From Carpediemonas membranifera BICM (taxonomy: Eukaryota > Protista > Fornicata): DNA of 64,000 nucleotides. Shown piece after piece: positions 1-64,000 of this stretch; the first letter of the stretch is position 1, and every line of letters begins with the position of its first letter. Both the position numbers and the translations under genes were made by a program. The notes under the pieces are model-generated. The model was given only the letters and a program-made list of their open reading frames with translations. It searched no databases and was not told the DNA's origin. The stretch covers positions 124,001 through 188,000 of the forward strand of contig JAHDYR010000069.1 of NCBI GenBank assembly GCA_019828565.1, read 5' to 3'.

Positions 1-19
1 TATCATCAGCCACACGGGC

Positions 20-1021
20 ATGACTGCCACATCAGCCCGCGATATTGATGTGAGCGAGCTCCAGATTCCCCCGGAACTCTCTGACTGGTTGCTATTCACC
101 GGGGCACCATCTGCGATGTCCGCTGTGATGCCTAGCACCTTCTCGCAGGCTCTCAAGTCGGTCGGGCTGAGTGTTAACCAGCTTCGCTATGCGCCCACTG
201 TGCATGTCGATCTCAATCAGCTCAAGAAGCGGGTGATTGAGACACAAAGACGGACTGGCAGGCCCAGGGATCCGATCAAGGTTCGTAAGGTCATTAAGGA
301 CAAGCGCATCAGCCTGACCGATGAGCAGTTCAGGCATCAGTTGGCGTCCAGTCACTTAACGACCACGCGGCGCCCAACGATCCTCGATCTCAACCCGGAG
401 ATCCGAAGCTCTGCTGACCTGGTGCCGCCGACGCTCGATGACTGGCTTTACAACAAGCTCAGGATTAGGATGGTCCAGCTCCACGACCAGCGTAAGCCCG
501 AGGGGGGCGACACGGGGGAGGGTGAGTCTGACGATGAGGCGCTGTTTGACGAGACAGCTGGCGAGGCAGAGATGCCGGAGACCGCAGTGGAGGGCGAGTT
601 TGACGATGAGGCCGGGTTGGAGATGCTGGAAGGAGAGTGGGAGGATGAGGAGAGTTCAGACAGCGATGCCGAGGATAGCCTCGTCGACAACCTGTCATTT
701 GTTCAGTCACAACAGGTTGAGTGTGATATGTCTGAGAGAGATACCGATGAGGGTGTCCGTAGCGGGGCCAATGGAAGTGGGCTCGCTCCGCTCTATGACG
801 CTATGAAGACCAGGGAGCCCAGCAGACGCATTCGCCTTCGCCGCTATCACGAGAGCGAGTCAGACTTGGGCAGCAGCAGCGACAGCGAGGACGGGATGCC
901 GAAGCTGCCCGTTGAGGCCTTTGAGCACATCCGTGATGCCGGGATGACAACTGTGAGGCTGACGAGGGCCGAGTATGACGACCTGATGGAGAAGAGAGAG
1001 CAGGAAAAGCACCAGAAGTAA
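20..1021 (+). CDS. Hypothetical acidic low-complexity protein, possibly 5'-partial. It may continue through a frameshift and a stop into 1029-1650.
   Basis: 333-aa ORF with D/E-rich tracts. ORFs 1029-1274 and 1353-1811 share one frame and are separated by a single stop. Confidence 0.5.
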   Translation: MTATSARDIDVSELQIPPELSDWLLFTGAPSAMSAVMPSTFSQALKSVGLSVNQLRYAPTVHVDLNQLKKRVIETQRRTGRPRDPIKVRKVIKDKRISLTDEQFRHQLASSHLTTTRRPTILDLNPEIRSSADLVPPTLDDWLYNKLRIRMVQLHDQRKPEGGDTGEGESDDEALFDETAGEAEMPETAVEGEFDDEAGLEMLEGEWEDEESSDSDAEDSLVDNLSFVQSQQVECDMSERDTDEGVRSGANGSGLAPLYDAMKTREPSRRIRLRRYHESESDLGSSSDSEDGMPKLPVEAFEHIRDAGMTTVRLTRAEYDDLMEKREQEKHQK

Positions 1022-1646
1022 ATGGCGAGTGATTATCAACTGGATGCAGAGGCTGAGCGGCGTAACTAGCCTGCCAGGGTCCGTGTACACAGTATGTGTC
1101 TTGGCCAAGCTTGACTTCGTCGGTTGGCCGAAAAAGCATAAACTGCACGGGTCCAGGTCGGCAACCGTTGCCGACCTGGAAGCCGCTCCTTGGGCGTTGA
1201 AGAACAGAAGAGAAAGCGATCAGCGATGCTTTTATGCAGTATTAAGCAGGTTGTGCGCGTCAAATGTCCGGTAATGCATTCGTCACCATCTAATCAACAT
1301 CAACTCTTTTTCTCGGCAATGCAGAGGAGAATGCCCGTCACTAAAGGATGATTTGGTACTAACAGGCTTTAATAAGCATGTCAAGCCTGTGATCACGATA
1401 ACAGCCTTCAATAACTACATCAAGGCAATACATCAAGAAGATTGTTTAAAGAGACGGCGGGGAGCAAGATGCAGGGAGAGCGGCAGGGAAACGAAGGCAT
1501 GGGGACAGGAGCCCGAGAAGAGCGCCTGGAGAACGGTGAGGAAGAACGGCGGGGAAGAGCAGCCGGGCGCATGGGTACACACATCTGTCATCATGTGGCA
1601 TCAACATTGCCACAGTGGTCAACTCAATAACAAGCAATGTCTTCAT

Positions 1647-2928
1647 TTACTCACTGTTCTGGATCACCAATTCGTACGACGAGTAACAGTCGGGACAGAG
1701 CCGAATCTTGGGAATCGACTTGCCACAGATGACAATCTTCAGCAGCTCCATCTGTACGCAGTTGGCAGAGTTACAGAACCAGTGCCCGCACTGCCTACAG
1801 TGCACGGCTGAGTCGTTGCGTCGGCATGCGTAACACTTCTTCTCATTGAGGCAATAGCTACACGTGTATTTCCAGCGACCCTTAGTGGACTCGGCCCAGT
1901 TCTTGTTCTTTCCAGTCTTAGGCCGGGGAGGGACACAGCGTGAGTTGTCGTGGAAGTTCACTTTGCATTCCTGGCAAGTCACAAACTTTGACGTCACGCG
2001 ATTGTCGATCCAGTCCAGACTGTGGCAATGGCCGCAACAGAAACAAAGCAGCCTATTCTGAATGTCGAGAATCGAGAAAGAATCATCACCGACCTCAGAC
2101 ACATCGTCATCGTTGTCCCCTTGGCTGGCCAGACGTGCCTCCACGGTGGCGAGCCTCTGATCGACACTCATCGCGACACGGTGAACATCGTGCAGCACAA
2201 TCGACTCGCGAGGCGCTTGAGGGGAAGCTGGAGAGGGAACCGAAGTGGGACCGGACGATGAGTGCAGGAAAGGCTCACTTTTCACGCAAAGCTTTTGCTT
2301 CACGTGTGTAAGGGCGGGGGTGGCAGGGTTGGGGATTTCAACTGTTCTGCACTTGCCCACAAATCTCTCCGGGTCATTGATATCGGGCACACAGAGATTA
2401 AAGTCTCGGGAGTCGAGATTATCTGGCACAGGAATATTGAGTCTCGACAGGACGGATCTGATCGCGCTGGTTAGCTCCGAACGGACTGGGCGAGGAGCTC
2501 TTGCAGAGAGCATGGACAACCTTGGGTTTCCCGTCAGATATGGCCACAGTCACCCCCATCGTCTCAGCCCAATCTCGGACGTTCTTCGCAACAACCCTTC
2601 CCATCGAGACGCCAGGTTTCAACTTCAGCTCATCGAGGAAGTCCGGTGTTTCGGAGCACGGCTGAAGAAACGACACGATGATGTGGTTGAACGCATTTCC
2701 GAGCTTTTTGATGGACAGGCCAGTTGGGTCTGAGTCAAAGACGTCAAACGCAAACGTGAAGAAGGCCTTAAGCATGCCCATCATGAGAATTGACCGGCAA
2801 GTACTCAAAGCGGTTGTGTTCCACTTCGTCATCGGTCTCGATCTCTTAGAAACAGCCTTAACTGCATGATCGTCCGCCATGTTCTCATTTACGGCCGCGC
2901 GCTTCGTTTCTAGCTCCGTTTCTGTCAT
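1647..2928 (-). CDS. PHD-like/Cys-rich zinc-finger protein, probably one gene split by a frameshift near 2420-2520
   Basis: CFCCGHC...FVTCQECKVNFHDNSRC...WKYTCSYC has PHD-like C4HC3 spacing. A second finger follows (CYAC..HCRQCGHWFC...C...LCPDC). The upstream ORF 2419-2928 overlaps on the same strand. Confidence 0.6.
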
Positions 2929-3025
2929 TCCAGAGTAGATTTTCTACTAAAAATTGGCATTGTTACAACCAATCATTAACATTAATAGAGAAGGAGAATA
3001 AAGACTCACCAGCCCGCGGCCAATC

Positions 3026-5567
3026 GTGACCCAGGTTCGCATCAGACGTCGAAAGAGACGAGTTAAACATGAGGCTGGGCAATTGTCTTCTGAGCTAATC
3101 CTTAACCTTTCAAAGAGGATGCTAATACCGAAGTGGACGCTATTACACGGCACTATTTATGCTCCTCAAGAGGATACTGGCATCAACACCATTCTATGCA
3201 GCGTGTACCTTTCCATTGACTCAGATAACGTCAGCACACATCGGTTTCGTGTTTCCAAAGCTCCCCAACGCCGTGAGTTCGTCCAGGTTGTTCAAGAGTT
3301 GCTCAGTGCAGGATATATATGTCGCCAGGATGTTTCAAAGCAGCTGTACCCCTCTCCGACTGCCACATCTATCGCTGCGGAGAAGAGGAATCACACGACT
3401 TACCCAAGAGCCTACGTGAAGCATACATCCGCAGTTGACACTCTCGCAGCCGAGAATGAGTGTCTACGGAAGCGTCTGGCCGACACGGAGCGCCTGATTC
3501 AACTAACGAACCAGCTCAAGTCCATCACAAACGGATACAATGCCGTTAACGACGAGATCCGCATAATGAACTCTCTTGCAGGTAGGCTTAACCTTGATAT
3601 TGTGCGGATATCTCCTGTTACCTCGAAGATCAAGTCTCTCGCGTGTAATATCCAGAATATGGAGGAGATAGAATCACTTCTCCAATCTGACACCGCTTGG
3701 AAGAGATTTATCCGCAGTCACGTTCCCGCCAACATTCAGCACAGGGTAACGGCGAGAAGGTCTGATCAGGCCAATCAGGAATATGAGCTCGACCTCATCA
3801 CCCATGTCGAAGCTCCTCTTGATGTTGTACGATCATCTATTCAGGGCGACTCGGCCCATGCAGAGCACGTTGCAGGAAAGATCGTCGTCTTCTATGACTC
3901 AGAGCAGGACCGTGAGACTCACTATAGCATCATGAAAGAGCAAGGCCTCACCCCTCGGATGCAGACGAGTGCAAGATATACCCATGTATATCATGCATCA
4001 TTTGATATCATGGAGTATTATCGCCAAGCGGTTGCATTCCCCGTATCGCTGGAGACGTCACGATCCGGGCGCAAGAGTGCAGCTCGGACATTAAGACGAC
4101 AGAGTCATTCCGCTGAGACGGGGACGATCCCACTCGTGTTAGAGTTGTGGGTCGATGCGTGGAGAGGGCTGACAACCGCTGTTAAGATTCGTTTCCTCGA
4201 CGACTCCCACAAAGTCTTTCCGTCTGGTGCGACTCCTCCTTTCCGGATTCTTGAATACAACGGCCCAGAAAGTCTCATCACTGAGCATTTTGCCTTCATT
4301 GAACAGTCCATCGAGAGCACACACCGCGAGGTGCTGGAAGTCAGGAACACGGGTCTCCTCTGCCGAGTAACGCGTGTCTTTATTATCGCTGACCATCCAG
4401 CCATGTCCAAGGTTTGCGGGGCACTCATTGGAGGCAATTACCCCTCGCCATTCAGTCCCGTTCATTCGAAGAACAAGGGCTGGAGTCCCTTTGGTCGCAC
4501 CCCGCGCTGCACCTTGGCAGATATCCTGCTGGCGAAGCATAAGTCACAGTTCGACACTATTATGGACAGAGAGGCCAAATGGGGATCCTTCTATAACCAT
4601 CAGAAGAAGTGCATCGCTCCCACTTTGTTTGAGACGTCGACTGCGTCGCTGCCCAGAGACTGCGTCTTCTTATTCCCTCCAATCATGCATGTCAGTCATG
4701 ACTTTGTGTCGTTGATTCATGCCATGTGCCGCATGTTCAAGCCAGAGCCAATTGACCCAGAGAGCGACCCTCGTCAAATTAAGGAGGTGAAGGAACGCGA
4801 TGCTAGCGAATCTGGCGTCGTTTGAGCCACCCAGCCGTACGACGGGCTGCAACGAGCAAGTCAAGGGGAGAAAGATGATAGCATCGATTGGACTTAAGCT
4901 GCATCGTGCGTTCCCGCCCCCCGTGCAGTCATTATTCATACTCGCTGCATACCTCCAGGAGCACTACTATTCCCACGAGGATGTAACTGAGAACATGGTC
5001 GTGTGGCATCGCTTGACAGCACTTCTCGTGCACCTCTTCTCTGTGACCATGTGTCTTAGCACATCTAACACGGTTGCCCCAGACATTCCGATCCGTCAAC
5101 CAGCTGCGACTCCCGATACGGCGCCGTGTGTTGATACACTTCACGGATTGGCGCGTATTGCCGCGCTGCCGGATATACAAGCGAAGACTCGGGCTTCCTT
5201 TGGTCGAGTCATCGAAGAGTGCTTTGAACGTGATTTCATTGGGAATCAGGAGAGTCGAGTGCGATTGCGTCAGAACCAGACGGTTCTTGAGAGCACTATT
5301 CTGAAGGAGCAGGTTGAGTTGCTGTTCAGATGCCTTCGTGGAGTGATTTCCTACGGAAGACGCGAAACAGATGTCCCACCCCAGTCACCCCTGAAACATA
5401 TGCGCATTCATAAGTGTTGTAAGGATGCCAATTGGTGGCTTCGTATCCGGAGTGTGCATTCTAAGACGCTGACAGCGACTGAGTGCCAAAAAGCTGCACA
5501 TGGTGTTTACGAAGGAAGTCAACGGCCTATGGCGCACTGTCTTGTCGAAAGCAGACTGTACCTTTGA
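3026..5567 (+). pseudogene. DDE transposase of the RAG1/Transib/CACTA-Mirage-Chapaev type, with a frameshift near 4800
   Basis: Motifs occur in the expected order: LELWVD (D, 4154), ILEYNGPES, FIIADHPAMSKVCG (D, 4391), YPSPFS (at the CxxC position), PTLFET...PPIMH, LH (5142), SFGRVIEECFE (E, about 5226). Removing 1 nt near 4799 joins EVKER to MLANLASF. Confidence 0.6.
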
Positions 5568-5677
5568 CTCAGACTGGCTGTATGTTCCCATTCACGAGCA
5601 GGGACACACTCTTGATGTTTGCATATGTAAGAGATAGTAAAGATCGGATTTAGTCTCGCGGTCAATCTCACGTGGCC

Positions 5678-5746
5678 CAGAGCAGCGTGCTCCTGGAATC
5701 AACAGGGCATAAAACACCCTGCGTATTCCGGTAGCACACCGTTCTG
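5678..5746 (-). ncRNA. Conserved bulged hairpin, a candidate structured RNA or ssDNA element
   Basis: The minus strand CAGAACGGUGUGCU-A-CC-GGAAU-AC-GC-AGGGUG-loop-UGCCCU-GU-UG-AUUCC-A-GG-AGCACGCUGCUCUG folds as one long stem. It is homologous to the hairpin in the 535-bp unit. Confidence 0.5.
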
Positions 5747-6717
5747 ACTCATACGTCCGTCTCTGGTTGTCGTATACAGGTCTATTTACGTGTTTGGCGA
5801 TGGCGCTCCCTTAAATCTGCTTGAACAGCGTGTCGTGGCTGTCAGTATGCTGCAAATGTCTCAGCGAGAAAGGAGTCACCAATCGCGTTCAGCTTTCTTG
5901 TTTCTCGCCTGATAAGGCTCGTAATATCGTTCAAGCGTGAATCTATGAAGTAATGGGACTGAATGGCCTCTATTGCGTCAATTTCTTGCGTAATCGTTGT
6001 TGAATGGCCTAGAATAGATGTTGCAGCTGCTTCCAGCTCCTGTTGCATAGTATATGCTGTGTTTTGGATAATTGGTCGTGTTCAGGCAGAATTTTTTCGT
6101 GCAAAGTGCAGGCTAATACGCGCCCTTAAACTGTGGGATCAGCCGATGGGTAAATATACTGAGAAAAAACCATATAGCTGAGTTCACTGTCTTGTGCTGA
6201 ATACGGTGGTGCCATTTATTTCTCTGAATCGCTAAGTTTTGTCAGCGTTGACCGCGCACGACCGGTCGTCCTTACGCGATGTCACCAACACCATCATATT
6301 CTTCCCCCCTGATATTCTACGTGTCCCCCAGTCTGGATTCGTGGTCTGCAATATTCACAGAGATATTCGCCTTCTCTTTCGCGAATTTGACTCTGATCAA
6401 GTCGAAAAACGAAAAAACGACCATATCTCGAAATCTACACGTTGGAATCGGTACCAGAGTGATTTTGCGCATATGTACATCCCGTCAGCAGTCTGCAAAA
6501 TCACTCTCATACCGATTCCAACGTGTCAATTTTGAGATATTGCTCGTTTCATCGTTTTGCCTTAACCTGCGTCGCAAAGAAGTCGAAATCAGTGCTTAGA
6601 CCGCACTGTACCTCTTTACAGGCTCTCTGCATACGCGCTTTAGTATGCAATGAAGGTATTCATTTTCCCGTAAATTGTTTAAATTCAATGAATACTTCAT
6701 TTTCGGTCCGGAAGAAA

Positions 6718-6774
6718 TAGATAATCTAGGGTTTTTAGGCCCTAGATTATCTAGAAAAAATCGTAGATTATCTA
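6718..6774. repeat. Three subterminal palindromic motifs TAGAT(A/T)ATCTA
   Basis: Copies at 6718-6728, 6743-6753 and 6764-6774. The first two lie within a 14-bp inverted repeat (TAGATAATCTAGGG / CCCTAGATTATCTA). Confidence 0.85.
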
Positions 6775-6789
6775 CCGACTTTCACAGTA

Positions 6790-7754
6790 TGAGGAGCTGG
6801 TTGGTCGGACGGCCAGGAGCTGCAGCCACTACTTGAGGTCTGCTGTGTAGGGGTGGATGTCGACCCAGTTCTCCGTGGCAGAAGGGAGCGTGCGGAGCTT
6901 CAGGGTAGCCCGTCTTGCAGAGGTGGCGAAGAAGGAGAGCTTGCCTACGATCTTCGCCCAGTCTTTCGCGCGGATGCGCTTCTTGACGAGTGCTTCTGAT
7001 AGGGCCTCTGCGTACCTCTTGGCCTTGTCGGCGGGGAGACGGATGGTGTTGGACGTGGTGTTCAGGAGCAGGCCAAGGAATTCTATGCACTGGCACGGTG
7101 TTAAGATGCACTTCTCCAGCGACGGGATGAGGCCCAGTGCCTCCATCGTCTTGATGATCTTGGGTATTTCCTTGCTGAGGTGGTCTCTGCTGTCGGCTGA
7201 CAGTAAGAAGTCGTCGAGGTAGACGTTGATGATTACCTTGTGGCGGAGGCGATGACCTTTGCTACCTGGACCATAGCGGACTGGAAGAAATAAGGCGCGG
7301 CGGTCCAACCGAAGCCTAGCGTGCGGTATTGGAACGCCCGACCGTCGGGCAGAGCGATGCCCAGGAGCGGTTTGTCCGAGTTTCTGATGGCCAGCTGTGA
7401 GTAGCCGGATCTTAGGTCTATCTTGGCCATCCAGGCCTGGCTGGAGAGTGTGTTGATGGCACGACGTATGCCGAACAGACGGAAGGAGCGGCGTTCGCGT
7501 GTGACCGTGTTCAGTCGCCTCAGGTCGTGGATCACTCTTATGTCTTCCCCCTTGGGGACAGCAAACAGCGGGGCGCTGTGCTTGAGCTGACTGAGGGGCG
7601 TCGGCTCGATGATTCCTTGTTGTGTCATTGATTCGAGCTTCGGAAGTATCCTCGGGTCGATGGTACTCTGTGGTGCTGCCGGTGGTGGAGGCGCTGTGAT
7701 CTCTACGGGGATTCCGTCTCGTACCCACGCTACTACTGCTGGAGATACCCTGAA
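6790..7754 (-). pseudogene. DIRS-type (tyrosine-recombinase retrotransposon) reverse transcriptase fragment
   Basis: Reads GIIEP..APLFAVPK..RVIHDLRRLN..AKIDLRSGYSQ..YRTLGFGWTAAPYFF, then a frameshift near 7240. It continues VYLDDFLL, EKCILTPCQCIEFLG, IRLPADK and DLK*W (LxWW motif with TAG). No RNase H or recombinase is present. Confidence 0.85.
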
Positions 7755-7757
7755 TTA

Positions 7758-10527
7758 CCTCTGGCTGATTCCAGCAGTTTGGCACAGCCGGGTCCCTTGT
7801 CCTCATTTGCGCATTCGCATATGATGTTTGAGGTGAGTCATAACGGTTTCTCCTGCAACCACTCCTGATCATGTTCTGTTTCTGTTGCTGGTAGTATTCT
7901 CCTTTCTCTGGTAGTTTGTCTGACAGTGCTATGCCATATGCGCGACCGTGTGGCGGTGTGGTGCTACCGGAATACACGGGGCCTTCCCCTCGTTGATCCC
8001 AGGAGTGCCATATCCCTACCTGGCCGTCATATGCTCGTGACTGTCCTGCTGGGTTGCGCTATTTTCTCTGTGCCCTCCCGGTGCGTTCTTTTTGCTGATA
8101 GTTTGGTTGTCCCCTCATGACCTACTCTAGCTTGTAGTTGTTGTGAACTTTTTCCAGCGCTCTGATTCCTGTTCTGAGTCTTTCCCATACCTCTTTCGAT
8201 CTCCAGAGTAGCAGCTGCCAGAGTTTGCGTGTGGGTCGCTCGCTGTACCACCATCCTTGCGGTCCTCGTCTAATAGCCATGTGCTGGTCTTTCCTCTGGC
8301 TGATTCCAGCAGTTTGGCACAGCCGGGTCCCTTGTCCTCATTTGCGCATTCGCATATGATGTTTGAGGTGAGTCATAACGGTTTCTCCTGCAACCACTCC
8401 TGATCATGTTCTGTTTCTGTTGCTGGTAGTATTCTCCTTTCTCTGGTAGTTTGTCTGACAGTGCTATGCCATATGCGCGACCGTGTGGCGGTGTGGTGCT
8501 ACCGGAATACACGGGGCCTTCCCCTCGTTGATCCCAGGAGTGCCATATCCCTACCTGGCCGTCATATGCTCGTGACTGTCCTGCTGGGTTGCGCTATTTT
8601 CTCTGTGCCCTCCCGGTGCGTTCTTTTTGCTGATAGTTTGGTTGTCCCCTCATGACCTACTCTAGCTTGTAGTTGTTGTGAACTTTTTCCAGCGCTCTGA
8701 TTCCTGTTCTGAGTCTTTCCCATACCTCTTTCGATCTCCAGAGTAGCAGCTGCCAGAGTTTGCGTGTGGGTCGCTCGCTGTACCACCATCCTTGCGGTCC
8801 TCGTCTAATAGCCATGTGCTGGTCTTTCCTCTGGCTGATTCCAGCAGTTTGGCACAGCCGGGTCCCTTGTCCTCATTTGCGCATTCGCATATGATGTTTG
8901 AGGTGAGTCATAACGGTTTCTCCTGCAACCACTCCTGATCATGTTCTGTTTCTGTTGCTGGTAGTATTCTCCTTTCTCTGGTAGTTTGTCTGACAGTGCT
9001 ATGCCATATGCGCGACCGTGTGGCGGTGTGGTGCTACCGGAATACACGGGGCCTTCCCCTCGTTGATCCCAGGAGTGCCATATCCCTACCTGGCCGTCAT
9101 ATGCTCGTGACTGTCCTGCTGGGTTGCGCTATTTTCTCTGTGCCCTCCCGGTGCGTTCTTTTGCTGATAGTTTGGTTGTCCCCTCATGACCTACTCTAGC
9201 TTGTAGTTGTTGTGAACTTTTTCCAGCGCTCTGATTCCTGTTCTGAGTCTTTCCCATACCTCTTTCGATCTCCAGAGTAGCAGCTGCCAGAGTTTGCGTG
9301 TGGGTCGCTCGCTGTACCACCATCCTTGCGGTCCTCGTCTAATAGCCATGTGCTGGTCTTTCCTCTGGCTGATTCCAGCAGTTTGGCACAGCCGGGTCCC
9401 TTGTCCTCATTTGCGCATTCGCATATGATGTTTGAGGTGAGTCATAACGGTTTCTCCTGCAACCACTCCTGATCATGTTCTGTTTCTGTTGCTGGTAGTA
9501 TTCTCCTTTCTCTGGTAGTTTGTCTGACAGTGCTATGCCATATGCGCGACCGTGTGGCGGTGTGGTGCTACCGGAATACACGGGGCCTTCCCCTCGTTGA
9601 TCCCAGGAGTGCCATATCCCTACCTGGCCGTCATATGCTCGTGACTGTCCTGCTGGGTTGCGCTATTTTCTCTGTGCCCTCCCGGTGCGTTCTTTTTGCT
9701 GATAGTTTGGTTGTCCCCTCATGACCTACTCTAGCTTGTAGTTGTTGTGAACTTTTTCCAGCGCTCTGATTCCTGTTCTGAGTCTTTCCAATTCCTCTTT
9801 CGATCTCCAGAGTAGCAGCTGCCAGAGTTTGCGTGTGGGTCGCTCGCTGTACCACCATCCTTGCGGTCCTCGTCTAATAGCCATGTGCTGGTCTTTCCTC
9901 TGGCTGATTCCAGCAGTTTGGCACAGCCGGGTCCCTTGTCCTCATTTGCGCATTCGCATATGATGTTTGAGGTGAGTCATAACGGTTTCTCCTGCAACCA
10001 CTCCTGATCATGTTCTGTTTCTGTTGCTGGTAGTATTCTCCTTTCTCTGGTAGTTTGTCTGACAGTGCTATGCCATATGCGCGACCGTGTGGCGGTGTGG
10101 TGCTACCGGAATACACGGGGCCTTCCCCTCGTTGATCCCAGGAGTGCCATATCCCTACCTGGCCGTCATATGCTCGTGACTGTCCTGCTGGGTTGCGCTA
10201 TTTTCTCTGTGCCCTCCCGGTGCGTTCTTTTTGCTGATAGTTTGGTTGTCCCCTCATGACCTACTCTAGCTTGTAGTTGTTGTGAACTTTTTCCAGCGCT
10301 CTGATTCCTGTTCTGAGTCTTTCCCATACCTCTTTCGATCTCCAGAGTAGCAGCTGCCAGAGTTTGCGTGTGGGTCGCTCGCTGTACCACCATCCTTGCG
10401 GTCCTCGTCTAATAGCCATGTGCTGGTCTTTCCTCTGGCTGATTCCAGCAGTTTGGCACAGCCGGGTCCCTTGTCCTCATTTGCGCATTCGCATATGATG
10501 TTTGAGGTGAGTCATAACGGTTTCTCC
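7758..10527. repeat. Tandem array of a 535-bp unit, about 5.2 copies
   Basis: Units start at 7758, 8293, 8828, 9362, 9897 and 10432 (partial, 96 bp). The copies are near-identical, with a 1-bp deletion near 9160 and two substitutions near 9790. Confidence 0.97.
7955..8014 (+). ncRNA. Conserved bulged hairpin in the repeat unit (also at 8490-8549, 9025-9084, 9559-9618, 10094-10153)
   Basis: GGUGUGGUGCU-A-CC-GGAAU-AC-AC-GGGG-CCUU-CCCC-UC-GU-UG-AUCCC-A-GG-AGUGCCAUAUC. Several G-U pairs favour the + strand. Confidence 0.5.
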
Positions 10528-10624
10528 CTTCCTGGGCCTTCCGTGTTCAGCTTGCTGTGTTGGTCGTGTGTTTAATTAGCGTGGTGTAAATGTAAAGGCT
10601 ACGTGTAAAGGTTATCTGTAACGT

Positions 10625-12781
10625 TTACTCGTCCTTCTCGAGATCCTCGAGCTCGCTACGCTGTCGGGCGAACTCCATCTCGACCTCGACAAAGTCATCC
10701 TTGTGCACCATCCGGGCGTACTGGACGGGGGCTGCTGCCTTCCACGCCTCAGCGAGGTCAGCCACAGCCTGGTGGCACTCCTTCTGCCAGTCAGTCCACT
10801 TGAGACGGATGAGACGGCGCTTGGCCGCCTCATCTTCGTCCATGGAGAGACGCAGGGCCGTGTCAACCCGCTCGAACGCCTTGGCGTCCTCCTTGTAGTT
10901 GATCTCGCGCTTATCCTCCTCGGTGAGCACGGACTCGGGCATGGGCCGCCACATGAAGGAGACCAGGTTCTTGATCTTGTCCGCAGCGAGGGCCTGGCCA
11001 CGGTGGGAGAACATCTCGACGCCAGCGTAGTCAGGCATGCGGTCGTAGGAGGTGTAGACGGCGTAAGCGCGGCCGGTGGGGTCCCAGGCGGCGGTGTCCA
11101 TGTACGGGAACTCGCGGGTCGCCACAACCTCGCCGTTGTTGGCGTCGACCCAGCGGTTGACCCCAGATTCCTGGGCGGGGCCGGACTGGAGCACGAGCAT
11201 GCGGCCGGCGGGGGACCAGGAAAGGGTGTGGGCAGGGTGTGCGAGCTCGACCTCGCGACGAAGGGCACCCTGTTTGATGTCGGTCAGGGTGTAGATGTCG
11301 ACGGCCTTGGGCTGGATGAGCTGCTCGACGTTGTCCTCGCCAGAAAGGGCGGCGGCGCGGGCCTCGACTTCTTCGCCGAGAGAAATGGCGAGACGGAATC
11401 CACGGGGTTCAAAGGCGATGCCTGTGACCTTCTTCTCGCGGTACTCAAGGGTCTCGATGGGCACGGCGGGGTTCTTGACCCTGAAGATGTCAATGTTTGT
11501 CGTAGACCCGTTCCGCACTGCGCGCTCCGTCGTCGTGGCGAAGTAGTACCCGTGGGGGTGCCATGTGATGGCGCACGACTTGACGCCGTACAGATTACGG
11601 GAGACAAGCTGGCGGCAGAGCTTGGGTACGTTGATGATGCTTGCCTTCGCGGGGCGGTTGTTGTCCTCGACCTGGAAGATGGCGAGGAAGTCGTCAGCGG
11701 GCGACCAGGAAAAGTCGACGAGGCCGGGCAGCTGGAGCACGCGGACGGGCTTGCGGAGGTCCTTAGTCGAGTAGATCTGAATGCGCTGCTCGTATCCGTA
11801 GGCGATAAACTTGTCCGAGGGGGAGAACTGGAGCGGCGTGGGGCAGTTGCTGGGATACTTGCCCTTGGTGTCGAGGTCGAACATCGGCAGGACCTTGATA
11901 CGCTTGTTGCCGTTGAGCTTGTCCCATATCGCCATGTGGGGGCCGCGGAGGGGGCCCTCGGCGCCTGGCATGCCCGTGGAGACGGTGACGATGTACCGCT
12001 CGGTGTTGGATGTCATCATGCCGGCCATGTTGGGGTGGGAGATGAGCGTCGTCAGGTCGCCGTTGTTATCACCACCGAGGAGCTCGGCGACCTTCGCGTC
12101 GGCGGTCCGTGCAAGGAGGAAGCTGCCATTCTTCGTCCAGTGGAGCTTGTGGGTGCTCGGGTTGAATGGCATGTCGGTAGCAGTGTCGAAGCCGGTGATG
12201 GTGTCGTGCCACTGAAGGTCGAGGTGGTCGCCGACAACGAGGGCGGCCTGGGAGCGGGCACGGTCGTCCATGAGCCAGTCGTCGACGATAATGGGCTCGT
12301 GGTACTTCTCCTGGGCGTCACGGACGGCCTGAGCGTCGAATTCGTCGGGAATATTGCGGAGGGCTTCGATAGAGGAATACGCGGAGGCGGTGAGGGGATA
12401 TTTGTCCTTCATCATGAACTGGCCGTCTACGGCCTCGATAAGCTCCTCAGCCTCCTCCTTGTCGACACACTCGATGAAGAGATAGCCAAACGAGGAGCCA
12501 GACTCGGGGTTGATGGGCATGTCGTAAAAGACGGGCTTGAAGGGCTTGCGCATGAGAGCAGCTATGCGCTTAAGAGCAACAGCGCAAAGCTTGTCGCACT
12601 TGGCCTGAGCCGTCACGGGGAGACCTGTAACGTACACGATGGAAGCAAACGACTCATCAAGAATGGCGAGGGGCTCACCGAGCAGCTTTTCCTCGTCAAT
12701 CACAACTTGATCTTCAAATGACTCATTAGCGAGCAGTTCTTCAACACGGGCGTCGAGATCAGCCATGCGCTCAGTCTGCAT
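10625..12781 (-). CDS. EIF3B: Translation initiation factor eIF3 subunit b
   Basis: N-terminal RRM (VYVTGLP..., SFGYLFIE) followed by an eIF2A-type beta-propeller (FSWSP, IAFEPRGFR, AAWDPTGR, FMWRP). Start is ATG 12781 or 12766. Confidence 0.9.
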   Translation of the reverse strand: MQTERMADLDARVEELLANESFEDQVVIDEEKLLGEPLAILDESFASIVYVTGLPVTAQAKCDKLCAVALKRIAALMRKPFKPVFYDMPINPESGSSFGYLFIECVDKEEAEELIEAVDGQFMMKDKYPLTASAYSSIEALRNIPDEFDAQAVRDAQEKYHEPIIVDDWLMDDRARSQAALVVGDHLDLQWHDTITGFDTATDMPFNPSTHKLHWTKNGSFLLARTADAKVAELLGGDNNGDLTTLISHPNMAGMMTSNTERYIVTVSTGMPGAEGPLRGPHMAIWDKLNGNKRIKVLPMFDLDTKGKYPSNCPTPLQFSPSDKFIAYGYEQRIQIYSTKDLRKPVRVLQLPGLVDFSWSPADDFLAIFQVEDNNRPAKASIINVPKLCRQLVSRNLYGVKSCAITWHPHGYYFATTTERAVRNGSTTNIDIFRVKNPAVPIETLEYREKKVTGIAFEPRGFRLAISLGEEVEARAAALSGEDNVEQLIQPKAVDIYTLTDIKQGALRREVELAHPAHTLSWSPAGRMLVLQSGPAQESGVNRWVDANNGEVVATREFPYMDTAAWDPTGRAYAVYTSYDRMPDYAGVEMFSHRGQALAADKIKNLVSFMWRPMPESVLTEEDKREINYKEDAKAFERVDTALRLSMDEDEAAKRRLIRLKWTDWQKECHQAVADLAEAWKAAAPVQYARMVHKDDFVEVEMEFARQRSELEDLEKDE

Positions 12782-13799
12782 GAAAAAAGTAGCGCGCAGT
12801 TTAGTTATTGAAGCCGTCTTAGCCGCTTCACATGGATTTAGTGCGCGTTGTGCTGCCAAGGGTGAAAGTAGGGCATTAGATCCTTGTATACTATTTATTA
12901 TTTGTCTACTAGCATTTTACACTCTGCAATACTCGCAGCCCCTCCACATAACTGCGGGAATCAGGCAGCAGTCCTCATGTAGCACGGTTGGTATGGCCAT
13001 GCCATCCATCACTCGAAATCGACCGATCTATTTTAGATCGCGCGGAAACACTCGAAATCCACTTTGAAGGCCCAACTTTGCCAACCATAAGAAGGAAATG
13101 AACTGGAGAGCAATCTACGACAATTCCTCGGTTAATACTGTTGTTGAGAAGACCAAACAACTCGGTCTGCGCTTTAGCAAGTCCTCTCAGGAGGAGCTAG
13201 ACCTCGAAAGCGGCCTGGTTTACTAATTCTCACAAACCGCGGCGCCAACGCAAGCAATTTTCATCTTTCCGCCGCAAAATGCTACCATTACCTTGCTTGT
13301 GTTCTCATCAGCCATATTATCCTCTGTAAAGCCAAGTTTTCGTTCGTCTTCTCCAGCACGTGCGCGGTCTTCCTTCGGAATACGAGCATTTTGAGGTCAT
13401 GAATGTGCAAGCATGCGTCAGTGTCGAGGGCTCATATGTTTATAGCTCACTTTTGTTGCCGTTCCTCCGCCAGACTGAGACGGACAGGTCGCCCCATCAA
13501 GGAAGCCTCAAGGCTGGTTACCTAGCATGATACGGAGCAAGTATTCACGACATATCACCAGTACTAAGTTCGTCTCAGTTCTGCACTCTGCCGGCCAACC
13601 CAACTTCTCGCGGAATTTTCAAAATTCTGGACAATCTGGCCGAAACAAGGAACGAAACCATCCCATGTTGGACGAACACAACACATGGAGCCCCTTTCTC
13701 CGCCAGCCCTACCGCAGTCAACTCAAGCCACTGTGGACCCCGCATCTTACGGTAATTCTGAACCTCGAGTGAGAGAGAATCCGGCCAGAGAGCACGGAA

Positions 13800-15671
13800 A
13801 TGGATCAGAGCGATTCAGAGAAGGATGAGAGCGCCATGAGTGAAGTACTAAAGCCAGCTGCCAAGCCTTTGGGCCAACTGTTCGCCCTTAAGTCTGTTTT
13901 CCAACATCGGCCGAAGACGATCTCTTTTAACCATGATTTGGTAGGTTCTTCCATCTGCACAAGCACAAAGCGGGCTGTTGTACTCAAAATGTCTGGCGCA
14001 AAGACGAATATAGTCCGCGAGACCTTTCGTGCGAATGGCTTTAAGACGACTACGAGCGATACGAGCTCATGGACGGTGCACTGGGGCAAGGCGCAGAAGT
14101 TTGCGTCCTACAACAGCCTCACAGAGCGCCAGTACGTCAACCACTGGCCAGGAACCTTCGAGCTTGGAAGAAAAGACCGCCTGGCTCGAAACATCGCGCA
14201 TATGTGTCGACGGATCGGCAGCAAGGAGTTCGGTTTCTTCACACCACGCACTTTCATCGTCCCTGGAGACTACAAGGCCCTGAAGAACGACATGGCAGAG
14301 TCGAAGGGCATGTATATCTACAAGCCGTGCGCCAGCGCCAGAGGAATCGGGATCAAGGTCATAGACTCGATCTCCCAGGTCAACAAGGGGAAATATAGCC
14401 TCGTGCAAAAGTATATCTCCACACCGTATCTGATTGACGGTCGTAAGATTGATATCCGAATCTATGTTGCTGTCACTTCGATCGACCCGCTCAAGGTTTA
14501 CGTCTACCCAGAAGGCCTCGTCCGCTTCGCCACCAAGCGGTACAAGAAGGGCCACGCTGCCAAGAAGAGCCGCATGATGCATCTCACCAACTACAGCGTC
14601 AACGTCAAGGGCGCCGACTTCGTTCAGCCCGGGGCCGACCTTCCCCTGTTCAGCGTCGACTCGCCACCAGAGTTCGACGAGTCGTGGTTTGAGCTGTCCA
14701 AATGGAGCCTGACCATGCTGGCGGCCTTCATGGAGCAGCGCGGGGACGACTTCAAGGCCACGTGGGAGAGCATCACCGATGTCATCGTCAGAGCATTACT
14801 GTGCGGCGACTCGGCGCTCAACAGCGCTTTCAAGGCTAACTGTCCAAGTGGAAACGCGTTTGAGATGTTTGGTGTCGATATCATGCTCGACGCGGCCCTC
14901 AAACCTTGGCTCATTGAGATTAACACTAGTCCGAGCACAGCGTCGTCTTCCCCGATGGATAGGGTAATCAAATCCTCAGTTTTGAGTGATTTGCTCGACC
15001 TTGTCGGGCTGCATGCCCCGAAGACGCCCCTCCCACCCAGATCTGGCAGAATCAAGAGATCCCTCAGAGATTTGGATGATTTCATTCCCGAGGAGCTGCC
15101 AGATCACGCCAAGCTGACGCTCTTAGAGCTCGAGGAGGAGCTCCACCGCTGCGGACGATGGCGCATCCTTTTCCCCGCAGCTGATTCGCCATATCTTAGA
15201 TTGATGGAGATCCCGAGATACAATAATATCTTGGCCTGCAAGTGGCTTGCGACGCGCACGCCACTCTCTGTCCTCGGCCCAGTCGACGCGAAGCTGATTA
15301 ACGTACGCCGGCGTCAGATCCAAATGATCAACCGCCACCCTCCCTCGTCGTTTAATCGTCCAGTCACGAACGCCAGGCCCGTTACTGACCCAATCCGAGC
15401 CCGTGTCAAACCAGGGTCTCCGAAGCCGTTACTCTCCTCTTCTCGCGGGCTCGGGTCTCGTGTTTCGACTCGACTCGACTCTGGCCAAAGTCGGAGTCGG
15501 AGTCGAAGGCCGATGGCCCACACGGTGATTCGTACGCCGAGTCAGCGGGGCATAGTGGGCAAGGCGCCTGGGGTAGGGCGGACTGTGAGCGCTGGACCTC
15601 GTCGGGCTGGGGTTTCAGCGGCGAGGCTGGACATGATCGGTAGTATTTATGGGGCGGGTATTTACATGTGA
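13800..15671 (+). CDS. Tubulin-tyrosine ligase-like polyglutamylase (TTLL4/5-like)
   Basis: VNHWPGTFELGRKDRL, KPCASARGIGI, VQKYISTPYLIDGRKIDIRIYV, MHLTNYSVN, FEMFGVDIMLD, PWLIEINTSPS. Confidence 0.92.
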   Translation: MDQSDSEKDESAMSEVLKPAAKPLGQLFALKSVFQHRPKTISFNHDLVGSSICTSTKRAVVLKMSGAKTNIVRETFRANGFKTTTSDTSSWTVHWGKAQKFASYNSLTERQYVNHWPGTFELGRKDRLARNIAHMCRRIGSKEFGFFTPRTFIVPGDYKALKNDMAESKGMYIYKPCASARGIGIKVIDSISQVNKGKYSLVQKYISTPYLIDGRKIDIRIYVAVTSIDPLKVYVYPEGLVRFATKRYKKGHAAKKSRMMHLTNYSVNVKGADFVQPGADLPLFSVDSPPEFDESWFELSKWSLTMLAAFMEQRGDDFKATWESITDVIVRALLCGDSALNSAFKANCPSGNAFEMFGVDIMLDAALKPWLIEINTSPSTASSSPMDRVIKSSVLSDLLDLVGLHAPKTPLPPRSGRIKRSLRDLDDFIPEELPDHAKLTLLELEEELHRCGRWRILFPAADSPYLRLMEIPRYNNILACKWLATRTPLSVLGPVDAKLINVRRRQIQMINRHPPSSFNRPVTNARPVTDPIRARVKPGSPKPLLSSSRGLGSRVSTRLDSGQSRSRSRRPMAHTVIRTPSQRGIVGKAPGVGRTVSAGPRRAGVSAARLDMIGSIYGAGIYM

Positions 15672-15789
15672 GGATGACGGTAAATATACGGTTATTGATG
15701 ATAGTACTGTGCTGGTTGCGATATCAGTGCGTTCGCCTGAAACTGCAAGTCATATAGTCAAAGCCTGGCAGTATAGCAACACACAGCAA

Positions 15790-16655
15790 TCACACCGCAC
15801 TATTGGGCTTACCCTCCAGCCAATGATCGCCCATTATCTCCTTAACACGCCCCTTGTCCGTCGACCCCAGCTTCTCAGCCTGGTATTTCGCGAAATTTCT
15901 CTCGGCCAGCGCCACTGCGGCCACTGCGAACGTCGCGCCAATAGTCATGCCTGTCCCCACGTCTGTCGCGTGGTGATGATGGTCCAGAGTCCTGCTTATT
16001 CCGACAAAAAGACCGAAGAGGATGGGCAAGAAGCTGACTCCGACCCAACCCCTGGTGCTGACCACACTGATAACTGCGCGGAGGGCCCTAGGATGCCAGT
16101 CGTTGCGGTGGTTGACGAATACACAAAACATTGTGGAGGCGAGGAGCATGCTGGCACACATAGAGGCGGTGGAGTGGCCTGAGGGGAAGGACAGGCGGCC
16201 CTGGAAGATGGCTGAGGGGCTGCCAGTGCATTCTTCGAGTGTAGAGTCCCATTGGCAGCGGGAGAGGAAGTCTGGGCGGAGGCGACCAGTGGCTACCTTC
16301 AAGAACGAAGCAAACAGATACAGTGTGAGGTAAGGAGAAGGGAACATACCTGAATGGAAACACACAGCCACGATGACAGGAAAAGCTCAACGGAGAGTAC
16401 GGGAGAGATGTGCATCGCAAGGAGGGGCGAGAACATTACAACAGAGATCAACCCAACGACAACTAAAGAGTAGGGAACGATGGAAGACTCGGAGATATAG
16501 GATAGTGAAGGATCTGTAGGGTCGAATTCTCGCTTGGGGACGATGTTTTGGGTAATAGACGGCTGTTCAAGCACAAAAGTGAGAGAGAAGAAGATCAGTG
16601 TGAGAAATATGCTTGTAGGAAGCTGTTTTAGTGTTTGCTTGGCCCATTCGTTCAT
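15790..16655 (-). CDS. PAP2/lipid phosphate phosphatase, with a probable 29-nt intron at 16321-16349
   Basis: KVATGRLRPDF, SFPSGH and SRTLDHHHHATDV motifs. The N-terminal transmembrane segments lie in the overlapping ORF 16299-16655. Confidence 0.88.
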
Positions 16656-16904
16656 TAGCTGTCAGTATGACCCCACTTTGTTGTTTGGGGATGAGATGTC
16701 GAGGCAATCAGACTTCGCGGCAAGTCAGACACCGCGGCAAGGCTGTAAGAGTAACAATGCCATGCACTGTCACCACTGACCATGATTTATTATCCGTCAA
16801 CCGGGTTGTCGCTTGATTCAGTCACATCGAACGTCTGAGCCAACGATGGATGGGAAGAAGTCAAACAGTTTATCGCCAAATCACGCTGCAAATACCCACC
16901 CTGT

Positions 16905-17486
16905 TCAATGAGTATGCCCCTCAATTCCGAGCATACTATCAAGCACCCCCATTTCGAACAACTCCGCCAGCCCGGCGGGCAAGGCAGCAGTCTGGGTCCA
17001 CGAGTCTGACTCGGGGACAGTCTTGACCTCGGGGGCCTTCTTTGTGGCTAGGATGGCTCCGCTGAGGATCTTTGCCGGGTCAGCGGTGGCAATGCTTGGG
17101 CAGTCTGGCATGCCTCTGGTTCGGCTGTTTTGGAACCAGGTGCGTACTTTGAGGATGTCCAGGCCGGTGTACTCTGAGATGTTGCTCAGCTGCTCGCGGG
17201 AGGGGTACCTTTGAGTCATGAATGTGGCACAAAGTGCGGCCTGTTGCTCAGATGTGTAGCCGCGGTGGCTGTGGCGTGTCGAGGTGCTCTTTTTGATCGC
17301 TTTGGCGGTCTTTGGCATGTCTTTTTTGCTCAGAAGTTCAATATCAGCGAGGATGTCCGAAGCGGAACGGTCTCCAACCACATCCTTGAAGCTCTGCACA
17401 GGCAGAACTGACAGCGCGGAAAGAAGTGGCGGAGTAGAAAGAGCAACTAAATCGTTATTGGGGAAGAAGCTTTGCGATGGATTCAT
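16905..17486 (-). CDS. Homeodomain protein
   Basis: RGYTSEQQAALCATFMTQRYPS...KVRTWFQNSRTR. Confidence 0.88.
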   Translation of the reverse strand: MNPSQSFFPNNDLVALSTPPLLSALSVLPVQSFKDVVGDRSASDILADIELLSKKDMPKTAKAIKKSTSTRHSHRGYTSEQQAALCATFMTQRYPSREQLSNISEYTGLDILKVRTWFQNSRTRGMPDCPSIATADPAKILSGAILATKKAPEVKTVPESDSWTQTAALPAGLAELFEMGVLDSMLGIEGHTH

Positions 17487-17843
17487 CTGAACACTGGTCG
17501 TGCGCTAATCCTGAAAAGGGTCTGACGACTTGATCGACTCAGTCTCTGATCTTCTCATGCCGCGGCGAATCAATGTGTCTGGGGCGGGGGAGGGTCGCTA
17601 GAAAGGGCAACGGGGTGGTGCGGGGTCGGCGGCAGAGCAGCTGGCCTATCTCTGGTGGACTGGCAGGGGAGACTGGAAGGGGGCTCAGTGGGCGGATAGT
17701 GGAGGAACAGGGGATATGGCGTTGATACCGCCCAGTTGGCCGCAGTCTCCAGCGTGCTCCTCTCCTCAATTTATATGCCCGTTTCTGGATTTAATACCAG
17801 CTTGATGAGGGCTACAGACACATATGTGCGCCTATCCGTCACC

Positions 17844-18167
17844 TCATTCGGCAGAGGAGCCGACAGTCATGGCGTACATGCCCGGGATGACGTCCGAGAG
17901 CCCGAGGACGTTCCCGACGTAGCTCTCCTTCGGGTTGATCAAAGTGACAATTCCTTCGTAGATACTGGTCGTGTTCTCTTCGAAACTGTCGAAATCAGGG
18001 CAATTCTCGCATTGGTTCTTGTCGAACTGCTCTTTCGTCTTCAAAAGGTGGCAACGGACGCAGGCAAAGAGCCTTGTCCGCGATCCTCCGCCGCCCATTC
18101 GAGATATCTTCGGAATAGCGGACTGGAAGTCCACCAGCTGGTCTAGAGCTTGAGATTGGGACGTCAT
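17844..18167 (-). CDS. SPT4: Transcription elongation factor Spt4
   Basis: LFACVRCHLLKTKEQF...CENC...TTSIYEGIVTLINPKESYV...PGMYA. Confidence 0.9.
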   Translation of the reverse strand: MTSQSQALDQLVDFQSAIPKISRMGGGGSRTRLFACVRCHLLKTKEQFDKNQCENCPDFDSFEENTTSIYEGIVTLINPKESYVGNVLGLSDVIPGMYAMTVGSSAE

Positions 18168-18720
18168 CGTCCTCACCGTCGTGAAATACGTGAAATACGT
18201 GAGCAAATGTTGCTGATAAATCGCAGTAAGCATGCCACCCAACCACTGAACTCATGGCGGTCACTCAGTTGTAGGCGGGTTCTCCGGTATACATGGTGTG
18301 CCAAGAAGATCACGGCTATCGCCGCCGAACTCGCGGAGCTCAACCTAATGGAGTTCTCAGACACGAGAGGCAGACGATGCCTCGGCCAAGGTCTGGGCCA
18401 CGAAAATTTATTGGAGCCTTTGCTTTAATGAAGCAGGCCAACCACCGACCCAACGGTGTCCACACACAGTACATGTAACCTGAACATTCTCGGTGGTGAG
18501 CACGAGACTGTACCGATTCAGACGTTGACCCTACGCCATTTCGCGGGTGATAATGACATCGACACGGATGTGAACTTAAATTCAGATAGACGACCCTCCA
18601 GACTTTGGTTTTAACGACCACTAGGAAAGCGGTCGAATCCAATCTCAACAACCCACGTCACGCCCCCCGACCATCAAGTCCCCTGTCAATAGATCCGGAT
18701 ATCTTTACACCACTGCCATC

Positions 18721-21165
18721 TCATCCAAGCCTCATTACCCACGCCTGGTCTCCCCTTGTCAACCCCCGGACCACGTCCATGGCTTCAACCCTGCCTCGAC
18801 CGGTCGTGTCGATCAGATCACACACACGCGCCACATGCAGGCCAAGGTGACACAGACAGTCGCGCCGCGCACCCTCCTGTAAATTCGCAGTAAAGTCGCA
18901 CTCGGCATGCGGCGCCAGGAGACCTTGTATAATACTGTTGCCAGGAAGCAAAGACATCAATCCACGAGCCCCGAGCGATGCGAGCGGGGCAGACATCAAA
19001 ACACTCCAAGAGTCACGGGCTAAAGTGGGGGTGACCGTGTAGAGTCCGGAAGTCGTCCGGACAAGCGGGTTTGACCCGACAAGACCGACTGAGATGACAG
19101 TCGCCCCGTCGGCAAGAAGCTCGGCGACAGACGCTTTGGCAACCACTCTGAGCCCACCGTCGACCACAAAGACATCGCCCAGATCGGTGATCAGGACAAC
19201 GCGACTCTGCCCGTCAACCACGCCGGCTTGGGCAGCTCTGACTGGATCGCCCAGAGCGAGAGGCAGGCCTGCTGGGGTGCCGGTGAGTGTATTCAGACCA
19301 AAGACCAGGCCAGACGCTGTACCGGCAATGATTATCTCAGAAGTGCCGGTAAGTGCGGTCACGATATCTGGGACCGGCAGATCCCACGCCACTTGGTTGT
19401 CACGACTAGAATGGCTCTGGGAGATCGCTAATGGATCAGACAACGGTGTGGGTGCCGCTGTGTCGAACTGGCAAGCAATCTGACATACTGAATCTGAAAG
19501 AGGGGCCACAGATACGAATCTCACTCGACCCGCGGCCTCCACTCTGATTGGTCTGGCCGAGGCAGCCTCGCCCTCAAACACTGGTCGTCTTGTCCTGACG
19601 TCGAAGCCTGGGCCGACGTCCTGGGTCTGTCGTGCTGGGGCTGGTGGCATTCTTGGGCCCTGGGCGGGCCTGGAGGTTGGGGGTAGGGTTGGTGGGGCGC
19701 TTGGCTCGGGCATGGCGAGTGGTCTCTCCTGGCCCGACTGGGCGATTGTCTGGCCCTGGCCCTCGTCTGGCTGCACGTGGTCCGGCTCTGCCTGCTCCAT
19801 CTCCTCGTCTCCGTCCTCCTCAGCCTCCACCGGTCCTCCGGCGAGGAGCTTCATCGCCTCCACGAGTGCAGTCCGACTCACTTCTGGAGTCGCCACCGTC
19901 GTGATCTGGGCGGGTGACTGGCTGCCCTGACTGCCCTGGGACACTGGACCAAGGAGAGAGGCCACTGGAATCGAGCACACGGCGATGGCGCCGGCCGTCC
20001 CGTCGATGGCTGCGATGACGAGCTTATCCGCCCTTGGAGCGGGCTCAGTGAATCCAGGGACGAGGACCGGGCCGGCTTTGTCGCCCGTGTGGGTCTTGAC
20101 GTAACCACACACACGCCGCAGCTGGTTAAATGGGAATAAATTTGTCACGTAAATCAGCTTGTTACCGCAGACACCAGGGGCATAAACAGACATCCCAGAC
20201 TCGGCCTCCAGCGTGAGAAGCACAGGACTCTTCATCTCGACTCCGTCCGACTGCACTAGCACAGTCGCTCCGCAGTCTATGATATCCATCACGGTGGCGG
20301 CAGTCAAAAAGGAAGACCGGAGCTCCTCGTTGAGATGAGGCGGGTCAGTCAGCTCGATTAGGTCGAGATCGATGAAGGCCATGCTGTGCCAGGTTTTGCC
20401 CTGCTCATAGGTCGGGTGGACTCCGTGGCTGACATAAACTGCGGTGGAGTCAGTCGCCGAGTCATTAGGACCAATTGAAGTGTTGAACTGGGCAAACTTG
20501 GCACACTCCGTGCTGGATGTGACGTTTGCTATTGTCAACAAGTGCTCGACTCTCTGTGCAGAGTGCTTGGCAGTAGTTTCTGACGATGCGTCGACTGAAC
20601 TCAGGTTCACAAAGGCCACGTCGGACCGTTCAAAGACGATACAAAGCATGCAGCCGGTCGGGTCAATAGTGATAGATGTTATAGCGCTGTGGTCATCGCC
20701 CAGATTGCACAGTCTGTCCACATTCCAGCAAAACACTGGGGCGATGGGGGTGCTGGATTCTTTGAGCGAGTAGAGCTGGATCGTGTTGGCAGTGTATGTG
20801 ATGATTGTGTCCTGTTCGAACGGGAGCCAGACCAATCCTCGGGTGTCTCCGGGACAGTCGAGGTGGCATAGCGGCCTCAGAGTCTTAGCAGAGGGCCGGA
20901 GCTTGAAGATGGCCACGCCACATCCCTCTCGGCCGACGGGAATGGTGCTGGCGATGTGGGTTCCTGACTTTGACCAGCGGACGATCGTGGGGAAAGAGAC
21001 GCTCGCGTGAGTGGCATCAACTGTATGGCTGCCCAGCGGGTGGAGCATGGGCGCGGGGATGAGGTTGTCGTCATCCGCACCGCCAGTGGGAGTGCGGAAG
21101 CGGTCTGGGGAGTTCACTGGGTGAGCTTTGGCGGTGGTACGAACGAGTATAGGGAAGCACGCCAA
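18721..21165 (-). CDS. HIRA-like WD40 protein (start uncertain)
   Basis: N-terminal WD40-like repeats (IVRWSKSGTHIAS) and a Pro-rich linker. The C-terminal WDLPVPDIVTALTG...GTASGLVFGLNTLTGTPAGLPLALG resembles the Hira domain. Confidence 0.55.
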   Translation of the reverse strand: MACFPILVRTTAKAHPVNSPDRFRTPTGGADDDNLIPAPMLHPLGSHTVDATHASVSFPTIVRWSKSGTHIASTIPVGREGCGVAIFKLRPSAKTLRPLCHLDCPGDTRGLVWLPFEQDTIITYTANTIQLYSLKESSTPIAPVFCWNVDRLCNLGDDHSAITSITIDPTGCMLCIVFERSDVAFVNLSSVDASSETTAKHSAQRVEHLLTIANVTSSTECAKFAQFNTSIGPNDSATDSTAVYVSHGVHPTYEQGKTWHSMAFIDLDLIELTDPPHLNEELRSSFLTAATVMDIIDCGATVLVQSDGVEMKSPVLLTLEAESGMSVYAPGVCGNKLIYVTNLFPFNQLRRVCGYVKTHTGDKAGPVLVPGFTEPAPRADKLVIAAIDGTAGAIAVCSIPVASLLGPVSQGSQGSQSPAQITTVATPEVSRTALVEAMKLLAGGPVEAEEDGDEEMEQAEPDHVQPDEGQGQTIAQSGQERPLAMPEPSAPPTLPPTSRPAQGPRMPPAPARQTQDVGPGFDVRTRRPVFEGEAASARPIRVEAAGRVRFVSVAPLSDSVCQIACQFDTAAPTPLSDPLAISQSHSSRDNQVAWDLPVPDIVTALTGTSEIIIAGTASGLVFGLNTLTGTPAGLPLALGDPVRAAQAGVVDGQSRVVLITDLGDVFVVDGGLRVVAKASVAELLADGATVISVGLVGSNPLVRTTSGLYTVTPTLARDSWSVLMSAPLASLGARGLMSLLPGNSIIQGLLAPHAECDFTANLQEGARRDCLCHLGLHVARVCDLIDTTGRGRVEAMDVVRGLTRGDQAWVMRLG

Positions 21166-21694
21166 TGTAGAGCTGGTTGGAACGAGCGCAGTCGGATGCG
21201 CCTGTCATGGATGCTGTTTTCATCACGAATATGATCGCAATTCGGCCTGCGTTGATCTTTCTGTTCATGCAGACGTCGAGATCACGCGGAACTACGTAAA
21301 CGGGCGAAGGAAAGAAGCAAACCTGCTGTCAAAGGCGCAGTCGCCTTCTTTGGATCATAAAAGGAGAATGGAATCCTGCATAAGGTGTAGCTTTGAGTAC
21401 TAACCAAGTCGTCGACATTGCTTTCGCGCCGCCAACTCTCGACTTCGTCTCGAGTCGAAAGGCAGAGCAAGGGCACGCCCCACCAGACAGAGTGGTTACG
21501 GGTTGATCTCAAGCAAATCCGGCGCAATTAATTCCAAAAGATTCGAGCATCATGGTTTGATTGATTGAAACGATGAATTCATGGATCAGTCGAGCACGAA
21601 AGAGGCAAGACGAACTCGCTCACCCTTAGGATAGGGCCGAACAATTGTCCTGCAGTGTCCGGCCCTGTGGCCCGAAGACGCAGGATTAGCACAG

Positions 21695-22867
21695 ATGGAC
21701 AGCGACAGCGTTACTCGGAAACGGAGCGACTCTGTGGCCTCAAGTGTCAACGAGGAGTCTATTGAGAACACTCTTCGCTCAGGGCGCCGCTTTTACAGCG
21801 GGATTGCCCGCTTGCTGTCGGACTCCACGACGATTGGTCTTACAGTGATGGCGATCGGCCTGGCTGTCTTCATTCTATACAGCTGGCAGTGGAAGGGCCG
21901 CGGTGTGTCCAATTTCATGCGTCCAGCGTCCGATGAGCTTCAGCTCGACAAGGCGATTGGCTCTACTTCTTTCAAGCTTCACTATTCTCCCGAGGTCCGC
22001 CGGGCCATCAAGAAGGGCCTTCCGATCGTAGCGCTGGAGTCTACCATCATCTCCCATGGCATGCCATACCCCCAAAACGTCGCGACGGCCCGCCGCCTCG
22101 AGGCCATAATCCGCGAAGAAGGCGCCGTCCCTGCCACCATCGCCATTCTCAACGGGAAGGTCCGCGTCGGCCTTACCGACGAGCAGCTCGAGACCCTCGC
22201 CAACGGCCAAGAGCCAGTCTCCAAGGTTTCCCGGAGAGACATGGGCCTGGTGATGGCAACCAGAGGCCATGGCGCCACAACTGTCGCGGCGACCATGCTT
22301 GTTGCCGCAAAGGCTAACATCAAGGTCTTCGCTACGGGCGGCATTGGCGGTGTTCACTATGAAACTCCCGGGGATGTGTCAGCGGATCTCGATGAGTTTA
22401 CCAAATCACCCGTCACCGTCGTATCAGCCGGCGTGAAGGCTATCCTGGACGTCCCGCAGACCCTCGAAGTTCTGGAGACCAAGGGTATTCCAGTGATTGC
22501 CTTTAACACAACAATGTTCCCCTGCTTTTATTCGAGAGAATGCTATGGCCTCAAGGCACCAATAACTCTCGACTCACCCCGGACCATTGCTGCTGTAATC
22601 TCCACCCAGCGCGACGTATCTGTGAACCACGGCGTGCTCGTAGCCAACCCTGTGGAGGCAGATGACGAGTTCCCCTTCGATCATATGGAACAGGTCATCA
22701 AGGATGTCAGGGCAGAGGCGATCGCTGCTGGTGTGCTCGGTAAGGACATCACGCCGTATTTTCTCCGTCGTATTGCTGAGATTACCGAGGGAAAGAGTCT
22801 GGAGACTAACATTGCGCTCGTAATGTCGAACGCAAGACTGGCCGCGCAGATTGCTCGGTACCTCTAA
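21695..22867 (+). CDS. psuG: Pseudouridine-5'-phosphate glycosidase with an N-terminal transmembrane extension
   Basis: VALESTIISHGMPYPQN, KVSRRD, ATTVAATM, FATGGIGGVH, DVSADLDE, AGVKAILD. Confidence 0.92.
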   Translation: MDSDSVTRKRSDSVASSVNEESIENTLRSGRRFYSGIARLLSDSTTIGLTVMAIGLAVFILYSWQWKGRGVSNFMRPASDELQLDKAIGSTSFKLHYSPEVRRAIKKGLPIVALESTIISHGMPYPQNVATARRLEAIIREEGAVPATIAILNGKVRVGLTDEQLETLANGQEPVSKVSRRDMGLVMATRGHGATTVAATMLVAAKANIKVFATGGIGGVHYETPGDVSADLDEFTKSPVTVVSAGVKAILDVPQTLEVLETKGIPVIAFNTTMFPCFYSRECYGLKAPITLDSPRTIAAVISTQRDVSVNHGVLVANPVEADDEFPFDHMEQVIKDVRAEAIAAGVLGKDITPYFLRRIAEITEGKSLETNIALVMSNARLAAQIARYL

Positions 22868-23027
22868 GAGTGTGGTGTGTGTGAGTTGTGTAAATGGTTT
22901 GTTCGGAGTGGCTGGGGCTGTTGGAGCCGGCATTGGTGGGCTCCTGGGCGTCAACCAAATGCAAATGAGTGCAAAAGTGCAGAATAAGGGCACACCATCG
23001 ATTTTGCAGCGATAGAAGCCCCAAGGC

Positions 23028-23276
23028 ATGAGCGAGAACTTTACATTTGAAATTCGAATGACTCCCGATGAGTATGAGCAGATGATGCGCATTTTGAATC
23101 GCACTAACCCCGAATATGCCGAGAACACCTCGAACGCCGACGACGGGAGGTATTTGAAGCGCGGAAGTGGAACTCTTAGCCACAGCAGGAATCAATCGAG
23201 TCATCAGGACGCCCTTAGCCCTTATCTGAACTCCAGCGTCCCTTACCAAGGCTCTCCGTCGAGCTTTTCTCGTTAG
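23028..23276 (+). CDS. Small hypothetical protein
   Basis: 82-aa ATG-initiated ORF filling an intergenic gap; no recognisable motif. Confidence 0.35.
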   Translation: MSENFTFEIRMTPDEYEQMMRILNRTNPEYAENTSNADDGRYLKRGSGTLSHSRNQSSHQDALSPYLNSSVPYQGSPSSFSR

Positions 23277-23540
23277 ACACGGCTCACACCACAAAGCCCA
23301 AGATAAGCAGCAAGCACGGTCTTTTGACCCACTTTTCTGTGCAACAATTCCTTTATATTCGCTAAACAGCTTCTTCCTCTATTGTTTCTGTTGGGTTGAA
23401 TTCTTGATGCCTCGCCGAGTTGTCCAGCGGGATTCTGAAATCTCGCTCCCGTGTCCCGAGTGAGAAGGGTCCATTGAATGCCTGGACGGACTGCATTAGG
23501 CCAAGCTGCAGTCAGTTTTTTAAACTGCACCACGAAGAAG

Positions 23541-23885
23541 ATGGCGGGTGAAGTTAGTGGCCGTGGCTGGAAGCAAGAGCGCTCTAGGAAGTCTAGTATG
23601 ACTAACAGCAAGTCTACGACTTGGGAGGAGAAAATGGCGGAGAAGGAGCGCTTGAAAAAGGCGAAAGCCCTTGGCAATGAGCTTAAGGCAATCCAAGAAG
23701 CCGAGAAGGAGAAGAAGCGCGAAGCTCGTGCTCAGAAGCTGAAGAAGCGTGAGGAGAGCATGCTTGCTCGTGGCGAACTCGTGAAGAAGAACGTCAAGAA
23801 CAAGAAGGTGAAGCTCAGCATCGCAAAACGCCGCCGCATGAAGCAGTACGCCAAGGCCATCAACAGCGTTGAGTGGGCCAAGTGA
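23541..23885 (+). CDS. Cgr1/CCDC86-like basic coiled-coil ribosome biogenesis protein
   Basis: VSGRGWK...TWEEKMAEKERLKKAKALGNELK; K/E-rich. Confidence 0.75.
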   Translation: MAGEVSGRGWKQERSRKSSMTNSKSTTWEEKMAEKERLKKAKALGNELKAIQEAEKEKKREARAQKLKKREESMLARGELVKKNVKNKKVKLSIAKRRRMKQYAKAINSVEWAK

Positions 23886-24276
23886 TCAACTGCCTCTGAC
23901 CCTTCTTATTTCCCCCGCGGCTGATAAATTTCGGTTAGAATGCACCATCACTTTGTGGTGAAATGTTTCATGCAAAGTCAGTTTATTAGGCTCGATTGAC
24001 ACCTATTGGAAACGTAGCGAGGCTAAATGCACTCTAAACGTCTGAGATTGTCGCATTGGCAGACTGCCGCGAACTGATTCGACGAGAATAGCGTGATCCA
24101 AGGGCCATCAAGCCTCCACACAAAATGCGTGTAAATCGGCTCGGGGCATGATGGGCTCAAGAGGCATTACACTACAGCTTTCTTCCGGCAGACCAGGATT
24201 GACGCACTCGTTGAACTTTTGCATGAAAAAATTATTACACGCAAGAATTCGAGCCATACCTCACAGCCACAGTACC

Positions 24277-25182
24277 ATGTCGAAGAGCTTCATCAAGGTC
24301 TTTCTGCTGGATGATTCCGCCAAGACTATGGCTATCGACAAGGAGATGACGGCTAAAGAGCTCGTCACCATCATCGCCGAAAAACTGGAGCTCACAGACA
24401 ATGTAGAGCACTATTCCCTGTTTGAGGTTAAGGGCGACAACTACAAGTCCCTTTTGGACGACCAGAAGCCCTTTGATATCATGTCTGAGTGGGGGGGCAA
24501 GGACTCCTCCAACAAGTTTGTCTTTAAGCGCCACTATTTCATGAACCCCACCGATGATGTGAAGGAGGAGGCAGCGATATATCTCCTGTACATCCAGGCT
24601 CTCGATGACATACTCAAGGGCCACCTTTACGTCACGCCCGAGCAAGCCATCCAGTTTGCTGGTATCAACATGCAGGTGGTGTATGGTGACCACAACGACC
24701 GCCACGTCCTTGGCTTCCTCGAGAAGCACATCGCCGAGTTCATCCCCGCTAGCATCCTGAAGTCCAAGCGCGTCCCCGACTGGGAGGACGCCATCTACGA
24801 GGAGCACCAGAAGCACAAGGGCCTGAGCGACACCGAGGCCCAGAGCAAGTTCCTCGACCTCGCGCGGACTCTGCCCGTGTACGGCATCACCACCTACCCC
24901 TGCAAGTACGTGTCCGCCGGCACCCGCCGCATCGGGCAGCGAGTGTTCATCGGCGTCTCGTCCAAGGGCATCCACATCCTCAACTACCCGACGATGGACG
25001 GCAACGGGTTCTACTCGTACAACGACATCCTCTCCTGGGGCTCGAGCCACACGAGCTTCACATTCTGTACCGGGGATCGTGTGAACTTCACCAAGCACTC
25101 GCTCGAGACCAGGGCCGGCAAGGAGATCACGGACCAGGTCGCTGGCTACGTGGGCTTGATCATCCGCCAATTGCAACAATAA
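24277..25182 (+). CDS. FERM-domain protein (talin-head-like)
   Basis: IKVFLLDDSAKTMAID, LLYIQALDDILKG, FLDLARTLPVYGITTY, IGVSSKGI. Confidence 0.9.
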   Translation: MSKSFIKVFLLDDSAKTMAIDKEMTAKELVTIIAEKLELTDNVEHYSLFEVKGDNYKSLLDDQKPFDIMSEWGGKDSSNKFVFKRHYFMNPTDDVKEEAAIYLLYIQALDDILKGHLYVTPEQAIQFAGINMQVVYGDHNDRHVLGFLEKHIAEFIPASILKSKRVPDWEDAIYEEHQKHKGLSDTEAQSKFLDLARTLPVYGITTYPCKYVSAGTRRIGQRVFIGVSSKGIHILNYPTMDGNGFYSYNDILSWGSSHTSFTFCTGDRVNFTKHSLETRAGKEITDQVAGYVGLIIRQLQQ

Positions 25183-25272
25183 ACAAAGAAAAAATCAGCT
25201 TTCGAGTGTCATGTCTTGTCGTCCATTCTTGGGATCAGGAAAAGTGACCATCAATCAGTCAGTTTATGAGGC

Positions 25273-26436
25273 CTAGCCTTCATGCGTGGCAGAGTCAGTC
25301 CACCAGCCGCCGATGCTCTCGTCCAGGATGGCCCTAGCCCCCTCCCAGTCCGACTCGACCAAGTTGAGTCGGAACTCAGCCTTGGCAATGTCCGAACCGG
25401 CGAGCTCATGGGCCTTGTAGACGTGGTCGAGGTAGGACCGGAGACGGACAGACATGAGGGATCCAGTGGCAGTTCTGAAGACGCGGTTGACGGCCTGCTC
25501 GGTGCGTGGGAGGAGGACTTCGTTGAGAGCAGTGCAGTTGAAATCGTCATAAACTGCCTGGAGCAGGGCGGAGAGGCCGAAAGCAGTCTCGTTGGCATTG
25601 AAGTCGAGGCAAAGAACACCGCCACGCACGCCGACAAGCATGGCATCGCGGAGCTCGGCAGCGTCCCAGAGAGGGTAGACGTAGCAGTCGTCGGCATCGA
25701 GCGGATGGATGTAAAGCACGGGACAGTCGATGCTGTGGTCGATGGAGGGCCTACTGAGGTATGAGTGGAGTGCAGCGTACGTCAGGGCGGGAGGACGGAA
25801 GGAGGAGAACTGGCGCATGTACGTGCTGCGATGGGCGGACGAGAGAACGTGCGTCTTAGTCTCAGCAAGCCAGCGGCGCTCGACCCAGCGCTGGACGTAG
25901 ACCTGGTCGAACTCCTTGTCGGCATAGCCGGCCCGGAGCTCTTGGACGGTCTCTCCGGTCTCACCAGCAGGACTGGCAGCAACGAGGACAAGGCCGGCAA
26001 AGCTGCCGTTGTTGAGAGTTTCGAGGTTCATGAGAATGGTCGCGCCCATACCGATACCGAAGCCGATGCAGCCGTTGAGGAGGGCGACATCGCAGTATTC
26101 TTGGACAACAGCACAGAGGTTGGTGAATGAAGGGATCTTTTGAGGATCCATGTTCTGGTTCTCGCCCGTCTCCTTGGCGGCCATGCCAGGGTAGTTCAAT
26201 AGCACGAGGTTGAACTGGGCGAGGAGTGGCTCGATGACGGGGTCGTTGATGTACTTCTCAAAGCAAAGCTCGGCGGAAATAGCGACATCAGGGAGGAATA
26301 GAACGGTGGGTTTGTCCTCAGCGAGGGGCTGAGAGCGTACGATGACGTTCAGTTTCGATTTGGGAAGGGAAACAGTCGTAACTGGCCACTTGGCAACCTC
26401 GGGAAGGTCTCTGATACGTCTAGCAGTTGTTTCCAT
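25273..26436 (-). CDS. NDRG-like alpha/beta-hydrolase fold protein
   Basis: PTVLFLPDV, VLLNYPG, IGFGIGMGATIL (Gly at the nucleophile position, as in NDRG), GLVLV. Confidence 0.65.
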   Translation of the reverse strand: METTARRIRDLPEVAKWPVTTVSLPKSKLNVIVRSQPLAEDKPTVLFLPDVAISAELCFEKYINDPVIEPLLAQFNLVLLNYPGMAAKETGENQNMDPQKIPSFTNLCAVVQEYCDVALLNGCIGFGIGMGATILMNLETLNNGSFAGLVLVAASPAGETGETVQELRAGYADKEFDQVYVQRWVERRWLAETKTHVLSSAHRSTYMRQFSSFRPPALTYAALHSYLSRPSIDHSIDCPVLYIHPLDADDCYVYPLWDAAELRDAMLVGVRGGVLCLDFNANETAFGLSALLQAVYDDFNCTALNEVLLPRTEQAVNRVFRTATGSLMSVRLRSYLDHVYKAHELAGSDIAKAEFRLNLVESDWEGARAILDESIGGWWTDSATHEG

Positions 26437-26742
26437 GATGTTCTCGAGCAATTCAGTGGAAGTGAATGGAAGTGAGCTACAGTCATGTCATAATTGATGA
26501 CAAGGCCCGTGTCAAGTCAACTCGAGTCGGTGCACTTTAAGGACACTGACAATGGTATTCTTAGGACTGTATAGCGGTCTGCTAAGATGAGTCAGGGCCA
26601 CCCTTTATCATTCGACTCGAGATGTCTGTCAGTCATGCCGCAGGACAGCCCTGCGACGACTACCTCAAAATCAACCCACCCTGAGCTTTTATGACTGCCC
26701 AAGTCACCTCACTGGCGACATATCGCCCAGGAGTGCAGGTGC

Positions 26743-27825
26743 ATGTTATCATCCAAAGCTAATCGTCGAGAAATGAGTGCAGCGCCAAGGCCTTCTCAGT
26801 GGTATTTCGCCGTGCGCTCGAAGGGGTCTGCGGGTACTTCGTACCTTGAGGCCCTCACGCAGTACTATATGCCTTCTCACATCGCCCTGTCGTCATCGAT
26901 CAAGGATGAGATGGTCTCCTTCAGCGAAGCCAGCAAATACGCACTGATCGACGAACTTCTCATGTTTGAGATCACTCGCGTTGATTCTCTTGAGCCTATG
27001 CGCTTCATCAACGCCTTTGTGAACTACAAAACGATCCCAACTCACCTCAACGCTGTCCGCGCCACGTGCTTCTTCACTCTCGACGAGTCCCTTCTCATAC
27101 TCCACGGCGACTCTCGCGTAGCCTCGTTTTCCGACTTTATGGTAACTGTCCCGGGTTTCGCTGCCGTGCTTCGTCGTGACATGGACGGAGCCGCACTAGC
27201 TGGCATGCTCGACCCCCGCCCCGTTCCTGCAGTCACCAGCCTCCCCCAGATGATGGAGAAGGAGCTGTCTAGGGGCAAATTCGTCCTGCACCGTACGATG
27301 GCCGACCACAACTTTACTTCGAAGATGGAGCATTTCTGCGACGGGAATAATGTGTCTGAGGATGCAGTGTTTACTGCAATCATTGCTGCTGTGCTGAAAG
27401 ACATGTTCGAACTGCCCAGAGTGCCTATCAATGTCGTCGACGATGAGTCGATTGCAGAGCTCAGCCTCAGGCCGGGCCCAGTGAGCGTCGCTTCAATCAC
27501 CGCGCTGAGCAGAACAGCGACCAACATGCTCAAGGGGGAAAGGAAGCCCGCGACGACCAGGCTTGAGGTGGAATCTGGCACAGCTGCTGTCGTCCGCATG
27601 CTAGCGTCGACCAGGAGCAGGGCGCCAGTTACTGACTTGTACGCCGGTATCCTTGTCAGTGGAGCCATCAGTGCCACGTTGACGAAGGTCGATAACAACA
27701 TTTATCTGTCCGTCGCGTCTGACGTGCTCAGTGAAGAGCAGGCCATGGCGCTGGCAAAGCTGACTATTGATAACGCCATGGGGGTGTTCCAAGGCAGTGT
27801 CGGGGACATTGAGGATGCTTTGTAG
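26743..27825 (+). CDS. Hypothetical protein, possibly a degenerate condensation/CoA-acyltransferase fold
   Basis: 360-aa ORF. LLILHGDSRVA and FCDGNNVSEDAVFTAIIAAVL resemble NRPS C-domain segments. Confidence 0.55.
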   Translation: MLSSKANRREMSAAPRPSQWYFAVRSKGSAGTSYLEALTQYYMPSHIALSSSIKDEMVSFSEASKYALIDELLMFEITRVDSLEPMRFINAFVNYKTIPTHLNAVRATCFFTLDESLLILHGDSRVASFSDFMVTVPGFAAVLRRDMDGAALAGMLDPRPVPAVTSLPQMMEKELSRGKFVLHRTMADHNFTSKMEHFCDGNNVSEDAVFTAIIAAVLKDMFELPRVPINVVDDESIAELSLRPGPVSVASITALSRTATNMLKGERKPATTRLEVESGTAAVVRMLASTRSRAPVTDLYAGILVSGAISATLTKVDNNIYLSVASDVLSEEQAMALAKLTIDNAMGVFQGSVGDIEDAL

Positions 27826-27912
27826 GATAAACCAATTGATTGGTATTTGATTGATGTGCAGTTTATCGTCACGAGGCAGGTAATTTGTCAGTTCCTCCAG
27901 TTCTTGGCCATC

Positions 27913-28329
27913 ATGCCCGAGTCTTCGTTGATCTTTGAGAAGTATCCCATTGATCCTTCTATTGTCATCTTTGAAGACGAACTTGCTTTCTGCACGCTGT
28001 CATACAAGCCCATTACTCCTGGCCACATCCTGGTAATCCCAAAGCGAATTGAGCAGTATTACGATAAGCTTTCTGCAGATGAGGTTCGCTCAATGGCAAA
28101 GCTCGTGACTAGGTGCTCTGGCGCACTTAAGCGAGCCCTTGGCTGCAAAGAAGTCACATTTGGCTGTCAAGATGGCCCCCATGCGGGTCAAACTGTGAAG
28201 CACGTCCACATTCACGTTATCCCGGCCTACGACGGGGGTCTCATTGATGACGATGACCGAAAGCAGTGGTCTGTTGAGATGATGGCGAAGATGGCCCGGC
28301 GCATCCAGGGCGTTGAGGCTGAGCCATGA
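27913..28329 (+). CDS. HIT-family hydrolase (FHIT-like)
   Basis: KPITPGHILVIPKR, QDGPHAGQTVKHVHIHVIP. Confidence 0.92.
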   Translation: MPESSLIFEKYPIDPSIVIFEDELAFCTLSYKPITPGHILVIPKRIEQYYDKLSADEVRSMAKLVTRCSGALKRALGCKEVTFGCQDGPHAGQTVKHVHIHVIPAYDGGLIDDDDRKQWSVEMMAKMARRIQGVEAEP

Positions 28330-28592
28330 GGGACATGGCCTTGGATGTTCCTTGTATTGCATTTACAGACTCAAACAGGCTATTTTGATGAAGTTTGGTC
28401 CCGAGATAAATCCTGTGTAGGGTCGGACTTGCCTGTACGAATGGTGGGATGGGCAGAACCATGTGCTTCAATACCGTACAAGCTGCTGGCATTGCGGTGC
28501 TTCTCCACAGCTGAGTCGTCTGAGTTTTTTTGTGCAGTTGGTCGAGGGGAGTTTGGTCGGCGACAATCTTGAGGCGAAAAGTTGAGGCGTGC

Positions 28593-30221
28593 ATGGATTC
28601 TTTCATAACTTCTTCTGTGGACGTCAACAGGGTTCTTATCGACGCCTATTGTCTTGCATGTTCAAGCACGGCGAAAATCCCCGGCGATGTGCCTTCGCTT
28701 CTGTTTCACGCATATTCACGGCACTCTGGCAGCCCTATACGCCCCATTCATGCCACTGACGCCAGCTCACACTCAATGGGTGGCACTACGATTGAATCCC
28801 TCCATGCGATGATTGTCAGGATCCCCCCTCTCGAACCAACCGCGCAAGCCCTCCTCGACCGCGCCCGCTCGATCCTCACCAGCGGCCCCCCGCTGTCCAT
28901 GAACGTCGAGCTCGCGGATGGCGAGGACCTCCCGGTCGCCCTGCACACGCTGAACCAAGGCGCGGTGTGGGCGTGTCTGCTGGGTGGCGGGGCCAACCCA
29001 GACCTCGAGGACAGGGCGCTGGATGAGGCTCACGAGAAGCAGCTAGGTAATACCGATATTCATAACAGAATCCGCAATGCTCTCACCCCAGAGGCCAAGT
29101 GCCTCTGGTTTCTGTGCCGCAAGTTCTTCTTCACGCTGAATGTGGCAGAGAAGGACGGCAAGTGCTATCAGCACTGTTTGAATGGATTCTATCACCACCG
29201 CATGTACATGGGTCGACTCTTCATGCTCGACACAAAGCACCACACCGCCCTCACCAGGGCCAGAATGCCCAGGGCCCTTGAGGTCTATAGCGACGGGTTC
29301 ACCCACATCGCCAGGACACCCAAGGGCATGTGGGGCTGGGGTGAGAGCGATTATGGCCAGCTGGGGTTCAGGTCATTAGCATATCGCGAGTTCGTCGACC
29401 CGACCCGCCTCACCTTCCCTGCTTGCCCCAAGATCGCCGAGCTCGAGGCCAGTCTACCATCTTGGGAGAAGCACAGGATGGTGATCAACGTGTCGCTAGA
29501 CACATATGTCACATTCATTCACACCCCAGTCGGCATTATTATGACTGGCCGAAGATCCGTTTGGTATACAGGCGATATCGAGGAGGAGAACAAGTACCGA
29601 TTCAACCCAGTGGCGGTGCCATTCGACTTTGTACCAGATCGCATCATGCATGGACGAAATAACGCAGTCATCCTCTCCATGGGCGATCGGCAGGTGATCA
29701 CCGGGCACAACGAGTGTGGCCAGCTGGGACTCGGGCACAAGCATGATATGACTGGGTTCGTCGACCTGCCCTTCAGGGTCTACCGGGTCATGTCAGGCAT
29801 ACACTTCAACATATTCCTCAGCGGCCGCCAGCTGCTCTATGCCGGACAAGTTCCCCGTCTTATCGCCCACTCGGGCCTGCTGCCTGGATACAGCGAGGGC
29901 GACATCTGCCTTACAGCCACCCCGCTCCGCTTCCCAGATAGGGTCAAGGCATTTTTTGTTACTTTTCTCGATCTGATCTGGGTCACGGAGGGCTGCACAC
30001 ATCTGTGCGACTATGACAAGCAGTTGTCTGTGTCCGCTGAGGCGACTGCATTTGAAAGAGTCAGGGTCGATGGCCGATGGGCCCACCCGTTCCGTGCCTC
30101 CACTGGCCAGTGGTTTGAAACGATGTGTGTGTCAGATGGGGCAGGGTTGACTGAGTGCGAGGCACCTAAAGATCCGGACGAGCTTATTCCCGTCGACATC
30201 GACCCGGCCACTGCCCCATAA
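28593..30221 (+). CDS. RCC1-like repeat family protein, paralogue A
   Basis: MWGWGESDYGQLG and GHNECGQLGLG repeats; paralogous to 33492-35126. Confidence 0.8.
   Translation: MDSFITSSVDVNRVLIDAYCLACSSTAKIPGDVPSLLFHAYSRHSGSPIRPIHATDASSHSMGGTTIESLHAMIVRIPPLEPTAQALLDRARSILTSGPPLSMNVELADGEDLPVALHTLNQGAVWACLLGGGANPDLEDRALDEAHEKQLGNTDIHNRIRNALTPEAKCLWFLCRKFFFTLNVAEKDGKCYQHCLNGFYHHRMYMGRLFMLDTKHHTALTRARMPRALEVYSDGFTHIARTPKGMWGWGESDYGQLGFRSLAYREFVDPTRLTFPACPKIAELEASLPSWEKHRMVINVSLDTYVTFIHTPVGIIMTGRRSVWYTGDIEEENKYRFNPVAVPFDFVPDRIMHGRNNAVILSMGDRQVITGHNECGQLGLGHKHDMTGFVDLPFRVYRVMSGIHFNIFLSGRQLLYAGQVPRLIAHSGLLPGYSEGDICLTATPLRFPDRVKAFFVTFLDLIWVTEGCTHLCDYDKQLSVSAEATAFERVRVDGRWAHPFRASTGQWFETMCVSDGAGLTECEAPKDPDELIPVDIDPATAP
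28820..29474 (+). repeat. 655-bp direct repeat, copy 1 (copy 2 at 33719-34373)
   Basis: Colinear at offset 4899, with only 2 mismatches seen by eye. Confidence 0.93.
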
Positions 30222-30418
30222 AGTTACCACTCGTACCTTCTGGAAGTTCCCGTCCTTGTGCCACGGTGAATACTGATGCAGCAGTGTTGATATTACAGCA
30301 GTCAAGCTGCACCGAAAGTATCGGCAGCTCGGGTGAGGGATGGCTATACGTACGTTGTAATGAACCATAAACCAACCAAGGGATGCCTGGCGGGTGCTAA
30401 TCAGTTGATTGTCAAACA

Positions 30419-33296
30419 ATGAAGGAAGGTTTCAGCGGCCCAGTGGCTGTTCGCGTTCTCGAGGACATTACAGACGATTTTGTCTCCGAGAACAAGCTTG
30501 TTGTCAAGGAGCATGGCGGTAAAACCTACCATGTTCCGCTTAAAACGAGGATGAACTCTCTCGTCTTCCTCAGCGACGAAAAGACGGTTGTTCTTTGCGG
30601 GGATGCCGAGCTTCATGTATACAAGCTCGGTGGAAGCGCCGAAACTGCAGAATACCTCGGCTCTTTCCCCCACGAGCACAAGGACAATGCTGTGATCGCT
30701 CACGGCGTTTACAACGGCGAATCCTTCGTCGTCATCGGCAGCGACCGCACTATCGATGTCTACAAGATCGGTGCCGAGCTTCCCGATGCTCCCTACAAGA
30801 CCTTCCAGCTCCCCGAGGGCCACGAGCTTTCATCCCTCGCCTGGAACGAGAAGGCCGGTTTCATCATTGGCGCGGGCCTCACCAACGGGAAGATCTTCGT
30901 GCTCGACCTGCGCGCAGCAGACAGCACCGCCAAGGTCTCCTTTTCCGCGGCCAGTGCCCCGATTACTGCCATGCGCTGGAACCCCGCCGTCGCCACAATA
31001 ATCGCCGCAACGACCGGCGACAACACCATCCGCTTCCATGACCTCCGTACGAAGACTGCGGACAAGACGATCGCCCAGCAGCAGACCCCCGAGCCGATCA
31101 CTTCGCTCGACTGGAGCAGGGTCGACCCTCGCTTCCTCGCCGTGCTCGCGGGCACAGAGATCCACCTCATGTTCAACAGCGACCTGACTGAGGTCAGAGC
31201 GGCCACAGCGATCGCCACGTGCGACTTGGTGACGATACTCGAAGGCCACCACTTTGTGGCCTTCTCCTCCTCGACCGGCCTCCTCGCCACATCCTCCAAG
31301 GACGAAATGGACATCCCGATCAGGTCAATCTACGACCCCGCCTCCAAGCCGGCCATGCCCAACTATACCCGCTCCGCCGCTGGCATCGTCGAGGGCGCCT
31401 CTCTGCCCGTAATCGCGCCCGAGTCCGTCCCCGCCACCCCCGCCTGGCACCAGCCCCGGAAGGCAGGCATCGTCTTCGGCCCGTCTGGTGAGGTTGCCGC
31501 CCTCTTTGGCCGCACCCTCCGGATCGGGACTATGGAGGCGATCGAGGGCGTCCCGGCGATGGCCGCCGGCCTAATCGACTGCATCGAGCTCCCCGATGGG
31601 CAGCGCGCCGAGGTTGTCCGCCAGCGCGCGGCTGATGCGGAGGATGTGCTCTCCCGCCGCTTTTACTCCGTCCTCACGGCCCTCGGGTCCGACAACGCCC
31701 GGGCCGAGATGATCAGCCTGCTCGGAGTCAACCCTGCGCCTATCCCTGCCGCAGGAACCCCCGAAGCGCCCGCTGTCGTCGTTCCTGAGCCGGAGGCTGA
31801 GCCCGTCGATGAAATGGACTTCTTCAACAGCGGCGACGCTGAGCTCACCAACGAGGAGGAGGCCAGCACGTCCGATTCCGCCATCTCTCCAGTGGAAGTG
31901 GAGCCGGAGAAGGCCCCCTCCGAGCACAGCATCGAGTGGGAGACGATCAGTGCGCTGCTCCACGCAGGCCGGATCCCCGAAGCCATCGACCTCTGCATCG
32001 CCGAGAATCGCCTGGCTGACGCGTTCTTCGTCGCCCGGTACGGCGGCAACGACCTCCTCGCTAAGGTCGAGGCCGCCTTCCTCAGGGCTCGGGGCCACCC
32101 CTGCCTGACCATGCTCCGCGCCGTCTCCGAGAACGACCTCCGCACCTACGTCTCCGAGAGCGCTCCTGCGTGCTGGACCGAGACCCTCGCCGCCATCCTC
32201 ACATACACCAAGGGTGTGGAGGAGGTACGCGGCCTCGCCGCCGCTCTCTTCGACAGAGTCCGCGACGACTCGACCCTGGTTGAGGAACACCGCATGCTCG
32301 CCATGCTCACCACCGCCATGTGCTCGGGAAGCGCTGACCTCGTCGCCGTGGCCCTCAAGCCGACCATCTCTGGCTTCGACCCGAGCCTGATGTACGGCCT
32401 CGTCGAGCAGATCATCTTCTTCGCCAAGGCCCGCAGCGTCACTCTCACTGGCTCTGGCATCGCCGCTCGTACGCTTGAGAGGTTCGCTCGCGTGCTCAAG
32501 GCAACGAACGCCAGCGAGGCTGCCGAGAAGGTCCTCGCCATCGCGGGCATCAGCAGCGCCGCCGCCTCCGAGCCCCCTGCCAAGCCCGTCCAGCAGCCCC
32601 CGAAGCAGCCGGCCCGCACCGTGCCCGCGCCCACGACCACGACCTTCCGGCCCGCTCCGGCCCCCGCTGGCAACCACTTCCAGCCGACCCCGGTCCCGTC
32701 GTACCAGCCGACCCCCGCGACATTCACCCCGCCCGGAAACTACACGCCCTCGCCCAACGAGAACACGGGCCCCGCCGCCCCGCCCCCGCCTGCTCCCCGT
32801 GCCAACGAAGCCCCGCGTCTCCCGTATCCAGGGTTTCGTACCCACACCCGGCACGACCCCCGCTGCCCCAGTCGAGGAGTCGTTTGTGCCGGCGCCCGTC
32901 CCTGCCGCCGAGCCCGCGCCCATGCCTGTCGCACCAGCCGCTCCTGTTCCCCAGCGCGAGCCGACGCCCGCGCCTACCCCCGCTCCAGTGGCCCGGCCCG
33001 CGCCTGCTAAGGCACCCGTGGACCCTGCCCGCCAGGCGCTGCTCGGGCGTGTTGAGGCAGCCATGGCACAGTTCAAGAGCCACCCCGCCAGCACGAATGT
33101 CAAGAATGTGGTCTGCCCTCTGACTGAGACGCCCATCGCTGGTCTGACTGACGCAGACCTGGAGCGCGTTGAGCAGCTCATCCAGGCCATCATGGGCGGT
33201 GACATCGAGAATGCAAAGAACATCGCATCGTCGCCGACGTTCAAGCTGCCCAAGAAGATCACGGTCGTCGCATGGCTGCGGCATGCTAACCAGTAA
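30419..33296 (+). CDS. SEC31: COPII coat protein Sec31-like, with an apparent frameshift near 32760-32830
   Basis: WD40 region (SLAWN, MRWNPAVATIIA, SLDWS), ACE1-like EAIDLCIAENRLADAFFVARYGGNDL, and a Pro-rich region. The C-terminus is in another frame (32475-33296). Confidence 0.78.
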
Positions 33297-33491
33297 ACGA
33301 ATGGCCACTGTCTTTTATACCATGACGCTGAGCAGGCATCGCATGGTGGATAGAGAGTTCAGAGGCGGCTTGGCAGACTGATCTAGCTGGATCACCGCTG
33401 TGACCTTACCGTGACTCACGGCGCCGCGTCAGGTCTGCAGCTGGGTCGGCGAGTAAGAATTTGGCAACCACCGAAGCAAGCGCAGGGAGCG

Positions 33492-35126
33492 ATGAGCAGC
33501 ACCAGTTCCTCGTCAGTGGCTGTTAGAGATGCGCTTATCTCTGCATTCAATCTTTCAGTTGCCATCACCGCCTCCATTTCCGGGGACATCCCCTCGCTGC
33601 TCCACCACGCCTACTCCAGGCACTTCGGCGAGCAGATGCCCTCGATCCACAATACAGATAGCACTTCTGCACCAACGAGCGCCGTTTCTCTCGATTCCCT
33701 CCCCGCCACGCTCTCCAAGATCCCCCCTCTCGAACCATCCGCGCAAGCCCTCCTCGACCGCGCCCGCTCGATCCTCACCAGCGGCCCCCCGCTGTCCATG
33801 AACGTCGAGCTCGCGGATGGCGAGGACCTCCCGGTCGCCCTGCACACGCTGAACCAAGGCGCGGTGTGGGCGTGTCTGCTGGGTGGCGGGGCCAACCCAG
33901 ACCTCGAGGACAGGGCGCTGGATGAGGCTCACGAGAAGCAGCTAGGTAATACCGATATTCATAACAGAATCCGCAATGCTCTCACCCCAGAGGCCAAGTG
34001 CCTCTGGTTTCTGTGCCGCAAGTTCTTCTTCACGCTGAATGTGGCAGAGAAGGACGGCAAGTGCTATCAGCACTGTTTGAATGGATTCTATCACCACCGC
34101 ATGTACATGGGTCGACTCTTCATGCTCGACACAAAGCACCACACCGCCCTCACCAGGGCCAGAATGCCCAGGGCCCTTGAGGTCTATAGCGACGGGTTCA
34201 CCCACATCGCCAGGACACCCAAGGGCATGTGGGGCTGGGGTGAGAGCGATTATGGCCAGCTGGGGTTCAGGTCATTAGCATATCGCGAGTTCGTCGACCC
34301 GACCCGCCTCACCTTCCCTGCTTGCCCCAAGATCGCCGAGCTCGAGGCCAGTCTGCCATCTTGGGAGAAGCACGAGCTTGTAGCCGCCGTATCAACAAAT
34401 GTGCTAACCACCTTCATCCTTACCCCAGTCGGCGCAGTCGTGACCGGCAGAGGATCGGTAATGTACGTTGGTCCCGTCAGCAACGAGCATCGCTTCCACC
34501 CTGTACATGTACCGTCCGACTTTGTCCCAGATCACATCGGCCTGTATGGAACTACATGCATCCTCTCCATGGGCGATCGGCAATTGATCTGCGGAGATAA
34601 TTTTTTTGGCCAGCTGGGACTCGGACACGATAGGGGCGAGATGACAGCATTCGAGGAGCTCCCGTTTTGGGTCGACCAGCTGCTGTCTTCCTCCGGTAAT
34701 ACAAACGTCTTTCTCAGCGGTGGCCAGCTTTTATACGCGGGCCGGATTTCCCAGCAGATCGCCCAATCGGGCCTCCTTCCCGGATTAATGAGGGACGCGA
34801 AATGCCTCACAGCCGCCCCACTCCGTTTCCCGACGCGTATTACCGGATGGTACCTTGATACGTTTCAAATGGTTTGGGTTTCTGCGGGTATGACCCATTA
34901 TGTCGACATTTCTACCAAATTCGAGGTCCCTTTCGAGGCAACCGCGGTGAGTCTGCCGCACATTGACCTGACAAACCATAGCCGATGCTTCCGCGATAAG
35001 TATGGCCAGTGGTACGAAGCGAGGAAGATGGTGCGCGGCGTGGCGAGGATGAAGAAGTATGAGGGGGTGCCGAGGATGTGGAGCAGTGTTATTGAGGTCG
35101 ACGCGGGTCCGGCGATCGGTCAGTAG
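33492..35126 (+). CDS. RCC1-like repeat family protein, paralogue B
   Basis: Same motifs as paralogue A (WGWGESDYGQLG, GDNFFGQLGLG). Confidence 0.8.
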   Translation: MSSTSSSSVAVRDALISAFNLSVAITASISGDIPSLLHHAYSRHFGEQMPSIHNTDSTSAPTSAVSLDSLPATLSKIPPLEPSAQALLDRARSILTSGPPLSMNVELADGEDLPVALHTLNQGAVWACLLGGGANPDLEDRALDEAHEKQLGNTDIHNRIRNALTPEAKCLWFLCRKFFFTLNVAEKDGKCYQHCLNGFYHHRMYMGRLFMLDTKHHTALTRARMPRALEVYSDGFTHIARTPKGMWGWGESDYGQLGFRSLAYREFVDPTRLTFPACPKIAELEASLPSWEKHELVAAVSTNVLTTFILTPVGAVVTGRGSVMYVGPVSNEHRFHPVHVPSDFVPDHIGLYGTTCILSMGDRQLICGDNFFGQLGLGHDRGEMTAFEELPFWVDQLLSSSGNTNVFLSGGQLLYAGRISQQIAQSGLLPGLMRDAKCLTAAPLRFPTRITGWYLDTFQMVWVSAGMTHYVDISTKFEVPFEATAVSLPHIDLTNHSRCFRDKYGQWYEARKMVRGVARMKKYEGVPRMWSSVIEVDAGPAIGQ

Positions 35127-35212
35127 GGAGCAAGAGCGGGTATATGCCATGTTCTTGAGCCGCTCTGGCTGTGATCGCCCAGTCATGTGCAGTTTTAAGA
35201 CATAGAATTTGG

Positions 35213-35824
35213 ATGACGACTCAAAGGACACTTGAAGGCTTTGTTACGCGCAAAAAAGAAACTAAAAGACGATTGAATACGTCTGGATCGGTCGAATCAA
35301 TGACAGAAACTGGCAAAGCTCCTCAGAAGAGGGACGAACATGCATCCCCTACTCGAAAGAGCGCCATCGTTGTTCACGGAGACCTCCTTTCATTCTCCAA
35401 AGCCAACTCTATTGCGCATCAAACCAACTGCAAGTCCACATACGCCAAAGGACTAGCAACAATTCTTTTCCGCCGCTTCCCCTACGCCGACGTCTACACC
35501 AACCCTTCCAAGGCCCCCACCCGCACACCCGGCACCATAACGATCCACCAAGACCCCATGACCAAGGGCAAGACTGTTGTGAACATTTACGGGCAGCGTT
35601 ACCCGGGCAAGCCGACCCCCTTTGAGTCCACCGCCAACAGGGAGGATTGGTTCCGTCAGGCCTTGAAAGCCATGGCCGAGCAGCAAGAATCCATTGGCAC
35701 AGTGGCCTTTCCCTTCGGCATCGGCTGCGGCATGGCGGGGGGCAACTGGGCGCGGTACAGGGCTATGATTGACAGCTTTGCTAGGGCGTATGGGCACGAG
35801 GTGTACATCGTCAGACTCAAGTGA
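35213..35824 (+). CDS. Macrodomain protein (TARG1/DarG-like) with an N-terminal PIP-box-like motif
   Basis: VHGDLL, IAHQTNC...AKGLA..LFRRFP, VAFPFGIGCGMAGGNW; QRTLEGFV at the N-terminus. Confidence 0.85.
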   Translation: MTTQRTLEGFVTRKKETKRRLNTSGSVESMTETGKAPQKRDEHASPTRKSAIVVHGDLLSFSKANSIAHQTNCKSTYAKGLATILFRRFPYADVYTNPSKAPTRTPGTITIHQDPMTKGKTVVNIYGQRYPGKPTPFESTANREDWFRQALKAMAEQQESIGTVAFPFGIGCGMAGGNWARYRAMIDSFARAYGHEVYIVRLK

Positions 35825-36093
35825 CGGCGAATGGTAATGCAGTAGTGAGTTTGAGTTTTTACCATTTTCCAATGCCGGGGTTGCGTTGACGGCACAACCA
35901 AATGCAATGCCCACTGGCAGCGATTCGAGATTTATTAGCCGAAATGGGCGCCCATCCGGGACTGTTGCAGTGTTAGGCAGAGTCGACTGAGCCATATAGG
36001 CCAATATTGGCCTGTTACATGAGTGATAAATCTCTTTTATATTCCCTCACCCTTGTTAACCACCCGAGCAACAGACTAACTGACCACATCTAC

Positions 36094-36571
36094 ATGAGTA
36101 ATAAAGGCAAGTAAGATCACGCAGGCACGCGCAGATATCCTGATTAATGAGCCTCTGCTCCGGAACGGCCGTCCTCTAGTGATTGAGGTCACAGTCGGCA
36201 AGTCTGACTCGGACTCATTCATCCAGGAGAAGAAGGACCAGTACGCCGACTACAATGTTGACGTCATTGTCGTCGCACTCACTCCAACCGGCAGCCACAT
36301 CGAGTCAGCCGCCAGGAGTCTGGTTGAAATCGGACAGGAAATCTGCACGATCACCGGCGCAGAATGCTTTACTGACCGCCGAGCTCGGTCGGTTCTCGCG
36401 ATCGCACTGATGGGCTGGCTACTGAAGAAGTCATTCGAGCTCCGCAAGGCACACCGCCTGCTCCATCTGGCCACGTCCGTGATCAATCCTCCACATCTCC
36501 CCCCACCCCCTCCCACCGCCGCCATCCAGCGGAGTCAGCGTGGAGGCGCTTCGGCGCCCCGCAATGGCTGA
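36094..36571 (+). CDS. Hypothetical protein with a possible GC-AG intron at 36107-36134
   Basis: ORF 36179-36571 has no ATG near its start. Removing 28 nt (GCAAGT...CAG) puts ATG 36094 in frame. Confidence 0.45.
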
Positions 36572-36603
36572 ATAATGGTATGTACATGTTTACATACAAT
36601 CGA

Positions 36604-36635
36604 GTAAATTCGTAAATTCGTAAATTCGTAAATTC
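36604..36635. repeat. (GTAAATTC)x4 short tandem repeat
   Basis: Four exact 8-bp copies ending 13 bp upstream of ATG 36649. Confidence 0.9.
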
Positions 36636-36648
36636 ATAAATCGAATCG

Positions 36649-37455
36649 ATGTCAGCTCCCATCCCACAAACATCCTTCATGTCCTCTGAAGCGCTCAAGG
36701 AAGAAGGAAACACGCTTTTCAAGCAGAAAAAGTTCAAGGAAGCGCTCACTGCGTACACCAAGGCGATTGCCATGGATGAAACCAACTTTGTACTCTATTC
36801 CAACCGAGCCATGGTTCAGATCAAGCTTCACAACGGGCCATCCGCCCTCAAGGACGCTAAGAAGTGTGTACAACTGTGCGATGATCCGAAGTTCGTGAAG
36901 GGTCATCTTCGCGAAGCTCAGGCCCACCGCCTCCTCAACGCGCCCGCTGCTGCCTTCCAGGCCGTCCAAGAAGGGCTCAAGAAGGTCCCAGACGATCCCC
37001 TCCTTCTCAAGGTTCGTGCTGAACTCTCGAACTTCGCCACATTTACCGACAAGCGTGTGGCGACCCGTGTGGAAGAGATTCTCGCCAACAACTGGCCAAA
37101 GGAGGCCGCCCACAAGATCAGAATGTTCTACCAGACATGGAAGTTCCAATGTGAACGCACATGCTTCTCCCCAATGATCCAAACTCTGAGCATCGGCGGC
37201 AAGATCCTCGCTTTTTCCTTCATTACCGATCTGTCCTTCGACCCACTCGACCTGAAAGAACACCCCAAGGTCGTTAAGGTGGACAAGCTATGCATCCTCG
37301 ACGAGTACCGCGGCCAAGGGTTGGAGGCGGACATGCTTCGTCAGGTCGTCCTCGAACATGGCGAGGTTGAGTGTGAGCTGCATGACCTAAGGTTGGAGCT
37401 GGCTGACGCTGGATTCAGACTCGATGGGGGGAAGTGGAGGGCGAGAAAGGGATGA
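36649..37455 (+). CDS. TPR protein with a C-terminal GNAT-like domain
   Basis: ALKEEGNTLFKQKKFKEALTAYTKAI...YSNRA, followed by LCILDEYRGQGL. Confidence 0.82.
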   Translation: MSAPIPQTSFMSSEALKEEGNTLFKQKKFKEALTAYTKAIAMDETNFVLYSNRAMVQIKLHNGPSALKDAKKCVQLCDDPKFVKGHLREAQAHRLLNAPAAAFQAVQEGLKKVPDDPLLLKVRAELSNFATFTDKRVATRVEEILANNWPKEAAHKIRMFYQTWKFQCERTCFSPMIQTLSIGGKILAFSFITDLSFDPLDLKEHPKVVKVDKLCILDEYRGQGLEADMLRQVVLEHGEVECELHDLRLELADAGFRLDGGKWRARKG

Positions 37456-37513
37456 TGCTGTAAATTATCGCCATTTACTACTGTTACCTGAGAAATGTAT
37501 TCCGGATGCAAGG

Positions 37514-38710
37514 ATGAGGCCGATTGGAAATCTCGCCAAGGGCGGCGGGCCGCAGGGATATAGGTTTGTAGATGCTCATGGGTATGCCGGATCATACATT
37601 ATTGTATCGCAAGTGGCAAACAGCGTCGGCATTGCGCAAATACAGGAAGGAAGCACCGTGCGTTCGACTACGTACGAAGTTCCGGCCGAGAATCTAGATA
37701 AGAGCTTCCTCTTGTCTTCTGCTCTCCATATAGTTGGCGAAACCGTGCACATCTTCCTCTCATGCATCAGCGGTGCCGCTTCGTTGATCTACACCATAAC
37801 CCTCGGCCAAACCCAGCCCGCAGCCACCTTCTACGCCAGACTCGACGATATATCAGTAACTGCCCTGGCTGTGGCCCCTCTCGCTGCCAGCCCAGTTCCC
37901 CACCTCCTCCTGGGCTGCCATGGGCCCCATCACCTCTCCGTCAGGTCCGTAGTCCTCGAAGAAACACCCTCAGTCGGGCCTGTAGTTGTCACTGATAATG
38001 ATTGCCCACACAGCCGGTCAAAGGAAGTCTTTACAGACGAGAATAGATTTGTAAGACTTGTGGCCGATCCACTGGGTCGCTTCGTGGTCTGTGTGCCCGA
38101 GGACGAGGAATTTATATCGATCGCCCAACTCCCCGCAGATCCTGCCCCTGCAGTTATCAGCCTGGCCGCCACTGCGAAGAGTGTGGTGGTCTGTCCTCTC
38201 GAGAACGGGAACTCGCGGCTTCTAGTTGAGACAATGGTTGATGTGACTGTTGCTATGCTTGACAACACCGGGACCGTGATCGGCGGGTCAGCGCATACAA
38301 CACCGCTGAACGATCCTGCGACGTTTACTCCAAACGCGGCTCTATTTACTGAATTCGACGATATATCGTACAATCATGTAATTACAGCCTGGGAGTCTTC
38401 CGGCCGAGTCATGCTCTCCACCGTGACCATGGAGGAAGACGCCCAAACACCAGGGTCTGACCCCCGCCAGGGCTCCATCCGCATACTAGACCTCACCTCC
38501 TCAACCCCCTCGACTGTGGCCGAGTTCGTGCTCGAGCGGCAGTCAGGGAACGGCAAGGCAGGGTCCCGTGGCCCTCAGAGGCTGAGGGATCCCCGCTGGG
38601 TCGGCGTTTGGGAGACTGGGGTCGCAGTCCTAGACGACATGGGGGAGGTGCTCGGGACGCCCGGGAGAGGGGGGAGAGCGAGCGGGGGAAGAAGAGACAC
38701 GCCCTTTTGA
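37514..38710 (+). CDS. Hypothetical beta-strand-rich (propeller-like) protein
   Basis: Long ORF of about 400 aa with no clear motif. Confidence 0.6.
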   Translation: MRPIGNLAKGGGPQGYRFVDAHGYAGSYIIVSQVANSVGIAQIQEGSTVRSTTYEVPAENLDKSFLLSSALHIVGETVHIFLSCISGAASLIYTITLGQTQPAATFYARLDDISVTALAVAPLAASPVPHLLLGCHGPHHLSVRSVVLEETPSVGPVVVTDNDCPHSRSKEVFTDENRFVRLVADPLGRFVVCVPEDEEFISIAQLPADPAPAVISLAATAKSVVVCPLENGNSRLLVETMVDVTVAMLDNTGTVIGGSAHTTPLNDPATFTPNAALFTEFDDISYNHVITAWESSGRVMLSTVTMEEDAQTPGSDPRQGSIRILDLTSSTPSTVAEFVLERQSGNGKAGSRGPQRLRDPRWVGVWETGVAVLDDMGEVLGTPGRGGRASGGRRDTPF

Positions 38711-38911
38711 ACATAAACCTGCGGATTAGTGCAGGTGAAGGGGTTCGATGTTTTAGGTGAGGGGGGAGTAATGGTGGTGATGTGACCGCGGTTAGTGTCC
38801 TTGAGCTTGGTTTGACGCTTGGTCGAAGCGGCACATGCAAAGGTGATGAATTTTTGGGCCATTTACGTGACCGCGTAAATCATGTAACTGTCGAGCAACA
38901 CACACATTCTG

Positions 38912-41900
38912 ATGGCTATCTGGAAAAGGAAGAAAGATAACCCCGAAGTAACAACGCAAGCAAGCAAGCCGGCATCCAATGTTACGTCAAGCGCCGCAAG
39001 CGCTTCCAAAACTGCGGCAACGTCCGTAAAGCCGCAAACGCTGCGCCCCGCAGCTCCCCAGCATATGACGACTCCTTCTGGCAATCCGCTCGGTCTTTCC
39101 GCAGATGAGACGAACCTTCTACTCAAGGAGCTTCAACAGAAGCCTTCAACAGGCATCGAAGACGTTTTCGAGGACGCTGGCCTCGAAGAAGGCATCAAGA
39201 TGTGGGTAATGGACGGCCTACTGCCCCGGGAGATCCCCGAGTCAGAGCACGGCATCTTCTACTCGGCAGACGCCTATATCGTTCTTTCTGCCGTCGACCA
39301 CGACGGCGCCATGGACCTCGAACTGTACACCTGGGCCGGTAAGGACGCCACCATGGATAAGACAGGCTCGGTGGCAGCGTGGGTCGTGCAGCTGGCAGGG
39401 TACCTCTCGGAGATGGCCGCGGGATGCGTCCAGAAGAAGGAGGACGACGGCGAGGAGAGCCCCGACTTCATCGCCCTCTTTGGGGGAATAGAGCACCGCG
39501 AGGGCTCTTGTGCCACACGTACAGGCCTCCGCAAGCCCGTAATCGAGGCCCCGAGGCTTTTCCACATCATCCGAGTCGCTAAGCGGATCCGAATCATATC
39601 TAGAGATCCTACCTGGACCTCTCTTCCATGTATAGATATGCCCGAAGATTTGACTCACTCAAACGGCTCCCCAGTCCGCTTTGTAGACCACGGGCTTGTC
39701 TGGGACGAGAAGAAGCACGGCGACGTCGTCACCAAGTACGCAGGTTCGTTCATCCTGCAGCACGGCAAGTCCGTCTTCCTTTTCACGCCCCCCGCCCCGC
39801 CGTGTCGGGCGGTGATGCCGCAGGAGCGGGCTCGGCAGATGGAGGTTGCTGCCACGATCCAGGAGGACGTCCCCGGGGCCCGGCTGGTGGTTGTGGGTGA
39901 GACCGAGGAGGAGGACGCGCCGTTCTGGGCCGCCCTGGGCGGCCAGACTACTTGGGACCGCCTCCAGCCCGTGATCGCCGCGAGAAACGCAGCGATGGCC
40001 GAATACGACGAGGAGGAAGAGGAGTTCTCCGAGGAAGAAGAACTCGAAGAAGAGACCGACGCGTGCAAGCTAGTCCGGGTCGACTTCTCCACCGGCCAGT
40101 TCGGGATCAAACGGGTTGACAAGGACCCCGCCGGCCACTACACCAGGGCCATGCTCGCCCCCGATGCGGTCTACCTGCTGTTCACGGACCTCGAGCTCTT
40201 CGTGTGGACGGGGAACAAGGCCAGGGCCCTAGAGGTCTCGGGGGCGCTCCATGCGGCCACGGAGGTGCTCGGGCCGGAGCAGGGGCTGCACGTCGAGAGG
40301 GTGATCCCCTCAATCGAGCCCGTGACATTCACTGCACACTTCCCAGGGTGGAGAAAGGTCCTGCTGCCGTCAGAGTATCGCGTGGTCGAGTCGAAGATCG
40401 CCCAATCGGTCCCGCAGATTAAGGTCGATACGAAGATGATGCACACGCCGCCGGCACCTCCAGTACACCCTGCTACGCCCCCGTACGGCCGCATCCGGTG
40501 CTATCGTATCAGCGACTCCTCTGTCGAGGCTGTCCCGCCCGAACTCTTCGGACACTTCTTCTCCAAGGACGTCATCGTCGTGTGTGTCGACAACACGCAG
40601 AAGCCCCTCGACGCACCTGACCGGTCCTTCCATATCTTCGTCTGGGTTGGCCGCGACGCCTCTCCCCTCCCTGTGCTGACGTACAAACAGGTCCTGATGG
40701 GCAAGTTCGCGGTCCAGGTCGAGTCCACGGGCGGCGGGCGGCCCGTGCACCACTGGGAGCGGATGGGGAGCGAGAGCACCGAGTTCAAGCACCTCTTCGC
40801 GTCTACGATGGTTATCCACAGCGGGGGTAAGTCGGCCCTCTTCATCGACCACGCACCCGCCCCACCCACGCCCTGCCGTCTTTACCAGGTCGGCGGCTGG
40901 CCGTACGCTGCTCCGTGTGCAAGAGAGGTCGCCCCAACATTCTCATCGCTCAACTCCCGCGATTGTTTCCTGCTTGTGATCCAGCCGGAAAACCCTGCCA
41001 GAAGCCCGGCAGCAGCAGCGTTCGGTGATAAGATTGTGGTTGTCCTATGGAGAGGCAGGCTCGCCTCCAAGGATCTAGCCAACGCCGCCTTCGAGCTTGT
41101 CGACACCTTCATCCACTTGGAGCCGGACGAGGATGAAGACGACGTCGCCCACGTCATCACCGAGAAGGAGGGCAGCGAGGGGCCTGTGACGGTCGAGGCA
41201 CTCTGCGAGGAGGGCCAGCGAAAGCCGTGGGACCAATACTACCCCTCCCCCGCCAACTACGGTGTCGTTGCAATCGAGAAGAGCACGAAGAGCGTCAAGG
41301 TTGGGTTCGAGCAGGCGCTCAAGGATGGTGGGTTTGATCATTTGATGAGGGATGATTTGCATGAGGTTATGTATAGGGCTGACAAGTTTGATGAGCTCAA
41401 GACGAGCAAGAAATACGACTCGCTTGCCCAGAAGAAGCACGAGGCATTCATCCCGCGTCTATTCCGGCTTTCAGGAATCTCGGGCTGCTTTGACTATCTC
41501 CGAATCATCCCCATCCAGCAGGCCGAACTCGACTCCACCCAGATTTACATGCTAGACACGTATAGCCATGTATATCTCTGGGGCGACCCAGCCCACCACG
41601 ACTACGACGCTGCCGACAACCTGGCGCATGAATACATCGGTCAGGGGCTTAGAATCGACGGCAGAGTTGGCTGTGACGTTGTGCCTCTCCGGCCGGGTCT
41701 TGAACCACCAGCGTTTTTGTGCTGTTTCCCTGGTTGGATTGATAAGGAGGAGAAGCCTGTTTTTGACCCCTATGCTAAGCTCAGTGCTGAAGCAGTACAG
41801 CGTGGGTTCGAGGCTCGTCAGGAGCGGATTTTGAAACGGCTTGAGTACCAGCGTAAGATGGATGAGGCAGACGAGCGCGAGGCCCAGCGTATTATGGCGG

Positions 41901-41923
41901 AGATGGGGATCAAGAATGAATAG
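38912..41923 (+). CDS. Villin/gelsolin-family actin-binding protein
   Basis: Repeated gelsolin motifs (HGIFYSADAYIVL, LYTWAGKDA, LFVWTGNKA, FGHFFSKD, SLNSRDCFLL, IYMLDTYSHVYLWG). Confidence 0.9.
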   Translation: MAIWKRKKDNPEVTTQASKPASNVTSSAASASKTAATSVKPQTLRPAAPQHMTTPSGNPLGLSADETNLLLKELQQKPSTGIEDVFEDAGLEEGIKMWVMDGLLPREIPESEHGIFYSADAYIVLSAVDHDGAMDLELYTWAGKDATMDKTGSVAAWVVQLAGYLSEMAAGCVQKKEDDGEESPDFIALFGGIEHREGSCATRTGLRKPVIEAPRLFHIIRVAKRIRIISRDPTWTSLPCIDMPEDLTHSNGSPVRFVDHGLVWDEKKHGDVVTKYAGSFILQHGKSVFLFTPPAPPCRAVMPQERARQMEVAATIQEDVPGARLVVVGETEEEDAPFWAALGGQTTWDRLQPVIAARNAAMAEYDEEEEEFSEEEELEEETDACKLVRVDFSTGQFGIKRVDKDPAGHYTRAMLAPDAVYLLFTDLELFVWTGNKARALEVSGALHAATEVLGPEQGLHVERVIPSIEPVTFTAHFPGWRKVLLPSEYRVVESKIAQSVPQIKVDTKMMHTPPAPPVHPATPPYGRIRCYRISDSSVEAVPPELFGHFFSKDVIVVCVDNTQKPLDAPDRSFHIFVWVGRDASPLPVLTYKQVLMGKFAVQVESTGGGRPVHHWERMGSESTEFKHLFASTMVIHSGGKSALFIDHAPAPPTPCRLYQVGGWPYAAPCAREVAPTFSSLNSRDCFLLVIQPENPARSPAAAAFGDKIVVVLWRGRLASKDLANAAFELVDTFIHLEPDEDEDDVAHVITEKEGSEGPVTVEALCEEGQRKPWDQYYPSPANYGVVAIEKSTKSVKVGFEQALKDGGFDHLMRDDLHEVMYRADKFDELKTSKKYDSLAQKKHEAFIPRLFRLSGISGCFDYLRIIPIQQAELDSTQIYMLDTYSHVYLWGDPAHHDYDAADNLAHEYIGQGLRIDGRVGCDVVPLRPGLEPPAFLCCFPGWIDKEEKPVFDPYAKLSAEAVQRGFEARQERILKRLEYQRKMDEADEREAQRIMAEMGIKNE

Positions 41924-42246
41924 ATGGCCTGGTGATGGTATGAATAGCTGTTGTGGTGTTTTGTGTTTCTTGAGTTTAGTTGAGGGAGTCAGCGGCCTTC
42001 TGTTGTCATTGGAGAGGTTAGTTAGATTGAGGCGGGGGTTGTGGGTGAAAGACGATGAAGAGTCAGCGTGAGGGGTCATTCTTGGCTAATCCGAGATACT
42101 ACTACTCGCGATCAAGCGTATCTTCCACGTACATTTTTTCCTCGAATTTTTTCCGGAATTTTTTCTGACCGGCAAAAGTCACGATGCCAATACCATTGCT
42201 CAACCAACAGTTTCAACGGCCCTCAAGACTTCTCATGAGGATCAAA

Positions 42247-44321
42247 ATGCATGGAATTCTTATCTCCCTTGCATTTCTCGCTGCCACTGTCGCTTGCGCT
42301 CAAGTTATTCCCAAGCGCGCTTCCGACGCCATCCTCGTTGACGATAACACTCTTGTCCTTGGCTCTTCGTATGATAAGGACGTATATCTCTACACCCGCG
42401 GCGCCGACAATCTATAGACGCTTTCCGCTGGCCGCTATCCTGTCGAGAGCACGTTCTTCACCGTCGCCGCTTCAGATGCCTGGATAGCCTTCGTTCGTGC
42501 CCTCCGATCCAGTAACTAACACAGTCCGTCGACTACTATGACTCATATAGCCAACGCACGGGTCGGGTGTACCTCCTGGAGCGACTGACGCCAACGTCCT
42601 TTGGCGCTGAGGTCATCCTCGACCCTCCAGCCCTCCCGGACGAGCTGTACGTCACTGTGGGTTCGTTCGGAAAGGCGCTCAGTATCGAGGGTGATGTGCT
42701 ATGCGTCGGTGCGCCTGGAACGATGACATCCGCTCTCACATCCTATCGGTCGGCATATCTGGTCTACAAATACTGTGAAGGAGACTCTTGGAAGCTTGAT
42801 TTCTACATAGTTCCCACTGCAGGAGCCCAGTACAATGGTGAACCCCACACAATAGTTGTTAACAACGGCGTCATCTACTACCGTTGGTTCAACTACGACA
42901 CTGGTGACCTCGAGGTTCGTCTGGCAGACACTAACGGCACCATTCTCTCTGCAGTGACTCTGCCCGAGTCTGCTGAATTCCCAGCCATTGATGCCAGCGG
43001 GGCTTGGCTTGTCGTGGGCGATTACATGGCAAATACATACTCGGGAGCCGCGTATGTATACAATGTAACTGATCCAGCCAGCCCCGAGCTATTTACGAAT
43101 CTCACCTCGACTTCTGACTCCCAAGATACTTTTGGCAAGACTGTGTCTGTTTCTGGAGACGTCATCGCCATCGGCGCCCCCAATGATCGTTCCCTGCGCC
43201 GTATTCTATTCGCGTACAAGTTCAACTCGAGCTCCGCCGAGTTTGGCCCACCATTCGTGTTGGCGCGCAACTCTTCGATTTTTTCTTATGGCACCAGCGT
43301 CGCCACCACTAATCACACCCTCTTTGTTGGCGCCAAATACCTCCAAAACGCAGGTGTTGTCATGGATTACTCGACCTGCGATGCTGGCTACCGCGTGGGA
43401 AACACCACCGATGAGTGCGAGCAATGCCCCGCAGGCACTTCCTCGACAGAGCTTGACCCTGTCTGCAACTACTGCCAGGCTGGACAGTATCAACCTAATG
43501 CCGGTCAGAGTACATGTATCGCGTGCTCGGGACACAATGTCTGGTCTGGGTCTGGTCCTCAGACGGAATGCCGGAAATTCATCAGTGACAACGTTATTGT
43601 GACCAATCGCAGCAGTATCACCTTTGAAAAAGACCTGCTTCCCAGTCCGGTGAAAAACGCCACGATGGGCGAGTGGCAGTGTAAGATCGTCAGCAACTCA
43701 ACGATGACAATTGCTGTCCCAGTGGTACTGCCCGCCTCATCTCTCGCTGGGGAGTACACGATGAACTTCACGCTCCTGGACTTGTCCTCGAGCTCGACTT
43801 CTGTGAGTGTGTCTGCGAACTTCAGCATACCAGACACGACGGTACTTGTCGACGGCACTGCAGTGGTTTCTGTTGTTACGAGCCCCATTTGTCCCTCGGA
43901 GATGATGCTTCCGAGTTTCGGTGTCAGCGAGCTCAACTGGGTCACGCTCAGCGATGAGGGCGACGTTGAATGCTACGCCAGGGCCACCCTCTCTACCAGT
44001 AAGCTCATACGTTACTTCGCACCCAACCTCAACGTCACCGATTCTGCTGCCTGTGTCTCTCTTACCGGAGCAAAGTTCGCCTCGCTAAACGGGATTGAGG
44101 TCTCGTTCGGCAATCACGAGCAGAACATCGACTTGGGCGATGGGCGGGTCTGCTTCGCTGTGCCCGCGTGGGTTGTGGGCGCATCTAGCTCATATCATAG
44201 GGCCATCGTCTATAGATACGGAGAAGTGATCCTAGATACGATCGTTTTCATTGATTCTGGAGCTTTTACGATGGCTGCGTCTGTCTTACTCGCCCTGCTC
44301 GCCCTATTTGTCTTGCTCTAG
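42247..44321 (+). pseudogene. Surface protein (signal peptide, FG-GAP-like repeats, Cys-rich repeat, C-terminal hydrophobic tail), with an in-frame TAG at 42415 and an intron at 42493-42524
   Basis: FGKALSIEGD, FGKTVSVSGD, CEQCPAGT..CQAGQYQPNAGQSTC. The intron GTTCGT...ACTAACACAG joins the upstream frame to ORF 42567-44321. Confidence 0.7.
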
Positions 44322-44433
44322 TACAAGCGTTGTAAATTGTGGCATGTGTCTGTCTGTCGAAGCAAAGCTGTGCTCAATTCAGCCGACCCTGCTGGAGAAG
44401 CAATAAAAAACAATCTTATAATGGCCGATTTAT

Positions 44434-46764
44434 CTAATAACTTGGCAGCTGGCTCGAGCGAGCCATGGTTAGCGAGGCCTGCACGTGCGTGCCCAGCCTC
44501 TGGACCTTGCCCCAATTCTTCCACAGCGCCAGAGGGACGGTGAGTGCGAGAACAAAGAGCGTGAGCAGGCTCAGCTTCGTCAGCGGAGACAGTGCTGAGA
44601 GAGTGGCAGCTGGGCACAAGTCTTCCACTGCCGCGTCGATTGCTTGCTGCTTTGCACGCTCCTCTTCGATAATCTGCTGACGAACACGGACGGCTTCGCG
44701 GCGACGGAACTCGGAATCCGGGTAGCAGAGGCAGAACTGGCTGCTGGCTCCTTTGTCACGGCATTGCTCGAATCTTGCGGTCGAACTAACCTGATATGAC
44801 CGGCCAAAGTACTTAATCTTGCCGTTTTTGTCGACTCTGACACCCATAGAAAAGGAAGTTTCAAGGTTAGTGTCAAACAGCACGTGATAATTGTACTGAC
44901 CGTCCAACTCCAAAACCTGGACCATTCTGGCGCATTTGCTCGTCCTGACAATCTCCACGCAGTTGGTCGGCTGGTACTTACTTGTGAGATGGGCTCTGGC
45001 GTTCTTATTAGCCTGCTCGATCGACTTGTCAAGGATTTTGAGCACGACCGGATCACACAGCTGGGATTCCGTCGCCGTATAGCTTGATGGAGAGAGGATG
45101 CAGTATTCAATGGGAATGCCCGCCTCCTGGCATGTCCGGGCGAACGGGCGGTCGTCAGCGATGGAGAGGCGCTCAAACAGGGACTGCGGCGACTGCTTGG
45201 TGGACTGCAACTTCATGTTTTTCGTAATCCGCTCGCGGTTCGATTCCTCGGGGAAGTTTTCGAGGAGGTGGCGCATCGTATAGTAGAGATCATATGTCGT
45301 CATCTGGTTGTGGCGGTTCTCTCGCAAGTTGTGCATAGCGTCGGGGTATTTGGACGCCCACCACTTAGGGACGAGGATGATGCAGAACGGCTGCTTGTGT
45401 GCGATGAAACCCACGTCTGTCTGGAACATCTCGCCGTAGTGGTTGCCGTGGTCGCTCATCAGGACCATCATGGTGTCGTTACGCTGCTCCATAAGCATGG
45501 CGACCACGTCGGACACGAGATCAAGCTCCCAGCCGGTGCAGTAGGGGTCAGAGCAGTGAGACTCGGACGTGCCAATCCAGAGGGCGACCTTGTCGTCGCC
45601 GTGGGCTTCGAACAGGTCGCTGGTCCACCGCGTCATGTCCCTCGAGGTTGGGAGACCGCCGCGACACACGCGGGGGGCGTTGAGGCCGTTAATGTGGGCG
45701 GTGAAGTCACACACTTCATCCCGGTAGACGTAGTTGAAGTGGTGGTGGAACTTGTCGGTGTGTCCAGTCAGGCTGCCAGTCACAGACTCGCAAAACTCGT
45801 GCGCGTCGGCCGTGATGAACCCAGCCTCGCGGAAGAGGTCATAGATCAGGAACTTGTCTGAAATCTTCGGTCCGACCGTTGGGTCGTCCCAGAATTTGGG
45901 CGTGTGGAAAGTGGTGGGGGGGAAGTCATCATCCATCACTCGACCGCTCCAGAAGGGAGACATGTTACCTCGCGTGTTCTGGTCGACTACGTTGTAGTTT
46001 CCCATCTCTGTCGCCTGGTATGGACGATCATCTGAGTTCATGTGGGAGTAAAGCTTCTCGCCAAAGTAGTGGAGGAAAGTTCGGGAGACAGCGTCGAGTT
46101 GGAGCACTGCAAAGTGCTTGAGCCCACCGAGAGCCTCGTGTTCGGACTCTTCGGGCGCGGTGGCGGTGTCGGGGGCATGGATACCCTGGAACGTGGCCTT
46201 GACGACCGAGGCCAGAGAAGCTCCCGGCTTGTGGCTCTGCATGGCTTGCGGAATGGACGATGGGACGAACTTATTGCCGTCCTTATCAGTGCATGCGCAT
46301 CTTACGAAGAGGTACCAGCTGCCCGGCCAGTGTTCGGGGTCATAATAGAGCTCTTCGGGGGTAAAGACGCGCTCATTCTCAAGGGGGTGGAATGTTCGTG
46401 TGTCAGGCTCTGTGGAGGCCGGTGTGCGGTGCTCACCTGTCCACTCAATGGTGCATTCGGGCGGGCATACGTTGGGCTCGTTAACCTTGAGGGTCCAGTA
46501 CTCGTAGTCGAAGTCGACGATGTGGAAACGGTCGCAAGCGGGCGGATTTTGAGCGATTGAGTATCCTCTTTCAAGGATTCCCCAGGCGCTGGGGCTCATT
46601 TCAGCGCCGGTTCTGCCGTAGTGGATGAGCTGCTCGCTGACGTTCAGCGAACCGATATAGTGCTCGTCAATACAGTCATAATCAGTGCGTGCTGCATATA
46701 TGAAACCCAACAACAGCAGGAGTGCAATACGCACCATGCAACGCTGAAGAATAGCCCCAAACAT
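44434..46764 (-). CDS. DUF229/alkaline phosphatase-sulfatase superfamily membrane-anchored protein
   Basis: Signal peptide, VLQLDAVSR, YNVVDQNTRGN, MVLMSDHG, TTYDLYYTM, RTCQEAGIPIEYC, and a C-terminal transmembrane segment. Confidence 0.78.
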   Translation of the reverse strand: MFGAILQRCMVRIALLLLLGFIYAARTDYDCIDEHYIGSLNVSEQLIHYGRTGAEMSPSAWGILERGYSIAQNPPACDRFHIVDFDYEYWTLKVNEPNVCPPECTIEWTGEHRTPASTEPDTRTFHPLENERVFTPEELYYDPEHWPGSWYLFVRCACTDKDGNKFVPSSIPQAMQSHKPGASLASVVKATFQGIHAPDTATAPEESEHEALGGLKHFAVLQLDAVSRTFLHYFGEKLYSHMNSDDRPYQATEMGNYNVVDQNTRGNMSPFWSGRVMDDDFPPTTFHTPKFWDDPTVGPKISDKFLIYDLFREAGFITADAHEFCESVTGSLTGHTDKFHHHFNYVYRDEVCDFTAHINGLNAPRVCRGGLPTSRDMTRWTSDLFEAHGDDKVALWIGTSESHCSDPYCTGWELDLVSDVVAMLMEQRNDTMMVLMSDHGNHYGEMFQTDVGFIAHKQPFCIILVPKWWASKYPDAMHNLRENRHNQMTTYDLYYTMRHLLENFPEESNRERITKNMKLQSTKQSPQSLFERLSIADDRPFARTCQEAGIPIEYCILSPSSYTATESQLCDPVVLKILDKSIEQANKNARAHLTSKYQPTNCVEIVRTSKCARMVQVLELDGQYNYHVLFDTNLETSFSMGVRVDKNGKIKYFGRSYQVSSTARFEQCRDKGASSQFCLCYPDSEFRRREAVRVRQQIIEEERAKQQAIDAAVEDLCPAATLSALSPLTKLSLLTLFVLALTVPLALWKNWGKVQRLGTHVQASLTMARSSQLPSY

Positions 46765-47024
46765 GACCAATGGTAAATAACGTAAATCCGATCAGTTTTG
46801 AGCAGCTTAGGTTAGGTTTCTGTGGATAACAGTCATCGGCGATTCGCGGCGTCTGGCCTGGTTGCTCATTGGCTGCACAGGCTGGCCTGACCAGCGCGAG
46901 GAATCACTTATCAAAGGGTTGGAAGGCGACTATGAATCATCTCGGGCTGTATTTGAGCCATATGCGAGGCAGTGGCTCTCAGTTCATCATTTATGTTCAT
47001 CGTAAATGTTGAGAAATTTGCCCG

Positions 47025-47735
47025 ATGAGCTCCTCTGAGGACGAATACGACACCGAAGGCTATGACGATAGCGAAGAAGAAGAAGAAGACACTGAGGAAG
47101 ATGATTCTGAAGATGAAAGCTCCGACAACGAAGAGGGTTCTGAATCAGCAGGTGAGGATGAAAAGAAGCCATCCAAGCCGCGTATACAGTTTGAGGGTTT
47201 CCCAGGCGCAATTCAGCTCCCCGTTGGCCCTAATTGCCGTGTTTCAATCCGCCCCACGGCTGATGACTCCGGTTTCTCCATTGTTGTTAGCGCCGGTGTC
47301 CACAGCGAACACACCATGTCCTTGACCATCGCTAACAACGTCTGCATCATCGGCCAGACTGTCTCAGCAACACCAGCGGCAGCCCAGCCTCCCCAAGTGA
47401 CCCAACAAGCCCCGATTCCCCAACATCAACAGATGGGAACCACGGAGCCGGGTTCGCTCAACAACACAGCAGCACAGGGCCAGCACAGCACCATGGGCAC
47501 CACCATGCCCCAGTCCCTGGGCCCTGGAACGGGGCACGGCCTGTCACCCGAGATGAAGCAGGTCGTCCCGCCAGACATCAGGCCCGCTACGAATCAGATC
47601 TCTAGACCTGAGATGCCGTCGAATATCCGAGAGTTGTACAAGTACTCCGCGAGTCGGCAGCCCGCGATGTCTCTTCGCACGGTTGACGTCTCCCGCCCAC
47701 TCAGCGAGCAGATGGCCGATATAGTGTTCCAGTGA
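47025..47735 (+). CDS. Hypothetical protein with an acidic N-terminus
   Basis: 236-aa ATG-initiated ORF. Confidence 0.6.
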   Translation: MSSSEDEYDTEGYDDSEEEEEDTEEDDSEDESSDNEEGSESAGEDEKKPSKPRIQFEGFPGAIQLPVGPNCRVSIRPTADDSGFSIVVSAGVHSEHTMSLTIANNVCIIGQTVSATPAAAQPPQVTQQAPIPQHQQMGTTEPGSLNNTAAQGQHSTMGTTMPQSLGPGTGHGLSPEMKQVVPPDIRPATNQISRPEMPSNIRELYKYSASRQPAMSLRTVDVSRPLSEQMADIVFQ

Positions 47736-48016
47736 GGGCTGAGAGCTTAGTGTATCACTGTAGAATAGGCTAATAAAGTGCGCGAGACGTGTCTGGCAGG
47801 CGAGGTTGGGGTGGGTGGCGCAAGACCTCGTGTCGTGGGCCTGGGTGTGCTGTAGTATTGGTGGGCGGGTGCCGCACATGTGCGCAGCAGGTTGACCGTG
47901 GTCTCTCTCTAGAGTGAGCAAAACCCGAGGCCTCCCTCCAGTCATTATTGCTGAGAGATACCGGTGATTTAACTGATTCCCTGCGCGGGACTTGTGTGGT
48001 TGAGAAGGGAGTGACC

Positions 48017-48679
48017 TCAGATAAGCCAGGCAATGACGAGTAAGATACCACCTCCAATGATGAAGCCGGCGAGCAGGACAAATATGAGAGACAGCCTCCG
48101 TTGCTTGACTTCCAGGAACCTAAGCGTCCGCGTTTCGATTAGTATGCAGCTGGCGCCCACGAAAATAAACATTATACCCAGGGCAAATGAAAAGAAAAGA
48201 GGGAAGAACTGCCTGCCAAGGAAGTAACGGGACGCTGCATAGGCTATGAACGAGCCAACTATCACGCATGCGAGGAGAGCGCTCGCTACAACACTGACGA
48301 TGCGGTTGCTCTTGTTCAGTCGGCGGTACCGGACTTGCCTAGCCACAGAAGGGTTATGGATCTCAACAGAGATGCTGGAGGTGGCCCCTACGTTGGTAAA
48401 CTGTGGCGGATTGCAGGTGCTAGGCTCAGGTTGGTAGGATGGTTCCGGGAATGGGGGGATGAGGCGATCGCTGTCAGAACTCAGCGGGGCGGTGTAGGAA
48501 GGAGCTTGTTGCTGCTGTGACTGCTCATATTGGGAGTATCCAGTGGCTATATCGTCGTACTGGAAGCCGTAAGGGCTAGGATCAGGCGGGGGCGGTGCTG
48601 CAGCCGTAGCGCCGTAGGGATTCGAATACTGATTGGATGATCCCATTGCATTGCCGTAATACTGAGCATACGGGTCCAT
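48017..48679 (-). CDS. Hypothetical membrane protein (Pro/Tyr-rich N-terminus, 3 transmembrane segments)
   Basis: Three C-terminal hydrophobic segments. Confidence 0.65.
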   Translation of the reverse strand: MDPYAQYYGNAMGSSNQYSNPYGATAAAPPPPDPSPYGFQYDDIATGYSQYEQSQQQQAPSYTAPLSSDSDRLIPPFPEPSYQPEPSTCNPPQFTNVGATSSISVEIHNPSVARQVRYRRLNKSNRIVSVVASALLACVIVGSFIAYAASRYFLGRQFFPLFFSFALGIMFIFVGASCILIETRTLRFLEVKQRRLSLIFVLLAGFIIGGGILLVIAWLI

Positions 48680-48951
48680 TAGCAGTGACTTATCGTTGTG
48701 ACTGAAAAATGTTTTTTTAAAAAAACTGTCGAATCTCGATCTCGAGATCTGCGGGCAGACGCCATCATCGGACAGCAGGTCTGGTGACTTGTAGCCTGGT
48801 AGCAAGCCTACTCACGCCGCTTTGGTCCGTTGTTGGGTTGGCTTCTCATCTCCCAAATGGGACACAATCACCCAAATACTTTGCCACGAAACAGAGCATA
48901 TAACTTAGTTTATACCGCACGACGGCATGACAGACCACCCTGCCCACCTCA

Positions 48952-50533
48952 CTATAACACGAGAGTAAGCGGGATAGTCAGCAGCAATGGAACAGCCCCC
49001 AGGATGTACGGCGTCCGATACGACCCAGTCAGCCCCACGGCCATGGTCCCACTCACCGTCATCAGCATCTGGGGCAGCGTCTCGGCCGAGAAGACCAGGG
49101 TGTTCACGAGGCCGACGTCGCTGATGTGGGTGTAGTGGGCCGCCCGGCTGAAAACGAAGTTGGTCGACCCGCCAAAGCCGAGGCCAATTAGGACCTGAGC
49201 GAAGGCAAACGTGAGGAGTCCCGGGGCGAACGCACACATGATTAAGCCCACAAGGAGAATAACGTTGAACATCGCGCCAAACAGGACAGTTCTGAAGCGA
49301 CCCAGAACCCTTGCTAGTAGCGCATCCAGTGCAAGCCAAATGAACGCGGAGAGCATCACTCCCAGTGAGATGATCGAGTCTGAAGTACCCGCTAAGCTCG
49401 CGCCTTCTTCGTATTTCTTAAACTGCACACTGTTGGGGTGGGCATGGGGGTCTCCGTGATAAATGTCGACTCCGAGAAACTCTGGATTAAAGACCCACGC
49501 CGTCCAGCCTGAGTAGAAAGCAGCCATGCACCATAGTAGAACGAGACCGACGCGGACCCACGATGTCTTCTTTCTTCCTTCTTCTTTCACAGAGATGGCG
49601 TCTGGGTCGACTTCGGCGGGCGAATCAGGTTCTTGAGCGACGGAGAGAAGGGGAATATCCTTGATGGTGGGCTGCTCAACGTTGTCTTTTCTTGCACAAG
49701 CACGGGCCTCCGCTTTCGAGAAAAAGACGGGAATGGCCGTGATAAAAAAGATGACCACTCCGATCGGATAGTACAAGTTCATCGTGTGTCCCACTGGTAG
49801 CCACTTGTTCAGAGGAATAGACGTGGCTTGGAAGCCGAATATCATCGCGAAGCCAAGTATTGCGGTTGTGAGCACATGGTTGATTGATTCAAGGCGGGGG
49901 TCGGCCACGGTCCCGACCAGGGCTCGAATGAATGACTCAATAACTGGGTAAGTTGGGTTGGATGTGCAAACACTTGTTGAGAATGTCGAGAAGTGTGTTC
50001 AAGAAAAGCTGGGAGGCAATGATGAATCGGCTTGGGAGGCTGGGGAAGATGGTGCCAGAGGTGAGTGGGACACAGAGCGCACAAGCGCCGCAAAGAAGGA
50101 TAGAGACGGTCAGAATCAGTCTACGAGATCCGTAGCGATAGCGGATGACCTTGGGAAACCGATCAGACAGGGCGCCCGCTATTGGGATAATGATGACCGA
50201 GATGATGGGTGAGAGTTGGAAGGGGAGCGTGCTGAGCTCTCCGGACGCCCCGTGCTCGAGTAGGGTGCTGGAGGCCCATGAGTAGACGCCTGCCCACTCG
50301 ATTTCCATGCCCGCGATGGAAACCATGAGGAGGAGGCTAATCACGAGGTTCTTGCCAAGGGGAGAGGAGAAAAAGGCGGCAATGTGGTGGGGGAGTTGTG
50401 GGATGTTCGCAAAAGTGCGAGAAACCGACAGTGTTTCCGTAGTTCTGATGGAATTACCGTCGCTGAGGATGGACTCGGTGGTTAGCTCGGAAGAATCACT
50501 GGAATCTTCCTCAATGTCAGCATAAGAATTCAT
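48952..50533 (-). CDS. MFS sugar transporter (SUT/SLC45-like), with an intron at 49944-49971
   Basis: GMEIEWA, PIAGALSDR...YGSRR and multiple transmembrane segments. A 28-nt GT-AG intron joins the two ORFs (LNKFIESFIRAL). Confidence 0.8.
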
Positions 50534-50835
50534 GGTGTTGTTGTTGTTGCTCAAAGGACGACGAGATGCCTTACAGCCTTCGTTCGTTCAGTTTGACTTT
50601 GCCGACTCGATCATCTCGATCTTGTACGATATTTTGAATGAATCGTCATGACCACTCACCCGACCCGACTACAAGGCCCATGAAAACTTCCCTTTAACCA
50701 ACAAAACTTAGTCGAGTCACCTGTTTAAATAATGCCAAAATTGGAACGGCAGCAAGACAAAAGCAGACCGACAAATCAAACGAAATCACAAAACATTTCA
50801 CTTACATGTTTACTTCACGCCATTCAAACCACCAC

Positions 50836-52245
50836 TCAAGCCTTCCAATGGGTATGGAAGACGCCCTCCTTGTCGACACGCCTATACGTATGGGCGCCAA
50901 AGTCGTCACGCAGGGCCTGCACGATGTTCTGGGGCAGGCGGGTGGCGACCATCTGCTCCATGTAGCCGAGCGTGCTCATGATGCAGAGGGCGGGGGTCCC
51001 GGTAACTGCGGCGTCGGCTACGAGCTGCCTCAGACCAGTGACGCCGCTCTGGGTGATGAGACTGACCAGCGACTTGCCTGTCCAGTCGCCAGTGGCCTTG
51101 AATGTCTCTGTGATTGGGCCGAGCAGGGCCGACTGAATGATGCACCCGCCCCGCCAGATGCGGGCGACCTCGGGCAGGTCGACCGTAAAGCCGAGTGACT
51201 TGCCGGCAAGGATGATCTCGAAACCCTGGATGTAGCTCAGAATAACCATAGTCTGGTAGGCCGCCTTTGTGCTCTCGATGAGCTGCTTGAGGTCGACCTT
51301 CTTCGTCTGCTTGGGAGCCACCGGTCTGATTGTCTCGCCCTTCTTGCGGAGAGCAAGGTCTCCGGATTGTGACCGGGCAGCAACGGCGGCCATGATGGAG
51401 GGCGCGGCGACACCCAGCTGGAGAGCGGTCTCGGCGGTCCACCGGCCGGTGCCCTTCTGCTCGGACTGGTCGATGATGAAGTCAATGAGGGGAGCCTCGC
51501 CCTCATAGACCTCGAGGACGTCCCCGGTGATATCAAGGAGGAATGATGAGAGGGCGGGGTCGTCCCGGAGGGCGTGGAACACGGCGGTGAGGTCGGCGTG
51601 GGTCAGCCCGTAGGTCGACTTGAGTATGTCGTACAGCTCGGCGATGATCTGCATGATGGCGTACTCGATGCCGTTGTGCACCATCTTCACGAAGTGGCCA
51701 GAGGCGGAGGGGCCGGTCAGGGCGACGCACTTGCCGCCGAGCTTGTCGTCGGCCGCCATTGGCTCGAACACGGCCTTCACCAGGTGCCACACCTTGTCAC
51801 TACCGCCAGGCATCATCGAGGGCCCATGGAGCGCGCCCTCTTCGCCGCCACTGACGCCCATGCCCATAAAGTGCAGCCCGGCCGCCTGGTAATCCTCGAA
51901 ACGGCGGACGGTGTCGGGGTAGTAGGTGTTGCCGCCGTCCACGACAACGTCGCCGGGGGTAAGGAGGGGCTTGAGGCCGTTGAGGACGGCGTCGACGGGA
52001 TTGCCCGCCTTGACCATTACGAGGACGACGCGGGGCGCTGGAAGAGCCTCGACGAGTTCGTTAAGAGTCTTAGTAGCAACGAATTCACCGTCAGCGCCGT
52101 GATCGGCCATGAACTTCTCTGTTACAGCGGTAGTTCGGTTGTAGACGACGACATGGTGGCCACGAGAGGCCGCGTTGCGAGCAAGATTGCTGCCCATAAC
52201 GCTAAGGCCGATAACACCAAGAGATACGTTGGATTTCGAAGACAT
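50836..52245 (-). CDS. gnd: 6-phosphogluconate dehydrogenase (decarboxylating)
   Basis: GVIGLSVMGSNLA, VVYNRT, DGGN, GMGVSGGEEGA, GHFVKMVHNGIEY, QKGTGRWT, RDDFGAHTY. Confidence 0.97.
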   Translation of the reverse strand: MSSKSNVSLGVIGLSVMGSNLARNAASRGHHVVVYNRTTAVTEKFMADHGADGEFVATKTLNELVEALPAPRVVLVMVKAGNPVDAVLNGLKPLLTPGDVVVDGGNTYYPDTVRRFEDYQAAGLHFMGMGVSGGEEGALHGPSMMPGGSDKVWHLVKAVFEPMAADDKLGGKCVALTGPSASGHFVKMVHNGIEYAIMQIIAELYDILKSTYGLTHADLTAVFHALRDDPALSSFLLDITGDVLEVYEGEAPLIDFIIDQSEQKGTGRWTAETALQLGVAAPSIMAAVAARSQSGDLALRKKGETIRPVAPKQTKKVDLKQLIESTKAAYQTMVILSYIQGFEIILAGKSLGFTVDLPEVARIWRGGCIIQSALLGPITETFKATGDWTGKSLVSLITQSGVTGLRQLVADAAVTGTPALCIMSTLGYMEQMVATRLPQNIVQALRDDFGAHTYRRVDKEGVFHTHWKA

Positions 52246-52502
52246 GTGCTGTTTTCAATTCTGGTTGTCAGATGTTGTAGGCTCACGGCAGGAATTACGA
52301 TATTTCATGTTAATATTGATTTACTGTCAATGCAGGGCTATCTGGCCTGTCAGAAAGTGATGACCTACCCAGCTGGCCATGTGCCATATGCATGTGGCTG
52401 GCGAGTCGCGAGATCGGATCAGATTTTGTCAAAATCAACCACCCAAGGCAGCTTGTCAAGGGCAGCGAGCATTGATCTGGCAATATGCAAGGAAACAACA
52501 AT

Positions 52503-53914
52503 ATGTTCACATCCATCGTAGTAGTCGGAGCCTCTGGTATGTTTTAACGCTTTCCTCCCCTCACACAGGCGATTTGGCGAAGAAGAAGGTCATTCCTGCT
52601 CTCTTCAGTCTCTTTCACGACAGACACATCGCAAAAGAGAACTCAACAGTCGTAGGCTATGCCAGAAGCAAGATGACAGACGACGACCTCCGCGGCCGCA
52701 TCGCCGAGAACCTCGTCTGCCGCCTCAAGCAAGAAGACCAGCGGTCCTGTGGCGATATCCAGACAGAGTTCCTCAACAACCTCCACTACGTCTCCGGTAG
52801 CTACGACAGCGCCGAAGACATCGCCGCCCTCGACTCGAAGTTGAAAGAACTGGAGTCGGGCCACGAGAAGGTCAGGCGCTTGTTCTACCTGGCCATACCG
52901 CCCTCGGTGTTCACAGACGTTGCACACCTGGTGCACCTCCATGCTAGGGCGAAGCAGACCGTGCTTGTTGTGGAAAAACCGTTCGGTCACGACCTCGCAT
53001 CTTTTGAAGAGCTCAACCGCACGCTGCAGGAAGACTGGAAGGAGAGTGAGATCTACCGCATCGACCACTATCTCGGCAAAGAAGTCATCCAAAACTTGAT
53101 CGTGCTCCGCTTCGCCAACATTCTCTTCAACAACACATGGAACAGGGACTTCATCAAGAAGGTCGAGATCTCATTCAATGAGACCATCGATGTCAAGGGG
53201 CGGGGTGGGTACTTCGATTCTTACGGTATCGTCCGGGACGTGATACAGAACCACCTGATCCAAATTCTCGGCCTGGTCGCAATGGAACGGCCGTTGAGCA
53301 TGGAGAGCGGAGACATCGTGGCCGAGAAGAACAAAGTGCTCCGCAGCACTACCATAGATCCATCCTCCGTTGTGGTGGCCCAGTACGAGGGCTACACCGC
53401 CGACCCCACAGTCGAGCCAGACTCGAAGACTCCTACGTTCAGTCGGATGACTGCGAGGATCAACAACGAGAGGTGGGCGGGAGTCCCGTTCACTCTCACT
53501 GCTGGCAAGGCACTCGATCGGACCCAGACCTCGATCACGATCCACTATCGCTCCATCCCCGGCGAGCCTCTCTTCAACACGCCCTGCGGTAACACGTGTA
53601 ACAGGTTGTCGATCATCATCCAGCCGGACGAGCGGATTGAGTTGCGAACGATGAACAAGGTGCCCGGTATGGGTTTCGACGCCCGCTGCAGCGACCTCAA
53701 CATGCTCTATAGGGACACGTACAAGGGTGTTCACATCCCTGAGGCGTACGAGAGGCTGATTCTGGACGTCATTGAGGGGGACCAGAGGTTCTTCGTCCAA
53801 AGTGGCGAGGCGCGGTTGTCGTGGGTGCTGTTTGAACAGACACTGAAGGAAATTGACGACGGTCGGTTTGAGGTCAAGACTTATCCGTTTGGGGCCAAAG
53901 AAGGTGAGATCTAA
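52503..53914 (+). CDS. zwf: Glucose-6-phosphate dehydrogenase, with an intron at 52537-52568
   Basis: Splicing the 32-nt GTATGT...CACACAG intron restores GASGDLAKKK. Also EKPFG, YRIDHYLGKE and RDVIQNHL. Confidence 0.96.
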
Positions 53915-54029
53915 GTGTAAATAACGTGTGCGTCTTGTCATGGGTTGGGAGAGTTTGAGGACGTCAAGTCTGACAATGAGAATGATGAAGGCTGGCAAGT
54001 AGGAGTAGGATATGGTATGAACGAAGCAG

Positions 54030-54899
54030 GTGCGAGGTGCTGCGGTGCATGTGCCGCCGGTCGCGACTGCTGGCTGCGAAACCCGCCAGAAAACGAAGAA
54101 ATTCTGCATGACATTCCGATATGGGGCTATTTGTGCAGCAGCATGCATTGCTCTATGGGAGAAAGACCCCATTCAGCCCAAATCGCTTACCAGTTTTTGC
54201 CAAGGAGTTCACTATCTCGAAGAACTGGACGAAGCACGCCTGACAGCCCTGATGCACCATCTTTCAGCCCATATAGTCCAAGGAACGAGCAAACTGACCC
54301 ATATAGTCTCCAGGTCATGCTTGCTGGACAGCGAGTGGCTTTCCATTCTTCCAAGCATCGCCTCCGCATGCGACATGCTCGGCCAAGCACTTCGCTGGCA
54401 CCCGGAGCCATTCGAGTTGATCGAATCACTCGCCATGTTCTCTCAGGATAAGACAGGCGGCTTCTTCGTGGTCATGCTCGACTTTCTAGGAACGATTGCC
54501 CGAGAACACAGGAATGCATTCAATGGCAAGCAATACGGCCCGGCCGACTTCGTGCCCCGAGCAATGCATTCACCAAGCGATATGATACTCCAAGAGGCAG
54601 CTAGCGCATCCCGTGCGGTCTTTAATCTCCTCTGTCACACTCTGCGTGGGATCCCGCAGAGTAACACGCCCCTCGACCCCATTCTAGTGGAACAGCTGGA
54701 AATCTCACAGAATCTGACATTATCGAGAGAAGATCAAGATATGACTCCGCCCGCTGAGTTTTTCATGGCTGCGTCTGCGTGCAGGCGGCTGAGTATCACA
54801 CGAAACGAGAAGGCCAGCCTTACGGTGAGTCGACTCGTATTCGAGCCGAGACGGTGGGAGCTGGCCGAGAACGCCGGGGTTGTTGGAGTTGTGAGCTGA
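54030..54899 (+). CDS. Hypothetical protein (start uncertain; first ATG near 54108)
   Basis: 289-aa helical-looking ORF. Confidence 0.55.
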   Translation: MRGAAVHVPPVATAGCETRQKTKKFCMTFRYGAICAAACIALWEKDPIQPKSLTSFCQGVHYLEELDEARLTALMHHLSAHIVQGTSKLTHIVSRSCLLDSEWLSILPSIASACDMLGQALRWHPEPFELIESLAMFSQDKTGGFFVVMLDFLGTIAREHRNAFNGKQYGPADFVPRAMHSPSDMILQEAASASRAVFNLLCHTLRGIPQSNTPLDPILVEQLEISQNLTLSREDQDMTPPAEFFMAASACRRLSITRNEKASLTVSRLVFEPRRWELAENAGVVGVVS

Positions 54900-55035
54900 G
54901 AGATGAAGAACACTTCTTCGTCTCTGGCCTTTATGCTTTTCTGCTGTGTTGTTGGAACGGTTGGGTTGGGTCGGGAAGATGGTGAACGTTTACTGCGGCT
55001 CATGCAGTTGACTTGAAGGGAACGATTAAAGTCTC

Positions 55036-55368
55036 TCAAACACGTTCGCGGAGCCCTGCTGGCTGGGCGTGTTATTCTGCGAGGTCGGCATGGCGAGCCG
55101 ATGATCTTGGACTAACCTGCGTCGGCCTCAAGCGTCATTTACAGCATCATACAGAGACCTCAGTCCATGCGTGGGAACGGCTCTGCTCCGCCCGGCGACC
55201 CGCTGCTCCGGGGCCGGTTACTCTCCCACTGCGCGAGCGTCCTTCCCCGCCCCACCCACGTGGGCTGGTTCGGCACCTCCACGCGCCTTGGCTGCGGGTT
55301 GGCAGGATAAGGCCCCGTCTGCACGACCCGGCTCCGGTTCATGACGTTCATGCCCATGATGCCCGCCC
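55036..55368. repeat. 333-bp inverted repeat, copy 1 (copy 2 at 57660-57992)
   Basis: Reverse-complement identity; identical peptides appear in the ORF track on opposite strands. Confidence 0.95.
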
Positions 55369-56218
55369 TCTGCTGCGGCTGCTGCTGGTTGTTCGCCTGG
55401 GTCCTGAACTCGTCAAGAGGCCCCGTCTTGGGCACTCGCTTGGCCTTGACATACAGCGGGATCCTCTCGAGGAACGGCAACTTGTTCTCAATAAAAATAA
55501 AGAGTCGATCTGGCACAATCCAGCGCATGGGCCCAAAGAAATAGAGGTAGCCGACGATAATACCCGCCAACTCGCCAGCCCATGATGTGTTGAAGGGGCT
55601 GAGCGTGACAAGTGATATGATCTGGAACAAGATGAACATTACCCAAACGAAGACGTGCGATGGCATCGGGATGCAGTAACAGAAGATGAGCTTCTTCAAG
55701 TTGGCAAGGCCAATAAGCATGACGAGCGAGGTGAACATAAAGCCGGAGATGCCGACATTACAGCTATTGAAGAGGTACGTCCCGACATATGGAACGAAGG
55801 CGAAGGCCCAGCCGATCAATACCACGATGGAGCCTGTGATAATGGTTGTCACGACAAGACAAAAGAGGAAGTGAAGAGTTCCTGTGAGTCTCTCTACTGC
55901 AGCGGCCATGAATAGGAGGATGAAGACAGTGAACAACAGCTGGAAGGGGCCTGTGGAGACGAAGGCATACGTCAGCACCGTCCAAAGACTGAAACCGATC
56001 TTGTAGTTGAGGAAATTGGCTGGGATGAGGCAAAGCGCTTCGGGAATGTACGCAATTACTGCCATGCTTGGAATAAAGGCCAAAACGACGGCAACAGTCA
56101 GCAAAACACTCGCAAGGCCTAGTGATCGCAACCAGGCTTGGAACATGAAGCCCAGCTGGTCGCAAAAGCCAGGGCCGTTCGAATACATGCTATTTGAATA
56201 GTTTGGTCCGCCGCTCAT
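55160..56218 (-). CDS. Rhomboid-like membrane protein
   Basis: LWTVLTYAFV, VERLTGT, VGISG, SWAGELAGIIVG, and C-terminal WVGRGRTL (SHP-box-like). Confidence 0.82.
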   Translation of the reverse strand: MSGGPNYSNSMYSNGPGFCDQLGFMFQAWLRSLGLASVLLTVAVVLAFIPSMAVIAYIPEALCLIPANFLNYKIGFSLWTVLTYAFVSTGPFQLLFTVFILLFMAAAVERLTGTLHFLFCLVVTTIITGSIVVLIGWAFAFVPYVGTYLFNSCNVGISGFMFTSLVMLIGLANLKKLIFCYCIPMPSHVFVWVMFILFQIISLVTLSPFNTSWAGELAGIIVGYLYFFGPMRWIVPDRLFIFIENKLPFLERIPLYVKAKRVPKTGPLDEFRTQANNQQQPQQRAGIMGMNVMNRSRVVQTGPYPANPQPRRVEVPNQPTWVGRGRTLAQWESNRPRSSGSPGGAEPFPRMD

Positions 56219-56570
56219 TGTTGTGTACTTACTACGGGCGTTCGTAGGTTGACAAAGATCGATCTATTCTGGATTTGATTGATTTGAGTGGTCGCACGTT
56301 CATAATGCCGTGGCATGCCACTTGTTGGGTCCATTCTCCAATTTCTTTCGTCCTTTTCAGAAAGTTGATTGATCTTCCTCGGAGTTGTCAATGATTGAGC
56401 AAAGTGTTTGAAGAGTGGAGCAATCTCAAACCCTGCTTTGATCAGCAAGTTACTCATGTCATTTCCCGCGTCTGGAGCCAGCTACACACAAGACCGCACC
56501 CTGCACCCTTGAATTAATCATCTGCAAAACCCGCCACTCACAAACAAAGGCTGCTGATTTCCTGCCATTC

Positions 56571-57554
56571 ATGGAGAATAATGCCTCATTTGTGACCTTT
56601 GATGAGAAACCAAAGGTTATCCATGACCATGAGCACGAAGAGAAGCCTCGTCACTCCCTTCATCATGACAAACAAAGAAACGTTGAAATGGACGACATTA
56701 AGCGCGTCTTGGGCGAAGATTATCACCATGAGATGGATGAGCCGGATTATTCGTCCGACAGTGAGTACGAATCAGTGCCTACCGTGAGCCCTCTGAAGTC
56801 CAGCCACGTCCAACTCGACAAGCCCCTCTCCCTGATCTTTTACGACCTCCTCTCTAATATTACGCTTCACTCGCACCAGCTCCTTGCTGGCCGCATCATC
56901 AACTCCTCTCTTGCGCTCGCTAGCCTTGAGCTGGACGGGAACCCACGTCCACCGACGCCCCCCTGCAGGTCAACATGCTCCGATGCGCTTGAAATGGAAG
57001 AATCCGACCCCCACTCGGCCGGTACATACCCCACAGAGTCGTTTGCCTCGCCCACTATGTCTCCAAGGTCAATCCTCCGCACCCACGACGATTCAACCGA
57101 GGCAGATGCCGACACCAAGTCCGTCCGGTCTGTGAAGTTCGGCAGAGCCGTCTGCGCCTCCCACTCGTTCGGTGGCGGTGAGGATGAGCTCCCCATGCCA
57201 CCCAGCCCCAAGCCGATCGCCGAGTCACAGCACGCACTTGCCGTGGCCATCGGAGCTCATGTGCCTGACGTTGTCAGCATGGTGGGCATCAAATCCGCAG
57301 AAATCGCCTCACTCCGCAAGACTATCGGGTTTTTCGTCTGGTCCCTGCGTCTTGACGAGCATGACGTGCCTCAACTAGAGCCTGAGCACTGGCGGGCACT
57401 GACCGCGCTCATGCTGCTGCTATTCAATGACCTACCGGAGCCCGATTCGCCTCTGTATGTGGACTTGAGCCATGACGAGATTGCGGGCCTAAGGACGATG
57501 AGTCTTTTGTCTGACGGCGACTATCAGATGATTTGCGACTTGTTCGTGGGTTAG
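56571..57554 (+). CDS. Hypothetical protein with a weakly RPAP2-like C-terminus
   Basis: 327-aa ORF; FVWSLRL...PEHWRALTALMLLL. Confidence 0.6.
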   Translation: MENNASFVTFDEKPKVIHDHEHEEKPRHSLHHDKQRNVEMDDIKRVLGEDYHHEMDEPDYSSDSEYESVPTVSPLKSSHVQLDKPLSLIFYDLLSNITLHSHQLLAGRIINSSLALASLELDGNPRPPTPPCRSTCSDALEMEESDPHSAGTYPTESFASPTMSPRSILRTHDDSTEADADTKSVRSVKFGRAVCASHSFGGGEDELPMPPSPKPIAESQHALAVAIGAHVPDVVSMVGIKSAEIASLRKTIGFFVWSLRLDEHDVPQLEPEHWRALTALMLLLFNDLPEPDSPLYVDLSHDEIAGLRTMSLLSDGDYQMICDLFVG

Positions 57555-57936
57555 AAGTGTTTATATGTGTGTTAAAGTGCTATGTATACGTGGTATTAGG
57601 CTGTGTTTAGATCAGTTTTTGGTTGCCTGTCTAGTGAAGAAGGTTTGTTAATTCGCTACGGGCGGGCATCATGGGCATGAACGTCATGAACCGGAGCCGG
57701 GTCGTGCAGACGGGGCCTTATCCTGCCAACCCGCAGCCAAGGCGCGTGGAGGTGCCGAACCAGCCCACGTGGGTGGGGCGGGGAAGGACGCTCGCGCAGT
57801 GGGAGAGTAACCGGCCCCGGAGCAGCGGGTCGCCGGGCGGAGCAGAGCCGTTCCCACGCATGGACTGAGGTCTCTGTATGATGCTGTAAATGACGCTTGA
57901 GGCCGACGCAGGTTAGTCCAAGATCATCGGCTCGCC

Positions 57937-58656
57937 ATGCCGACCTCGCAGAATAACACGCCCAGCCAGCAGGGCTCCGCGAACGTGTTTGAAACACCAG
58001 ATAGTAGAGAAACGCCATCAACAACGACACTTAATCCCAATCACACTCAATCCACGCCGGTTCAGACGAATACTGGCCAACAAGGCCAAGCAGCAAGCCA
58101 AACATACGAAAGATGGGACGATGAGCAAGTATACCGTGACGTAGAGGATCTTCTTCGAGCCCCTGCCAGGTCCACGCCAGCACGCCAGCCAAACCAGCGT
58201 CGTCGACGCCGCGACGTGTTTATGGACAGCGTACGGCCGGTAATAACCTCACCAGAGTTCATATCATCAGTCACTAGGCTCACCCAAGGTGTTCTGGAGG
58301 GGGCATCGGCCGCTCTATTTGGCCCCGGTAGTGTTTCTGCCGAAGGCGGTATTTTCTCTGACTTCATGCCGATGCTCAGCGAACAATTCCTCGAGAGAGT
58401 CCCGGTTCCCGTGCCCCAGAACGAGCTTGAGCTCATCCCGGTCGTCTCCTTCCGCCCCGGCATGTTTGCCTCTGACCCGACCTGCGCAATCTGTCGCGCC
58501 GACTACACGTACAACGAGAACATCAGAGTACTACCCTGCGGCCACCACATGCACCAGCGCTGTGTGGATGTCTGGTTCGAGACGAGAAACACATGCCCCA
58601 TGTGTCGGGAGCGGGTGGCTGCTTGCATAGAGCAGGGCGTGGATGACGTTGACTGA
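57937..58656 (+). CDS. RING-H2 E3 ubiquitin ligase
   Basis: CAICRADY...LPCGHHMHQRCVDVWF...CPMCR. Confidence 0.92.
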   Translation: MPTSQNNTPSQQGSANVFETPDSRETPSTTTLNPNHTQSTPVQTNTGQQGQAASQTYERWDDEQVYRDVEDLLRAPARSTPARQPNQRRRRRDVFMDSVRPVITSPEFISSVTRLTQGVLEGASAALFGPGSVSAEGGIFSDFMPMLSEQFLERVPVPVPQNELELIPVVSFRPGMFASDPTCAICRADYTYNENIRVLPCGHHMHQRCVDVWFETRNTCPMCRERVAACIEQGVDDVD

Positions 58657-58837
58657 GGGTTGTGAGTGTGGGACGTTTGGGTAGTTTAGTAAAGTTTGCA
58701 TGGACGAGCTTGGCTGGCTGAAGAAAGCTCAGGTTTGATGATCTGGTCGGAGCTGCAAGTTCATCGCTCCCCGCCTCACACCAGGCTCTGTGAGGTCGAC
58801 ACCTCGACGCCATGACTCCGGTTCAAGTCGTCTAGTG

Positions 58838-59968
58838 ATGAGATGTGTCTGGCAAGTGCTTCTTGCGGCGCTACTGCTCTCTTCAGTTGCTGCAGATGAA
58901 GAGATAGTTCTTGCAATTGCCCTATTCCGCCATGGAGCCCGCACGCCGCTCCATACGCTTCCACAAGGGAAAGACCCTTGTACATGGCCCATCGGACCTC
59001 GGACAATGGGACAACTCACAGGCACTGGCGAGAAGCAGCTCTATACTCTCGGAAAGTACTACAGAGACCGATACGTCTCCACGCATCAACTTGTTTCCCC
59101 CTCTTACAATGCCAGCGAGATTCTCGTCATCTCCAGCGGCACTGATCGCACAGTGATGTCTGCATACGCAGCTATGCTCGGCCTGTACCCGCCAGGCTCG
59201 AATCCTGGCGGCCCAGTCGGCATTCAGCCCATTCCAATCATTTCTTCATCTGATTGCCCCTGGACCACCCAACCTGACGCGATATTCAGTGAATATTTGA
59301 CATGCCCGTACGTGAGACACATCAAACACCACACATCATCAACGCCAGAGTGGCAATCAGTGGAGAAGCGCTACTCACCGTTCATGAAGCGAATGAAGGC
59401 GCTTTTTGGCCTTGATTACAATATTTCAGCTTGGCAGATTCGGTCGATATTTGACCCAATCAACTGTGGACTAGCAGAGGGATGTCCCCTTCCCGCATTC
59501 CTGACTCGGTCAGATTGGTCCACCATTTCGGATATCCACAGATTGAAAATGCACGCGAGAACAGGGAAATATGACTATCTCTGGACCAGGATGGAATCTA
59601 CACCCATCCTCCGCCTATGGGACCGTTTTATATCGGACTCAATCGCGGGTTGGCCCCAAGCCCGCGCCGTGTTCTTCTCTGGCCACGATACAACGGTGGA
59701 AGGGGTGTTAGCGACTCTCAATGCCTGGCCTGATTCTGCCCCTACAGCCCCGTTTGGCAGTCATGTGGAGTTGGAGCTGACTCAGGGCGACTTGGGAGAG
59801 TATTGGATCAGAATTTATTACCAGGGCGAGGTGGTCCAGCTACCCGGATGTGGGGGGCCTAGCTGCTCTATTGAAGAGTGGCGGGGGATTCTTCAACGGT
59901 CCTTGGTCGACCTCTCCTTGTGTGATGAGGTTGGTGTTCATGATGCTCGCGAGAGAGTGGATCTATGA
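58838..59968 (+). CDS. Secreted/lysosomal histidine acid phosphatase
   Basis: Signal peptide, RHGARTP, GQLT..G, RTVMSA, SGHDTT. Confidence 0.93.
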   Translation: MRCVWQVLLAALLLSSVAADEEIVLAIALFRHGARTPLHTLPQGKDPCTWPIGPRTMGQLTGTGEKQLYTLGKYYRDRYVSTHQLVSPSYNASEILVISSGTDRTVMSAYAAMLGLYPPGSNPGGPVGIQPIPIISSSDCPWTTQPDAIFSEYLTCPYVRHIKHHTSSTPEWQSVEKRYSPFMKRMKALFGLDYNISAWQIRSIFDPINCGLAEGCPLPAFLTRSDWSTISDIHRLKMHARTGKYDYLWTRMESTPILRLWDRFISDSIAGWPQARAVFFSGHDTTVEGVLATLNAWPDSAPTAPFGSHVELELTQGDLGEYWIRIYYQGEVVQLPGCGGPSCSIEEWRGILQRSLVDLSLCDEVGVHDARERVDL

Positions 59969-60081
59969 AGCCGTCTTCTCGTCCAGTTCCTGACCGTCTC
60001 GAAGTCTCATGGAAATTTGTCCTGGGTATGGCTTAACTGACTTGAGCGCAGTTGCGCGGGTTTTCGAGAGGTGCGCAAAAG

Positions 60082-62367
60082 ATGGCTTCCTCAAACGCCG
60101 CGAGCCCCGCTGTCAAGAAGAAGAAATCCAAGGGTAAAACAATGAAAGCGATCCCGTGGTGCCTCAAAAGTGACGTGTTCGGCATCCCCGAAGGCACTTT
60201 CCTTGCCCCCGAGTTCGAAAAGGCCACCTCCACGAAGCGGAAGGCCGGTGAAGCTAAGAACACCCCCAAGAAGCGTTCCAACGACACTCCATCCTCCCAA
60301 ACTGATACCACCACCTCAGATGCCAAAAAAGAGCCCGCCAAGAAGAAGGCCGTCCGCCTGACCCCCGACCATCCCGTTCCCACCGTCGACGAGCTCCTTG
60401 GTGAGGGCAACTACATCCCCTGGTGGGACGACGTCGACATGGAGGCCCTGTCCAAGTCCGATCTCTCCTCTTCGAACGGCGACGACGACGATGACGAACC
60501 CCAGAGCCCCAAGGCCGCAGAGGTTGAAGGATGGACCACGTGCACGCATAACGGCATCATGTTTGAGCCGCCATACGAACCACACGGCGTGCCGCTGGTT
60601 TACGACGGTGTTGAGTACGTTTTGCCGCCCCACCTCGAGGAGATCGCGACCATGTTCGCGGCGGAGCTACACACGCCATACAGCGCCAAGGAGGTCTTCT
60701 GCAAGAACTTCTGGACCGACTTCCAGAAGTGCTTGAACCCCGGTCTCAAGAAAAAGGAGGACCGTCACCCAATTCAATACTTTAAGCTCGCAGATTTCTC
60801 CAAGATTTGGAAACACCTCAACGATGAGCGGCAGAAGAAGCTACTGATCTCCAAAGAAGAGAAAGCCGCCCTTGCCGCTCAGACCAAGACCCTCCGCGAC
60901 CACTACGGCTTTGCCACCATCGACGGAGCCCGAATTGAAGTCGGGCCATGGAAGGTGGAGCCGCCGCACCTGTACAAGGGCCGGGGCAACCACCCCATGC
61001 AGGGGCACGTGACCAAGCGCATCATGCCCGAGGACGTGACACTCAACCTCGACTACAAGAGCGGATGCAACCCACCCACACCTAATGTGCCCGGGCGATG
61101 GGGGGAGATTCAATGTCTGCCCGACGTTCAGTGGATCGCAGCGTATAGTAGCGGAGAGTTTACGAGCACGCTCAAGTATATGAGGCCTGGGGCGACCTCA
61201 CCGATGAAGGGGCGCAGTGATTTGATCAAATTCAACCTCGCACGCAAGCTGACGCTTCGTATTGACGAGCTTCGGAAGTCTATTGAGGCTGACATGGCCG
61301 CCGACCAGCCCATGGACACGCGACAGCGGGCTGTGGTCATCCACGTCATCGACCGGCTCGCGATCAGGGCTGGCGGCGACAAGGACACCACCAAAACTGC
61401 GGACACCGTGGGCGTGTGCAACCTCAGGGTCGAGCACGTCACCCTCGACCCTGCCACCCGGTCTGTGAGCTTCGACTTCCTCGGCAAGGACAGCATCCGG
61501 TACCAGCGGACCGAGGTGTTCGACCCCCTGCCGTTCCAGGTGTTCGCGGACTCCATAGCAACCAAGGGAAGGGCCGAGCGACTCTGGTCGGCTGGGACAC
61601 ATGGCCGCGTGAACGAGTGGCTCAGCGGATTCATGCCTGGGCTCTCACTCAAGGTGCTTCGGACGTTCAACGCGTGTGTCACGCTGGACAAGCTGCTGTG
61701 GAAGACGCCGAAGGGATTGTTCGGCAAAGATGTGAAACTCAAGGAGATTTATACCGAGGCCAACAAGGAGGTCGCGCTGATGTGTAATCACCAGAAGTCG
61801 GCCGCGAAGGGCCACGAGGCGTCGGTCAGGAAGGGGAAGCAGAAGGCGGACGAGGCCAAGGCTGCAGTGGAAGAGGTCGGGGCGTGCGTGGTGGCTTTGC
61901 TCGGCTTCATCCTCACGCAGTTTGACGTCGATGAGGACGAGGCGGTGGTGGACGCTGCACTCGAGGCTGTGGGCATATCTCGGGACAAGGCGGGTGTGGC
62001 GCCGACCAAGGAGCAGACGAAGCTGCTCAACCCTCTGTTTTCCAAGAAAATGAAGGGATCAGATGAGGCGGTCGAGTTCGATCCGACCTTGAAACAGGCC
62101 CTCGCCAAGCTCAAGACAACCACCGCCAAGCTTTCCCGCACAAGAGATCAGCTCGCCAGGCTCTCGGGCTCTGTCACTGAGCGGGAAAGCCTGAAGACGG
62201 TCGCCCTGGGGACCTCGAGGCTCAACTACCTCGACCCCCGCATCACAGTGGCGTGGTGCCGCAGAGAGGGGTTCCCCATCACCAAGGTCTTCAACAAGAC
62301 GCTGCTGACCAAGTTCCCCTGGGCCCTGGATGTGCCCGCGGAGTGGGTGTTCAGGCCGGAGGAGTGA
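60082..62367 (+). CDS. TOP1: DNA topoisomerase IB
   Basis: EPPHLYKGRGNHP, AIRAG, ADTVG, FDFLGKDSIRY, KVLRTFNA, CNHQ, LGTSRLNYLDPRI. Confidence 0.97.
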   Translation: MASSNAASPAVKKKKSKGKTMKAIPWCLKSDVFGIPEGTFLAPEFEKATSTKRKAGEAKNTPKKRSNDTPSSQTDTTTSDAKKEPAKKKAVRLTPDHPVPTVDELLGEGNYIPWWDDVDMEALSKSDLSSSNGDDDDDEPQSPKAAEVEGWTTCTHNGIMFEPPYEPHGVPLVYDGVEYVLPPHLEEIATMFAAELHTPYSAKEVFCKNFWTDFQKCLNPGLKKKEDRHPIQYFKLADFSKIWKHLNDERQKKLLISKEEKAALAAQTKTLRDHYGFATIDGARIEVGPWKVEPPHLYKGRGNHPMQGHVTKRIMPEDVTLNLDYKSGCNPPTPNVPGRWGEIQCLPDVQWIAAYSSGEFTSTLKYMRPGATSPMKGRSDLIKFNLARKLTLRIDELRKSIEADMAADQPMDTRQRAVVIHVIDRLAIRAGGDKDTTKTADTVGVCNLRVEHVTLDPATRSVSFDFLGKDSIRYQRTEVFDPLPFQVFADSIATKGRAERLWSAGTHGRVNEWLSGFMPGLSLKVLRTFNACVTLDKLLWKTPKGLFGKDVKLKEIYTEANKEVALMCNHQKSAAKGHEASVRKGKQKADEAKAAVEEVGACVVALLGFILTQFDVDEDEAVVDAALEAVGISRDKAGVAPTKEQTKLLNPLFSKKMKGSDEAVEFDPTLKQALAKLKTTTAKLSRTRDQLARLSGSVTERESLKTVALGTSRLNYLDPRITVAWCRREGFPITKVFNKTLLTKFPWALDVPAEWVFRPEE

Positions 62368-62489
62368 GTGTTACGTAAAGGCGTGGGTTATAGTAAATGG
62401 CTGGTTTATGGTACATGTAACAGGCAATTCATCGCATTTGACGCCTTCATCCAGCACAGTCGTCGATTCATCATGACTGACGCCTCAAA

Positions 62490-63440
62490 TCACCGGCCTA
62501 CTGCCATCAGAACTTCGGCAGCAGACCTGGGCTTGGCCACCTTGAAGCCTGATACCGTCGCTCCCATTCGAATGGTGTCCTCGAGCGGAACGGCGACAGG
62601 ACCTTCGGGCGAGCGCTCGGGCGAGAGTAAAAGAGCGTAAGGGTCTTCATCGTCGCCCTTGGAAGCTGTTTGGTGCCTACGCGGGAAAGAGTAGAAAGGC
62701 CGCAAGCGCTCCGCCCGCTGTCGTTCGCGGACGTCCTGTTCGAGACTAGACACGCCTTGACGTGTGCGTTGTATCGATCTAATGCTGGGTCTACCCGAAT
62801 ATGCGGGAGAAATGTCAGCGTCCTCTGGCTTTCTTGCTCCAACGCTCCTCTCTACCGCTGAACGTCTGCTGCCGATGGTTCGACTCCCGCCAAAGGACAC
62901 TGAGCCAGTGCTAGGTCTACGGCCGTTGTTCTGAGCCGTTTCGTCAGTTATAGGTGTAGCTAGCGGAGGCATGAGAGGATGGGGGGTAATGTCGTTCGAC
63001 AGCGGGCTTTTCACAACAGCGCTGCCGGTAAGGGAGGCGAGGCTTGTCTCCAGTGCCCTTATACTCCGCTGCTGATCGTCGATTACTCGTTCGTATGTTC
63101 GGACGCTGGAGCGGCACGCGGTGATGACATCCTGGGCAGCTTCGACCTCTGTTATGCGATCAGCGCGAAGAGAGGCTTCCATATCGCCAACATGCTTCTT
63201 AGAATGGCGCAAGGAACGTTGTGTCTTCTTCAACTCGGCCTCTAGGGCTGTATTTTGGGTCTCTAGTTCTCGAATTCGGGCGTGGAGCTTCATCTGTTGC
63301 CTCTTGAGGTCAAGGATGATCAGTCTGTCGTCTTCAAGAATACGTTTGATCTGATCTTTGTTGTTTAACTCGCGATCTTTCATTGTCGCACTGCTGTCTC
63401 CTGAGAACAAAACTGCGAAAACCCAATTACTGGGCGACAT
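62490..63440 (-). CDS. Hypothetical coiled-coil protein
   Basis: N-terminal heptad-rich region and an S/R-rich tail. Confidence 0.6.
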   Translation of the reverse strand: MSPSNWVFAVLFSGDSSATMKDRELNNKDQIKRILEDDRLIILDLKRQQMKLHARIRELETQNTALEAELKKTQRSLRHSKKHVGDMEASLRADRITEVEAAQDVITACRSSVRTYERVIDDQQRSIRALETSLASLTGSAVVKSPLSNDITPHPLMPPLATPITDETAQNNGRRPSTGSVSFGGSRTIGSRRSAVERSVGARKPEDADISPAYSGRPSIRSIQRTRQGVSSLEQDVRERQRAERLRPFYSFPRRHQTASKGDDEDPYALLLSPERSPEGPVAVPLEDTIRMGATVSGFKVAKPRSAAEVLMAVGR

Positions 63441-64000
63441 CCGTCATCTCTTTCGGGTAGACTCAAGAGAAACCGATGACGACACGGCCGATGGCACCGA
63501 CGATAACACGGCTGAATGGAGTGGGTCAGTCACGGAGGTTCGACTCCCAGCAGTTCCGAACCTTCGCAAGGGAACTCTGTTTGACAGCTACGACCCCATA
63601 TCACCACGAGGACAACGGCATCGTAGAGACCCTCAAGTCTTTGTCTAAACGCCACAATGGGCGATATCCGTCACGATGAGTTGTAGCAGTAGATCGTGAA
63701 GGACAGAATAACGTGTGTACCTCGGAGCATGAGCTTGTCTTAGAGTGGAAGCAACTCAGACGTGCAGCTCGGAATCATAGCTTATCGCCAGCCTCGACAT
63801 TGTCACATGGTCATCCGACCGCCATCGACCTCCATCATATCCTTTATAAAAAATACCATGAGAATTGACCTCAAATACCATCAAATCGCGTCCCCGCCGA
63901 CCAACGGCTCAAACGCCTCACCATCGTCATCCACGCCAAGGAACTCGATCCAATCAGCCACCTTACGAACCCGGTTGCCCACATCGTGGAAGCCGCCAAT

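Follow-up and report, generated by a model that had tools for sequence, protein, structure and literature searches.

A structured hairpin motif shared by LINEs, a Transib-like DNA transposon and tandem arrays in Carpediemonas membranifera

Introduction

Why should one structured hairpin be present both in a DNA transposon and in a tandem array close to it? The question was raised by a window of 64,000 nucleotides from Carpediemonas membranifera BICM (contig JAHDYR010000069.1, positions 124,001–188,000), in which an earlier note had recognized the same hairpin at 5,678–5,746 on the minus strand and on the plus strand of the 535-bp array units. Our analysis upheld this for the transposon copy and five array units, and the flanks could not be aligned outside the hairpin. 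Within the window alone, the match between the two variants was modest (blastn E 0.08), but its local alignment score of 42 lay above those of all 300 shuffles (maximum 35).

Organization of the locus

Positions 1–6,791 corresponded to the right-hand portion of a large Transib/RAG1-like DNA transposon, which continued beyond the window start. Its terminus was CATACTG on the minus strand, and the flanks of other copies were unrelated. The transposase (3,026–5,567, plus strand) lay in two frames and was followed by a poly(A)-signal-like GTAAA at 5,637; an intact copy of 815 aa (P0001) was annotated elsewhere in the genome. Convergent to it was a 68-codon ORF (5,842–6,048, minus strand) of a transcribed family. 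The cDNA contig for this family, which derived from a diverged copy, had its 5′ end near 6,085 and its poly(A) near 5,775, with GTAAA at 5,785–5,789. This transcript stopped ~30 nt short of the hairpin (5,678–5,746, minus strand; core 5,690–5,735), which occupied the gap between the convergent genes and their two poly(A) signals.

The transposon was followed by an internal fragment of a DIRS-like RT/RNase H (6,792–7,756, minus strand), a separate element that was cut on both sides and had no motif; none was found in the 19 DIRS-like loci searched. The tandem array (7,755–10,527) comprised ~5.2 units of 535 bp with 99.7% identity and had no second site in the genome. Its hairpins were located on the plus strand at 7,955–8,014 (core 7,963–8,005; extended stem 7,935–8,033), 8,490–8,549, 9,025–9,084, 9,559–9,618, and 10,094–10,153, and the hairpin of the first unit had an A-C mismatch where other copies pair.

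The 535-bp unit had previously been regarded as part of the neighbouring RT element. This proved wrong, and assignment of the array to the DIRS element was rejected: the unit consisted of the end of a LINE ORF2 and the start of its 3′ UTR, so the parent of the array was a LINE 3′ end. A C-terminal remnant of a non-LTR ORF2 (8,122–8,465, minus strand), running from the second half of a CCHC knuckle to the stop codon at 8,124–8,122 with one frameshift, recurred in every unit and was similar to L059 (tblastx, E 9e-26, 39–43% identity). The unit junction probably lies at 8,462–8,490 and, judging from the sequence, would coincide with the 5′ foot of the hairpin: the ORF2 similarity broke off where the extended hairpin of the following unit has its 5′ foot, and in all frames the knuckle lacked its first Cys pair.

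Structure and strand of the hairpin

Nearly all differences between the copies had been said to preserve pairing, and two-sided covariation bore this out. The strand choice of the G-U pairs was likewise confirmed: 20 G-U against 3 A-C in six lineages fixed the strand. As RNA, the copy at 5,678–5,746 folded with −39.4 kcal/mol (z −7.6). The motif was an unbranched rod with ~6 conserved unpaired or mismatched bases, invariant CC/GG and GG/CC pairs and a freely variable apical loop, and no tertiary partner for its conserved bases was found.

Two details of the earlier description were modified. Instead of an invariant AC/UG, the internal loop was A-Y opposite Y-G, and once A-G. At the 5′ bulged A, CUA was conserved as a sequence and not as a helix with one bulge, because the C-G and U-A pairs below this A were broken in one LINE subfamily. 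The invariance of the motif was partly a product of the search patterns used; L043 and L059 were recovered by a model search independently of the pattern. The C1/C42, C4/C54, C8/C22/C57, C1 655-bp, C6 1084-bp, C3, C16, C30, and C40 types stood outside the alignments and models and were judged by eye, from their coordinates and the motif matched in the genome searches.

Distribution of the motif

Further copies had been expected genome-wide, and both these and the covariation were present. Exact patterns detected at least 427 copies in the C. membranifera genome (231 + 85 + 111) and 0 in the controls. The copies fell into at least 15 sequence types, and ~45 copies genome-wide had the hairpin of the transposon type. 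The proposal of an undescribed structured motif common to different elements was thus strongly supported by the covariation, the strand and the lack of an Rfam family. The hosts were LINEs, the Transib/RAG1-like DNA transposon, tandem arrays, and short dispersed pieces.

At least five LINE subfamilies, with amino-acid identity down to ~42%, contained the motif. In each of the 21 LINE/motif pairs from five subfamilies whose coordinates were compared, it lay antisense and 58–120 nt beyond the stop codon of ORF2, and the LINE 3′ UTR extended ~1 kb past it. In one abundant LINE subfamily (64% identity), a loose pattern found no motif in six of six copies, and no hammerhead was seen in its place.

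The arrays with the motif belonged to at least seven types, with units of 278, 421, 535, 548, 572, 655, and 1084 bp; tandem arrays without the motif were also present in the genome. Two motif copies 130–225 nt apart were a frequent arrangement. Between unrelated element classes the motif moved as a module that extends from one foot of the hairpin to the other. In three C21 single copies and in the C8, C22, and C57 arrays, it was part of a ~100-nt unit that ends at the same 3′ boundary throughout and includes a second hairpin. One of the C21 copies was inside a truncated, rearranged duplicate of a SET gene, and therefore provided no clean host gene.

Outside this genome the motif was not found: the pattern gave no hit in viral sequences, 28 in metagenomes, and 16 in prokaryotes. 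These hits were taken as chance because none had the full upper stem, their bit scores were low (29.8 for the best vs. 56–86 for genuine copies) and it was the pattern that had selected every one of them.

Transcription and RNA machinery

The motif strand of the array was transcribed. A 643-nt cDNA contig ran from a 5′ adaptor at 9,979 through the intact hairpin of the fifth unit to 10,575–10,605, where the plus-strand transcript leaving the array is polyadenylated, with a loose poly(A) end at 10,598. The motif was uncut in this contig, and its variant has a core mismatch; some of the RNA, at least, is therefore present in uncut form. A unit-length cDNA contig was explained equally well by linear poly(A) RNA and by a monomeric circle. 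GTAAA was enriched past stop codons (9 of 23 genes). The genome contained two Piwi-domain genes, and no RNase III domain was found in it. Antisense transcription is pervasive in Giardia, a relative (PMC1885649).

Comparison with known RNA classes

The motif matched no known RNA family, as had been suspected; Rfam searches at gathering and E-value thresholds gave unrelated weak hits. The hammerhead core consists of CUGANGA and GAAA on a three-way junction; CUGANGA was absent from both strands of six contexts, and there was no Rfam match. HDV-like ribozymes have a nested double pseudoknot with a conserved P3/L3 and a catalytic C, whereas the motif is a single helix with a variable apical loop and no Rfam match. 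The hairpin ribozyme requires loop A (AGAA opposite NGUC) and loop B. C21 and part of the transposon copies did have a 4×4 loop with UGUC. However, the strand facing UGUC had no G8 equivalent, and the LINE copies had no such loop. Twister sister and TS-like ribozymes, which need a 6×5 loop with a CA cleavage site (PMC11620745), were rejected, as GCUCA was not at the motif.

Among non-catalytic RNAs, U5 snRNA, which has an invariant loop I, was rejected on variable loops, the lack of an Sm site and no RF00020 match at the motif or genome-wide. A 5S rRNA or 5S-derived origin, for which the 5S fold and control region would be expected, was rejected for want of a match at the motif, and the canonical 5S was on C23. 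A tRNA-derived SINE or Pol III type 2 promoter, with its conserved A and B boxes and remnant of a cloverleaf, was likewise rejected: ARAGORN detected nothing, and the B-box-like stretch, which pairs with an A-box-like stretch in the motif, varied at the T54, T55, and A58 equivalents. SECIS, defined by a tandem G-A/A-G quartet and an AA loop in the sense 3′ UTR, was dismissed on a single A-G pair, an antisense position and no Rfam match. As to a pre-miRNA or Dicer substrate, which RNase III would process to a 21–26-nt RNA, Piwi genes were present but no RNase III domain was found. At L061, a trans-spliced half-intron end signal was rejected because an intact AWS-SET gene lies on C16 and the AWS piece is a truncated duplicate of it. 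The C21 3′ tail was not found as an snRNA end signal after U1 candidates. A hammerhead in each unit, as in non-LTR retrozymes, was not present in the 535-bp unit; the array units of 278–1084 bp stand beside a retrozyme unit size of ~150–450 bp. A literature search for ribozymes or trans-splicing in C. membranifera brought up no paper.

Possible functions of the hairpin

Our tentative reading, to which we give less than even confidence, is that selfish DNA uses the hairpin as a cis-acting module for RNA processing, a cut site for antisense read-through. Antisense transcription would enter the LINE 3′ UTR, or pass the poly(A) site of the small inward-facing gene of the transposon. The antisense RNA would fold into the rod and be cleaved at the hairpin, which would halt it ahead of the main ORF of the element and might protect the element from silencing. 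The defined RNA ends may occasionally be ligated or reverse-transcribed, giving rise to retrozyme-like tandem arrays. The simplest form of this reading, self-cleavage by a small ribozyme whose class is undescribed, is conceivable but doubtful; recognition of the CUA, bulged A, and A-G/Y-Y features by a host nuclease that then cuts the RNA is quite improbable. We would speculate, with similar doubt as for self-cleavage, that a new ribozyme class is carried backwards by unrelated elements, cuts antisense RNA and seeds retrozyme-like satellites.

The cutting reading is favoured by the fixed antisense placement after the ORF2 stop, the gap between convergent poly(A) signals, the paired copies, the seven or more array types, the probable junction at the 5′ foot, the Piwi genes, and the lack of a detected RNase III domain. 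The movement of the foot-to-foot module between element classes is what a protein-independent unit could achieve, and the structured RNAs documented with a retrotransposon-plus-satellite distribution are ribozymes (PMC6765202, PMC7229834). Against it, the conserved unpaired bases are few, whereas the cores of known small ribozymes are larger; poly(A) cDNA contains an intact motif, and one LINE subfamily does without it. Moreover, ~1 kb of LINE 3′ UTR past the motif would remain unprotected, a single array junction was mapped, and motif-free arrays exist.

The rod could instead be a protein-binding site without cutting, with bulged As and an A-G/Y-Y loop that a protein of the host or the element reads; that protein might protect, export, or package the antisense RNA, block an exonuclease at the hairpin foot, or act as a decoy against Argonaute silencing. 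Proteins typically recognize short irregular rods with invariant paired bases, and the CC/GG and GG/CC pairs, the uncut motif in cDNA and the Piwi genes are consistent with this. However, no partner protein was identified, retroelement packaging signals are usually on sense RNA, and the use by a DNA transposon is unexplained unless the protein is the host's; we consider these variants jointly to be rather doubtful. The ~100-nt unit with its common 3′ boundary and second hairpin in the C21 copies and C8/C22/C57 arrays argues for a discrete small ncRNA of ~80–100 nt, captured by elements and amplified in arrays; it could be the product of a host gene or the precursor of a small RNA, and may have an internal promoter. 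This is unlikely: the 3′ part of the unit is absent from the LINE variants, the B-box positions vary, tRNA, 5S, and U5 gave no match, no RNase III domain was found, and the C21 copy in the SET duplicate leaves no clean host gene.

The recurrent tandem amplification around the motif would also suit a hairpin of ssDNA that promotes local amplification as a signal for priming or recombination or in the manner of an origin. The transposon copy folds as DNA (z −5.1), LINE first-strand cDNA shares the polarity of the motif, and canonical origin proteins are reportedly absent from C. membranifera. But the stems are rich in G-U, and the other three of four variants folded as DNA no better than shuffles (z 0.2, −1.4, 0.2). 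RNA is thus favoured as the form of the motif, and the ssDNA explanation is very unlikely. Inverted repeats are capable of self-correction, and a neutral quasi-palindrome spread by captures, its symmetry kept by hairpin-mediated correction, would agree with the absence of the motif from one LINE subfamily. Such a relic is extremely improbable and was largely refuted, because correction would erase bulges, mismatches, and G-U pairs, yet all of these persist though the flanks have diverged beyond alignment.

If the hairpin is a self-cleaving cut site, it would be of interest as a member of a group to which natural classes are rarely added, and the candidate offers at least 15 natural variants, a ~50-nt core and a fast in vitro test. 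Even without catalysis, one antisense RNA structure is kept in LINEs, in a Transib-like DNA transposon and in satellites, which suggests a shared, undescribed interface of selfish DNA with RNA metabolism in a metamonad.

Comparison with known systems

As judged from sequence comparison, this is a hairpin family without any known RNA family match, and its distribution is like that of hammerhead and HDV-like modules. RNase III-directed termination hairpins, of which those of Rnt1 are one case, bear a likeness to the motif. For Pac1 (PMC8421224), a hairpin downstream of or across genes is a possible trigger of cleavage and termination, which resembles our case. Unlike in Pac1 and Rnt1, the motif is conserved in mid-stem and not at the loop, and no RNase III domain was detected in the Carpediemonas genome. 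The "lantern" ribozymes of LINE-1 and OR4K15 (PMC11620745) share the unbranched stem, internal loop and stem, the dispensable apical loop, and GCUA on one strand. Their 6×5 loop (GCUCAA opposite GCUAG) is missing from the Carpediemonas motif, in which a CC/GG pair, a bulged A, and a 2×2 loop come after GCUA.

The HDV-like ribozymes of R2, L1Tc, RTE, and SINEs (PMC6765202) are similarly portable RNA modules across several non-LTR lineages; they are sense, 5′-end double pseudoknots, whereas the rod of Carpediemonas lies antisense within the 3′ UTR. Non-LTR retrozymes and Penelope-like hammerheads (PMC7229834; bioRxiv 10.64898/2026.07.22.740005) also combine a short structured RNA in an autonomous retroelement with arrays, which are transcribed, have units of a few hundred bp and come from one element end, a likeness in distribution, with cleavage and circles putative for the Carpediemonas motif. 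Unlike retrozymes, the Carpediemonas motif has no hammerhead core and a CCHC-ending LINE as parent, runs antisense to the ORF, and is also carried by a DNA transposon.

Occurrence and Structure of the Motif

The hairpin is a real, undescribed structured RNA family that occurs across unrelated selfish elements and is so far lineage-restricted. A sequence check again placed the two copies described in the earlier note, at 5678–5746 (minus strand) and 7955–8014 (plus strand, first unit of the 535-bp array). The stretch common to both had a local alignment score of 42, which was higher than all 300 dinucleotide shuffles. Folded as RNA, the transposon copy reached −39.4 kcal/mol on the minus strand (z −7.6) vs. 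−32.2 on the plus strand, and the array copy −25.6 on the motif strand (z −2.4) vs. −21.7 on the opposite strand. The proposed scan of the genome (24.2 Mb, 69 contigs), in which the window is G000:C68:124001-188000, yielded many further copies: three non-overlapping exact patterns matched 231, 85, and 111 times (controls, 0), giving at least 427 copies whose core invariance is partly imposed by the patterns, and, of 150 candidates scored with a covariance model, 149 were upheld. All alignments and models were restricted to variants that have a reference.

Upward from its base, the motif starts with a lower stem that varies, followed by GCUA and two C-G pairs. Above an A bulged out of the 3′ strand come a helix of five pairs (GGRAY with RUYCC), a 2 × 2 loop with AY facing YG, an upper stem 5–9 pairs long, and a free apical loop of 4–7 nt. 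The internal loop claimed earlier is thus present, but it is not invariant, since its pyrimidines vary. The helix with a 5′ bulged A described earlier also needs correction: the pairs under this A are broken in L043, a locus with a motif-bearing LINE, and CUA is therefore conserved as sequence. Both L043 copies folded weakly as RNA (z −1.1 and 0.3). Across ten sequences with a reference, 94% of cells were paired, vs. 85.7% in shuffled and at most 53.5% in slid alignments; both partners changed in eight pairs, with a covariation score of 0.378 vs. 0.215. Because these ten rows represent about six lineages, the covariation lends support but does not amount to a formal test. In the core helix, the third pair changed from A-U to G-C and the fifth from U-A to C-G, and all four combinations were present in the genome search outputs. 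With one representative per lineage, 20 G-U cells were counted vs. 3 A-C cells, which identified the motif strand and bore out the view that G-U pairs choose it.

Genomic Contexts

The copy at 5678 lies inside a large DNA transposon that ends sharply at 6791; its transposase matched proteins named Carpediemonas membranifera and was assigned, as a lead, to the RAG1/Transib-like type (feature score 0.92). The motif occupies the interval between two poly(A) signals, that of the transposase on the plus strand (5637) and that of a transcribed 68-codon gene on the minus strand (5785), and transposon subfamilies part exactly at the hairpin 3′ foot. The right end contains a 46-nt inverted repeat (6423–6540), whose arms co-vary between subfamilies, and subterminal palindromic repeats adjoining the end (6718–6791), probable transposase binding sites. 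At 1–1440 and 1647–2928 there were a 1097-bp internal repeat (333-aa ORF), also arrayed elsewhere, and a Cys-rich PHD-like ORF, which faces the motif in another subfamily. One transposon copy (G000:C16:719851-721536) had a ~450-bp insertion within the motif 3′ strand.

The 535-bp array was found only at this locus in the genome search. It does not belong to the RT element: the segment at 6792–7756 derives from the interior of a dispersed DIRS-like element, and the motif is absent from that element's other copies. Read on its minus strand, the unit codes for the last part of a non-LTR ORF2 with homology to the LINEs at L059 and L043 (E 9e-26), so the unit consists of an ORF2 end and the start of a 3′ UTR, with the motif antisense to ORF2 and 117 nt beyond the stop. 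As the ORF2 similarity ends at ~8462–8490, where the following extended hairpin has its 5′ foot, the unit junction, the sole array junction mapped, would lie there.

By coordinate comparison, all 21 ORF2-end/motif pairs checked were antisense and 58–120 nt apart, and they span LINE subfamilies at 100, 67, 55, 44, and 42% identity to L059. Several subfamilies had two motif copies 130–225 nt apart; in the subfamily at 64% identity, a loose pattern found the motif at none of six copies. LINE-type motif pairs ~1076 nt apart at five loci (C1:593704, C8:1014037, C24:134008, C24:211580, and C56:34755) suggest a fixed tandem 3′-end derivative. Two further loci, L043:2538 and L059:1501, repeat the arrangement in the window, with a motif-bearing LINE joined to a DIRS-like copy; this may reflect target preference or simple clustering.

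Other variants are carried by arrays with periods of 278, 421, 548, 572, 655, and 1084 bp. Three short copies on contig C21 share ~100 nt with the arrays on C8, C22, and C57; because one follows a truncated SET gene duplicate, they resemble dispersed pieces more than established host genes. SET-domain genes that are nearly identical to one another, more than 20 in all, occur at scattered positions in the genome and are probably transposon cargo. The window also contains a perfect 333-bp inverted duplication (55036–55368 and 57660–57992) and a gene pair with 84% identity (28794–29935 and 33693–34831).

Transcription and Possible Function

Transcript data comprised contigs from four small runs of one sample, tentatively taken to be RNA, in which levels and circles are not readable. 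Contigs ended in poly(A) at ~10600 on the motif strand and at ~5775 on the minus strand, and one contig of 643 nt started at an adaptor (9979), spanned the last motif, and reached the site at ~10600. Motif-strand RNA therefore exists, and part of it is uncut. In the contexts read, the motif becomes RNA only by antisense transcription towards the main ORF or by transcription past a poly(A) site.

RNA cutting was ranked first as the function, tentatively, because ribozymes are the structured RNAs documented in both retroelements and satellites (PMC6765202, PMC7229834, bioRxiv 10.64898/2026.07.22.740005) and because the motif is made only in antisense or read-through RNA. Self-cleavage makes up most of this estimate. 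Motif-strand RNA would be cut at the hairpin, the element might benefit by having its ORF shielded from antisense RNA, and the arrays would be a by-product. Two Piwi genes were offered for this benefit, and antisense transcription is pervasive in Giardia (PMC1885649). Three findings count against cutting: the unpaired core is small, the cDNA is intact, and one LINE subfamily has no motif. Binding of a protein without cutting is rather unlikely, and a discrete small RNA is less probable again. A signal in single-stranded DNA is improbable, as three of four variants fold as DNA no better than shuffles, and we give very little weight to a neutral relic.

Comparison with Known RNA Families

The earlier statement that the motif follows no ribozyme or snRNA consensus held: no Rfam family matched, and each core tried (hammerhead, HDV-like, hairpin, twister-sister-like, U5, 5S, tRNA boxes, and SECIS) has a defining feature that the motif lacks. 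In viral, metagenome, and prokaryotic collections, the patterns gave chance matches only. Neither U5 snRNA (RF00020) nor an RNase III domain was detected in the whole genome, which contains U1 candidates (C17) besides the Piwi genes. A hammerhead-like core with a perfect 4-bp helix II was found at G000:C5:403534-403563 (+), once among the first 100 pattern matches listed. The motif does not satisfy the definition of a retrozyme, but its distribution is similar to that of retrozymes.
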